Assembly: GCA_944358795.1 (NCBI GenBank)
Contig: CALVRW010000042.1
Coordinates: 1 to 52,746 of the forward strand
Direction: 5' to 3'
From: an uncultured Bacilli bacterium
Lineage (GTDB): Bacteria; Bacillota_I; Bacilli_A; RF39; UBA660
DNA length: 52,746 nucleotides
Part shown: positions 1 to 52,746 of the stretch, piece by piece
Numbering within the stretch: position 1 is the stretch's first letter
Layout of the letters: every line of letters begins with the position of its first letter
Position numbers and translations under genes: made by a program
Notes under the pieces: generated by a model
Database searches by the model: none
Told to the model about the DNA's origin: nothing
What the model saw: the letters and a program-made list of their open reading frames with translations, nothing else

Positions 1-120
1 CCATTGCCGTAGTTATCTACAACTTTTTGCATAAAGACGATTGATTTGAATCAATCACTATTTATAAATAAACATAATTTTTATCGTATATACTATTGTA
101 AATATACTTAATCATGAAAA

Positions 121-951
121 TTAAGCATTCTTACTTAGCAATTCTTCTTTCTTTTTTTCAAATTCATCTGAGCTTATAATACCATCATCTAATAATTGTT
201 TGTACTCTCTAATTTGTTCAGGAATACTTTTAGCACCTTTATTTTCAATGATATTAAGGTTAGAAGAATTTAATTTATCAAATATAAATTGCTTTGCATC
301 TTCAAATTCTTTTTTGCACGCAGAATTAAGAGATATGCAATTAGGTTGTTTTGATGGATCATCATGTACATCATTAGACCAATAATTTAACCTTTTATTT
401 TCTAATCCTCCTGTTGATATTTCAAAATATCCAGTCATTAAGTGAAAATCTATTTCTACATTAGTTATCTTTGAATAAGGTATACTAAAATTACCTTTTC
501 CAAAAAAATGACCAGTCATAAATCCTTTTTTAATTATATATACTTTTTTATCAGTGCAAATTAAATATTCTTTAAATGCCCCTTTAATAGCTAATTCAAC
601 TTTTTCATCTTGTGAAATATTTATATCAATAATATTTTGAAGTTCCTTATTAGTAATATTCAAATCCGAAAAATCTTCATCATTATTATCATTTATATTT
701 ATTACATATTTCCACTTACCCGTATTTACTGAAATAAATTTTGTTTTATCATTTTCAATTTCAAAATCAATTGGTTTGGAATTTTTTAACATACCAGAAT
801 CTTTAATTACCAAAGAATGCGTTCCAGCATCCAACGTTAAAAATGCATTTGTATTTGCTTTATATTTACCTTTAAATTCATCATCAATGTATACTTGGAA
901 ATTACATAACAAACCAGATGCGTTACCGAATTCAATTTTAAGTTTTGCCAT
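121..951 (-). CDS. Bacterial PH-like domain protein with C-terminal SHOCT domain
   Basis: C-terminal IPEQIREYKQLLDDGIISSDEFEKKKEELL (SHOCT-like); central bPH-like segment (YLICTDKKVYII...IPYSKITNVE); GGAGG RBS. Confidence 0.7.
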   Translation of the reverse strand: MAKLKIEFGNASGLLCNFQVYIDDEFKGKYKANTNAFLTLDAGTHSLVIKDSGMLKNSKPIDFEIENDKTKFISVNTGKWKYVININDNNDEDFSDLNITNKELQNIIDINISQDEKVELAIKGAFKEYLICTDKKVYIIKKGFMTGHFFGKGNFSIPYSKITNVEIDFHLMTGYFEISTGGLENKRLNYWSNDVHDDPSKQPNCISLNSACKKEFEDAKQFIFDKLNSSNLNIIENKGAKSIPEQIREYKQLLDDGIISSDEFEKKKEELLSKNA

Positions 952-1039
952 TTATAATCCTCCTTAAGTTTATATATTAACCAAATTATTAATATCATAA
1001 TTAAATATATTATACACTATTTTTTTAATCTTTTAAAGA

Positions 1040-1816
1040 TTATTCCATTAAATCTTTGATTTTAATAATTTCTATATTTTGTAAATATTTAAATTTATAT
1101 TTGGCTTTATCTAACCATGAACCCACTGTCTTTTCAGTAATATAAAATTCAACATATGGTAAAATTGAACAGTTATATGCATCAATAACTGAATTAATCT
1201 CTATTGTTTTATTTGATTCATAAATAAACTGATTCATGATAAATGCCAAAACTTCTAATGATTTATATTTACCTAATTCTTTAATTTCAAAATAGTTTTC
1301 TTCAAATTTAAAAGTATCATTCATTGATTCTAGTAAATTTTTTTTAAATTTTAAATTCCAGTTTAGTCTTGTCTGTTTTTGTCTCAAACATACAATCTCT
1401 TTTTCAAATTTTTGTTTCATCTTTTTTAATGCTTTATCCATATTAGAATCATTTTCTATCAAATTTAAAATATCACTAAATTGAAAATTAAATAATGGAC
1501 TAGGCCCAGTTGCGAACATAATCATTTCCTGATTAAATTTGGAAGATGATTTTTCAAATTCTATTAATTGAGGAAAAGTATACATTATGGCAAGAGGAAA
1601 AATATTAAAAAATTTGATTATGTTTTTTCTAGTATCCCCTTTGGTTTTAGATAATTCAAACAAATTAAAACACGATGTAACAAACATAAAATTATCTACA
1701 CAAAACCTTTCCATAAATATTTTGCCCATCTTTCTTGTGTTTTTTGATATCTCATTAATTGAATTAGTATCTAAATATACAAGTCTATAACTATTACCAT
1801 TCGAAAATGTTATCAT
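1040..1816 (-). CDS. Hypothetical protein, possible PIN-like nuclease fold
   Basis: Start moved to ATG 1816 (GGAGTG RBS); VYLDTN near the N-terminus and VIDAY...FYITE near the C-terminus resemble PIN acidic motifs. Confidence 0.45.
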   Translation of the reverse strand: MITFSNGNSYRLVYLDTNSINEISKNTRKMGKIFMERFCVDNFMFVTSCFNLFELSKTKGDTRKNIIKFFNIFPLAIMYTFPQLIEFEKSSSKFNQEMIMFATGPSPLFNFQFSDILNLIENDSNMDKALKKMKQKFEKEIVCLRQKQTRLNWNLKFKKNLLESMNDTFKFEENYFEIKELGKYKSLEVLAFIMNQFIYESNKTIEINSVIDAYNCSILPYVEFYITEKTVGSWLDKAKYKFKYLQNIEIIKIKDLME

Positions 1817-1910
1817 TCTTATCACTCCTATCTTTATTATTAATGCAAATAAATTATAAGTAATTTGTTTAATAGCAATATTATATATTAAAAAAAATAA
1901 TATTAAATAC

Positions 1911-3284
1911 TTACAATTCAAAATCATCAGTTTTATTTTTATAATCTTTTTCTTTTGAAAATTTATATTCATCATGTATTTCATACATTTCTTCATCAGT
2001 AATTATTTTATGAGTGTATAAATCTCTAGCAAAATCATGATATAATTCTCGATCATCTCTGCTGAACATTTTTTTAGTAAGAAATTTGATTAAATTTTTT
2101 ATTCTATTAGTTAATGATATCAATTTAGATTTTAAAGAATTATTTTCTTCTTTTAAATCATATATTTCATTTTCTTGTTTATCTATTTTATCTTCAAGAG
2201 TAGAAACTCTTAAATTAAGTGCTTCATTATTTTCAGCAAGTGTTTTAATCTTTTTTCTATTATCTTGTAGTTCATCGTTAACATTATTTAAAGTAACTGA
2301 CAAAGTTTTTATTTGTTCATAATCTTTATTTGTACTTTCAACCTTATCTACATATTTCAAAAGTTTATTTTTATCTTCTTCTTTTAAAATATATTTATCT
2401 TTGCTAGTTAGAGTTGTTTTTAAATCATTAATTAAATCTTTTACTTCTTTAGAATCAAAATCTAGTTCTAAAGATTTTTTATTGGCTTGATCTAAATCAT
2501 TTTGTCTTTTATCAAGTTCTTTTTTCATTTCAGCATAATTAGTCATGTCTTTAACATTAATATCTTTATTTCTACCTTTTTGCTTAGTTTTAAGAGTAAA
2601 GTTTAGATTATATTCTTTATTAAATGATTCAATACAAAGCGTTCTCATTTTATCTTGTAATACTCTTAAAGAATCTTTAGTAAATACATCTGACTTACCA
2701 ATTTGTTTAGATAAACCATATTTATTTTTATTCTTAATTGGAATACCTACAATATGCATATGTGGAGAAGTTTCATCATAATGAATAATTGCACTCGCTA
2801 CCTTAAAGTTAGGTAGTAATAATTCTAAATCTTCAACTTGTTTAGTATAAACACTAGTCATTCTTTTTTTGAAATTATCATCTTTTGTATCCCAATAAGT
2901 TTTATCTCCAAGTTCTATTATAAGTTCACAAGCTAAATCATTTTTACTATTATTACTAACATAATCAAAATAATTTTTTATCTTTCTATCATCTCTTTTT
3001 TGTTTATCATTATATTCTTTTAATGAATAATCAAATTCTTTATGATAAATATTTTTAACATCATCTACTAAAGAAGTAGTTCCTCTTACGATAGCTATAT
3101 TTTCATTTTCGTTATCATATTTTCTATAATTATGATTATCAACTCTAGAAAGTTGCCTTGCATTTTGAATAGCATTATTACTTAAAGAAGTAGAGCCACT
3201 TTTATTATTTTTAGCCATATTTCTTGAACTTGTCTTTTTATTTTTATCACTACCCAAATGTAGTGAATAAGATAGATTATCCAT
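1911..3284 (-). CDS. MobV/Pre-family relaxase with coiled-coil tail
   Basis: HNYR motif and HYDETSPHMH (HxDExxPHxH) motif; long heptad-rich C-terminus. Confidence 0.88.
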   Translation of the reverse strand: MDNLSYSLHLGSDKNKKTSSRNMAKNNKSGSTSLSNNAIQNARQLSRVDNHNYRKYDNENENIAIVRGTTSLVDDVKNIYHKEFDYSLKEYNDKQKRDDRKIKNYFDYVSNNSKNDLACELIIELGDKTYWDTKDDNFKKRMTSVYTKQVEDLELLLPNFKVASAIIHYDETSPHMHIVGIPIKNKNKYGLSKQIGKSDVFTKDSLRVLQDKMRTLCIESFNKEYNLNFTLKTKQKGRNKDINVKDMTNYAEMKKELDKRQNDLDQANKKSLELDFDSKEVKDLINDLKTTLTSKDKYILKEEDKNKLLKYVDKVESTNKDYEQIKTLSVTLNNVNDELQDNRKKIKTLAENNEALNLRVSTLEDKIDKQENEIYDLKEENNSLKSKLISLTNRIKNLIKFLTKKMFSRDDRELYHDFARDLYTHKIITDEEMYEIHDEYKFSKEKDYKNKTDDFEL

Positions 3285-3634
3285 CAAAATCACACTCCTT
3301 TTTAAACATAATTTTTTTATGACAAAATGTTTAACCCCCTAGGTATTTCGGCAGAGCCAAAATTCCAGTGGGCTAAGGACAATTTCCTTAGAATCCTTTT
3401 TATAATTATCTATCGCTACTTTCACAAGTAAACTTGCAAAACGTACCACGATAATTATTTCTTTATTTCGTAATATAATTGTGTACTACACAATATATAA
3501 AACTCATAAAGGGTTGATGAAAATATTTTATTCTTATAAAACACTTTCTTTTTGATTAGTTTAATCACTTTCATTACTTCGTAACAAAACGCGCGTTAAA
3601 CTATATTTACTTTTTTATAAAAAGTAAGCAAAAA

Positions 3635-5563
<1,929 letters not shown>

Positions 5564-5565
5564 TC

Positions 5566-5617
5566 AAAAAAAGAGGAGACAAAAGCATTAGGGATACTAA
5601 TACCTTTGACTCCTCTT
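5566..5617 (-). terminator. Intrinsic terminator/attenuator directly upstream of the recombinase RBS
   Basis: Minus-strand AAGAGGAG-TCAAAG-GTATTAG...CTAATGC-TTTTGT-CTCCTCTT followed by a T run. Confidence 0.7.
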
Positions 5618-5671
5618 ACAGTAATTTTTACTATTTATAAATGATATACCTTTTAATATGTTTTTGACCAT
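5597..5671 (-). CDS. Putative 24-aa leader peptide MVKNILKGISFINSKNYCKRSQRY
   Basis: GAGGT RBS; the stop codon lies within the attenuator hairpin; below the ORF-track size cutoff. Confidence 0.4.
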   Translation of the reverse strand: MVKNILKGISFINSKNYCKRSQRY

Positions 5672-5727
5672 AGTTGTACCTCGCTTTTCTAAAACGACTG
5701 ATACTGCTTGTCATTTATTGCTTATAT

Positions 5728-5755
5728 ATAATATCACTTTAAATTTTAAAGTCAA
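5728..5755 (-). promoter_or_regulatory. SigA-type promoter for the recombinase leader
   Basis: TTGACT-16 bp-TATTAT with TGn extension. Confidence 0.55.
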
Positions 5756-5761
5756 TAGGTA

Positions 5762-6034
5762 TTAGTTATTCTTAATGTAATCTTCAAGTTCTGATATTTT
5801 AATTTTCTTACTTAAATTAGAAATATAAATTACGTTCGAATAATTAAAAGCAAGATATAAATTACCTTTAATAGTTATTCTATGAGGTTCTACATAAGTA
5901 AGATTAGTTTTATCAATTCTTCTAATACTTCCATTTTCAATAGTTGGGGTAGTATTACAAAAATCACATATAATCATTATTCTTTGTTTTAGAGATTCCT
6001 CAATTTCTATTTCTTGCTTTATAAACTTTATCAT
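5762..6034 (-). CDS. Small hypothetical protein of the element
   Basis: ORF with ATG 6034 and a plausible RBS, between ssrA and the recombinase; no recognised motif. Confidence 0.6.
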   Translation of the reverse strand: MIKFIKQEIEIEESLKQRIMIICDFCNTTPTIENGSIRRIDKTNLTYVEPHRITIKGNLYLAFNYSNVIYISNLSKKIKISELEDYIKNN

Positions 6035-6070
6035 AAACACCAACCTTTCTTTTGATTGGCTCAATAAATC

Positions 6071-6099
6071 AAAAAAAGAACCAATCCTAAGATTGATTC
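6071..6099 (-). terminator. Terminator downstream of tmRNA
   Basis: GAATCAATC-TTAG-GATTGGTTC followed by T7 on the minus strand. Confidence 0.7.
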
Positions 6100-6138
6100 A
6101 TATATCAAAAGTTCGAAAAGTTCGAACAGATTCGTCAA

Positions 6139-6506
6139 TGGTGGAGCTGGCGAGAATCGAACTCGCGTCCGAATATAAAACAACTTAAATATCTACAAGT
6201 TTAGTTGGATTGTTTATTTCCTATAAAGTGTTAGAACCCAACAACTCACTTTATAGTAAGTCTAATAAAATTCGTTATCTAATCTAGACTACTAGATAAT
6301 ATATCTTACTAAATCGCGCCTCGTTATTACCCCGTAAGAAAAAGTAATAGGAAGCTTGGTCGCTATATTCTATTAAGCGAAAGTTGGAGCGAATGCTCCA
6401 CCAAAATTAAATTTATTTTTTCCAGTTATTTTCTGTTTTGTACGTAACGTGTACCTCCGACTTGCAATCTAAACCATCCTATACCCGTCGAAACCTGGAC
6501 AGCCCC
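6139..6506 (-). ncRNA. ssrA: tmRNA; tag (A)GKNKFNFGGAFAPTFA**
   Basis: 5' GGGGCTG, 3' GCGAGTTCGATTCTCGCCAGCTCCACCA; ATAACT before the resume codon GGA (6423); tag ORF ends TAA TAG; follows smpB. Confidence 0.96.
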
Positions 6507-6566
6507 ATGTGATATTATTATATCACTATATTTTACTTTCGACAATTCCAAATGATACCATTTATG

Positions 6567-7007
6567 TTAATAATTTTTTAATGTTTTTCTAATTTCTCGT
6601 TCCGTATCTCGTTTCTTAATTGTCTCTCTTTTATCGTAATTCTTTTTTCCTTTTGCTACACCAAGTAATATTTTTGCATGATTTGCTTTAAAATATAATT
6701 TTAATGGTACTAACGTATACCCTTCTAAACGAATTTTATCATTTAATTTTAATATTTCTTTTTTATGTAACAACAACTTTCTTGTTCTTGTTTCATCATG
6801 ATTAAAAATATTACCTTCTTTATAAATACTAATATGTGCATTTAATAAATAACATTCATTATTTCTAATAATTGCATAACTATCTTTTAGTTGTGCATGT
6901 CCATTACGAATTGATTTAATCTCTGTTCCAGTAAGTACAATTCCTGCTTCTATTGTATCGGTTATTTCATAGTCATATTTTGCTTTTCTATTATGAATCT
7001 CAATCAT
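6567..7007 (-). CDS. smpB: SsrA-binding protein
   Basis: [41 protein letters not shown]. Confidence 0.98.
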
Positions 7008-7055
7008 GTTCTCACCTCACAAACTCATTATGCCTTATTTTAAAAGAAAAAGCAA

Positions 7056-9170
7056 CTATTCGTTACTTTCCTTTTTTTCATCAACTAATTCAAAATCAAT
7101 TGTTTTCGTTTCTTTATTGGCATTTACCACTACGATTTTTACTCGATCTCCTAATCGATATCCACGTTTATTATTTTCACTACAGATAGAGAAAGTTGAT
7201 TCATCGAAGTAATAATGATCTCCTTTGATACTATCTAATCGAATTAATCCTTCTACTAAGTTATCTAATTCTACAAACATTCCAAAGTTAAGAACACTAC
7301 TGATCATTCCTTCATATTCTTCTCCGATATGTTTCATCATATATTCAGCTTTCTTCATATCATCTACTTCACGTTCACAACTAATGGCATCACGTTCTTT
7401 TTGTGATACATGTTCACAAAGTGCTGGTAACTTATGTTCCCAATAATCTTTTGTTCCTTTGTCCATGTGATTATTAAAAATATAAGTACGAAGCAAACGA
7501 TGTACAGTTGTATCTGGATAACGACGAATTGGTGAAGTAAAATGGGTATAATATTTACTTGCAAGTCCATAGTGACCAATATTATGTTCTGAATATACTG
7601 CTTTTTGCATACTTCTTAAAAGTAAACTAGATAATAAGTGGAATTCTTTTTTATCACTTAATTCCTTTAATATTCGTTGCATTGTTTTTGGATGAATATC
7701 GGTTAATTTTCCACTAACATTATAACCTAATTGATGAATGAAACGAATAAAGTTTTGAATCTTTTCTTCATCTGGCTCTCCATGAACACGGTAAATAAAT
7801 GGTAATTCTAAGAAATAAATATGGGTTGCTACTGTTTCATTGGCAACAATCATAAAATCTTCAATTAGGTTTTCTCCTTTACCACGTTCTCTTTTTACAA
7901 CGTCAATTGCTTCCCCTTTTTCATTTACGACAATTTTCGCCTCATCAATACCAAAATCAATATATCCACGGCTAATCTTTTCTTTTCTTAATACTTGTGC
8001 TAGTTCTTCGCATTGTAATAATACTTCTTGGAATGGTTCATATCCTTCAGGAACACTGATTCCATCTAAAATCTGATTAACATTTTTATAAGTCATTCTA
8101 AGATTAGAATTAATAATACTTGGATAAATATCATAAGAAACAACTTTTCCTTTTTCATTAATTTCCATTTCACAAGTTACTGCTAAACGATCGACATTTC
8201 CATTTAAAGAGCAAATACCATTTGATAATTTATGTGGTAACATTGGGATAACACGGTCGGCTAGATAAACACTGGTACCTCTCATCATTGCATCTTCATC
8301 AATTACAGAATTTTCTTTTACATAGTAACTAACATCGGCAATATGAACCCATAAATGATGATTTCCATTTGGTAATTTTTCGTAACTAATTGCGTCATCT
8401 AAATCTTTCGCATCATCACCATCAATCGTAAATGTTACTAACTGACGTAAATCTTTTCTACCTTCTTTATCTTCTTCTCTTACTTCATCAGGAAGTTTTG
8501 CAACTGCTTCCATTACTTCTTCAGGAAATTCTTCTTCAATTCCAAATTTATTTACAATGGATAAAATATCAACACCAGGATCATTTTTATGTCCTAATAT
8601 TTTTAATACTTGTCCTTTATAACAATTTCCTTGTAATTTATTTAATATTTTTACCAATACTTTATGACCATTCATTGCTCCTAAAGATAACTCTTTATCA
8701 ATTTCAATATCAATTTTTACTTTATCTTCATCTAATTCAACATGACCTTTTCCTTGTTTATAATAAAATTCTCCTACCATTGGTTTAAATTTTCGTTCTA
8801 CAATTTTAACGATTCTTCCTTCTAAATCAGTTCCTTTCTTAGAAGTAATTTCTACTACAACTTTATCGCCATGAATCGCGTTATTCATATTTGTAGGGGC
8901 TACGAAAACATCAATATCACCTTCGATATCAACAAAACCAAATCCTCGCTTATTTCCTATCATACGTCCTATTTTTAAGTTACTATTATTAAATAACATA
9001 TATTTATTTTTATTCGTATGATATACTTTTAAATTTCGTTCCATTTCATTTAACGTTTTCATCATTTCTTTTAATTCATCTAACGTTGTTAAACCAAGTG
9101 CTTCTTCTAATTCAGAAACACTATATGCTTTATTTTCTTTTTTTAGAAACTCTAATAATCTTTCTTCCAT
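7056..9170 (-). CDS. rnr: Ribonuclease R
   Basis: CSD domains, TIDGDDAKDLDDA, HFTSPIRRYPD, C-terminal S1 domain; rnr-smpB-ssrA synteny. Confidence 0.97.
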   Translation of the reverse strand: MEERLLEFLKKENKAYSVSELEEALGLTTLDELKEMMKTLNEMERNLKVYHTNKNKYMLFNNSNLKIGRMIGNKRGFGFVDIEGDIDVFVAPTNMNNAIHGDKVVVEITSKKGTDLEGRIVKIVERKFKPMVGEFYYKQGKGHVELDEDKVKIDIEIDKELSLGAMNGHKVLVKILNKLQGNCYKGQVLKILGHKNDPGVDILSIVNKFGIEEEFPEEVMEAVAKLPDEVREEDKEGRKDLRQLVTFTIDGDDAKDLDDAISYEKLPNGNHHLWVHIADVSYYVKENSVIDEDAMMRGTSVYLADRVIPMLPHKLSNGICSLNGNVDRLAVTCEMEINEKGKVVSYDIYPSIINSNLRMTYKNVNQILDGISVPEGYEPFQEVLLQCEELAQVLRKEKISRGYIDFGIDEAKIVVNEKGEAIDVVKRERGKGENLIEDFMIVANETVATHIYFLELPFIYRVHGEPDEEKIQNFIRFIHQLGYNVSGKLTDIHPKTMQRILKELSDKKEFHLLSSLLLRSMQKAVYSEHNIGHYGLASKYYTHFTSPIRRYPDTTVHRLLRTYIFNNHMDKGTKDYWEHKLPALCEHVSQKERDAISCEREVDDMKKAEYMMKHIGEEYEGMISSVLNFGMFVELDNLVEGLIRLDSIKGDHYYFDESTFSICSENNKRGYRLGDRVKIVVVNANKETKTIDFELVDEKKESNE

Positions 9171-9264
9171 AGTCTCACCTACTATCATTATAGACGAAAT
9201 TACTTATAAAATATAGTAAATTGTTAATTTCTTTACTAAACTTGACAAAAAAAGGTCTTATTTT

Positions 9265-9489
9265 TCAAGACCTATTTTTTACTTTTTCTCTTACTTTTTC
9301 TAATAATTCTTCTTCTGTATCGGCAATCACTGGAATATGATTCACAATCACAAATGGTTTGGTTCTACCAATTCCACATAAATTATGACAACGAATATCA
9401 ATTTGTGCTTGCGGATCAATTTCTTTTAATTTTGGTACTAATGTTTTAATATTAGTACCTTTACACTTATCACATACTTTAAAAATCAT
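9265..9489 (-). CDS. DUF1450 (YuzB-like) small Cys-containing protein
   Basis: CDKC...CHNLCGIGRTKPFVIVN pattern. Confidence 0.7.
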   Translation of the reverse strand: MIFKVCDKCKGTNIKTLVPKLKEIDPQAQIDIRCHNLCGIGRTKPFVIVNHIPVIADTEEELLEKVREKVKNRS

Positions 9490-9493
9490 ATAA

Positions 9494-10066
9494 TTATTTA
9501 TCTAGTAGGATTTCTACGATATCTCCTGTTTTTAATAAATTCGCATTCGCATCATCTGTATCTAAGTGTAACTCTAAAGTAGATTTTTCTTGTTCTTTTA
9601 CAAATACATCAAACAAAATGGCACTTTTTTCTCCAGATGTCTTTACTACTACTTTTTCTACATCTGTAAGTCCATAACGAATACGATCTTGTGGTGTAAT
9701 ATGTAAATGACGATTTGCTAGAATACAGCAATTTTCTTTTACAATACTTCCTTTAGGACCAATGATTTCTACTGTTTCACTATTTTGTAGATCTCCGGAA
9801 TCTCTTACTGGTGGATTAATCCCTAATTTAATCGCATCAGATTTTGATATTTCTACTTGTGTATAATTACGAATTGGTCCAATCACTCTTACTTTTGAAA
9901 ACTCTGATTTTGCTGTTTTAATCGTAACAAAAGAAGAACTAGCGAATTGTCCTGGTTGAACTAATTCTTTTACTACTTCTAGTTCACTATCTTCACCAAA
10001 TAATAGTTTAAAGTCCTCTAAACAAAGATGGACATGACGATTTGATACCCCTAATTGTACTTTCAT
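9494..10066 (-). CDS. pduL: PduL-type phosphate acyltransferase
   Basis: GVSNRHVHL, VRDSGDL, ANRHLH, LELHLDTDDANA. Confidence 0.92.
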   Translation of the reverse strand: MKVQLGVSNRHVHLCLEDFKLLFGEDSELEVVKELVQPGQFASSSFVTIKTAKSEFSKVRVIGPIRNYTQVEISKSDAIKLGINPPVRDSGDLQNSETVEIIGPKGSIVKENCCILANRHLHITPQDRIRYGLTDVEKVVVKTSGEKSAILFDVFVKEQEKSTLELHLDTDDANANLLKTGDIVEILLDK

Positions 10067-10123
10067 TTTCTACCTCCAACATGGGAATTATATCAAAATT
10101 AAAACTTGATAGCAAGATAATTT

Positions 10124-10151
10124 GTATATTTTTATTTCTAGTTCATATAGT
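10124..10151 (+). promoter_or_regulatory. SigE-type promoter of gerQ
   Basis: GTATATTT-12 bp-CATATAGT matches the sigma-E consensus; gerQ is SigE-dependent in B. subtilis. Confidence 0.6.
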
Positions 10152-10169
10152 TTAGTAAGAGGTGAAAAA

Positions 10170-10541
10170 ATGAATCAAAATTCAAATAATATGTTTCCTG
10201 CTATGAATCAAGGATTTCCTGGTACTCCCATTTATACATCGAATGGAACTCCTACACCAAATCAACAATTAGCGCCTTCTTTAACAACTGCTGAACGTTC
10301 TTTTATTGAAAATATTTTACGTGGTAATAAAGGTAAACAAGTCGATATTTACATGACCTTTACTGATTCAACAGAATGGCGTGATCAAGTATTTTCTGGA
10401 ATTTTAGAAGAAGCAGGTCCAGACCATATTATTATTAGCCAACCATCTACAGGAAACTGGTATTTATTACAAATAATTTATCTAGATTATATTAAATTTT
10501 CAGAACCAATTAATTATGGTCCAAAACCTTTTATAGGCTAA
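10170..10541 (+). CDS. gerQ: Spore coat protein GerQ
   Basis: ERSFIENILRGNKGK, FSGILEEAGPDHIIIS, YLDYIKFSEPINY; Pro/Gln-rich N-terminus; terminator hairpin at 10535-10554. Confidence 0.9.
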   Translation: MNQNSNNMFPAMNQGFPGTPIYTSNGTPTPNQQLAPSLTTAERSFIENILRGNKGKQVDIYMTFTDSTEWRDQVFSGILEEAGPDHIIISQPSTGNWYLLQIIYLDYIKFSEPINYGPKPFIG

Positions 10542-10612
10542 TTAGCCTTTTTTTATTTGGAATGATATTGTACATTTAAATTAAGTTTGCTATAATGGAT
10601 TAAGGTGATAGT

Positions 10613-11158
10613 ATGACATTATTTATCATTTTATTAATTTTATGTATTCTAATTTGTTTACTTAGTATTTGGTATATTACAACTTATAATCGTTTTCAAA
10701 GTTTTGTTGTTCGCTTAAATGAATCAGAAGCAAGTATCGATACAACACTACGTAAACGTTTTGATTTATTAAATAAATCCATTAGTATTATCAAAGCAAA
10801 TGCTGAAATCGAGGGAGAACTACTAGAAGATATTGTAAAACTACGTTCTCGTAAACTAACAAATTTTGAATTAGATCGAAAATTATATGATGCGATTAAT
10901 GAATTTAATACCTATAAAGAAAAATATCCTGTTTTGATGACCAGTGAAAGCTTTGTTAAAATTGATACCGGTCTTGTTGAAACAGAAACAGAAATTTATG
11001 CATCACGCAAATATTACAATGATATTGTTACAGATTACAATAAATATATTCGTTCTTTCCCATCTAATATTGTTGGAAAATTATGTCATTTAAAAGAAAA
11101 AACTTATTTTGATGGAAAAGATATGAATGATGATATTTTAAATGATTTTAAACTATAA
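10613..11158 (+). CDS. LemA family protein
   Basis: N-terminal TM helix, LRKRFDLL, YPVL, SRKYYNDIVTDYN, FPSNIVG. Confidence 0.9.
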   Translation: MTLFIILLILCILICLLSIWYITTYNRFQSFVVRLNESEASIDTTLRKRFDLLNKSISIIKANAEIEGELLEDIVKLRSRKLTNFELDRKLYDAINEFNTYKEKYPVLMTSESFVKIDTGLVETETEIYASRKYYNDIVTDYNKYIRSFPSNIVGKLCHLKEKTYFDGKDMNDDILNDFKL

Positions 11159-11163
11159 AAGTT

Positions 11164-11814
11164 TCAGATTGATTTTTCTGAAACTTTTTTCTTATTCTTT
11201 TTATAATAGTTACATTGTTCTTTTAATTTACAAGTATCACATAATGGATTTCTTGCTTTACAATAATATCGACCAAATAATAAAATTTGATGATGCATCT
11301 TATTTAACTTTTCTGGTGGAATTAACTTCGTTAATTTTTTTTCTACAGTTAAAACATCATCTTTTTCTCTAGCAAAACCAAGTCTTTTAGAAACACGTTC
11401 AACATGGGTATCAACAGCAATACAAGGTACATTATAAATATTACTTAGTACTACGTTTGCAGTCTTTCTTCCAACACCTGGAAGTTGTTCTAAATAATCA
11501 CGGTCATTGGGAACAATCCCACCTACTTCTAATAATTTTTTAGAAATTTCAATCACATTTTTCGCTTTTTTAGAATATGTTCCAATTGGACGAATAATAC
11601 GGATAATATCTTTGATATCTGCATTAGCAAAAGCTTCTAATGTTGGATATTTTTGAAATAAAATTTCCGTTACAGAGTTCACTCGCACATCCGTTGTCTG
11701 TGCAGAAAGCATGACCGCTAATAATAACTCATAATCTTTTGTATAATTTAGTTCACAGCGAGGATTAGGAATTAATTCATCTAAATACGCATAGAAAAAA
11801 TCATTCATGGTCAT
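11164..11814 (-). CDS. nth: Endonuclease III
   Basis: LSAQTTD, HhH motif LPGVGRKTANVV, VDTHV, CKARNPLCDTCKLKEQC Fe-S cluster. Confidence 0.96.
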   Translation of the reverse strand: MTMNDFFYAYLDELIPNPRCELNYTKDYELLLAVMLSAQTTDVRVNSVTEILFQKYPTLEAFANADIKDIIRIIRPIGTYSKKAKNVIEISKKLLEVGGIVPNDRDYLEQLPGVGRKTANVVLSNIYNVPCIAVDTHVERVSKRLGFAREKDDVLTVEKKLTKLIPPEKLNKMHHQILLFGRYYCKARNPLCDTCKLKEQCNYYKKNKKKVSEKSI

Positions 11815-12442
11815 TCAACCAATCATAGTCATATAACTCTGATTTTACTTCTTTCGCCTGTTTAAATTCTAATTTATTACGTTCCACATCCTCTTTTGTT
11901 TGAATCCCCTTCTTTTTCCATTCATATAAAATTTTATCGATATATCGTAAATTACTTACACCATTATAAATTGCTTCTTTTAAAGCGGCAATAATCAATT
12001 CTTCCTTAAAATTAACTTCTTTCCAACCATTAATAATTTCATATTCCATTGGTGATAACGTTCTACCAAATTCTTTTTCGAATAAATCAAATACATTCGT
12101 ATTTTCTTCTACTTCTTTTTTTTCATTTACAATGAAAAACGCTAACTTATTGTATAAGCCATCAAAGTTAAGGGCTTCTTCTCGAATATTCTTATTTTGA
12201 TATGTCTCTATTTTTAAAATATCTTTTCCTTCTAAACTACTAATTAATTCAAAGACTGTTGGTAACTCCATTTTTAAATCAAGACTAATTTGTTTTGGAT
12301 TTAATACTAAATTGGTATTTAATAAATAACAAATTAGTATTAATTCTTGATCGGTTAATTTCATATCTTTATAACTAGTAAATAAAATTCTTGGTACTTG
12401 AATATTACTTTCTTTTAATAATTCAATCACTTTTTCTAACAT
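11801..12442 (-). CDS. dnaD: Replication protein DnaD
   Basis: FEKEFGRTLSPMEYE, YIDKILYEW; dnaD-nth synteny. Confidence 0.92.
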   Translation of the reverse strand: MLEKVIELLKESNIQVPRILFTSYKDMKLTDQELILICYLLNTNLVLNPKQISLDLKMELPTVFELISSLEGKDILKIETYQNKNIREEALNFDGLYNKLAFFIVNEKKEVEENTNVFDLFEKEFGRTLSPMEYEIINGWKEVNFKEELIIAALKEAIYNGVSNLRYIDKILYEWKKKGIQTKEDVERNKLEFKQAKEVKSELYDYDWLNDHE

Positions 12443-12503
12443 GTGAATCACCCTATTACATTATATCATATTTTAAGAAATAAAAACATTTGTTCTTTTT
12501 TCT

Positions 12504-13058
12504 TTACAATAATTTTTTTATTTCCTTCAATAATTTAGTGAATGTTTGTTCTCTATTTTCAAATGTCTCAATATAATAATATTTTTTTTGTAAACATATT
12601 TTTTTATTTTCTGCATCAGTATCAGATAAATCATAGTAATGATTCATTAATTTTTCTTTACTCCATCCATAAGTATAATCTTCTTTCGTATCATATTCTT
12701 GGATTTTCTCGACAACTTCTTCTAATGAATGGTTTCCATGACCAAAGCAGATTACAATGTCATCACTACGTATCTCGCCAATGATATCATCTAAGTTAAT
12801 AATTCCACCTTCTACAATACAAGCATTCTTACTAATATCGTGATTCCAATGAACAAATTCTCCAATAAATCTTGGTAAAATATTCTTTCTGGAATAACTT
12901 TGTCGGTTAATCATTTCTAATTCTGGTAACGAATAGTGGAAAGCATTTCTTACAGCATCCAAGGAAATTAGAGAATAATCTTCTAATTCTTTTTTTAACA
13001 AAATAGAAAATGTTGTTTTTCCACTTCTTGGTACTCCTAAGATATAAATATTTTTCAT
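12504..13058 (-). CDS. P-loop nucleotide-kinase-like protein
   Basis: N-terminal GVPRSGKT Walker A; IVEG. Confidence 0.7.
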   Translation of the reverse strand: MKNIYILGVPRSGKTTFSILLKKELEDYSLISLDAVRNAFHYSLPELEMINRQSYSRKNILPRFIGEFVHWNHDISKNACIVEGGIINLDDIIGEIRSDDIVICFGHGNHSLEEVVEKIQEYDTKEDYTYGWSKEKLMNHYYDLSDTDAENKKICLQKKYYYIETFENREQTFTKLLKEIKKLL

Positions 13059-13107
13059 ACAACCACCTCTATTTTTGTTTTACCGTAATTTATTTTATTT
13101 GTCAAAT

Positions 13108-13746
13108 TTACTTTGGAATCATAACCGTATCATATCCTTCATGATTCCAAATAAACGTAATATAATTATTTTCCGGTATCGTAAAGGTATCAATCCACTG
13201 ATTATAATTATTTAACCTTGTCTCTTTAGATACACTTGTATCATAAATAATTAATTTTGTCTTTTCTGAACTTTGAAAATCAATATCAGAACTACTTACA
13301 TATATAAAATCACAAAATTGTAAATTAGCATGCTCTTCGGTTGCGATACAAAAAGTTTGTTCTTCAAAGGTTATTTCTACCATATCAGTACGATTTTTTA
13401 TTTTCATATCATTTAAAATAGCATGATTTAATACTTGAATATTATGTCCTTTCATTTTACTTTTTTCCATTTCGGATAATACAAATACGTGATTAAGAGA
13501 AAGATTGTGGAAAACAGAAAATTCTGTTCGAAATTGAAATTGATTCACTATTTCAAGTATTAATAATTCATTTTGGTTTTGGTGATGTAATAAAATTCCT
13601 TTGGCATTATCGTTATTTAAGAACGTAATTCCTACTTCATTCGGATTTAACTCTATCATAATCTGTTCTAATCTTCGACTATAAATATTACTTTTTAAAA
13701 ATAGAAAATAACATAATAATATCATAATAAACAGAATTTTCTTCAT
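13108..13746 (-). CDS. Hypothetical exported or membrane-anchored protein
   Basis: MKK followed by a hydrophobic N-terminus; AGGTG RBS. Confidence 0.6.
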   Translation of the reverse strand: MKKILFIMILLCYFLFLKSNIYSRRLEQIMIELNPNEVGITFLNNDNAKGILLHHQNQNELLILEIVNQFQFRTEFSVFHNLSLNHVFVLSEMEKSKMKGHNIQVLNHAILNDMKIKNRTDMVEITFEEQTFCIATEEHANLQFCDFIYVSSSDIDFQSSEKTKLIIYDTSVSKETRLNNYNQWIDTFTIPENNYITFIWNHEGYDTVMIPK

Positions 13747-13773
13747 AAAAAAGCACCTACTTAACTGTACGTG

Positions 13774-14559
13774 CTAAAATGAATTTAATTCTTTTAATTT
13801 TCGTTTTTCTTCTTTTGTATATTCATACTTTCGAGTTGGGTCGATGATGTTCCATACTTCTAACAAAGAAAGTTCATTGGTTACTTTATCGATTTGTTCT
13901 AATTCTAACAATTCTATTAATCCATATTCGTTTAATAATTGGAACCCATACAAACGATTTTCACTTACTATCATACGATTTAATTCTTGTCTTTTTCGGT
14001 AATAGGAAAGTTCTTTCACAAGATGACGTTTCTCTTTCATCGCAGTTGATAATTCTTTATCAATGGTAAAATTTAAAACTGTCGCAAAGCGAATGGCTCG
14101 AAGAATTCTTAACGCATCCTCTTCTAGTTTTTCAAATGGATTACCAACTGATCGAACGATTCTATGATCAATATCTTTTCTAGCACCTAATAAATCTATA
14201 TAACTACCTTCTTGATTCATACATAACGTATTCATAATAAAATCTCTTCGTAATAAATCTGTTTTTAAATCCGAAACAAATTCAATTCGTTTTGGAAAAC
14301 GATGATTCACATAATCAAACTCTTTTCGAAATTGGGTAATTTCTAATTTTAAGTCATCTTTTACAACGATACTAGAAGCATAATTTGTTTTTTCCACTAC
14401 AAACCATTCTTTCAATTTTTCAAGTGGCGCATTGGTACAAATATCAAAATCTGTACTCTTTTTTCCCATATAATAATCTCGTGGATATCCACCTACTAAA
14501 TAAGCTTCATACCCATTTTCTTCTATCACTTTTAATACTTCTTTTACAATCGTATTCAT
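13774..14559 (-). CDS. cca: Class II tRNA nucleotidyltransferase (CCA-adding family), short form
   Basis: VGGYPRD, DFD, RRDF, EDALRILRAIRF. Confidence 0.85.
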   Translation of the reverse strand: MNTIVKEVLKVIEENGYEAYLVGGYPRDYYMGKKSTDFDICTNAPLEKLKEWFVVEKTNYASSIVVKDDLKLEITQFRKEFDYVNHRFPKRIEFVSDLKTDLLRRDFIMNTLCMNQEGSYIDLLGARKDIDHRIVRSVGNPFEKLEEDALRILRAIRFATVLNFTIDKELSTAMKEKRHLVKELSYYRKRQELNRMIVSENRLYGFQLLNEYGLIELLELEQIDKVTNELSLLEVWNIIDPTRKYEYTKEEKRKLKELNSF

Positions 14560-14589
14560 ATTACCACCTAAGAATGTTATAGCACACTC

Positions 14590-16230
14590 CTAACTTTTCG
14601 ACAAGTATTCTTTATTTTGATAAATGATTTTTCCATCTTTTATCGTTTCTACTACATCAATATCTTTGATTTTTGTTTTGTCTACTTCTAATGGATTGTG
14701 ACTTAAAATAACAAAATCAGCTTTTTTTCCTTCTTTAATACTTCCTTTTTCTTCTTCGGCAAACAACTGATAAGCAGCATTCACAGTAAATGCCTTTAAT
14801 GCATCCAATACAGATATTCTTTGTTCTTCTCCAAGGATTCTACCTTTTCTAGTAATACGATTCACGGCATTATGAATACTAAACATCGCATTAGGGGTAA
14901 TGACCGGACTATCTTGATGAATCGTAAAGGAAATTCCTTTTTCTAGTGCTGAATGGATTGGAGAAATTCTTTCAGCACGTGTTTTTCCTAATACCGATTC
15001 TGCATGATAATCTCCCCAATAATAGACATGATCTACAAAGAAACTAGCAAGCATCCCTAGTTGTTTCATTTTATCTAACTGGTCATCACGAATCGTTTGT
15101 GCATGAATAATAACTGGTCTTAGATCTTGATTGTTTTTGGTATCCTCTTTTGCTTTTTGATAACATCGTAATAATTGATCGATTGCCGCATCCCCATTAC
15201 AATGAGTATGTAATGTTAAATTGTCTTGTAAACATTTTTTACAATAGTGATATACCTCTTCATCTGAGCAAATAGGAAATCCACGATAATCTTGTTCTTT
15301 CCCCTCAGGAATACGATAATATGGTTCGGTAAGCCAAGCTGTTTTTGCTTGTGGAGATCCATCTAAAAACATCTTCACTCCTCCAATATGATAATGATTT
15401 CCATTCTTCCTTATTTCGTTTTTCTGTAACGACTCAAGAAATGAGAAACTCACATAAAAAGTTACATCTAAAAATAATAAATTTTCACTTTCCGCTTTCG
15501 ATAATAATGGATATGTTCTTTCATCCGTAAAACCATCTTGAACACTGGTATAACCATAAGAAGCATATAAGTTTTCTGCATCTAGAAAAGACTTTAATAA
15601 TTTCTTCGGATTTGGTATACTCATTTTTGCTTTAATACTAGGATCTAAAAAGGCGTTTTCCTCTAATAATCCAGTTGGTTCATTGGTACCTGGAAAGCAC
15701 GCAACAGTACCACCTTCAGGCACTGTATAATCACCTATATATCCTAATTTTTCTAAGGCAAGAGAATTACAAACACCTACATGACCAGAAGCATGTGTAA
15801 TCGCAATGGGAATTTCAGTTGATACTTCATCTAAATCATATTTTGTTATTTCCTGCTTTCCTGTGAAACAAGTATTGTCATATCCTGTTCCCATTAGCCA
15901 TTCATCTTTTTCTAATGTATGTGTCTCTAACCATTCTTTTAAAACTCGTTTTAAATCATCAACGGAATTTACATGACCACTAGGAGATGGTTTTAAATTA
16001 ATCATTAAAAGGTCATAAGCTACTGCTGATAAATGACTATGTCCATCAATAAAACCTGGTAATAGCACATGATTTTGTAAATCTATTAATTCTGTATCAT
16101 GATTTTTTAATTGTAAAATCTCTGATTCTTTTCCAACTTTTTTTATGATACCATCTACTACATATACTGCTTCTTGAATCAGTTCTTTTTCCATTGTTAA
16201 AATTGTTCCGTGGTAATAGATTTGTTTCAT
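14590..16230 (-). CDS. Amidohydrolase 3 (YtcJ-like)
   Basis: PGFIDGHSH, KMFLDGS, HCNGD, IIHAQ, GSIKEGKKADFVIL. Confidence 0.9.
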   Translation of the reverse strand: MKQIYYHGTILTMEKELIQEAVYVVDGIIKKVGKESEILQLKNHDTELIDLQNHVLLPGFIDGHSHLSAVAYDLLMINLKPSPSGHVNSVDDLKRVLKEWLETHTLEKDEWLMGTGYDNTCFTGKQEITKYDLDEVSTEIPIAITHASGHVGVCNSLALEKLGYIGDYTVPEGGTVACFPGTNEPTGLLEENAFLDPSIKAKMSIPNPKKLLKSFLDAENLYASYGYTSVQDGFTDERTYPLLSKAESENLLFLDVTFYVSFSFLESLQKNEIRKNGNHYHIGGVKMFLDGSPQAKTAWLTEPYYRIPEGKEQDYRGFPICSDEEVYHYCKKCLQDNLTLHTHCNGDAAIDQLLRCYQKAKEDTKNNQDLRPVIIHAQTIRDDQLDKMKQLGMLASFFVDHVYYWGDYHAESVLGKTRAERISPIHSALEKGISFTIHQDSPVITPNAMFSIHNAVNRITRKGRILGEEQRISVLDALKAFTVNAAYQLFAEEEKGSIKEGKKADFVILSHNPLEVDKTKIKDIDVVETIKDGKIIYQNKEYLSKS

Positions 16231-16302
16231 TTCATCACCTTTTCTATTCTTATTTATCATGTACAAAAAAGAGAAGATATTACCAATCTCCTCTTCATTT
16301 TA

Positions 16303-16575
16303 TTAGTTTAAAGCGTCTTTTAATTTAGAACCTGCTTTTACACTAACTGCTACTCTAGCAGGGATTTGTAAACTTTCTCCAGTTCTTGGGTTACGTCCTA
16401 CTTTTGCTGGTTTATTTTGTGCAGCGAAAGTACAGAATCCTGTTAAAGTTACTTTTCCTTCTTCTTTTAATCCTTTAATAACTCCGTTCATCATTGCTTC
16501 TAAAGCACGTGATGCATCAGCTTTTGTTAATCCTGTTTCTTCAACAATAAAGTCAACTAACATTGTTTTTGTCAT
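16303..16575 (-). CDS. hup: DNA-binding protein HU
   Basis: GFCTF, GRNPRTGE, AGSKLKDA. Confidence 0.95.
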   Translation of the reverse strand: MTKTMLVDFIVEETGLTKADASRALEAMMNGVIKGLKEEGKVTLTGFCTFAAQNKPAKVGRNPRTGESLQIPARVAVSVKAGSKLKDALN

Positions 16576-16709
16576 TCTATTTACCTCCCTATTGTGTTAA
16601 GCTACTTTGCTTACAATCTAAGAATACCATTATTTTATTGTAATTGCAATATTTTTTTACACTTTATAACGTTTTATTCGTGATTTTAAAGAAAAAAATA
16701 GGCCTAAGT

Positions 16710-17141
16710 CTATTCTTCATCCTCGTCATCATCAGGAATAATAGAAAGATTTTCTAAATCATTATCTTCATCTAATGATTCATCATCATGAATTGTATCA
16801 ATATCTTCTTCTACTTCTTCAGGAATTGTTTCTTCTTCCTCTTCCTCAGTTTCTTCTACTTCTTCCTCTTCTTCATCAACAACTAATTCAACAGAATGAC
16901 GATCACGAATATCCCATTCGTTATTATCTAATAAAACAAAACGTTTATCAATTGTTAAAGAAGTATAATAGTCACCAATTTTAGAAGAATATTCTTCTTC
17001 TGTAAAACCTAATAAATTAGATATTTCTCTAAAAATAGTTGGTGTATTCATTGACTTATGTTTCTCAGTTAATAATAAATAGGTTAAATCTGTATAAGAA
17101 AGTAATTCAATTTCTTCTTTTGACATTTGGTTTAATTTCAT
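16710..17141 (-). CDS. rpoE: RNA polymerase delta subunit
   Basis: YYTSLTIDKRFVLL...W N-terminal domain and acidic tail; next to argS as in Bacilli. Confidence 0.9.
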   Translation of the reverse strand: MKLNQMSKEEIELLSYTDLTYLLLTEKHKSMNTPTIFREISNLLGFTEEEYSSKIGDYYTSLTIDKRFVLLDNNEWDIRDRHSVELVVDEEEEEVEETEEEEEETIPEEVEEDIDTIHDDESLDEDNDLENLSIIPDDDEDEE

Positions 17142-17154
17142 CCCTATATTCCTC

Positions 17155-18765
17155 CTACATTTTCTCTGTTGCGACAACACCAATTAAATTTAATGCATTT
17201 TTGATGGTAATTGCCGTTGCTTTTATTAAATTAATTCTTTCTTTTGTACTCATTTCATCGTCTGTTAACACTTTTTCATGTGCATAGAACGTATGAAACA
17301 ATCCTGCTAAATCGTATGCATAATTTGCAATAATATGTGGACTTCTCTTGATTGCGGCTAATTTTACCGTATCAGTAAATTCATATAATTTTGCAAGTAA
17401 ATTTTTTGTATAATCACTTGTTAATGTTTGATATTGATCAAGTGGTTTTATATCTTGATTCCATCCGCTTAAAATCGAACAAATACGTGCATAAGCATAT
17501 TCGATATAATAAACCGGGTTTTCATTTGATTTTTTGGTTGCTAAATCAAGGTCAAAATCTAGTTGTGTATCTAAGCTTCTAGAAGAGAAGAAATAACGCA
17601 TTGCATCAGCACCAACTTCTTCCATTAGTTCTTCAATCGTTACTGCATTACCAGTACGTTTACTCATTTTTACTTCTTCTTTTCCACGTACTAAACGAAC
17701 CATTTGTAAAATTTCAACATCTAGTTTATCTGGATTATTACCAAGCATGGCAATCGATGCTTTTAAACGTGGTACATAACCATGATGATCGGCACCAAAT
17801 ACATCGATTAATTCATCAAAACCACGATCATACTTATTTTTATGATATGCGATATCTGGTAATAAATAAGTATTTGTCTTATCTTTTTTAATTAAAACAC
17901 GATCTTTTTCATCACCAAAGTCACTCGTTTTTAAGAAAACTGCACCGTCTTCTTCATAAGTATATCCCGAATCAATTAATTGATGTAATACTTGATCTAG
18001 AGCTCCACTATCATAAATTGATTGTTCACTCGTCCAAACATCAAATTCAACACGGAAATTTTTCAAATGTTCTTTTATTTTTCCTAATAAATAGTCTAAT
18101 CCTTTTTTTCTAAATACTTGGATATCCGTAATATCTGTTCCAAGTTCTTCCTTCATTTCTTCAGCAATCTTAATAATTTCTTTTCCGTAATATCCATCTT
18201 CTGGCATATTTTCTTCTCTACCACAAAGTCCTTCATAACGTGCTTGAATAGAATTTTGTAAATTTGCAATTTGATTTCCAGCATCATTAATATAATATTC
18301 ACGAGTTACATCAAAGTTCGTAAAAGATAAAATTCGACTAAGAGAATCTCCATAACTAGCACCTCTTGCGTGCCCTAAGTGTAAAATTCCAGTTGGATTT
18401 GCACTAACATATTCTACGTTAATTTTTGTTCTATTCCCAACATTAGAACTACCATAACGATCTTCTGCTTCTAAGATTGTATTAATATTTTCAAATAAAT
18501 AATCATTCTTTACATAAAAATTGATAAATCCTGGTCCAGCAATCTCTACTTTTTCAATATAATCTGCTGTTAATTGTTCCACTAATTCACTAGCAATTTC
18601 TCTCGGATTCTTTTTTAATGTTCTAGCTAATTGCATCGCAATATTAGACGCATAATCTCCATGTGATGTATCTTTTGGTATTTCTATCACGATATTATCC
18701 GCATCCACTTTAATTTCATTGTCTTGTAAGACAGTTGCAATTAACTCTTTTAGTTTTTCTTTCAT
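17155..18765 (-). CDS. argS: Arginine-tRNA ligase
   Basis: SANPTGILHLGH, GADHHGY, KMSKR, DALR-type C-terminus. Confidence 0.98.
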   Translation of the reverse strand: MKEKLKELIATVLQDNEIKVDADNIVIEIPKDTSHGDYASNIAMQLARTLKKNPREIASELVEQLTADYIEKVEIAGPGFINFYVKNDYLFENINTILEAEDRYGSSNVGNRTKINVEYVSANPTGILHLGHARGASYGDSLSRILSFTNFDVTREYYINDAGNQIANLQNSIQARYEGLCGREENMPEDGYYGKEIIKIAEEMKEELGTDITDIQVFRKKGLDYLLGKIKEHLKNFRVEFDVWTSEQSIYDSGALDQVLHQLIDSGYTYEEDGAVFLKTSDFGDEKDRVLIKKDKTNTYLLPDIAYHKNKYDRGFDELIDVFGADHHGYVPRLKASIAMLGNNPDKLDVEILQMVRLVRGKEEVKMSKRTGNAVTIEELMEEVGADAMRYFFSSRSLDTQLDFDLDLATKKSNENPVYYIEYAYARICSILSGWNQDIKPLDQYQTLTSDYTKNLLAKLYEFTDTVKLAAIKRSPHIIANYAYDLAGLFHTFYAHEKVLTDDEMSTKERINLIKATAITIKNALNLIGVVATEKM

Positions 18766-19136
18766 TTTATCACCTCATAAACTAAATCATAAGTATATTC
18801 TCCTAAGAATTCTCCACCTAACGTTAAATCATAAGTAATTTTTATTTCTTGATCCGTTATCAATAATTCCTTCGTTTTAATTTCTGCATCAAGTATCATA
18901 GAATACGGTATTATTTTATGCATTCCACTCGTCTTTTGATGAATAGAAAATGGCAAAATAAGTTCATATTCTGGACAACTCCGCTTTAAAATCACTTGAT
19001 CATCCTTTTTTTCAAGGATTACTTGTAACTCTTTTTCTTGATAAATAATTTTGTTGTTTTGTAAAATTCCTTTGCCCATAACATTGTGATTGGTTTCTTT
19101 TCCAATCAACTTTGCTTTTACTTCAATTTTAGGCAT
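18762..19136 (-). CDS. DUF1934 (YwiB-like) protein
   Basis: Beta-rich small protein overlapping the argS start, as in the ywiB-argS arrangement. Confidence 0.65.
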   Translation of the reverse strand: MPKIEVKAKLIGKETNHNVMGKGILQNNKIIYQEKELQVILEKKDDQVILKRSCPEYELILPFSIHQKTSGMHKIIPYSMILDAEIKTKELLITDQEIKITYDLTLGGEFLGEYTYDLVYEVIK

Positions 19137-19244
19137 AATCTTACCTCTTTCATTTATTCGAAAGTAATTATAACATAAGTTTTTAAAAATTGCACTCATA
19201 TTTTTAACTTTTTTTATAATACTATACATAGATGGGAGTGAGTT

Positions 19245-21218
19245 ATGAAAAAGTTTAAAATTTTTTGTAAATGGTGTGGCATTTTTTTACTCGGTTGTTT
19301 TTTATTTTATGTCGGTCTTTATGTATATGCGAAAATGTTACCAAAGTTACCAATTGACAAAGCAAACCGCTTTTATTTCTATGATGAAAATAATAAAGTA
19401 TTTGAAACTGGAAACAATCAAGAATGGGTAAAATTAGATGATATTTCTCCTTATTTAATTCAAGCGACTATCGCAATTGAAGATAAAAATTTTTATCATC
19501 ATAAAGGATTTGATTATCTACGCATTATGAAAGCAATGTATCGTAATATTACAAGTGGGAAAAGATTAGAAGGTGCTTCTACTATTTCTCAACAATACGC
19601 AAAAAATTTATTTTTAGATTTTGATAAAACATGGAAGCGAAAAATTGATGAAGCATGGCTTACCATACGTTTAGAATCACATTATAGTAAAGATAAAATA
19701 TTAGAAGGATACTTAAATACCATTAATTATGGTGGAATATTTGGTATCGAGAATGCTAGTAAGTATTATTTTAATAAATCTGCGAAAGATTTAACGATTG
19801 CAGAAGCAAGTATTTTGGCTGGAATTCCCAAAGATCCTTCCTATTACTCACCAATCGCCAATGAAGATGCTGCAAAACAACGACAAAAGTTAATTTTATC
19901 GGCAATGGAAAAACAAAATTATATTACGGAAGAACAGATGAATAAAGCATACAAAAAACAACTTACCTATCATGTAGATAAAAAAGAAAAAGAATTAAAA
20001 ATGTTAATGTATTATCAAGATGCAGTGATGAAAGAATTACAAAGTATCAAAACCATTCCAGCTTCCTTTTTAAAAACAGGAGGACTTAAAATCTACACCA
20101 ATCTCGATATGGAAGCACAAAAAACAATGGAAGAAAATATTGATAAATATTTAGAATATAATCCTAAGTTACAAGTCGCAAGTGTTATTATGGATCCGAA
20201 AAACGGAAAAATAAAAGCCCTATCGGGCGGTAGAGATTACTCGAAAAGTCAGTTTAATCGAGCGACCAGTGCGAATCGTCAAGTGGGTTCCACTATGAAA
20301 CCAATTTTATATTATGCTGCCTTAGAAAATGGTTTTACTCCTTCTACTACTTTTACCAGTGAAAAAACAACGTTTACTTTTTCTGAAAATAAAACTTATA
20401 GTCCCGAAAATTATAATAAAAATTATCCCAACAAACCAATCAGTATGGCAACTGCACTTGCTTACTCGGACAATATTTACGCAGTAAAAACACATATCTT
20501 TTTAGGTGAAAACACCCTTGTTGAAACAGCAAAACGAGTTGGAATTGAAACAAAGTTAAAAGCTAATCCATCTTTAGCATTAGGAACTGGTGAAATTAAC
20601 CTATTACAAATGATGGAAGCATACGGAACATTTGCCAGTGAAGGATATAAAATAGAACCATTTTTGATTCGTAAAATTACCGATTCTAACGGTACTGTAT
20701 TATATAAACATAAAGAAAAAAAAGAAAATGTTTTAAATAAAAGTATCGTTTACGTACTAAATGAAATGCTAACAAGTTCCTACTCAAAAGAATTTATTGA
20801 TTATAATTATCCAACCTGTATTAATATTGCTCCTAAAATTACCAAAAAGTATGCGATAAAAACAGGAACAACTACAACAGATCATCTTATCTTTGGTTAT
20901 AACAAAGACATTATTATGGGAATGTGGGCTGGATATGACGATAATTCTGAATCAGAGGTAAAAGATGGGAATAGTATTAAAAACGTTTGGGTTGATACCG
21001 TAGAACACTTATTAAAAGAAAAAGAAGGAAATTGTTGGTATGAAATTCCAAAAAATGTAGTAGGAGTAATTGTTAATCCAATTACTGGGGAAATCACAAC
21101 GGAAAAAGATAAAAATAAAAAAATGCTCTACTATATCAAAGGAACCGAACCAACCATAAAAGAAAAACAATTAGATGATTTAATTCCAAGCGCTAAAACG
21201 GAGGAAAACACAAATTAA
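19245..21218 (+). CDS. Class A penicillin-binding protein (PbpG/PBP1A family)
   Basis: ATG at 19245 and TAA at 21216-21218 read directly on the + strand (track label is wrong); EDKNFYHHKG, GASTISQQ, STMK, SDN, KTG. Confidence 0.95.
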   Translation: MKKFKIFCKWCGIFLLGCFLFYVGLYVYAKMLPKLPIDKANRFYFYDENNKVFETGNNQEWVKLDDISPYLIQATIAIEDKNFYHHKGFDYLRIMKAMYRNITSGKRLEGASTISQQYAKNLFLDFDKTWKRKIDEAWLTIRLESHYSKDKILEGYLNTINYGGIFGIENASKYYFNKSAKDLTIAEASILAGIPKDPSYYSPIANEDAAKQRQKLILSAMEKQNYITEEQMNKAYKKQLTYHVDKKEKELKMLMYYQDAVMKELQSIKTIPASFLKTGGLKIYTNLDMEAQKTMEENIDKYLEYNPKLQVASVIMDPKNGKIKALSGGRDYSKSQFNRATSANRQVGSTMKPILYYAALENGFTPSTTFTSEKTTFTFSENKTYSPENYNKNYPNKPISMATALAYSDNIYAVKTHIFLGENTLVETAKRVGIETKLKANPSLALGTGEINLLQMMEAYGTFASEGYKIEPFLIRKITDSNGTVLYKHKEKKENVLNKSIVYVLNEMLTSSYSKEFIDYNYPTCINIAPKITKKYAIKTGTTTTDHLIFGYNKDIIMGMWAGYDDNSESEVKDGNSIKNVWVDTVEHLLKEKEGNCWYEIPKNVVGVIVNPITGEITTEKDKNKKMLYYIKGTEPTIKEKQLDDLIPSAKTEENTN

Positions 21219-21362
21219 TTTGTGTTTTTTTCGTACAATTGATATTCCTTCTCTAAATAAAAGACAATCTTTTGTAACAAGCGATTTGTCCCGGCAATTA
21301 ATAAAGCATCTATCATTGTTGGTGCTTGGACAATTAAAATAAATTTCTCATATAAATATTTT

Positions 21363-22211
21363 TCACGTTGCATCTTTTATTCCTTCTTTCTTATCAATGG
21401 TTCGTTTTATCTTTTCTATCTCAATTAATTTTAACTCAACAACCTTTTCCACAAACGATACTGTACATCCAGCTTGTAATAAATTTTTCGCAATCTTTTG
21501 TTTTATTTCTATACTATTTTTTTCTAATAAGTATGTAATTGTATCATTGGTAGAATGTGACAACCGTTTATATTGAATTCGTTTACTATGATAATTCCAT
21601 AAAGTTAAAAATTCCAACATGTTTTTTTCTCCCATACAAATACTTCTTCCTTCATCAACTGTTTTACATTGCAATAACCGAATCCAACGTTCAAAAAGAT
21701 TTAATTCATAATAAGATTTTTCTTGTAAAATTTGATTTAATGAAGAAAGATATAAAATATGAATATCAAAACTATCCTCCATTGGTTCTAATTTTTCATT
21801 TTTCAAATAATAATGGGCAATTGGATTTTCTCTCACTCCTTCTTTAAAATTTAAGATAATTTGTCCGATTTTATAAGTATTTTCTTCTTCTTTCTGATTC
21901 CAATAATATTTCGCAAAATCAAGAAAAGAAGCATCAAACTTATTCTCATTATGAGTATCATCACTAAATTTAATTTCATAAAAATAGGTTTTCTTTTCTT
22001 GCTTGAAAGAAACATGAATTCTTCTTTTTACATCAGAATTTTTTGTAAAATCTTTTGCAGATAAAATCGTCAATGTCGTAATTCTATTTTTTCCGTGAAA
22101 ACTAAAATAGGCATTTAAAAAGGCAATCAAATAAATTACGGTATTACTACTTTTCCATAATAATGGATATAATTCTTTATCTATTACTGGGATTAAATTG
22201 TGATATTGCAT
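21363..22211 (-). CDS. Divergent Rpn/PD-(D/E)XK transposase-like protein
   Basis: LIAFLNA, IHILYL, LFERWIRLL and C-terminal IAKNLLQAG...ELKLIEIEKI typical of the Rpn family; catalytic motif poorly conserved. Confidence 0.55.
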   Translation of the reverse strand: MQYHNLIPVIDKELYPLLWKSSNTVIYLIAFLNAYFSFHGKNRITTLTILSAKDFTKNSDVKRRIHVSFKQEKKTYFYEIKFSDDTHNENKFDASFLDFAKYYWNQKEEENTYKIGQIILNFKEGVRENPIAHYYLKNEKLEPMEDSFDIHILYLSSLNQILQEKSYYELNLFERWIRLLQCKTVDEGRSICMGEKNMLEFLTLWNYHSKRIQYKRLSHSTNDTITYLLEKNSIEIKQKIAKNLLQAGCTVSFVEKVVELKLIEIEKIKRTIDKKEGIKDAT

Positions 22212-22378
22212 ATTTTTATTCCTCCTTGTACTCACAATGTAACATAATTAAGAAAAAAAGAAAAATCAATATTTTCAAGTTTCTACAATAAGAATAACAT
22301 AATTTTTATAATTCTTATGATAAATAAAAGTAAATCTAAGCAGAAGTTTTCTGTTTTTTCATTCAACAAAAAAAGAAT

Positions 22379-23812
22379 CTAATTATTCATAGATTCTAAT
22401 CTTTTTAAAACCGTTTCTTTTCCAAGTAAATGAATCGTATTTGGAAGTTCTGGACCATGCATAATTCCTGATACTTGAATACGAATTGGCATAAATAACA
22501 TTTTTCCTTTTACATTCGCTTTTTCTTTTGTATTTTGAATTGCTAAATTAATATTTTCTACTGTCCAATCTTGAATATGATGAATTTCTTCAGTAAAAAT
22601 ACGAATCGTATTAGAAATTCCCTCTTGTTTCATAAATTCTTGACATTCTTCATCCCAAGCAATTTCTTCATTAAAGAATAAAGCCGTTTCTTCTACGATT
22701 TCTTTTCCATAACTAATATGATTTTGATAAAGTAATACAAGTTCTTTTACCCAGTTATCACTCTTGTTTGTTAAATCGTATGCTTCTTTTAAATGTGGTA
22801 CCGTAATGTTTAATAATGCTTCTGGATCTAGTTTTTTAATATAATGAGCATTTACCCATTGTAATTTTTTAATATCAAATACAGCTGGTGCCTTACTAAT
22901 TCTTTTTGGATCAAATATTTTTACTAATTCTTCTAATGTAAAAATTTCTTCATTTGTTTCTGGAGACCAACCTAACATTGCTAAATAATTTACAATTGCC
23001 TCTGGTAAGTAACCATCATGATATAAATCCATGAAAGAGGCATCTCCATTTCTCTTAGATAATTTTTTACCATCACTACCATTTACCATTGGAAGATGTA
23101 CATAAGTAGGTTTTTCCCATCCAAATGCTTCATATAATAAATTATATTTAGGAGTAGACATTACATATTCATTTCCTCTTGCTACATGAGTAATTCCCAT
23201 TAAATGATCATCAATTACATTGGCAAAATTATAAGTAGGAAATCCATCAGATTTTAATAAAATTTGATCTTCTAAGATTCTATTTTCCACACTAATTTTT
23301 CCATATACTAAATCTTCATAAACACTAACACCATCTTTTGGCATCTTTTGACGAATAACGTATGGAACTCCTGCTTTCATTTTTTCTTCAATTTCTTCTT
23401 TTGATAAATTTTTACAATGACCATCATACATAAAAGCAACTTTATTTTCTTCTGCTTGACTTCTTAATTTATCTAATCGTTCTGGTGTACAGAAACAATA
23501 ATATGCATGCCCTTTTTCTACTAATTCATGAGCATATTTTTGATAGATATCTAATCGTTCACTTTGTGTATATGGTCCATACTTTCCTGGGTTATTTGGA
23601 CCTTCATCAAAATTTAATCCACATAAACGGCAAGTGTCATAAATAAACTCTACTGCCCCGTCTACTTTTCTTGTTTGATCCGTATCTTCAATTCGAAGTA
23701 AAAAATCTCCATTATCATGTTTTGCTAATAAATATTCAAAAATTGCACTCCTTAAATTTCCTACATGCATAAATCCTGTTGGACTTGGTGCATAACGTGT
23801 TCTTGTTTTCAT
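22379..23812 (-). CDS. gltX: Glutamate-tRNA ligase
   Basis: RYAPSPTGFMHVGN, LRIEDTD, KLSKR. Confidence 0.98.
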   Translation of the reverse strand: MKTRTRYAPSPTGFMHVGNLRSAIFEYLLAKHDNGDFLLRIEDTDQTRKVDGAVEFIYDTCRLCGLNFDEGPNNPGKYGPYTQSERLDIYQKYAHELVEKGHAYYCFCTPERLDKLRSQAEENKVAFMYDGHCKNLSKEEIEEKMKAGVPYVIRQKMPKDGVSVYEDLVYGKISVENRILEDQILLKSDGFPTYNFANVIDDHLMGITHVARGNEYVMSTPKYNLLYEAFGWEKPTYVHLPMVNGSDGKKLSKRNGDASFMDLYHDGYLPEAIVNYLAMLGWSPETNEEIFTLEELVKIFDPKRISKAPAVFDIKKLQWVNAHYIKKLDPEALLNITVPHLKEAYDLTNKSDNWVKELVLLYQNHISYGKEIVEETALFFNEEIAWDEECQEFMKQEGISNTIRIFTEEIHHIQDWTVENINLAIQNTKEKANVKGKMLFMPIRIQVSGIMHGPELPNTIHLLGKETVLKRLESMNN

Positions 23813-23893
23813 ACTATCATCACCCGTAAACATTTTACCATATTTTATAAAAAAATAGTAAAAAAAGTACGGAAACACAAAAAAAATCGGCTT

Positions 23894-24289
23894 CTAGTCG
23901 ATTTTAATTTGTTTTTTTGTATACGTTTCCTCTGTAATTTCTGGAAAATGAATCGTTAGAATACCATCTTTATACTTTGCTTTAATATTGGTTACATCAA
24001 TATCACCAACATAAAAACTACGACGATACATACCACAGTATCGTTCTTTTCTAATATATTCTCCGTCTATTTCATCATCACTAACTCGATTCGCTTCTAC
24101 CGTTAAATATCCCTTATGATATTCAATTTTAATATTTTCTTTCTCCATTCCTGGTAGATCAATTTCAATACAATATTCTCCGTCATTTCTACTAATATCA
24201 GCTTTCATCATTGTATAATCACGCTCTAATAAAGTTTCATCTAATAAGTTCATATAATTATGAAAAAAATTATTTTTCGCATCTAACAT
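23894..24289 (-). CDS. Hsp20/alpha-crystallin small heat-shock protein
   Basis: DLPGMEKENI, ERYCGMYRRSF, AKYKDGILTI. Confidence 0.93.
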   Translation of the reverse strand: MLDAKNNFFHNYMNLLDETLLERDYTMMKADISRNDGEYCIEIDLPGMEKENIKIEYHKGYLTVEANRVSDDEIDGEYIRKERYCGMYRRSFYVGDIDVTNIKAKYKDGILTIHFPEITEETYTKKQIKID

Positions 24290-24362
24290 GTTACCATCTC
24301 CTATCTTTATTATGATAGAAAATAATAGAAGTATACAAAAATAAGAATGCACAAATGCATTC

Positions 24363-24638
24363 TTAAATTGTTCTTCCTTGTGTTAAAGTATCTTGATACT
24401 GTAATACTTCTTCTACTTGTTTATTATAATAATCTGTTGTTTGTAAATTTGGATAATCAAAAGTTGAATCTTTCATATATTCTGAGCCAAAGAAATAACC
24501 TACGATTTCTTTCACTTTCCCCATTTCATTAGCAAAAGCAAACATTTCTTTATAAATATCATCTAATTCATGGGTTCCTGAGATGTAACTACGATTCGTA
24601 ATATCCATCACTCTTTTCATACTATCTAATCGATTCAT
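24363..24638 (-). CDS. Hypothetical protein
   Basis: AAGGAG RBS; starts 2 bp after the upstream ORF stop. Confidence 0.65.
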   Translation of the reverse strand: MNRLDSMKRVMDITNRSYISGTHELDDIYKEMFAFANEMGKVKEIVGYFFGSEYMKDSTFDYPNLQTTDYYNKQVEEVLQYQDTLTQGRTI

Positions 24639-24640
24639 AA

Positions 24641-25174
24641 CTATTCTCCTTCATTCACTCTATCAATAATCAAACTTGGATTATTCTGAAAAAATGCTTC
24701 TTTTAACACTTCATCACCAACAATTTTTCCAAATAAATTAGCAGCAATAATTTCATCTGTATAATAATCATGGTCTTCTGAATTACCAACTAACATATTT
24801 GCAATTCCAGCAATATACCCAATGTTAAGTGCTAAGAAACTGCCATCGGCATCGAATCCCGTCATTCCATTATTCGTAGCAATTAAACGAATGACAATGT
24901 TCATTAAAAGATTTTTTGTATCTTTTACTTTTTCCAACTCTTTTGGATTAATAGTTAACTTATTTAACTTAGCGTTATAATCAAGTGGAAGTCTTTGAAT
25001 AAAGCGATTGGTTTTTTCAATTTTTAATGTTTTTAAGTTTTGACATAAGTTTTTTAAATCAACTTCAGGAAATGTCTTATGAAAAATTTCAACTAATTCT
25101 AATACATTTTCTTGAAAGTCTTGATCTAATCCCTTATTTTTACTCATTGCTTCCTTTACCACTAATAAATCCAT
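24641..25174 (-). CDS. Hypothetical protein
   Basis: 177-aa ORF with RBS; no confident motif. Confidence 0.7.
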   Translation of the reverse strand: MDLLVVKEAMSKNKGLDQDFQENVLELVEIFHKTFPEVDLKNLCQNLKTLKIEKTNRFIQRLPLDYNAKLNKLTINPKELEKVKDTKNLLMNIVIRLIATNNGMTGFDADGSFLALNIGYIAGIANMLVGNSEDHDYYTDEIIAANLFGKIVGDEVLKEAFFQNNPSLIIDRVNEGE

Positions 25175-25302
25175 AGTATCACCCTAATATTCCTTAAGTA
25201 ATATTATATCACATGTTTTCCCATTTTCAAGTTAAATTTTTCTGTTTTACTTACAAAACAAAAAAACTGTCAATCGACAATTTCTTTGCGTTTCATTCAC
25301 AT

Positions 25303-27630
25303 TTAAGATGGAATAGAAGTCGTTTTCAAAGCTCTAATATGACATTCTTTCTTATTATTTAATAATGCTTCAATGATTTGATTTTCAATATAATCTAATA
25401 TAATTTTGTTTAATTTTCTGGCACCAAACTCTTGATAATTTGCCTCAACAATCATTTCTTCTATTACATTATCATCCACCCTTACATTTATATTTTTTGA
25501 TTGGTATTTATCCACAACTTTTTTTAATTTTTCCTCTACTAGTTTACGAATGGTTTCCACACCCAATTTTTTAAAGACAATCACTTGGTCAATACGGTTA
25601 ATAAAAGGAACACTAAAGAATTCTTTTAGTTTTGTTATGACATTACTTTCTTTATATTCTGTAAATCCAATGTTAATATCATGGAACCCAATATTCGAAG
25701 TCATCACAATTGTAACATGATCAAAACGAATGATTGATCCTTTTGAATCTTTTATTTTTCCTTCATCTAAAATTTGTAAAAATAAATTAAGAATAGAAGG
25801 ATGTGCTTTTTCTATTTCATCTAAAATGAGTACACTATATGGTTTATTTTTAATTTCATCTAAAATATTGCGATGATCCATATATCCTACATATCCTGGA
25901 GGTGCCCCTACGATTTTACTAACTGTATGAGCTTCACTAAATTCACTCATATCAAGTTTTATCACATTGTTTTCTCCAACTAAATGTTTTGCGAAGACCT
26001 TGCTTAGTTCTGTTTTTCCTACTCCAGATGGTCCACAAAATAAGTAAGAATAACAGCGGTTTTCATCTTGATATCCAAGTTTAATTCTTTTGGCAATTTT
26101 AATGACTTCTGATACTGCTTGATCTTGTCCCATAATCCTTTCTTTTAAGTCTTCTTCAATTTTTTCTATTACCATTTTATTGTCTTGCAATAATTCGTAA
26201 ACTGGAATTGATGTTTTCATATGTACAACACTCGCAATATCTTCTTTTGTCACATTTTTCACATGACTCTTTTGATATAATTTCAATTCTAATTCATTTA
26301 ATTCATTCATCCATTTATTTTCTTCATCTTTGAAATGGGATGCCAGTTTAAAGTCATCATTCATAATTGCTTCATTTTTTTGTTTTCTTACAGCTTGTAA
26401 TTTTTTATTATATTCATTATATTGTTTCAATTCTTTACTTTCTTTTAAACTTACCCTTGCACATACTTCATCCATAATATCAATCGCCTTATCCGGTTGA
26501 TTTCGATCATAAATATAAGTATCACTTAGACGAATGATTAAATCGATCATCTCATCACTGATTGATACAAAATGATATTTTTCATAAATTGGTTTTAACG
26601 TTGTTAAAATTTCTTTTACTGTTTCTTTTGTTGGAACTTCTATATTTACTTTTTGGAATCTCCTTTCTAAGGCACTGTCCGTTTCAATATGTGTTTTATA
26701 TTCAGCTGTTGTTGTTGCCCCAATACATCGTAATTTTCCTCTAGCTAGTGCCGGCTTAAATATATTCGAAGCATCAATTGCTCCTTCAGCTCCTCCAGCT
26801 CCAACAAGTGTATGTATTTCATCAATAAAAAGAATAATATCATCATGATCTTCAATTTCTTTTAATATTTTACGCATACGATCTTCAAATTCGCCACGAT
26901 ATTTTGTTCCGGCTACCGTTGTTGCCATATCAAGTGAAATAATTCGTTTATTTTTTAACATCGGTGGTACTTCACCAAAAGCAATCATTCGGCTTAGTTC
27001 TTCGACAATCGCCGTTTTTCCTACTCCAGCATCCCCAATTAATAATGGATTATTTTTGGTTCTTCTCATCAAAATTTCAATGACACGTTTCATTTCTTTT
27101 TCTCTACCAATTACTGGATCAAGTTGTCCATCTCTTGCTTTTTTCGTTAAGTCTACCCCTAACTCTTCTAACAATAATTTATCCCCTTCTCTCGTTTTAT
27201 GACTAGAACTAAAATGATAAGAAAATTCTGAATATAATTCATCTAAATCAATTTCTAATCCTACCATAATTCGAATGGCAACACCTTCTCCTTCTTCTAA
27301 TAAACTGGCAAACAAATGAGAAATTGTTACTTCACCATGATTATTTTCTTTCGCATCAATTACCGCATTTTCCATGACTCTCTTTAATAATGGGGTATAT
27401 AAAAACCAATTACTTTCTTTTGATCCAACACCTACTATTCGAATAATTTCTTCTTTTAATTTTTTATAATCTAAATGATATTGTTTTAATTTTCGTGAAA
27501 TCGGATTATCACTCTTTAGGATTGCTAATAACAAATGTTCACTTCCGACATATGGATGTTTTAATGCATACATTTCTTCTTTTGCTCTTACTAAAATACC
27601 GCGTGCTTCTTCTGTAAAATTTCCAAACAT
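25303..27630 (-). CDS. clpC: ATP-dependent Clp protease ATPase subunit (ClpC-like)
   Basis: Clp N repeats, GDAGVGKT, GPSGVGKT, UVR-like middle domain, GAPPGYVG, IGF loop. Confidence 0.9.
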   Translation of the reverse strand: MFGNFTEEARGILVRAKEEMYALKHPYVGSEHLLLAILKSDNPISRKLKQYHLDYKKLKEEIIRIVGVGSKESNWFLYTPLLKRVMENAVIDAKENNHGEVTISHLFASLLEEGEGVAIRIMVGLEIDLDELYSEFSYHFSSSHKTREGDKLLLEELGVDLTKKARDGQLDPVIGREKEMKRVIEILMRRTKNNPLLIGDAGVGKTAIVEELSRMIAFGEVPPMLKNKRIISLDMATTVAGTKYRGEFEDRMRKILKEIEDHDDIILFIDEIHTLVGAGGAEGAIDASNIFKPALARGKLRCIGATTTAEYKTHIETDSALERRFQKVNIEVPTKETVKEILTTLKPIYEKYHFVSISDEMIDLIIRLSDTYIYDRNQPDKAIDIMDEVCARVSLKESKELKQYNEYNKKLQAVRKQKNEAIMNDDFKLASHFKDEENKWMNELNELELKLYQKSHVKNVTKEDIASVVHMKTSIPVYELLQDNKMVIEKIEEDLKERIMGQDQAVSEVIKIAKRIKLGYQDENRCYSYLFCGPSGVGKTELSKVFAKHLVGENNVIKLDMSEFSEAHTVSKIVGAPPGYVGYMDHRNILDEIKNKPYSVLILDEIEKAHPSILNLFLQILDEGKIKDSKGSIIRFDHVTIVMTSNIGFHDINIGFTEYKESNVITKLKEFFSVPFINRIDQVIVFKKLGVETIRKLVEEKLKKVVDKYQSKNINVRVDDNVIEEMIVEANYQEFGARKLNKIILDYIENQIIEALLNNKKECHIRALKTTSIPS

Positions 27631-27719
27631 AACTTTCTCCCTTCCATCGTTATCTTACTACAAGAAAAGTGCATATTATGTCTGATTTAGGGACAAACAA
27701 AAAAATAGTATTTCTAATA

Positions 27720-27941
27720 CTATTTCGTCAATTTTTTTATCTTACATTGAATTTTATATTCTTTTTTCATAAGATTATCTTCTCTTCTTTGTAATTGGCG
27801 TTCCTTCCATCTTTCAATAAACGTATATTCTGATGGATTACTTTTCATTACAAGATATTTTACCTGTTTTTCTGTATTCATTTTTTTAATCTGTTCTTGT
27901 GTATCTTCTAATTGTCGTTCATAAATTACTAGCTTTTTCAT
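27720..27941 (-). CDS. Small basic hypothetical protein
   Basis: GGGAGG RBS before ATG 27941. Confidence 0.55.
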   Translation of the reverse strand: MKKLVIYERQLEDTQEQIKKMNTEKQVKYLVMKSNPSEYTFIERWKERQLQRREDNLMKKEYKIQCKIKKLTK

Positions 27942-28006
27942 GTAGATCCTCCCATCAACGTTTATGTATTTTATCACAGATTGTTATAGAATACAAATAT
28001 TCTCTA

Positions 28007-28360
28007 TTATTTTTTTAATTTTGCTTCCCATTCGTTTTCTTTAAATCCTACTAATATGAAATGATCAAAAATAAGAAGTGGACGTTTTATTAACATCCCA
28101 TAATTACTTAATAACGTTAATTTTTCCTCTTCACTCATCGTTTCTAATTTATCTTTCAGTCCAAATTCTTTATATAAGTTACCACTTGTGTTAAAAAACT
28201 TTTTAATAGGATAACCACTCATTTCTAAATATTTTTTTAACTCTTCTTTTGTTGGTGTATCTTTTGTAATATCGCGGTCATCAAATTCATATTGATGTTC
28301 TTCTAACCATTTTTTTGCTTTCTTACAGGTTGAACACTTTGGATACTCTATGAATTCCAT
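28007..28360 (-). CDS. ArsC/Spx-family protein (YusI-like)
   Basis: YPKCSTCKKA, FFNTSG, MLIKRPL. Confidence 0.9.
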   Translation of the reverse strand: MEFIEYPKCSTCKKAKKWLEEHQYEFDDRDITKDTPTKEELKKYLEMSGYPIKKFFNTSGNLYKEFGLKDKLETMSEEEKLTLLSNYGMLIKRPLLIFDHFILVGFKENEWEAKLKK

Positions 28361-28474
28361 ATAATCTTCCTCTCATAATAAAGTCAAGTATTTTCTATAC
28401 AAAACTTTATAATTTTTTATTTTTTTATTTATTTCAGTTATTTTTTTAACTAATTTTGATTCCTTCTTTCTATT

Positions 28475-29353
28475 TTATTTCATTAGTTTTTTAAATTCTA
28501 CTGGAACTGGTGCTTCAAATCGATACTTCTTTTTCGTAATTGGATGAATAAATCCTAGTTCTTTTGCGTGTAATCCTAATCTTTTTATAGGATTCGTCTT
28601 TGCCCCATACTTCTTATCCCCTGTAATAGGATATCCAAGTTCCTTCATATGAACACGGATTTGATTTTTTCTACCGGTATCTAATAATACATTTAATAAT
28701 GTATAACCATTTTTTACTTTCATTACTTGATAATGTGTAATTGCTAATTTTCCTTCTTTTTTATTTTTTGTAACATATACAAGCTTATTTTTATTTTCTT
28801 TTAAATAGTTTTTAATCGTTCCTTGTTTTTCACTTACATTTCCTTCAACAATCGCAAAATATTGTCGCTTTGTAATGAAATCATTCCAATTTTCTTGTAA
28901 TACTTCTTTTAACTTTTCATTTTTCGTAAAAAGTAAAATTCCAGAAGTATCTTGATCTAAACGATGGACAACATAAATATTGTCTTTCGGATTTCTCGCT
29001 TTTACATGTTCTTTTACCATATGATAAGCCGTATTTTCTTTTTCCTTTTCAGTTGCTACCGTAAGTAATCCCGCTGGTTTATTAATAACAACAAACTCAT
29101 TATCTTCATATAAAATTGGTAACGCTTTCTTCTTTTTATCCAGTACTACTTTTCCAAATACTAATTTTACTGTCATTCCAGGCTTTAATTTTACATTATA
29201 TTTTGTCGTAATAACATCATTTACTAAAATATTTCCATGTGTTAAAAAAGATTTTACCTTTTTCTTAGGGTAAGAATCTAATGTTTGATATAAAAATTCA
29301 AGTAACAAGGATTCTTCTTGTACTTTCATCACGATCATATTTTGTTTTTTCAT
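28475..29353 (-). CDS. RluA-family pseudouridine synthase
   Basis: NKPAGL, VHRLDQDTSG, TGRKNQIRVH, GDKKYG. Confidence 0.95.
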   Translation of the reverse strand: MKKQNMIVMKVQEESLLLEFLYQTLDSYPKKKVKSFLTHGNILVNDVITTKYNVKLKPGMTVKLVFGKVVLDKKKKALPILYEDNEFVVINKPAGLLTVATEKEKENTAYHMVKEHVKARNPKDNIYVVHRLDQDTSGILLFTKNEKLKEVLQENWNDFITKRQYFAIVEGNVSEKQGTIKNYLKENKNKLVYVTKNKKEGKLAITHYQVMKVKNGYTLLNVLLDTGRKNQIRVHMKELGYPITGDKKYGAKTNPIKRLGLHAKELGFIHPITKKKYRFEAPVPVEFKKLMK

Positions 29354-29371
29354 ACTTCACTCCAAACTTTA

Positions 29372-30214
29372 TTATAATAATTGTAATCCAAAGTAAGCAA
29401 GAATGATAACACCTAGAATAATACGATACCATCCAAATATTTTGAAATTATGTTTTTTAATATAATCCATTAAGAAACGAATTACAATAATTGATACAAA
29501 GAAAGCAGATAACATTCCAATGAGTAAAATTATTAATTCTGAACTTGTAAAGGCAATACCAAATTTTACAATCTTTAATAAACTAGCCCCAAACATAACT
29601 GGGATTGCTAAAAAGAAAGTAAATTCTGCTGCTACGGTACGACTTACACCAATCATAAGTCCACCAAGAATGGTTGCTCCAGAACGTGATGTTCCTGGAA
29701 AAATAGCGGCGATTAATTGGAAAATTCCAATTAAAATAGCGTCTCTATATGTAATATCATCTAATTTTGTAACACGATCCTTTTTATCTTTATTACGATT
29801 TTCAATTACTAAAAATCCAATTCCAAATAAAATTAACATTGTTGCGACAACAACTGAATTATATAGATATTTTTCTAATATTTCGTCAAATAAAATTCCA
29901 ATCACTGCTGCTGGTAAACATGCAACAATAATTTTAAACCATAACGTCATAATATCCATTTTAATAAATGATTTTTGATTCTTCTTTGAAGATAAATTGA
30001 ATGGGAAAATTTTATTCCAAAATAATAACACAACGGCTAAAATTGCCCCTAATTGAATGACTACTAAAAATAAATTCCAAAACTCTTCTGATACATTTAA
30101 AGAAACAAATTCTTCTAATAAAATCATATGTCCCGTACTACTAATCGGTAACCATTCCGTAATTCCTTCTACAATTCCAAACAGAATTGATTTTAATATT
30201 TCTATAAATTCCAT
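29372..30214 (-). CDS. uppP: Undecaprenyl-diphosphate phosphatase
   Basis: EGITEWLPISSTGH, PGTSRSGAT. Confidence 0.97.
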   Translation of the reverse strand: MEFIEILKSILFGIVEGITEWLPISSTGHMILLEEFVSLNVSEEFWNLFLVVIQLGAILAVVLLFWNKIFPFNLSSKKNQKSFIKMDIMTLWFKIIVACLPAAVIGILFDEILEKYLYNSVVVATMLILFGIGFLVIENRNKDKKDRVTKLDDITYRDAILIGIFQLIAAIFPGTSRSGATILGGLMIGVSRTVAAEFTFFLAIPVMFGASLLKIVKFGIAFTSSELIILLIGMLSAFFVSIIVIRFLMDYIKKHNFKIFGWYRIILGVIILAYFGLQLL

Positions 30215-30271
30215 TTTATCCCTCTTTCTTATTCTATTTTACTATATTTCACCTAAAATATTAATTCCTTT

Positions 30272-31480
30272 TCATTGATACATGATATTAATGTCAACTG
30301 TTCCATTAATTCCATCAACTTTCCCTTTATCTGTTAATTGCCAGAATTTATAATCTCCGGTATAACTCGTCTGATCAACATAATGTGCTAACCAAATATC
30401 ATAGTTTGTAGGAAACCAAATATTTTCTAAATAAGTTTTACTACTATAAAGCATTCCCTCATATCCATTTTTTTCTACTTCTTCTAAAAATGCTTCTGCC
30501 ATACTCGTTAATCCAAAGAAACTAAGTTTATAATCATTGAAGTAAGCCCAATCTTCCCAATCATAAGCAATTGGTAGTGTCACTTCATAATCTTTTATTT
30601 GTTCCAAGACCCATCTCGCATCTTCTTTTGCTTCTTTGATAGAAGAAGAATAAGAATAGAAATAAATTCCAACATCAATATCATGCTCATTCGCACCTTT
30701 GATATTTTGAACAAATTTCTTATCGACAAAATATTTTTCTTCATCCCCTGTATAACTACCTACACGAATAATAATAAATTCTACTCCTGCTTTTTTTATT
30801 TTTTCAAAATCAATATCGCCTTGCCAAGAAGATACATCAATTCCAATTTTGGTGTGATCCGTTTTATATTTTTTTACAACATCAGAAAATTGTACATAGT
30901 TGATTGTTGGTACCTGCTTTGATTCGCCATTATTTTTTGGTTCATATACATGTAATGTAAATGGATGTTCTACTTTATTTCCACTCTGGTCTTCAGCTTT
31001 GAATACTAAAGGATAACTTCCTTCTTTCTTAACATCATAATTTCCAACAACCTGACACTTTGGTGTATTGTCATAGTTATCTCCACATAAAATCTTTTTT
31101 GATAACGCTACATCTTCTCCTTTTTTTATAGAATATGAGCTACCTAACCAAATCATCGGTTCAGTTGTATCCACTACTTCAATTTGAAAAGAATATGGTA
31201 TTTTAATATTTTCTTCATTTTTATAATGAAAGGTAATATTCTTTTTTCCTAATTTTGTCGTATCAATTTTTTTATCATCTAATAGCGTTCCATTGATAGA
31301 ATGAATAAAATCGGATATCTTTTTATTATCATAAACTTCTACTGATAAATCATCTACCAACATTACTTCAATTTTCGCAGTCTTCAAACGAATATATTGA
31401 TAAATTTGAACAAGTAAAAAACTACTCATTAAAATCCCAATGATAAACATCATAATGATTGTTTGTTTTTTTCTATTCAT
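30272..31480 (-). CDS. Membrane-anchored GH25 muramidase with Ig-like domains
   Basis: N-terminal TM helix; GIDVSSWQG, YDWE, WLAHY, WQ...VDIN. Confidence 0.88.
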   Translation of the reverse strand: MNRKKQTIIMMFIIGILMSSFLLVQIYQYIRLKTAKIEVMLVDDLSVEVYDNKKISDFIHSINGTLLDDKKIDTTKLGKKNITFHYKNEENIKIPYSFQIEVVDTTEPMIWLGSSYSIKKGEDVALSKKILCGDNYDNTPKCQVVGNYDVKKEGSYPLVFKAEDQSGNKVEHPFTLHVYEPKNNGESKQVPTINYVQFSDVVKKYKTDHTKIGIDVSSWQGDIDFEKIKKAGVEFIIIRVGSYTGDEEKYFVDKKFVQNIKGANEHDIDVGIYFYSYSSSIKEAKEDARWVLEQIKDYEVTLPIAYDWEDWAYFNDYKLSFFGLTSMAEAFLEEVEKNGYEGMLYSSKTYLENIWFPTNYDIWLAHYVDQTSYTGDYKFWQLTDKGKVDGINGTVDINIMYQ

Positions 31481-31706
31481 AGGTCCTCTTTTCTAGTCGC
31501 TATCGACATTTTACGAAAGTTTACGACACTTTTATTTTATAAAAATATTACCATTTATATCTATTTTATCATAAAATATTTCATTCGTACATTTTGTTGA
31601 CAAGATTGGAATGTAAAACTGTTGTTTACTCCAATTTTATAAGAAATCTAGGTCAGTTTTAAGTAAAAATCACCTAAAAAACCTTCTTTCTATCTCATCT
31701 TTTTTT

Positions 31707-32906
31707 TTACTTTTCTTCTAATAACCAATCAACTACATTAATTTTGGTAATACCATCATAATCCGCTTCTAAATCCATATCTAACGTTAATAAATATTTT
31801 GGATAATGATCCCCAGTTTTTTGTAAAGAACGCAATTCTCTCTCTAGTACCTTTTCATCTCTAACAGTTAAAGCGACTTGGTAATATTTGAGTCCCTCAC
31901 GATTTTCCGCAACAAAGTCCACTTCTAACTCATCAACTTTACCAACATAAACTTTGTAACCTCTTCTTAATAATTCTAAATATACGATATTTTCTAAAAT
32001 GTGTCCCATATCTCGATCAGCTTTTTTTCCTAATAGATAACTTCTTAGTCCTGGATCAACAGCATAATATTTATAATCTCTTGCCAACAAATTCTTTCCT
32101 TTTACATCAAATCTTTCTGCTTTATATATTAAGAAACTTTCTAAAAAAGCGGTTATATAATTTTCAACTGTATGATTACTGATTGCAATACCTTTACTTG
32201 TTAGCGTATCACTTATTTTTTTCGTTGAAATAGGACTTCCTACACTATCAAAAATAAATTTTAAAATACTTTCTAATAATAGTTTATCTTTTATATTATT
32301 TCGAGCCATTATATCTTTATAAACGATTGTTGAAAAGATTCCATCTAAATATCGATCTATATCATTTGGATTCGTTTGTAATATATTTATATTTCCTGGC
32401 ATACCACCATTTTTCATATAATTTAGAAATAATTGTTGATAATTTGTTTCATCAAAAGCTGTTATATATTCTTTAAATGATAAGGGTAACATTTTGATTT
32501 CTATATATCTTCCGGATAATAAGGTAGCAAGTTCACCAGATAATAAATATGCATTAGAACCAGTTATATATAAATCAACATTTTTCTTTATATATAAACT
32601 ATCTACCGCTTTTTGAAATTCAGGTACATTTTGAACTTCATCTAAAAATATATAATATTGTTTTTTTGAATCTATTTTATCATTAATGTAATGATACAAG
32701 TCTTTATAGTTCTCAAATTCATAATCGACACTCTCTAAATTTATTTTTATAATTTGGTCATCCTCAATCTTATTTTCTTTTAAATAATTAATATATAATT
32801 CAAATAAAGTAGATTTTCCACATCTTCTAATACCGGTAATTACTTTGATTAAATCCTTATCTTTCCATCGTATTAACTCATTAAGATATTCTGTTCTTTC
32901 TATCAT
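31707..32906 (-). CDS. AAA_14 ATPase with DUF4143 domain
   Basis: GIRRCGKS, FLDEVQ, ITGSN, GGMP, ENIVYLELLRRG, EVDFV. Confidence 0.9.
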   Translation of the reverse strand: MIERTEYLNELIRWKDKDLIKVITGIRRCGKSTLFELYINYLKENKIEDDQIIKINLESVDYEFENYKDLYHYINDKIDSKKQYYIFLDEVQNVPEFQKAVDSLYIKKNVDLYITGSNAYLLSGELATLLSGRYIEIKMLPLSFKEYITAFDETNYQQLFLNYMKNGGMPGNINILQTNPNDIDRYLDGIFSTIVYKDIMARNNIKDKLLLESILKFIFDSVGSPISTKKISDTLTSKGIAISNHTVENYITAFLESFLIYKAERFDVKGKNLLARDYKYYAVDPGLRSYLLGKKADRDMGHILENIVYLELLRRGYKVYVGKVDELEVDFVAENREGLKYYQVALTVRDEKVLERELRSLQKTGDHYPKYLLTLDMDLEADYDGITKINVVDWLLEEK

Positions 32907-32950
32907 AATTTCACCTCTAATATCAGTATATAACAAACTTTATGTTTGGT

Positions 32951-33002
32951 CAACTTTTGGAAAAAAATTTCCAAAAGTAATGCTTTTATACAACTTTTGG
33001 AA
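32951..33002. repeat. Operator-like repeats upstream of the ATPase
   Basis: Inverted repeat ACTTTTGGAAA-4-TTTCCAAAAGT (32953-32978); CAACTTTTGGAA direct repeat at 32951 and 32991. Confidence 0.6.
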
Positions 33003-33099
33003 TTTTACTAAATACTATTAGTTTTTCTAACAACTATTAAATTTTATATGTCATTATAATTCAAATATATTTACTTGCTTCTTTGATACTAAACTGATT

Positions 33100-33389
33100 C
33101 TTGCAATTTTTATATGTATTGATAAAATTTTGATTTACTAATGTGCTAGAAATATATTTTTTCATAGCACCCAATGCATCGATAATATGAACATTATCTT
33201 TAACTGCAATATCACCGTAAGAAAACTAAATAGCATCATTATTCCTTGCTCAGTTAAAGCATGTGGTAAACTCCTTTCACCATCATGCACTATCTCATTC
33301 TTAAATTCGAGATCTCAATTTGTGTTTTCAAGTTGATTACCTCTTGCTACAAAGATCTTTTTTTCAATTATTATATTATTTTTTAACAT
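33100..33389 (-). pseudogene. Decayed ORF6N-domain gene
   Basis: Fragments in shifting frames: IEKKIFVARGNQ / NLKTQIEIS / ERSLPHALTEQGIMML / DIAVKDNVHIIDALGAMKKYI, with stops and frameshifts. Confidence 0.65.
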
Positions 33390-33585
33390 CAGCTTATTCG
33401 TAACCAAAAACCATCCTTTATAATTTTAATTATACAATACATACTATCCAACTAGTATGAGGAAACATATGCTCCACAAACATCCATCATATTTTTTCTC
33501 AAAATTTAGTTAAATAGCAATTTTCTATTTTTTTATCCTTTTTCGAACCCCAATAAATAGTTAATTTTCTCTTTATTAATAAGTG

Positions 33586-34815
33586 TTATCGTCTACTTAA
33601 TACGCATACACATTCTACATGATAAGTATTCGGAAACATGTCTACTGGGGTAATCATCTTCACATTGTATTTTTCTTGTAATAAGTTTAAATCTCTTGCT
33701 AACGTAATTGGATCACAAGAAACATATACAATCGTTCTAGTATTCCATGTTAATAATTTTGCTACCGTGTCTTTATCTAATCCTTTTCTTGGAGGATCGA
33801 CAATTACAATATCTGGTTTCAATTTTAATTTTTTTACAACCTTACCACAATCTCCACAAACAAATTCAATATTCGTAATTTGATTTCTTTTTTTATTTTT
33901 TAGCGCATTACGAACTGCATCTGGATTAATTTCAATTCCATATACTTGTTTGGCAAATTTACTTACATAAATTCCAATCGTTCCAGTTCCACAATATAAA
34001 TCTAATACGACGTCTTCTTTCGTAATTCCTGCATTCTCTACTACTTTTTGATACAACTTTTCACACTGTTCTAAATTCACTTGAAAAAAGGAACTTGGAG
34101 AAACTTCAAATTGATAGTCTCCAATTGGGAAACAAAGATAATCTAACCCATAAATTGCTTTTTCATTATGACCACGCTTTAAAATAATGGACGTTGCGAC
34201 ATCTTTTAACGTCGAAATAACTTTTTGTTCTTCTAAAGCATCATTTATTTCTAAAATTACCATCACTTCTTCAATCTGTTCATCTGTCTTCACAACGACT
34301 TTCTCAATATGTTGTAATGGTAGTTTTTTTACTTGTTTTAATACTTCATTGATTTTAGGTGTTGCGATATAACAATAATCAATTGGAATTAGATGATAAC
34401 TCTTTTTTCCATAAAATCCGACACAGTTATCTACTTGAAATGTTACCTTATTTCTATAATTTAAAGGATGATTACTAAAAATAATCGGTTTTACTATTTT
34501 TGAGTCTATATGTGCAAATTTTTGCATAATTTCAATCACTTTTTCTTGCTTATATTGTATTTGATCTTCATAACGAATATGCATCAAGTCACAACCACCA
34601 CATACTTCAAAGTATGGACAAATTGGTTTTATCCGTTTCTTACTAGAAATTATAATTTCTTCTACTTCACCAACACCATATTTTTTCTTTTCCTCTACTA
34701 CATTTACTTTTACCACTTCTTCAGGTAATGCATTGGGGATGAAAAATGGTTTATCGTTGATTCTAGCAATTCCTCTTCCTTGATGATCTAATTTTTCTAT
34801 TTTGATATCTTCCAT
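33586..34815 (-). CDS. rlmD: 23S rRNA m5U1939 methyltransferase
   Basis: TRAM domain, CPYFEVCGGC, SFFQVN, DPPRKG, YVSCDP, DMFPNTYHVECV. Confidence 0.95.
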   Translation of the reverse strand: MEDIKIEKLDHQGRGIARINDKPFFIPNALPEEVVKVNVVEEKKKYGVGEVEEIIISSKKRIKPICPYFEVCGGCDLMHIRYEDQIQYKQEKVIEIMQKFAHIDSKIVKPIIFSNHPLNYRNKVTFQVDNCVGFYGKKSYHLIPIDYCYIATPKINEVLKQVKKLPLQHIEKVVVKTDEQIEEVMVILEINDALEEQKVISTLKDVATSIILKRGHNEKAIYGLDYLCFPIGDYQFEVSPSSFFQVNLEQCEKLYQKVVENAGITKEDVVLDLYCGTGTIGIYVSKFAKQVYGIEINPDAVRNALKNKKRNQITNIEFVCGDCGKVVKKLKLKPDIVIVDPPRKGLDKDTVAKLLTWNTRTIVYVSCDPITLARDLNLLQEKYNVKMITPVDMFPNTYHVECVCVLSRR

Positions 34816-34920
34816 AGTTCCACCTAATTTCTCTTTCAATTATACACAAAAATGAGGAAAAATTCTACTAAACACGCATGACATTTTCCGTTTTATACAA
34901 GATAATACTAGGTGATCAAA

Positions 34921-35700
34921 ATGAATTTATTTATTACTGGTGCAAGTAGTGGAATTGCAGCATCCGTTATTCAAAAAATACCAACAGAACATAAAATTTA
35001 CGTGAGTGTTCATACGAAGAAACAATTAGAACTTATTCAAAAACGATATCAAAACGTATCTAACATTCAATGTCTAAAAATGGATATTACTAATTCTAAT
35101 GACATCAAAAAATTAGAGTCTCTTGATATCGATATTTTCATTAGTAATGCAGCGATTGGATATGGAGGAAGTATTCTTGAAATACCTGTTTCTTTACTAC
35201 GAAAAAACTACGAAACAAATGTATTTTCTAATATTCAAAGTATTCAAGTCGTATTAAAAAATATGATTCAAAAAAAACATGGAAGAATCATCGTTATTTC
35301 TTCTTTGGCAAGTTACTTACCAATTCCCTTTTTAGGAAGTTACGCATCTAGTAAAGCCAGTCTCAATCACCTAATCGCAACATTACGATTGGAAATGAAT
35401 TTACTTGATGTCAGTATTCCCATCATCACAATTTTACCAGGATTATATCGTACTGGTTTTAATCAAATAATGACAGAAGAAAAATTTGATCGTATGGATA
35501 TTGATACTTATTTCACAAAACAACTAGAATGGTTAAAAAAATATGAAACACCCATTTATCATCTATTAGAAACAAAAAACTTAGATACCATTTCTAATAC
35601 AATCATAAAAGCTTGTTTCAGTCCAAATCCAAAGCGAATCTATCGAACTAGAAAAACACAAGCTATTTTCGCAAAACTATACCAGTTTCTCTTTGAATAA
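34921..35700 (+). CDS. Short-chain dehydrogenase/reductase
   Basis: TGASSGIA, SNAA, YASSK. Confidence 0.9.
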   Translation: MNLFITGASSGIAASVIQKIPTEHKIYVSVHTKKQLELIQKRYQNVSNIQCLKMDITNSNDIKKLESLDIDIFISNAAIGYGGSILEIPVSLLRKNYETNVFSNIQSIQVVLKNMIQKKHGRIIVISSLASYLPIPFLGSYASSKASLNHLIATLRLEMNLLDVSIPIITILPGLYRTGFNQIMTEEKFDRMDIDTYFTKQLEWLKKYETPIYHLLETKNLDTISNTIIKACFSPNPKRIYRTRKTQAIFAKLYQFLFE

Positions 35701-35723
35701 AAAAAACAATATTACACATACTA
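35695..35723 (+). promoter_or_regulatory. SigG-type promoter of the ger operon
   Basis: GAATA-17 bp-CATACTA; germinant receptor operons are SigG-dependent in Bacillus. Confidence 0.65.
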
Positions 35724-35742
35724 AGATTAAATGAGGGATACT

Positions 35743-37212
35743 ATGCGTGGTAATGTTGAACAAATCTTAAAAAAAATAAAAAATGAAGTTGGTCATAGCA
35801 GTGACTTTTTTTCACGTATTTTAACATTAGGAAATAAAAAAATCTTATATTGTTTCTTTGAAAGTGTTAGTAGTGATGATAAAATTAGTAACTTTTTTAT
35901 GAAAGGAATTACTTCTGATATTCGTTATCAAGAAGATACGTTTGTCGAAGATTTATTTTTCCATTTAAAAAATACAATTATCAATAGTAAACTAACATTG
36001 ATTGAGAAACCAGAAGATATTTATTATTATTTATCCAGTGGATTTACTTGTATCTTTGTTGAAGGCTATCAAAAAGTAATTGCAATTGAAACAAAAGCGA
36101 TTCTAGATAGAAGTGTCTCTGAATCTAGTAGTGAAGCAATTATTCGCGGGCCAAAAGATAGTTTTACGGAAAACTATATGGTAAATCTTGGACTAATAAG
36201 AAAAAGAATTAAAGATAAAAATTTACGAATGGATGAAGTCAAACTAGGAAAACGAACACAGACAAAAATTGCGATAAGTTATATCAAAGATATTGCCGAT
36301 TTAGAGCATGTCAAAATGATTCAGGATAGACTAAACTCAATTGACATCGATGGCGTGATTGACTCTAGTTATTTAGCTGAATTTTTATCTCCTAATCAAC
36401 ATTCTAGCTTTCCTAAAATAATTAGTACAGAACGACCTGATTTAGTCTGTCAATCTTTACTAAATGGAAAAATATGTATTTTTGTAGAAAATACCCCTTA
36501 TGTATTAATATTACCAGCTCTATTAGTCGATTTTTTACAATCACCTGAGGATCATTATCAAAAACCAAGTAATGTTAGTTTTACAAGAATATTAAGAACA
36601 ATGGCCTTCTTAATTACCCTTCTTACACCTGCTATTTATATTGCAGTTACAACCTTTAATCAAGAAATGATTCCCGATCGTTTATTAATCTCACTTGCAA
36701 TTCAAAGAGAATTCGTTCCTTTTCCAACCGCATTTGAAGTATTAATGTTAATGATTGTTTTTGAAATGTTACGAGAAAGTGATATTAGAATTCCAAAAAT
36801 TACGGGAACAGCAATCAGTGTTGTTGGTGCACTCGTTCTTGGAGATGCTGCTGTCAATGCCGGTATTATTTCACCAATCGTCGTTATCATTATTGCAATT
36901 ACATCCATTTGTGGATTACTATTTACAGATGTCGACTTTGTAAATTCACTCAGGTTTTGGCGTATCTTCTTTGTATTTTGTGCTACCATCTTGGGTATCG
37001 TTGGAATTGTAGCGGGAGGAATTATCTTCATCACAAAACTAGCAAGTTTAGAATGTATAGGGACACCATATTTAGCTCCACTCAGTCCTTTTAATGCAAA
37101 AGCAAATAAAGATGCGATTATTCGCGCTCCACGAAACAAATTAAAAACAAGATCTATTTTCTTAACAAAGAAAAATAACACAAGATTAGGGGTGAAACAT
37201 CATGAAAATTAA
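35743..37212 (+). CDS. Spore germination receptor A subunit (GerA/GerKA family)
   Basis: RGPKDSFTE, TERPD, PFP...E.LRE..IRIP, VGALVLGDAAV.AG. Confidence 0.95.
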   Translation: MRGNVEQILKKIKNEVGHSSDFFSRILTLGNKKILYCFFESVSSDDKISNFFMKGITSDIRYQEDTFVEDLFFHLKNTIINSKLTLIEKPEDIYYYLSSGFTCIFVEGYQKVIAIETKAILDRSVSESSSEAIIRGPKDSFTENYMVNLGLIRKRIKDKNLRMDEVKLGKRTQTKIAISYIKDIADLEHVKMIQDRLNSIDIDGVIDSSYLAEFLSPNQHSSFPKIISTERPDLVCQSLLNGKICIFVENTPYVLILPALLVDFLQSPEDHYQKPSNVSFTRILRTMAFLITLLTPAIYIAVTTFNQEMIPDRLLISLAIQREFVPFPTAFEVLMLMIVFEMLRESDIRIPKITGTAISVVGALVLGDAAVNAGIISPIVVIIIAITSICGLLFTDVDFVNSLRFWRIFFVFCATILGIVGIVAGGIIFITKLASLECIGTPYLAPLSPFNAKANKDAIIRAPRNKLKTRSIFLTKKNNTRLGVKHHEN

Positions 37213-38392
37213 ATTATTAGTTTTATGTTGTATCACTTTTTTACTATGCGGTTGTTGGAATTACAATGAATTAAATCAAATTGCCATTGTAACAGCGCTT
37301 GGGATTGATAAAGATAAAAAAGAAAACACTTATCAAATATCAGCTACGATATCTAATGCACACGGTACACAATCTAATACCAAGGAAGGACAAAGTCAAA
37401 CCGTTATCATTGAAGGAAAAGGTCATACAATTTCAGAAGCCCTCAATGATATTGACCTTCAATCACCAAAAGAAATTTATTTAGGTAGTTTGAATGTGAT
37501 TATTTTTTCTGAAGACGTTGCTAAAGAAGGAGTAAATAAAATTGCTGACTTTCTCATGCGAGAACCAGAAAGTAGAAAAAAGTTTTATTTACTCGTGACA
37601 CAAGATGAAAAAGCAAGTGATGTTCTTCAAATTCTTTCTCCTTTAGAAGCCCTTCCATCACAAAATATTGCGTCTAACATTCTCGAAGCAACCAATTATC
37701 AAGCTGTAGTAGCTGATATCAATTACTCAGATTTTATCCGTACTTTAATTGAACCTGGAAAACAACCAGTTCTTAGTAGTATTAAAATTACTGGGGATAA
37801 AAAAGATGGATCAAAATATAGTAGCTTAGAACAATCCAAACCAGCAGGAGCAATCAAATTATCAAATTTAGCCATTTTTAAAAAGGATAAGTTACTGGGG
37901 TTTGCCAATAAAAAGGAAAGCCAAGGTATTAACTTAATTGCTAATGAGGCAAAAAGAATTACGATTGAAACAAAATGTGATAACGATTATATGGTAGCAG
38001 AATTAAATCATCCACATAATACTATAACCGTATCTCTTCAAAATAATAAACCCGTAGTAAAAATGTCTTTAACATCAAAAGGAAATATTACAGAAATGGG
38101 TTGTAATCTAGATTTACGAGATCCTAAAACAATCGATACAATTACCAAAAAATTCGAAAAAGATACTGCTGATATACTGAAAGCAGGAATTCATATGGCT
38201 CAGAAAAAATATAAAAGTGATATTTTTGGTATTGGAAGAAAATTTCAAAAAAGCTATCCAAGTTATTTTCATAAACACCAAAACAATTGGGATGATGAAA
38301 TTTTTTCTAAACTAAAAATTCAAGTACATGTTGATTTAGATTTAGAAACAAAAGGATCACTAGAACAATCTATTAGAAAGGAAGAATCCTAA
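37202..38392 (+). CDS. Germination receptor C subunit lipoprotein (Ger(x)C)
   Basis: LCGCWNYNEL lipobox, SDIFGIG. Confidence 0.93.
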   Translation: MKIKLLVLCCITFLLCGCWNYNELNQIAIVTALGIDKDKKENTYQISATISNAHGTQSNTKEGQSQTVIIEGKGHTISEALNDIDLQSPKEIYLGSLNVIIFSEDVAKEGVNKIADFLMREPESRKKFYLLVTQDEKASDVLQILSPLEALPSQNIASNILEATNYQAVVADINYSDFIRTLIEPGKQPVLSSIKITGDKKDGSKYSSLEQSKPAGAIKLSNLAIFKKDKLLGFANKKESQGINLIANEAKRITIETKCDNDYMVAELNHPHNTITVSLQNNKPVVKMSLTSKGNITEMGCNLDLRDPKTIDTITKKFEKDTADILKAGIHMAQKKYKSDIFGIGRKFQKSYPSYFHKHQNNWDDEIFSKLKIQVHVDLDLETKGSLEQSIRKEES

Positions 38393-39489
38393 TGAAGAAT
38401 AAATTAAGTTGTCTTGAGATGGGGACTTTTATGTTTTATATTATGCGATGTTTTTTCATTGGTATTACGATTAACAATATCGTATATATTGCTAATCAAG
38501 ATAGTTATCTTTCCATTATTATTGGATTTCTAATTGGATTCATTCCTCTCTTATTATTTTATTATTTATCAAATTATAAAAAAGATTTGAATATAGTAGA
38601 GTTAATAGAACATCTACTTGGTCCATATTTAGGAAAGGGAATCAATCTTCTCTTATCCATATTTGTTCTTTTTCTTTCAACGATTATATACTGGAATTTT
38701 ACTACCTTTATCGCATCACAATACTTATCAGATACCCCTTCTCTTGCGATTAGCATTGTCTTTTTATTTCCAACGATTTATCTTTTAAATAAAGGTATTT
38801 ACGTAATTGCGAAAAGTAGTGTCATGATGTTTTTCATCTGTATTGTTTTAACATTACTACCATTTATTGGACTATTTTTTCAACTAGATATGGATAATTT
38901 TTTACCATTCCTATATCAAGGCCCAACCCCTGTTTTAAAAGGAAGTTTTATTTATTTAGCAAATAATATCCTTCCTATTTTTTTGCTACTGATTATTCCA
39001 AAAGATATGATTCAAGAGCAAAAGAAACTTCCAAAATACTTAATCTTATTTTATATCATGACAACGTTATTACTTTTTATATTATTTTTCTTAACACTAG
39101 GAATCTTTGGTGTCAATCTAACTAAAATTTTTCAATACCCGGAATTTCATCTATTAAAAAGAGCTTCCTTGTTTGGTTTTATTCAAAGAATTGAAAGTAC
39201 CCTTTCGATTCAATGGATTTTAGACTTATTCATGTGCAATATTCTCGCACTCTATTTCGTTATTGAATCAATACGAATTACGTTTCATATGAAAAGTCAA
39301 AAATTATATCAAATACTTTTAATCATTGTTAGTACTTTTGTCTCAATTGCTAGTAACTATGTATTTAAAAATAATACGATTGGTACTGAAGTATTGATGT
39401 TTCCATTTTCCTTTCTACTTTATCTTTTCTTTTTCCTAATCCCATTCTTTCTAGTAATCATCGCTCATATGAAACGAAAAACACAGTAG
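38392..39489 (+). CDS. Germination receptor B subunit (GerAB/KB permease)
   Basis: Multi-TM protein, NFLP, YP...FIQRIE; third gene of the operon. Confidence 0.9.
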   Translation: MKNKLSCLEMGTFMFYIMRCFFIGITINNIVYIANQDSYLSIIIGFLIGFIPLLLFYYLSNYKKDLNIVELIEHLLGPYLGKGINLLLSIFVLFLSTIIYWNFTTFIASQYLSDTPSLAISIVFLFPTIYLLNKGIYVIAKSSVMMFFICIVLTLLPFIGLFFQLDMDNFLPFLYQGPTPVLKGSFIYLANNILPIFLLLIIPKDMIQEQKKLPKYLILFYIMTTLLLFILFFLTLGIFGVNLTKIFQYPEFHLLKRASLFGFIQRIESTLSIQWILDLFMCNILALYFVIESIRITFHMKSQKLYQILLIIVSTFVSIASNYVFKNNTIGTEVLMFPFSFLLYLFFFLIPFFLVIIAHMKRKTQ

Positions 39490-39503
39490 ACTTCTACTGT
39501 GTT
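39480..39503. terminator. Bidirectional terminator between convergent genes
   Basis: ACACAGTAGA-CT-TCTACTGTGT inverted repeat with A/T-rich flanks. Confidence 0.7.
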
Positions 39504-40323
39504 ATTTTGGCATCTTCATAAAGAATAATACAATCATAATAATAATTGCTACTGCAACAATGGCAATTAACACTTTGATTAAGATATTATTACGACGATA
39601 TTTTGAACTTAATTCTCTTAGTTCTTCAAAATCTTCATCATCAAAATTTAAACTAGAAGTATAAAAAGATTTATCTAATTCTCTTACTTCTTCTGGTTCT
39701 TCTTCTTTTTGTTTTTCTTTCGCCTCTTGTAATATCTTTTGAATAGATTCTTTATTTAAAGTACTAGTATTGGTATGATCAGATTTTAAATCATCTAATA
39801 AATCTAATGATAGATCTCGATCGTTAATTTGTTCTAAAGCTTTATGATTGGTAATGGTATGAATTAATTCTTTTAATTCTTGACTTTCTTCATCTTTTTC
39901 CTTTTTTCCAATCTGATCATCTAATTTTATATTTTTTAAAATATTATATTGTGTATTTTTTAAATTACGATATTGATTTTTCTCTTCATCACTTTTATCT
40001 TTTTTTGCTTTTACTAAAATATCACGTATATCATAATTTCTTTCATCTTTTGTATCTTCTTTTTCTGAAATTTGGGGTAGTGGAATTGTACGTTTAAATA
40101 CAGGTTCTGATGTTTTTTTTCTTTTTTTCTCTTCTTCCTCTCGTAGCATTTCTCGAATACGATTAATATCAATTTCATTCGTTTTTTCGATTCTTGCAAT
40201 TCCTTCTACATTAGAATACTCAATATTATCATTATAAATGCTATCATATAAACTTTCATTTCTACGGCTTCGTTTTTTTGTTTCCGTATCATGGCTATGA
40301 TATCGATCCATACGACTTGCCAT
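39502..40323 (-). CDS. Hypothetical protein with C-terminal membrane anchor
   Basis: Charged soluble body, single C-terminal TM helix, GAGGTGG RBS. Confidence 0.75.
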   Translation of the reverse strand: MASRMDRYHSHDTETKKRSRRNESLYDSIYNDNIEYSNVEGIARIEKTNEIDINRIREMLREEEEKKRKKTSEPVFKRTIPLPQISEKEDTKDERNYDIRDILVKAKKDKSDEEKNQYRNLKNTQYNILKNIKLDDQIGKKEKDEESQELKELIHTITNHKALEQINDRDLSLDLLDDLKSDHTNTSTLNKESIQKILQEAKEKQKEEEPEEVRELDKSFYTSSLNFDDEDFEELRELSSKYRRNNILIKVLIAIVAVAIIIMIVLFFMKMPK

Positions 40324-40427
40324 CAGCACCACCTCGCATTATAATAATACCACAATTTATATCAATTTTAAACAATTAGATTGAATTTTCGACCATTTTT
40401 TTCTATAATGAATATGGAGGATAGATT

Positions 40428-40628
40428 ATGGAAAAGGTAAAAGTAAATAGTGATATTTGTATTGGTTGTGGAGCTTGTGCAGCTACTTATCCAGAAGTCT
40501 TTATGTTTAACGATGAAGGTACTGCTGAAGTAGTAGAAGAACAACAATCACAACCAGAAGATGTTGCAGAAGAAATGACTGGAATTTGTCCAGTTGGAGC
40601 AATTAGTTCTGAAGCAGAAGAAAAATAA
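40428..40628 (+). CDS. Ferredoxin
   Basis: CIGCGAC...CPVGAI. Confidence 0.93.
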   Translation: MEKVKVNSDICIGCGACAATYPEVFMFNDEGTAEVVEEQQSQPEDVAEEMTGICPVGAISSEAEEK

Positions 40629-40641
40629 CCTGGGAGGAATT

Positions 40642-41511
40642 ATGAAAAAAGTTAGAAAAGCCGTGATTCCTGTTGCTGGTATGGGAACAAGATTTTTACC
40701 AGTTACAAAAAGTATTCCAAAAGAAATGTTACCAATCATCGATATTCCGACAATTGATATGATTGTAGAGGAAGCAGTTCAAAGTGGAATTGAAGAAATT
40801 TTATTTATTACAAGTCCTTATAAAAAAGGAATAGAAGATTACTTTGATCGTAGCTATGAATTAGAATCGAGATTAGAAAAAAGTGGAAAATTACAACAAT
40901 TGGAAATGGTACGAAAAATTTCTGATAAAGTGAAAATATTTACTGTAAGACAAGGAGAACCACTTGGTAGTGGACATGCTGTCTTACTTGCGAAATCTTT
41001 TGTTGGAGAAGAACCATTTGCCGTATTATTTGGAGATGACTTAATCAAAGGGACAACACCTGCTTTAAAAGAATTAATCGATATTCATGATAAAACAGGA
41101 GCGAATGTCATTGGAGTACAGGAAGTTCCCCATGAACTAACCTATAAATATGGAATTATTGATTTTCAAGATGATACACAGGATAAAATCAAATCGATTA
41201 TTGAAAAACCAACTGTCGAAGAAGCACCTAGCAATTATGCTGGATTAGGTAGATATATTGTAAACCCTGAATTATTTGACTGTCTAGAAGCCATTAAAAC
41301 AGGGGCTGGTGGTGAATATCAATTTGTCGATGGATTAAAGGAATTAATGCGTACACAAGATTTTTATGCATGTAAATTTACAGGAACATACTTTGACATT
41401 GGAAATCAATTAGGATATTTAAAAGCGAATATTGAATATGGGTTAGAACGTGAAGATCTAAAAAAAGAATTACTTGCATATTTGAAAGAAAAAACAGATG
41501 ATCAAGCATAA
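40642..41511 (+). CDS. galU: UTP-glucose-1-phosphate uridylyltransferase
   Basis: KAVIPVAGMGTRFLPVTKSIPKEMLP, RQGEPLGSGHAV, IEKP. Confidence 0.96.
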   Translation: MKKVRKAVIPVAGMGTRFLPVTKSIPKEMLPIIDIPTIDMIVEEAVQSGIEEILFITSPYKKGIEDYFDRSYELESRLEKSGKLQQLEMVRKISDKVKIFTVRQGEPLGSGHAVLLAKSFVGEEPFAVLFGDDLIKGTTPALKELIDIHDKTGANVIGVQEVPHELTYKYGIIDFQDDTQDKIKSIIEKPTVEEAPSNYAGLGRYIVNPELFDCLEAIKTGAGGEYQFVDGLKELMRTQDFYACKFTGTYFDIGNQLGYLKANIEYGLEREDLKKELLAYLKEKTDDQA

Positions 41512-41523
41512 TCATCTGTTTTT
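41490..41523. terminator. Bidirectional terminator overlapping both stop codons
   Basis: AAAAACAGATGAT-8-ATCATCTGTTTTT. Confidence 0.7.
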
Positions 41524-42720
41524 CCATCTTATCAAACATTTTGTACTAATATCTTCAATGAATTTTTTCTGATACTCTGATTCTACATCAGTAAAAATAG
41601 GAGTAATCCCTAATTCTAAATACATTTTAACAAAATATTGTAACATCGTACAAAGTCTTTCTTCATTCATTGCTTTAATTAATACATCTTTTCCAACTTT
41701 AATATAGTCTACTTCAATTGCAGCAGCTACAGTTAAACTATAACTTTGTTCTAAAATACCAAAATATTGTAATCCGATTTTAAAACCATAAGATTGAATC
41801 TCTCTTGTTACATATAATAATTCTGTTAAACTATCTTGGTAATTTGTATAATTAATATTAATACAAACTTGTTCCGTAGATAATCCTTTATCTTCTATTA
41901 GTTCCTTTAATTTCTTTAAAAACGTATAATAATTCAAATAAATGCTTAAAAAAGAAAAATTAAGGACATAACAAGTATTAGGATCCATTTCAATCGTTTC
42001 TAATAACGTGTTCATCATATAAGTATCTAGCTTTGTAAAGCGACAATACTTCTTAAATAACGGAAGATTTTTTGATTGATATAAATCATGTTCATAATCT
42101 TCTAACATTCTGATTTCAAACATTTTAATCTCATCATTCACTGTTTGTATTGCCAGTTTATGATAAGAGATTTCTTTTTCTTTCATCAGCCGATCGATTT
42201 TTTGAATTGCTTCATTTTGTTTTTTTAATTCTTCATCTAACTCTTCTGTATAATATTGAACATAAATACTAGGACTTCTTGGATATAACATTGCTACTGT
42301 AGCTCTTCTGATATCCTCATTAATTCCTAAATTACTATTTAAAGAAATTCCACATAGAAACTTAATTTCCATTGGAAAAATATTATCCATATACTTTTGA
42401 TGTAACTCAGTAATCAATTTCTTAAAAAATTGTCCTACTTCATTAATTGATTGGTCGGTTATTACGACAAAATCACCATCAACAACAGATCCAATTAAAG
42501 AATCTTTATAATATTCTCTTATCGTCTTAATAAATTCATCAATCGTTTCTCTTGTCTTTCCATAAAAACAAGTTGCAACAATATCTCTAAAATTTGTAAT
42601 ACGAATTGCTAAAACATAAGAATTTTGATGCGTTCTTATATACTTATTATATTCATAATTAAGTTGTTTTGGGGTTAAAACATTACTACTATTACTGCTG
42701 TGATACCAACGAGTAATCAT
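41512..42720 (-). CDS. Degenerate GGDEF-EAL domain protein
   Basis: Domain layout recognisable (DGDFVV, CGIS; GFKIGLQYFG, VDYIKVGK, DVESEYQ) but GGDEF, EAL and DDFG motifs are lost. Confidence 0.75.
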   Translation of the reverse strand: MITRWYHSSNSSNVLTPKQLNYEYNKYIRTHQNSYVLAIRITNFRDIVATCFYGKTRETIDEFIKTIREYYKDSLIGSVVDGDFVVITDQSINEVGQFFKKLITELHQKYMDNIFPMEIKFLCGISLNSNLGINEDIRRATVAMLYPRSPSIYVQYYTEELDEELKKQNEAIQKIDRLMKEKEISYHKLAIQTVNDEIKMFEIRMLEDYEHDLYQSKNLPLFKKYCRFTKLDTYMMNTLLETIEMDPNTCYVLNFSFLSIYLNYYTFLKKLKELIEDKGLSTEQVCININYTNYQDSLTELLYVTREIQSYGFKIGLQYFGILEQSYSLTVAAAIEVDYIKVGKDVLIKAMNEERLCTMLQYFVKMYLELGITPIFTDVESEYQKKFIEDISTKCLIRWKNR

Positions 42721-42722
42721 AG

Positions 42723-43445
42723 TTATTGTTTTAAGTCTACTTCACTATATAATTTTTTTACTTCTTTTGGATTTAGGCGTCTATATTCGCCTGAATTTAA
42801 CCCTCGTAAATCTAAGAACGAAATTCTTTCTCTTTTTAATTTTAATACATCTTTTCCAACTGCTTGAAACATTTTCTTAACCTGATGATTTCTACCTTCA
42901 TGTATGATAATTTCTACAATACTTGTATCAGTTTTTCGATCATAACGTTTTACTTTTACCTTTGATCTTGCTGTTTTTACACCATCTATCATAACACCTC
43001 TTTTTAATTGTTCTATCATAGTTGGATGTAAAATACCTTTTATTTTTGCAATATAAACTTTATCAATCTTATTTTTAGGATGCATAAGTAAATTAGCAAG
43101 CTCTCCATCATTCGTTAAAATGATGGCTCCAGTTGTATCATAATCTAATCTTCCAACTGGATAAATTCTCGCATTTGTTTCAATGAGATCTACTACTGTT
43201 TTTCTCTTTTTATCATCACTTGTTGTCGTAACAACACTTCTTGGTTTATAAAGTAAATAATATTCTTTCTGTTCTTTATTAATTTTTTCTCCATCGATTT
43301 CGATTCGATCTTTATTTGATACTTTACTTCCAAGTTCGGTTACTACAATTCCATTTACTGCTACATGGCCAGTTTGAATTAATTCTTCTGCTTTTCTTCT
43401 AGAACAATATCCACTAGCCGCAATTACTTTTTGTAATCTTTCCAT
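42723..43445 (-). CDS. rluB: 23S rRNA pseudouridine synthase RluB
   Basis: ERLQKVIA.SG.CSRRKAE S4 domain, PVGRLDYDTTG, EGRNHQVK. Confidence 0.93.
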   Translation of the reverse strand: MERLQKVIAASGYCSRRKAEELIQTGHVAVNGIVVTELGSKVSNKDRIEIDGEKINKEQKEYYLLYKPRSVVTTTSDDKKRKTVVDLIETNARIYPVGRLDYDTTGAIILTNDGELANLLMHPKNKIDKVYIAKIKGILHPTMIEQLKRGVMIDGVKTARSKVKVKRYDRKTDTSIVEIIIHEGRNHQVKKMFQAVGKDVLKLKRERISFLDLRGLNSGEYRRLNPKEVKKLYSEVDLKQ

Positions 43446-43517
43446 AACAACCTCACCTCGCACTACAATTATACCTTACTCGTCCATAAATTTCAATCAA
43501 CAAACCGACAATTTTTA

Positions 43518-44567
43518 CTAAGAAGATGGCAATTTATTTTTCCATAAACAAGATTCATACATCTTTTTTTGATAATGATAACTATTGCAATGATTAGAAT
43601 GTGCAACCCAAGAATTCCAACTAGCAATAGCATATGTTTCATCTAAATTACCACATAAATAATGTTGATTCCATTTTTTAATCTTTTTTCTTATTTTCTT
43701 TTTACTTCTCTGTTTTAATAAACGATGTGTTTCAAAAATTCGATAACCACAAAAAGTAACACCAAAATGATTTGGCATATACCTACTTTTATGATTTAAT
43801 TCCAACTTTAAATTTTTTTCAATATAACTTTTTACTACTAATAATACTTGTTTTGCTTCTTCTTTTCCTGGTACAAGAATAATAAAATCATCCATATATC
43901 GAATGTAATATTTTAAATGTAATTGCTCTTTTACATAATGATCCAATTCATTTAATAAGATATTTGCAAAAAATTGACTAGTATAATTTCCAATTGGAAT
44001 TCCTAATTCCATATCATCATCAAAAATCAAATGCCACGTAAAGTCTAGCAATTTCTTATCTGCTATATGCTTTTTCATAATAAGAAATAATGTTTCTTTA
44101 TGAATATTATAAAAAAACTTTTTAATATCACACTTTATAATATAATAACTACCATACTCACGTTTCATAATTCTCATATAATACTGTAGTTTTTCTACTG
44201 CTTTATGTGTTCCTCTATTCTCTAGACAAGCATAAGAATCAATGATAAATTTTGGTTCAATATAAGGTTTAATGAATTCATGCACATACCATTGATGTAC
44301 AACCCTATCTCGATACGGTAATGCTCTAATTAATCTCTCCTTTGGCTCATAGATTGTAAAATTATGATACTTTCCGGCATGATATGTACCTTTTTTTATT
44401 TGACTTACTAAATTAGATAAATTATTTTCTAAATCTAGCTCAAACTTCATAACCGTCACTTTACTTGCCTTTTGTTGTTTTGCCCGATTATGTGCTTCCC
44501 ACATTTTAATTACTGTAAGGCGCTTCATAAATTCATTCTTTATTGTTTTCGACAAGCCTTCATCCAT
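43518..44567 (-). CDS. DGR reverse transcriptase
   Basis: EPKERLI, YRDRVVH, KCDIKKFF, IPIGNYTSQ, YIRYMDD, FCGY; start may be TTG at 44555; overlaps avd. Confidence 0.96.
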   Translation of the reverse strand: MDEGLSKTIKNEFMKRLTVIKMWEAHNRAKQQKASKVTVMKFELDLENNLSNLVSQIKKGTYHAGKYHNFTIYEPKERLIRALPYRDRVVHQWYVHEFIKPYIEPKFIIDSYACLENRGTHKAVEKLQYYMRIMKREYGSYYIIKCDIKKFFYNIHKETLFLIMKKHIADKKLLDFTWHLIFDDDMELGIPIGNYTSQFFANILLNELDHYVKEQLHLKYYIRYMDDFIILVPGKEEAKQVLLVVKSYIEKNLKLELNHKSRYMPNHFGVTFCGYRIFETHRLLKQRSKKKIRKKIKKWNQHYLCGNLDETYAIASWNSWVAHSNHCNSYHYQKKMYESCLWKNKLPSS

Positions 44568-44896
44568 CCTCCCATTAAGTTAGATATATTCGTAATCTTT
44601 TTACTCCACGCCGCATAATTTTTACCACTAATATATTTATTTTTATAAGAAATACGAACGAATACTTTTAAAACTTTTAATTTCACATCTAATTCATTTA
44701 AATATTTTAATTTAGATATCCGATCAATTGATTTATAGCAATATAAAATACATTCTAACCCTTCATTCGTTTTTAATTTAATATCCGTTACCAATGCATA
44801 ACGTTCTACTTTAGGAAACTTTTTTAATATCATATTTTCATAATACATTAATTCTACATACTGCTTATAAATCATTAACGTTTCTACTTCATTCAT
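44540..44896 (-). CDS. avd: DGR accessory variability determinant (Avd, four-helix bundle)
   Basis: FPKVERYAL, L.ELDVKL..LK.FVR, IS..MGGW; immediately upstream of the RT. Confidence 0.92.
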   Translation of the reverse strand: MNEVETLMIYKQYVELMYYENMILKKFPKVERYALVTDIKLKTNEGLECILYCYKSIDRISKLKYLNELDVKLKVLKVFVRISYKNKYISGKNYAAWSKKITNISNLMGGWMKACRKQ

Positions 44897-45260
44897 TTAT
44901 TACTTTCTCCTTTAATTCATTTAATATTTCTAACGCCTTTAATGGTGTCAAAGAATTAATATCTAACTGTCGCAAATACTCCATGATTTCAAGACTAAAT
45001 TCTTTTCTTTCTTCATTTCCAATTATTTCATACTCACAATCGAGATTATCTAACATCATTTTATATTTTTCATAACTATTAATAGGAAACCCACATTTAT
45101 TAATCTGATCATTTAACTTGGTTAGTTTTAAACCTAATTTCCGACCATATTGTTCTGCATCATCCGCAAGTAATAAATAAAATATACCACTTTTCAACAC
45201 ATATATTTTACTAAAATCTTTTTGTTTTAATTCACAATACTTATTATATAACTTACTCAT
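44889..45260 (-). CDS. Mini-MutS-like DGR accessory protein (MutS domain I plus MutS-like C-terminal motif)
   Basis: Y.ELK...KSGIFY....DDA...LGLKLT...CGFP (domain I); LDINSLTPLKALEILNELK (MutS C-terminus-like); overlaps the avd start. Confidence 0.85.
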   Translation of the reverse strand: MSKLYNKYCELKQKDFSKIYVLKSGIFYLLLADDAEQYGRKLGLKLTKLNDQINKCGFPINSYEKYKMMLDNLDCEYEIIGNEERKEFSLEIMEYLRQLDINSLTPLKALEILNELKEKVINE

Positions 45261-45284
45261 ACTATCACCTACAGTTTACTTCTA

Positions 45285-45317
45285 AAAAATAGGTAGCACT
45301 TTTTTGTACTACCTATT
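45285..45317 (-). terminator. Terminator-like hairpin between TR and the accessory genes
   Basis: AATAGGTAGTAC-AAAAAA-GTGCTACCTATT-TTTT on the minus strand. Confidence 0.6.
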
Positions 45318-45481
45318 CATATTCCATATAATTTCATGTTCATCATTTTACTACTAACAAAATTATACTATTCATTTTTTTATTCACATTGTGAAAAGGA
45401 ATCAATCATCTAAGATAATCATTATGATTAAGTGCCTTGACTTAAACTTTAAACGAATCAATTTGATTTTATACCATAGTC

Positions 45482-45617
45482 TGCTGACCACGACACCACG
45501 AGCCGAGATGTTACTGTTCCCGTTACCGTTGTTGTTGTTCGAGTTGAACACACCTGCGTTCGAATCATTGTTGTAGTTACCACCGCGGTTCACCCAAGGG
45601 TTGGATGAGTTAGGCAT
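45482..45617 (-). repeat. DGR template repeat (TR), 136 bp
   Basis: Aligns ungapped to VR at a +280 offset; 39 adenines and 15 AAY codons on the minus strand. Confidence 0.97.
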
Positions 45618-45644
45618 CATGACTTGATTTAGATTAATCCCTGT

Positions 45645-45679
45645 ATTCTGCAAACCGTAAAAGAGGCGGTTTGCAGAAT
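45645..45679. other. Perfect 13-bp hairpin 5' of TR
   Basis: ATTCTGCAAACCG-9 nt-CGGTTTGCAGAAT. Confidence 0.85.
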
Positions 45680-45743
45680 GGCGTTATCCTTATTTTACAA
45701 ATTACTTCTATATCTTCTTTTCCATATTCTTTCTTCTAAGAGA

Positions 45744-45759
45744 TAGTCGCTAGCGACTA
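45744..45759. other. Palindrome 3' of VR/IMH (putative retrohoming hairpin/cruciform)
   Basis: Perfect 16-bp palindrome TAGTCGCTAGCGACTA including the target stop codon; absent after TR. Confidence 0.8.
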
Positions 45760-47295
45760 GTTGCTGACCACGACACCACGAGCCGAGATGTCACTGTACC
45801 CGTCACCGTTGCCGTTGTTCGAGTAGAACACACCTGCGTCCGAATCAGAGCTGCAGCCACCACCGCGGACCACCCAAGGGTTGGATGAGTTAGGCATATA
45901 TCCATAGTCTTCATACCAATGTTTTGTTGATGATACATAAACCTCTTTCATCGCATCCCCTAATTTACTAATACTATGATTATTATTACTTGTATTATAA
46001 TCATATTGGTCATAATATTTACTATCTGGGGCACTCGTAAATCCACTACTTGCTGTGTTAAAACTTCCATCTTGTTTTGCACTACTAGCCATTACATATT
46101 CATAAGCTCCTCCACTCATATCAAAGATTCCAGTAATGTTCCCTGTCGTACTTTGGTTATATGTTCCATTCCCTTTACTTCCGTAGGCATTTTTACAAGT
46201 GCTTGTACTACTTTCACTAGCGTTATCTGCTCCACATCCTGTTGTATAACTACTATTGTTGTTCAGTATAACTTCTCCATTTTTTCCATATTTACTATGT
46301 GTTAGGTATGCCACTGCTCCCCATTCACTATTTTTCATCATATGACTATCATAACTACTTAGTCCATAATTACTTCCCATACTTTTTATCGTATTAAAGA
46401 AACTACTAATATTTAAACTTCTCAAGGAAGAAACATTTGGTTTGATGGTTGGACTTGACGCTGTTCCCGTCATCTCAAATTTTCCAACCCATAGTCCTGA
46501 TAATTCTGTACTCCCAAAGGTAAATGCTGGATGCGTTAGCCATTCTCCATTTTTTGTACCAGTACTTTTTGGTGTACTCTTACTTTCAAATTCGATTTTG
46601 ATTTCTTGTGGTTGAGATTCATTTCCTTCCACATTCCATAATTGATATTTATATCTTGGTATCCATACATAATAAGCTAAGATATCTGATTCAGTAATTG
46701 TTGTTCCATCACTTGCACTTTTATACTTATCTCTTGAATCATTTGTTACTGCTACAGCATTGGCCCATTTCTTTTGATCGTAATCATACCAATCACCATT
46801 AACATCTGCTTTTACGGTTTTTCCATTACTATCAAATGTTACTGGGATCATTCCATCTTGGATTACTGGGGATCCATCATTACTACTTCCTCCTCCAGTA
46901 ACACATTCTGCTTCTGTTTTCTTACTTTCATCAATGGTCACTTCTTCAGTATCATAATCTTTTACCACACAATATCCATTAATCCAAGCACGAAGTTGTG
47001 TTTTCATTTCTTTATCGATATCAAGTGTAAATTTGGTTGGTTTCGTTCCTTTCATTGGTAGGTTACTACCTTCATCATAATGAAATGGTGGAGTAATATT
47101 GTCTAGTCCAGAAGTTGCTGCTTCCAACTCTCCAGCTTTTATGACACTATAGCCTGCATCTCTTGCAGCACTCTTTTTCGCATCATTTATTACATTCATA
47201 ATTAGTGGAGTAGCGATTAGGGCGATAACTGCTAATATAACGATAACCGCAAGTAACTCTATTAACGTAAATCCTTGATATGTTTTTTCCTTCAT
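45757..47295 (-). CDS. DGR target: type IV prepilin-like protein with C-terminal CLec/FGE-like variable domain
   Basis: QG|FTLIELLAVIVILAVIA class III signal; TGIFDMSGGAYEYV and WVVRGG CLec-type motifs; VR at the 3' end; ATG 47295 follows AAGGAG. Confidence 0.93.
   Translation of the reverse strand: MKEKTYQGFTLIELLAVIVILAVIALIATPLIMNVINDAKKSAARDAGYSVIKAGELEAATSGLDNITPPFHYDEGSNLPMKGTKPTKFTLDIDKEMKTQLRAWINGYCVVKDYDTEEVTIDESKKTEAECVTGGGSSNDGSPVIQDGMIPVTFDSNGKTVKADVNGDWYDYDQKKWANAVAVTNDSRDKYKSASDGTTITESDILAYYVWIPRYKYQLWNVEGNESQPQEIKIEFESKSTPKSTGTKNGEWLTHPAFTFGSTELSGLWVGKFEMTGTASSPTIKPNVSSLRSLNISSFFNTIKSMGSNYGLSSYDSHMMKNSEWGAVAYLTHSKYGKNGEVILNNNSSYTTGCGADNASESSTSTCKNAYGSKGNGTYNQSTTGNITGIFDMSGGAYEYVMASSAKQDGSFNTASSGFTSAPDSKYYDQYDYNTSNNNHSISKLGDAMKEVYVSSTKHWYEDYGYMPNSSNPWVVRGGGCSSDSDAGVFYSNNGNGDGYSDISARGVVVSN
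45762..45897 (-). repeat. DGR variable repeat (VR), 136 bp
   Basis: 15 mismatches to TR, all at TR adenines (10 A>G, 4 A>T, 1 A>C). Confidence 0.97.
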
Positions 47296-47325
47296 TCTTT
47301 TATTCACTCCTTCTATTCTATTAGT

Positions 47326-47370
47326 AGTATACCATTTTTTTAGTACACTAGCAACCTATTTTTTTCGACA
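47326..47370 (-). promoter_or_regulatory. SigA-type promoter of the DGR target with upstream Spo0A-box match
   Basis: TTGCTA-17 bp-TATACT with TGn; TGTCGAA at 47364-47370. Confidence 0.65.
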
Positions 47371-47403
47371 TTTTTTTAACTTTGTCACCTTCTTCTTACT
47401 CTT

Positions 47404-47482
47404 CAAAAGAAAATGGAGGAGGGCTAAATCGCCTCCCTCATTTTTGCTATTTGCTAATGAAGAGAACTACCATATTTTACAA
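47404..47482 (-). ncRNA. Candidate ~80-nt small RNA
   Basis: Promoter TTGACT-17-TACAAT (TGn) at 47487-47515, then a GC-rich hairpin and T run at about 47405-47444; no sizeable ORF. Confidence 0.4.
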
Positions 47483-47511
47483 TCACATTGTAACAGTTTT
47501 TTTTACACCAG

Positions 47512-48105
47512 TCAACATTGTTTTTCTTTTTTCGAATTTATTTTTTGGTAAGCATAGTATAGGCAAAGTGGGTTTCCCTCTTTTGCTACTTGTATTCTAT
47601 TCTTTTTTACATGCATATACATATCGCATCTTTTATTCTGTTTATAATTAGCTTCTCTTAAAGAATCCATTAAAATATTTTCATTATCTGTTGGATAATA
47701 TAACTCAACTTCATTTCCAAGTATAAGTTGTTCTAATAATCTACTTTTGAATTGTTTTGAAAAATAGTCCATTGTTTCAATCGAGTTAATATATTCATTT
47801 GTATAATTACCACAACTAAATATTAATAAAATTGATTTCCATAATTTTAAATCTTGCAAAGTAGGATTTACTAATTCATTTCTCCACCAATCGCTAGCAA
47901 TTTGTATCATTTGGTTTAACTGCACCTTATTATCATACATTTGATAGCAATAAAGTAATTGTTCTAATTCTAAAAGATCTTCTTCCGTATATTCCTCTTT
48001 TATCTTATGACATAATCCCATCTGTTCTAAATACTCATTTAATGAAATTTCTCCCTCATTCTTTATTTGATAACCATTCTTTACATATTGTTCTTTAGAA
48101 TTCAT
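47512..48105 (-). CDS. Hypothetical protein
   Basis: 197-aa ORF with AAGGAGG RBS directly after spmB. Confidence 0.7.
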   Translation of the reverse strand: MNSKEQYVKNGYQIKNEGEISLNEYLEQMGLCHKIKEEYTEEDLLELEQLLYCYQMYDNKVQLNQMIQIASDWWRNELVNPTLQDLKLWKSILLIFSCGNYTNEYINSIETMDYFSKQFKSRLLEQLILGNEVELYYPTDNENILMDSLREANYKQNKRCDMYMHVKKNRIQVAKEGNPLCLYYAYQKINSKKEKQC

Positions 48106-48117
48106 TGATACCTCCTT

Positions 48118-48639
48118 TCAAAAAAAGATGTTCATAACAACAACACTGGCAATAATTCCAATTAAGTCTGCAAATAAACCTGCCCATAGTGCATGTTTTA
48201 TTTTTTTTATTCCAATACTACCAAAATAAAGAGTAATAATATAAAAGGTCGTATCTGTTGATCCTTGGATAATAGACGCTAAACGACCAATAAAACTATC
48301 AGGACCATAGTTCATTAATACATTGTTTAATAGTGCTAAAGTGGAACTACCAGAAATAGGTCTTAGAATTGCCATTGGTACAATTTCACTCGGTAAATTT
48401 AAAAAATTAAAAAAGGGTTTTATCCAATCAATGATCGTAGTTAATAAACCACTTTGAACAAAAATATTAATTCCTAAAATCATTCCTAATAAACAAGGAA
48501 ATAAACTTAAAATCATACCAAACGATTCTTTTGAACCGTCGACAAATACATCATAAATATCTACTTTTTTATAAATCCCATATCCAACTACAAATAATAC
48601 CATCAAAGGTATTACACAATTTGATAACACTTGTATCAA
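48118..48639 (-). CDS. spmB: Spore maturation protein B
   Basis: RPISGS, YGPDSFIGR, GSTDTTFY; TTG start overlapping the spmA stop. Confidence 0.93.
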   Translation of the reverse strand: MIQVLSNCVIPLMVLFVVGYGIYKKVDIYDVFVDGSKESFGMILSLFPCLLGMILGINIFVQSGLLTTIIDWIKPFFNFLNLPSEIVPMAILRPISGSSTLALLNNVLMNYGPDSFIGRLASIIQGSTDTTFYIITLYFGSIGIKKIKHALWAGLFADLIGIIASVVVMNIFF

Positions 48640-49217
48640 TGATAATACCTCCTTGCTAAAATACGATCGAGAAATAATCCTGCGATGGTTGCACACATTG
48701 TTGCGATAATACAAGGGAAAACGATTTCAGTAGGATTCACACTTTTATGTAGCATTCTAAGGGAAATGATTGTTGTTGGTACAATTGTCATTCCGCTGGT
48801 ATTTAAAACTAAAAAAGTAATCATACTACGACTTGCCGTATCTTTCTTTGGATTTATTGTTTGTAAAGACTTCATTGCTTTTAATCCAAATGGCGTTGCA
48901 GCATTTCCAAGACCGAATAAATTGACAATGATATTAGAAGCAATATAACTAAGTGATTCATGTCCTTTTGGTATTTCTGGAAATAATTTTGTTAAAAAAG
49001 GAGATAAGCGGTATGCCATCTTTTTTAATAATCCTGAGACTGTTGCGATATTCATAATTCCCATCCAAAGTGCCATAACGGGAAGAATTTGTATCACCAT
49101 ATCAAAAGATTGTTTTGTACTATCTAAAATCTGCTTATTTAAAAGTTCTAATTGTCCTGTTAGAAAGCAAAAGCAAATACCACTAATAATGAAAAATCCC
49201 CAAATTTTATTTACCAT
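48636..49217 (-). CDS. spmA: Spore maturation protein A
   Basis: NLFGLGNAATPFGLKAM, MITFLVLNT. Confidence 0.95.
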   Translation of the reverse strand: MVNKIWGFFIISGICFCFLTGQLELLNKQILDSTKQSFDMVIQILPVMALWMGIMNIATVSGLLKKMAYRLSPFLTKLFPEIPKGHESLSYIASNIIVNLFGLGNAATPFGLKAMKSLQTINPKKDTASRSMITFLVLNTSGMTIVPTTIISLRMLHKSVNPTEIVFPCIIATMCATIAGLFLDRILARRYYH

Positions 49218-50299
49218 AAATTACGAATCCAATCTAAAATACTAGATTTTCTTTCTTTCTTTTCTTTTTTATCTCTAAATATAATCTCTTGTTTTGCTAG
49301 TACTTCATCATCAATTTTTGCTTCAACAACACCTACAATATCCCCGTCTTTCGGCTTTCTATTTTTCTTTAATTGATAGTGAAGCACTACATTATCTTTT
49401 TCATTTTCCATAAGGGCAATCGATAAATCTTTTTTAATTTCTAATGTATCATGTTTATAATAATTATCATCTTTGATTTTAATCTTTCCTTTTTTTAGAA
49501 ATACATATTTTTTATAATTTTGAAATCCATATTCATGTAAATTTTTGTGATCTTGAAAATCGTTTCCATCATCTAATGTTACAACTGCTAAATTAAGGTT
49601 GTCTTTACTAGCTGTAGATACTAAAGTTCTTCTAGCTTTTTTGGTAAAACCAGTTTTCCCTCCTGTTGCATATTCATAAGTAGTAAGCAATTTATTTTTG
49701 TTATGCCATACATAATGATTTTTATTTGTTTTTAATACATATTTTTTCGTACCTGTTATTTTTCTAAATGTCTCATTTTGCATCGCATAACTCGTTAATA
49801 ATACCATGTCATAAGCAGTCGAAAAATTTCCTTTTTCCTCTTCTTCATCTAAACCACTTGGATTATGAAAGGTTGTATTATTCATACCAATTTCTTTAGC
49901 TTTTTGATTCATCATATCTACAAATTTTTTCACACTACCACCTACATAATCGGCTATTGCTAAAGCAGCATCATTTCCACTTCTTAACATGAGTCCATAT
50001 ACTAAATCTTCTAACGTTAATTTTTCTCCTACTTTAATATAGATTCCAGAACCATAAGCTTTTAAAACCACATCATTAATCGTAACCGTTTTATCTAATT
50101 TTCCTGATTCTATTGCTAAAATTGCTGTCATAATTTTAGAGATACTAGCAATACTTCTTACTTCATTACTATTTTTAGAATATAGTACTCTACCAGAATC
50201 AGTATCTACTAAAATACTACTTCTTGCACTATCTCCTATCGCAAATACTTGCATTGGTAAGAGAACAAGTAATACGATTCCTACAACTATTTTCTTCAT
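49211..50299 (-). CDS. dacB: D-Ala-D-Ala carboxypeptidase (spore cortex PBP5*)
   Basis: ASISK, SGNDAA, KTG; dacB-spmA-spmB synteny. Confidence 0.9.
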   Translation of the reverse strand: MKKIVVGIVLLVLLPMQVFAIGDSARSSILVDTDSGRVLYSKNSNEVRSIASISKIMTAILAIESGKLDKTVTINDVVLKAYGSGIYIKVGEKLTLEDLVYGLMLRSGNDAALAIADYVGGSVKKFVDMMNQKAKEIGMNNTTFHNPSGLDEEEEKGNFSTAYDMVLLTSYAMQNETFRKITGTKKYVLKTNKNHYVWHNKNKLLTTYEYATGGKTGFTKKARRTLVSTASKDNLNLAVVTLDDGNDFQDHKNLHEYGFQNYKKYVFLKKGKIKIKDDNYYKHDTLEIKKDLSIALMENEKDNVVLHYQLKKNRKPKDGDIVGVVEAKIDDEVLAKQEIIFRDKKEKKERKSSILDWIRNLW

Positions 50300-50351
50300 A
50301 CAATCACCTAATTTATGTATATGAAAAAAAGGTCGAGTTAGAACTCGCCTT

Positions 50352-50891
50352 TTAATATTTATAAATTCCATGTATTTTATCTTCTTGTTCTTCTGTAAGA
50401 TCTTCTAATTCCCATTCTTTTCCATCTTTTTTTAGATTCATTTCCATTGTATATTTTACTCTATCTTTCGTTTTTTCCATTTGATCTAAACGATAGTTTA
50501 AATATTTTTCTTCGTCATATTCTCCTTTTTCATTTTGGAATTTTTCTGGATGATCATTCAATTCTTTTTCTGCTTGTTCAAATACTTTAGAATAATCTCG
50601 TACTTCTATTTCTACTGTTACAGTTGCTTTATCAGCATTAATTTCTTCTTCTTTTACGTCATAAATTAATTCTTGATAGTGTTTTTTCATTAAATCACGA
50701 TAACGTTTTCTTTGTTCTGAATTAAACAATTCTTCTTCCTGAACAACTTTGTCTAAATCATCCATCACGTCTTCATTAAGCGTTTGATAATCAGCTAGAA
50801 AAAGTTCTACTTGTTTCGTTGGTGTATTATACATCGTTTCACATCCTGTTAGTAATAGTAGGACAAGTATTATTGTTATTATTTTTTTCAT
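50352..50891 (-). CDS. Lipoprotein of unknown function
   Basis: MKKII...LLLTGC lipobox. Confidence 0.8.
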   Translation of the reverse strand: MKKIITIILVLLLLTGCETMYNTPTKQVELFLADYQTLNEDVMDDLDKVVQEEELFNSEQRKRYRDLMKKHYQELIYDVKEEEINADKATVTVEIEVRDYSKVFEQAEKELNDHPEKFQNEKGEYDEEKYLNYRLDQMEKTKDRVKYTMEMNLKKDGKEWELEDLTEEQEDKIHGIYKY

Positions 50892-50958
50892 ATGGTTCCT
50901 CCTACTTTTATTGTGGTATAGATTTTTGGTTTTATACAAAAAGAAACACAAGGTTTCT

Positions 50959-52350
50959 TTAAAACTCACAATTTCCTGGTGTTCTTGGGAATGGAATCAC
51001 ATCTCTAATATTTTCAATACCTGTCATATAGATTAATAAGCGTTCAAATCCCATACCAAATCCAGAGTGTTTACATCCTCCAAATTTACGTAGATTTAAG
51101 TACCAATCTAATCCATCTGTTGACATACCCAACTCTTCCATACGAGCAAGCAATACATCAAGGCGTTCTTCTCTTTGACTTCCACCCATTAATTCTCCTG
51201 CTCCCGGTACTAATAAGTCAACAGCGGCAACTGTTTTATTATCTTCATTTTTACGCATATAGAATGCTTTAATGTCTTGAGGCCAATCCGTTACAAATAC
51301 TGGACTATGGAAATATTCACCAGTTAAATATTTTTCATGCTCAGTTGCTAAATCTTCTCCATGTACTGGTTTATTTTCAAATTTGACACCACTATTTAAT
51401 AAGATATCAATTGCTTCTTTATGTGTAATTCTCGCTGCTTTACTTGCAACAACTGCTTTTAATTTATCAATAATTCCTTTTTCTACGAATGAATTAAAGA
51501 ATTCCATTTCCGCTTTACAATGATCTAGTACATATTGAATAACAAATTTTAACATTTCCTCTTCAATATCCATCAACTCGTCTAATTCACAAAAAGCAAT
51601 TTCTGGTTCAATCATCCAGAATTCACTTGCATGAGTTTTGGTATTTGAATTTTCAGCACGGAAAGTTGGTCCAAACGTATATACTTTTTTAAATGCCATC
51701 GCAAATGCTTCTGCTTCTAATTGACCAGTAACGGTAAGTCCTACTTTTTTTCCAAAGAAATCTTTTTTATAATCAATTTCTCCTTCTTCTGTTTTTGGTA
51801 AATTTGTAAGATCAAGTGTTGTTACTTTAAACATTTCTCCTGCACCTTCACCATCGTTAGCAGTAAAAAGTGGCGTGTGAACATATACATAACCATGAGA
51901 TTGGAAATATTCATGAATTGCTCTTGCAGCTACACTACGAACACGGAATACAGCTTGAAATAAGTTTACACGTGGGCGTAAATAACCGATTTCTCTTAAA
52001 AATTCTCTCGTATGACGTTTTGGTTGTACTGGATAATTTTCTGGACTATCTCCTAATAGTTCAATAGAAATTACTTGCACTTCAAATGCTTGCCCTTTTG
52101 CAGGGGAAGAGACTAACTTACCAACAACTTCAATACTTGACCCTACTCTTAATTTTTGAATTTCATCAAAACTAGATAGTTCATTACCATATACTAGTTG
52201 AACAGATTTAAAACATGTTCCGTCATAAAAGTCAATAAATCCAAATTCTTTTTGTTTACGATGATTACGAATCCATCCTTGTAATTTAATCTCTTGATCC
52301 ATATAATCTTCTATTTTTTGATATACTTCAACTACATCTACACTTTTCAT
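50959..52350 (-). CDS. asnS: Asparagine-tRNA ligase
   Basis: LTVTGQL, FRAENSNT..HASEFWMIEPE, GGSQRE, GFGMGFER; start at 52350. Confidence 0.97.
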   Translation of the reverse strand: MKSVDVVEVYQKIEDYMDQEIKLQGWIRNHRKQKEFGFIDFYDGTCFKSVQLVYGNELSSFDEIQKLRVGSSIEVVGKLVSSPAKGQAFEVQVISIELLGDSPENYPVQPKRHTREFLREIGYLRPRVNLFQAVFRVRSVAARAIHEYFQSHGYVYVHTPLFTANDGEGAGEMFKVTTLDLTNLPKTEEGEIDYKKDFFGKKVGLTVTGQLEAEAFAMAFKKVYTFGPTFRAENSNTKTHASEFWMIEPEIAFCELDELMDIEEEMLKFVIQYVLDHCKAEMEFFNSFVEKGIIDKLKAVVASKAARITHKEAIDILLNSGVKFENKPVHGEDLATEHEKYLTGEYFHSPVFVTDWPQDIKAFYMRKNEDNKTVAAVDLLVPGAGELMGGSQREERLDVLLARMEELGMSTDGLDWYLNLRKFGGCKHSGFGMGFERLLIYMTGIENIRDVIPFPRTPGNCEF

Positions 52351-52367
52351 TCTATCCCTCTTTCTAA

Positions 52368-52572
52368 TAAAAAAAGTTACGAAATTAAGGGGCGCTAAAA
52401 GCACGGTACCACCCTTTCGTAACTTTGGTTTCATTGTAACGGTATTTACCGGTCTAAACTACTAATTTCGTAAAGACACTCCGTGGTGTTATTCGAATTT
52501 GCCTTGTGATTGGTTCCCAGCAATCCCAACTCTCTGTACACAGAATCAAATTTTACTTCTCCACATCAACGA
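52368..52572 (-). promoter_or_regulatory. T-box riboswitch (Asn)
   Basis: AGAGA and GCTG stem I motifs, AAC specifier (52488-52490), AAGGGTGGTACCGTG T-box, terminator GTTACGAAA...TTTCGTAAC plus T run. Confidence 0.92.
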
Positions 52573-52689
52573 TTTATATTGTTATTATAGTATAAATTAT
52601 ATTTGCTCGTCAAGAATTTTAAGGCAATCGCTTAAAAAATAATAAAGAAATAGTGTATAATTAAACCGAGGTAGAAAGAGGGTTTAATT

Positions 52690-52746
52690 ATGAACTTATT
52701 TGAAAGATTTGAAGTGTTAGAAGATCCAAGAGACACAAGAGGGAAA
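52690..52746 (+). mobile_element. ISAs1-family transposase, 5' fragment cut by the window end
   Basis: MNLFERFEVLEDPRDTRGK resembles the ISAs1 N-terminal F..L.DPR...GK motif; AAGGCAATCGC at 52621 is a possible left IR. Confidence 0.6.

What the first reader, a model, noticed from the sequence alone, without database searches (positions are those of the whole stretch)
44889..45260. Mini-MutS: mismatch-binding domain joined directly to a MutS-like C-terminal oligomerisation tail, coupled to avd-RT
Seen: a 123-aa protein with MutS domain I motifs. The mismatch-stacking Phe is kept but the Glu of Phe-X-Glu is replaced (GIFYL versus GDFYE). It ends in LDINSLTPLKALEILNELK, resembling the extreme C-terminus of full-length MutS, and has no clamp or ATPase domain. 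MutS-like accessory genes have been noted in some DGRs, but I know of no established function. Inference: it could shield the mismatch-rich cDNA:VR heteroduplex from repair or co-assemble with host MutS as an inhibitor, so that mutations become fixed.
Basis: partly seen in the sequence, partly recalled or inferred. Interest (0 to 1): 0.82.

Follow-up and report, generated by a model that had tools for sequence, protein, structure and literature searches.

The report
MutS-like DGR helper with MutS tail
This small gene is a member of the already catalogued but never functionally tested "MutS-like" helper family of diversity-generating retroelements, and its tail does derive from the self-association end of the repair protein MutS.

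Summary
Window 44889-45260 (-) encodes a 123-aa protein. Residues 1-82 are a MutS domain I (Pfam 1e-09; model rmsd 1.6 A to solved MutS). The stacking Phe is invariant in 73 of 73 homologues and the Glu of Phe-X-Glu is never present (0 of 73). Residues 83-123 form a helix-loop-helix that is homologous to the extreme C-terminus of MutS. A tail-only profile picks out the host MutS alone among 14,291 ORFs of this genome (E 6e-04). It lands on the last residues of MutS in 30 of 30 related genomes.

The gene overlaps avd by 8 nt, in the order target/VR - TR - msl - avd - RT. All 15 TR/VR differences lie at TR adenines, so this is a bona fide DGR.

The family itself is not new. It is the MSL/Msl accessory class (Wu et al. 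2018), and this scan has noted it in at least 26 other genomes.

Function remains untested. My best inference is a self-associating, ATPase-less mismatch binder that keeps host MutS-MutL from reverting the cDNA:VR heteroduplex. I found no sign of co-evolution with host MutS.

The parts
44889..45260 (-). msl: 123-aa MutS-like DGR accessory protein (stop codon 44889-44891)
   Evidence: ORF list; Pfam MutS_I E 1e-09; 73 homologues, all carrying PF01624
45015..45260 (-). residues 1-82, MutS domain I fold. F27 (45180-45182) is the stacking Phe. L29 (45174-45176) replaces the Glu of Phe-X-Glu.
   Evidence: AF2 model and Foldseek. F is present in 73 of 73; position 29 is I58 V7 L5 N2 T1, Glu 0 of 73.
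44892..45014 (-). residues 83-123, helix-loop-helix tail (H83-98, loop with L-D-I-N-S-L-T-P, H106-122), homologous to the MutS C-terminal domain
   Evidence: hhalign 85-122 to 829-866 of 870, E 2.3e-05. Secondary structure.
44540..44896 (-). avd, 118 aa; its start overlaps the msl stop by 8 nt
   Evidence: Pfam bAvd 63.1 bits, E 3.9e-17. NCBIfam DivGenRetAVD 65.6 bits, below its cut-off of 80.
43518..44567 (-). DGR reverse transcriptase, 349 aa; overlaps avd by 28 nt
   Evidence: Pfam RVT_1 E 8.7e-19
45482..45617 (-). template repeat (TR), 136 nt, 39 adenines
   Evidence: Repeat D1; alignment; counts
45762..45897 (-). variable repeat (VR) at the 3' end of the target gene
   Evidence: There are 15 differences from the TR. 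All 15 are at TR adenines, and all fall in codon positions 1 or 2.
45757..47307 (-). target gene, 516 aa, with a prepilin-type N-terminal methylation motif and the VR at its C-terminus
   Evidence: Pfam N_methyl E 4e-07; TIGR02532

Best explanation
Shown: the gene encodes an Msl/MSL accessory protein of a chromosomal DGR. It is a MutS cut down to its two ends. One end is the mismatch-binding domain I, with the stacking Phe kept and the repair-authorising Glu replaced by a hydrophobic residue. The other end, joined by a short flexible linker, is the C-terminal helix-loop-helix that in E. coli MutS stabilises dimers and allows tetramers. It is made from the same tightly overlapping operon as Avd and the RT, in a host that has intact MutS and MutL.

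Inferred: Msl self-associates through the tail, so two or more domain I modules are tethered together. This assembly binds the cDNA:VR heteroduplex, which here would carry up to 39 closely spaced A-derived mismatches. It has no ATPase, clamp or MutL-activating parts, so it occupies the mismatches without starting repair and keeps host MutS-MutL from restoring the parental VR. Tethered domains would favour clustered mismatches over single replication errors, which would limit any genome-wide mutator cost.
For: Tail homology to the MutS C-terminus:
- It is the only non-self hit among 14,291 ORFs of this genome (E 6.2e-04).
- The best match ends within 7 residues of the C-terminus in 30 of 30 MutS proteins (12.4-27.5 bits), against 2.6 bits at most for reversed controls.
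- hhalign gives E 2.3e-05 and BLASTP 44% identity.

The MutS residues 823-853 form a conserved helix-loop-helix. The C-terminal domain stabilises dimers and allows tetramers (PMC1636413 passages; PMC3783165 passages).

The tail belongs to the family:
- 28 of 30 related loci carry it.
- 110 of the 150 best library representatives carry it.
- It is under purifying selection in the one informative close pair: pN 0.036 against pS 0.626, with whole-gene dN/dS 0.067.

E. coli MutS E38A, E38T and E38Q were crystallised on a G.T mismatch (entry titles), so losing the Glu need not abolish mismatch binding.

The host has MutS (852 aa) and MutL. All 30 of 30 Msl-bearing relatives examined have full-length MutS.

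Deleting host mutS raises retrohoming 5- to 10-fold in a Bacteroides DGR, in an all-or-nothing pattern (bioRxiv 10.1101/2024.11.15.621889 passages). Engineered DGRs are run with mutS deleted or with dominant-negative MutL.

Linkage: an RT lies within about 3 kb in 24 of 29 related loci, and 18 of these have the same msl-avd-RT order.
Against: No experiment on any Msl was found.

Whether an isolated domain I binds DNA without the clamp domain is unknown to me.

This Msl is acidic overall (pI 5.4), although its domain I has pI 8.4.

The tail is not universal:
- Two representatives (P0204, P0215) fuse domain I to Avd and lack the tail.
- The second mini-MutS of this same genome, and its 19-member family, show no detectable MutS-type tail.
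So the tail cannot be essential to whatever all Msl proteins do.

The two constitutively active Bacteroides DGRs lack Msl, so Msl is not required for activity in an MMR-proficient host.

The residues whose mutation breaks E. coli tetramers are only partly kept. The D835 equivalent is N in 47 of 73. The P839 equivalent is P in 37 of 73.
Confidence: 0.42

Rival explanations
1. Msl uses its MutS-derived tail to join the host MutS oligomer. It either acts as a dominant-negative cap that blocks MutS tetramers or function, or it recruits host MutS to the DGR intermediate.
For: The tail core is about 39% identical to the host-order MutS tails, and 44% to its own host's. That MutS region mediates dimer and tetramer formation, and tetramer-deficient E. 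coli MutS has 5- to 10-fold higher mutation frequencies. Host MutS is present in 30 of 30 Msl-bearing genomes.
Against: Msl tails are no closer to their own host's MutS tail than to those of other hosts. Mean BLOSUM score is 46.9 against 46.1, permutation p 0.27, over 27 genomes. Shared ancestry would have inflated a signal, not hidden one.

Msl forms without the tail exist.

In full-length E. coli MutS the two C-terminal domains of a dimer are already paired with each other.

A global MutS poison would make the host a mutator.
Confidence: 0.2
2. Msl is a subunit or client of the Avd-RT ribonucleoprotein. It acts at cDNA synthesis, priming or hand-off to the target, for example by gripping the mispaired RNA:cDNA or the cDNA:target junction, and does not act on mismatch repair.
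For: The msl stop and avd start overlap by 8 nt. The same msl-avd-RT order is found in 18 of 29 related loci. Two of the 150 best representatives are single-chain MutS_I + bAvd proteins, and an earlier scan note reports a third fusion (e1-1551680). Wu et al. report three DGR RTs with a weak MutS_I motif in their C-terminal extension.
Against: The only known activity of domain I is mismatch recognition in duplex DNA. Many DGRs, including the Bordetella phage prototype, work without Msl: MSL is in 16 of 372 DGRs in Wu et al.. The fusions come from metagenome gene calls that I could not check at DNA level.
Confidence: 0.2
3. The ORF is a decaying MutS fragment with no function of its own.
For: It consists only of the two ends of MutS. 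One related copy sits without any RT on an 11.7-kb contig, and one sits beside a target homologue with no RT within 8 kb.
Against: dN/dS is 0.067 in the one informative close pair. Eleven residues are invariant across 63 aligned homologues. The 1.84-billion-protein library holds 99 clusters at E<=1e-30 and 506 at E<=1e-10. Synteny and translational coupling are conserved.
Confidence: 0.02

Closest known systems
MSL / Msl (MutS-like) accessory proteins of DGRs: 'Architecture D' of Wu et al., Nucleic Acids Res 2018 (PMC5758913); Msl of the Bacteroides Bfr, Bth and Bun DGRs (bioRxiv 10.1101/2024.11.15.621889)
   Same: A small protein (the published range is 112-283 aa) with MutS domain I homology, encoded inside a DGR cassette together with avd and the RT. 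Function is untested (passages).
   Different: [quoted passage not shown] They do not mention the MutS C-terminal helix-loop-helix or the systematic loss of the Glu. I could not compare sequences with the published set because the supplements are closed, and tblastn against the phage and plasmid collections found nothing.
Bacterial MutS (MutS1, TIGR01070), including this host's own 852-aa MutS
   Same: Shares the domain I fold with the stacking Phe, and the extreme C-terminal helix-loop-helix, in the same order.
   Different: Lacks about 730 residues: the connector, core/lever, clamp and ATPase domains and the beta-clamp motif region. The Glu of Phe-X-Glu is replaced by I, L or V. It therefore cannot form a sliding clamp or activate MutL.
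E. coli MutS C-terminal domain (residues 801-853; PMC1636413, PMC3783165; PDB 3ZLJ, 6I5F)
   Same: Helix-loop-helix with the L-D-x-x-S-L-T-P ... A-L ... L-K pattern. Msl 92-118 aligns to E. coli 825-851.
   Different: The match to the E. coli sequence is weak on its own (4.3-6.4 bits); the significant matches are to MutS of the host's own order. The D835 equivalent is N in this Msl. Oligomeric state is unknown.
Second mini-MutS type in the same genome (contig 3: msl2-avd2-RT2) and its 19-member family
   Same: A MutS_I domain with Phe kept and Glu lost, placed directly upstream of an Avd-like gene and a DGR-type RT.
   Different: It is 140 aa, and its conserved C-terminal region shows no detectable similarity to the MutS tail.
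Dominant-negative MutL (E32K) or mutS deletion used to boost engineered DGRs in E. coli (bioRxiv 10.64898/2026.07.21.739853; PMC12875486)
   Same: This is a functional analogy only: suppressing MMR in order to fix DGR-made substitutions.
   Different: These are laboratory devices that act on the whole cell's MMR. Msl is natural, is built from MutS parts, and has no demonstrated activity.

Membership tests
MSL/Msl DGR accessory proteins (Wu et al. 2018) | Small protein, 112-283 aa | tested here: met
   123 aa; the range is as stated in PMC5758913
MSL/Msl DGR accessory proteins (Wu et al. 2018) | Homology to MutS (mismatch-recognition domain I) | tested here: met
   Pfam MutS_I 39 bits against cut-off 20.6; family profile against PDB MutS E 4.2e-09; fold match rmsd 1.6 A
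MSL/Msl DGR accessory proteins (Wu et al. 2018) | Encoded inside a DGR cassette (RT plus TR/VR) | tested here: met
   Order is target/VR - TR - msl - avd - RT on one strand. 15 of 15 TR/VR differences lie at TR adenines.
MSL/Msl DGR accessory proteins (Wu et al. 2018) | Accompanied by avd and not by an HRDC gene | tested here: met
   avd lies directly downstream (bAvd E 3.9e-17). None of the six ORFs of the locus that I scanned matches HRDC; only those six were scanned.
MSL/Msl DGR accessory proteins (Wu et al. 2018) | Near-neutral pI (7.2 +/- 1.7); a descriptive feature, not a defining one | tested here: inconclusive
   This protein has pI 5.4. Its 68 homologues of at least 110 aa average 8.3 +/- 1.3.
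MSL/Msl DGR accessory proteins (Wu et al. 2018) | Direct sequence similarity to a named member of the published set | not testable with these tools
   Supplementary tables are closed. There was no tblastn match in the phage or plasmid collections.
MutS (MutS1 mismatch repair ATPase) | Phe-X-Glu mismatch-recognition motif | tested here: not met
   Phe is kept, but Glu is replaced by Leu here and is absent in 73 of 73 homologues
MutS (MutS1 mismatch repair ATPase) | Connector, core, clamp and ABC ATPase domains (II-V) | tested here: not met
   123 aa; only MutS_I matches; TIGR01070 scores 34.6 bits against cut-off 641.7
MutS (MutS1 mismatch repair ATPase) | C-terminal helix-loop-helix oligomerisation domain | tested here: met
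   Sequence homology only; oligomerisation itself was not shown.
Diversity-generating retroelement | RT, a template and variable repeat pair differing only at template adenines, and a target gene with a C-terminal VR | tested here: met
   RVT_1 E 8.7e-19; 136-nt repeats, 15 of 15 differences at TR adenines, all in codon positions 1 and 2

The most novel reading that the evidence does not exclude
Msl is a natural anti-mismatch-repair factor assembled from the two ends of MutS. The C-terminal helix-loop-helix either multimerises domain I into a binder specific for clustered mismatches, or plugs it into the host MutS oligomer. The result is that MMR is switched off locally on the DGR heteroduplex. 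This would explain how DGRs fix dense substitutions in MMR-proficient cells. It would also give a compact, portable MMR-evasion module for DGR- or retron-based editing.
Probability: 0.3. Interest if true: 0.72.

Novelty: new member of a known kind. Interest (0 to 1): 0.4.

Why it matters
DGRs write many clustered mismatches into a target gene, and published work shows that host MutS reverts most of these events. A retroelement-encoded protein made of the MutS mismatch grip plus the MutS self-association module, without the motor, is the obvious candidate for a built-in countermeasure.

The tail homology turns a vague 'MutS-like' label into specific experiments:
- measuring the oligomeric state;
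- testing tail-deletion mutants;
- testing binding to clustered mismatches;
- testing epistasis with mutS.

If the anti-MMR role is confirmed, it would also be a small natural part for improving DGR- and retron-based mutagenesis tools, which now rely on mutS deletion or dominant-negative MutL. As it stands, the gene is one more member of a family described in 2018.

Tried and rejected
1. Complex prediction with two copies of Msl (alignment A2) gave the verdict 'no answer': median score 0.33 against a mark of 0.42. It counts neither for nor against self-association.

I used the genome search over 401 genomes of the same order instead.

3. tblastn of Msl against the phage and plasmid collections found no match at E<=1e-3, so no annotated record could be compared.

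4. The co-variation test of Msl tails against their own hosts' MutS tails gave no signal (p 0.27).

5. Foldseek matched only domain I. The 40-residue tail is too short to be matched to the solved MutS C-terminal domain that way.

6. dN/dS was informative for only one pair (L015 and L017). My pattern-based extraction recovered 18 of 30 coding sequences, and the other three pairs above 55% identity were near synonymous saturation.

7. N-terminal extensions seen in nine library representatives: only one (P0083) has a recognisable Pfam domain, HTH_26. The other eight had none and may be over-long gene calls.

8. I considered that the tail match might come from the lysine/glutamate/isoleucine-rich composition of a 28.5% G+C genome. 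I rejected this because the same-genome ORF background and the reversed-sequence control both stay far below the MutS scores.

9. A look-up of earlier scan notes near this place found nothing.

Full report
**What is there**

Window 44889-45260 on the - strand holds an ATG-started ORF of 123 aa. Its stop overlaps by 8 nt the start of a 118-aa Avd gene at 44540-44896 (Pfam bAvd E 3.9e-17). That gene in turn overlaps by 28 nt a 349-aa reverse transcriptase at 43518-44567 (RVT_1 E 8.7e-19).

Upstream on the same strand lie a 136-nt template repeat (45482-45617) and its variable copy (45762-45897). The variable copy sits at the 3' end of a 516-aa gene with a prepilin-type N-terminal methylation motif. 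The two repeats differ at 15 positions. All 15 are adenines in the template, and all fall in codon positions 1 or 2. This is a complete DGR in the order target/VR - TR - msl - avd - RT.

**Checking the observation**

*Domain I.* The protein passes Pfam MutS_I (39 bits against a cut-off of 20.6, residues 5-88). A profile of 63 homologues finds solved MutS structures at E 4.2e-09. An AlphaFold2 model built on that alignment has mean pLDDT 91.9. Its residues 1 to about 83 superpose on MutS/MSH domain I: 48 Foldseek matches at E<=1e-3, all MutS or MSH, the best with rmsd 1.6 A over 83 columns.

*Motif.* Residues 25-29 are G-I-F-Y-L, against G-D-F-Y-E in the host's own MutS. The alignments put F27 on E. 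coli F36 and L29 on E38. In 73 homologues the Phe is invariant and the Glu position is I58 V7 L5 N2 T1. Among the 150 best library representatives, none of the 145 with a recognisable motif has Glu.

*Missing domains.* No clamp or ATPase is present. TIGR01070 scores 34.6 bits against a cut-off of 641.7.

**The tail**

The model ends in two helices, 83-98 and 106-122, joined by the loop L-D-I-N-S-L-T-P.

Against E. coli MutS the resemblance is collinear but weak by itself: Msl 92-118 aligns to 825-851 of 853 at 4.3-6.4 bits. Against MutS of the host's own lineage it is significant.
- I built a 39-position profile from the tail columns only and searched all 14,291 six-frame ORFs of at least 30 aa in this 1.17-Mb genome, with HMMER's filters off. 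After the protein itself, the only hit is host MutS residues 824-849 of 852 (19.1 bits, E 6.2e-04); the next ORF has E 0.3.
- In 30 of 30 MutS proteins (this genome plus 29 Msl-bearing relatives), the best match of the tail profile ends within 7 residues of the C-terminus. Scores are 12.4-27.5 bits. The reversed sequences reach 2.6 bits at most.
- BLASTP against the host MutS gives two collinear matches: 1-62 to 14-79 (E 7e-06) and 92-118 to 820-846 (12 of 27 identical, E 0.004).
- Profile-profile comparison gives E 1.4e-09 for domain I and E 2.3e-05 for 85-122 against 829-866 of 870.

In E. coli MutS this region (823-853) is the conserved helix-loop-helix of the C-terminal domain. It stabilises the dimer and allows tetramers, and D835R or P839E abolish tetramers (passages of PMC1636413 and PMC3783165). 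In this Msl the D835 equivalent is N102 and the P839 equivalent is P106. Across the family these positions are N in 47 of 73 and P in 37 of 73.

**Is the family real, and is it tied to DGRs?**

*Size of the family.*
- The word-indexed search gave 73 homologues of 73-155 aa, all carrying PF01624.
- The exhaustive search of 1.84 billion representatives gave 5,563 proteins at E<=1e-3, 506 at E<=1e-10 and 99 at E<=1e-30. The best 150 are almost all 90-240 aa long.
- The tail profile hits 110 of those 150, and 108 of the 132 that are 115-260 aa long. Many of the misses are visibly truncated.

*Distribution in related genomes.* In 401 genomes of the window's order, 50 strong short-frame matches (E<=3.3e-24) fall in 46 genomes. 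Most other matches are full-length MutS.

*Linkage, in the 29 non-self loci among the 30 best.*
- 18 have msl-avd-RT exactly as here.
- 3 have an RT directly adjacent in another order.
- 3 more have a DGR-type RT within about 2.5 kb once the flanks were extended.
- 1 lies beside target homologues with no RT within 8 kb.
- 3 are cut by contig ends.
- 1 lies next to spoIVA, with no RT on its 11.7-kb contig.

*Selection.* The one close pair that is not saturated gives dN/dS 0.067, with the tail at pN 0.036 against pS 0.626.

**What is already known**

Wu et al. (Nucleic Acids Res 2018, PMC5758913; passages read) defined MSL, 'MutS-like'. These are 112-283-aa accessory proteins found in 16 of 372 DGRs, always with avd and never with HRDC ('Architecture D'). 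They also noted three RTs with a weak MutS_I motif.

Macadangdang et al. (bioRxiv 10.1101/2024.11.15.621889; passages) name Msl in three Bacteroides DGRs. In a DGR without Msl, they show that deleting host mutS raises VR mutagenesis 5- to 10-fold with an unchanged pattern, which they read as all-or-nothing repair of the heteroduplex.

Two 2026 papers run engineered DGRs with mutS deleted or with dominant-negative MutL. One states that MutS-like homologues had implicated MMR in retrohoming.

Searches for 'Msl' with 'mutagenic retrohoming', and for 'MutS-like' with DGR, Avd and accessory, returned only these papers and one review. No functional test of Msl was among them, and the passages I read make no mention of a MutS C-terminal tail. 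Supplements were closed.

This scan has 27 earlier notes on such genes in at least 26 genomes, all filed as known MSL. None of them mentions the tail.

**How it most likely works**

*Shown.* The protein has a MutS mismatch grip with the Phe kept and the Glu lost, plus a MutS-type self-association module. It has no motor. It is co-expressed with Avd and the RT, in a host with intact MutS (852 aa) and MutL (606 aa, 555.7 bits).

*Inferred.* The tail makes Msl a dimer or higher oligomer. The linker (residues 81-90, pLDDT 72) leaves the domain I modules free to bind neighbouring mismatches in the cDNA:VR heteroduplex. Without an ATPase or a MutL-activating surface, the bound protein blocks host MutS rather than starting repair.

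Solved E. coli MutS E38A, E38T and E38Q complexes with a G.T mismatch exist (entry titles). This fits with my recollection, from no call here, that Glu38 is needed for discrimination and for authorising repair rather than for binding as such.

I put this reading at about 0.42.

**Evidence that cuts against a simple story**
- Msl tails are no more similar to their own host's MutS tail than to other hosts' tails (46.9 against 46.1, permutation p 0.27, 27 genomes). This gives no support to hetero-oligomerisation with MutS.
- Two library representatives (P0204 of 227 aa and P0215 of 237 aa) are single chains of MutS_I plus bAvd and have no helix-loop-helix. This suggests that Msl works next to Avd, which I recall to be a pentamer (from no call here), and that tethering to Avd can replace the tail.
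- This genome's second DGR-like locus (contig 3: mini-MutS of 140 aa, Avd-like gene, RT, then a paralogue of the target's N-terminus) has a mini-MutS whose conserved C-terminal region shows no MutS-tail similarity.
- The two constitutively active Bacteroides DGRs lack Msl.

**Verdict**

The gene is a new member of the known MSL/Msl class. The one addition is that, in this large low-G+C subfamily, the C-terminal third is the MutS oligomerisation helix-loop-helix. That makes Msl 'MutS minus its middle' and suggests concrete experiments. The proposed anti-repair role is reasonable and fits published mutS-deletion data, but nothing here or in the searched literature demonstrates it.

Noticed in passing
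own genome contig 3 (L005:1-2748; L003:1-1701): A second DGR-like operon in the same genome: a 140-aa mini-MutS (MutS_I E 1.8e-07), an Avd-like gene (bAvd 34.3 bits, below the cut-off of 40) and an RT. It is followed by a paralogue of the window's pilin-like target (81.6% identity over residues 1-141), which is cut by the contig end. This mini-MutS type has a different, conserved C-terminal region with no detectable MutS-tail similarity.
   Followed up: partly
library proteins P0204 (227 aa) and P0215 (237 aa): Single-chain fusions of MutS_I and bAvd that lack the helix-loop-helix tail. They are a Rosetta-stone hint that Msl acts together with Avd. They come from metagenome gene calls and were not checked at DNA level.
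   Followed up: partly
library protein P0083 (202 aa): A Cro/C1-type HTH (HTH_26, E 1.5e-10) fused to the N-terminus of a tailed Msl. Eight other representatives with N-terminal extensions had no recognisable extra domain.
   Followed up: partly
library proteins P0158 (2323 aa) and P0179 (1756 aa): Giant proteins that combine DUF285 repeats, four Pfam MutS_I stretches (six by the Msl profile) and an ArdC N-terminal domain. Here the repeated Msl-like domain I occurs outside any DGR context visible to me.
   Followed up: no
L024:1829-2587 and L035:2724-3350 (relatives G028 and G372): A YhcG/DUF1016 PDDEXK nuclease gene sits directly after msl. In one of the two loci it lies between msl with a TR-like stretch and avd-RT. 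In the other, no RT is found within 8 kb.
   Followed up: partly
window 45757-47307 (-): The DGR target is anchored by a type IV prepilin-like N-terminal methylation motif, and no Pfam family matches its variable C-terminal domain. Earlier scan notes describe similar pilin-anchored lectin-like DGR targets in gut bacteria.
   Followed up: no
window 45402-45653 (-): An 83-aa Asn-rich ORF is simply the template repeat read in frame; it has no Pfam match.
   Followed up: yes
window 47512-48105 (-): A 197-aa ORF directly upstream of the target gene has no Pfam match.
   Followed up: no
L025:1972-2370 and L026:1016-1414 (relatives G254 and G383): A 133-aa ORF with no Pfam match lies just upstream of msl. 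In G383 it sits between a type-2 msl-avd-RT cluster and a type-1 msl, so both Msl types occur within 4.5 kb.
   Followed up: partly
relatives G247, G331, G169, G312, G222 (table): Some msl matches are flagged with one in-frame TGA or TAG. I did not check whether this is the profile running past the overlapping stop into avd or a real break.
   Followed up: no
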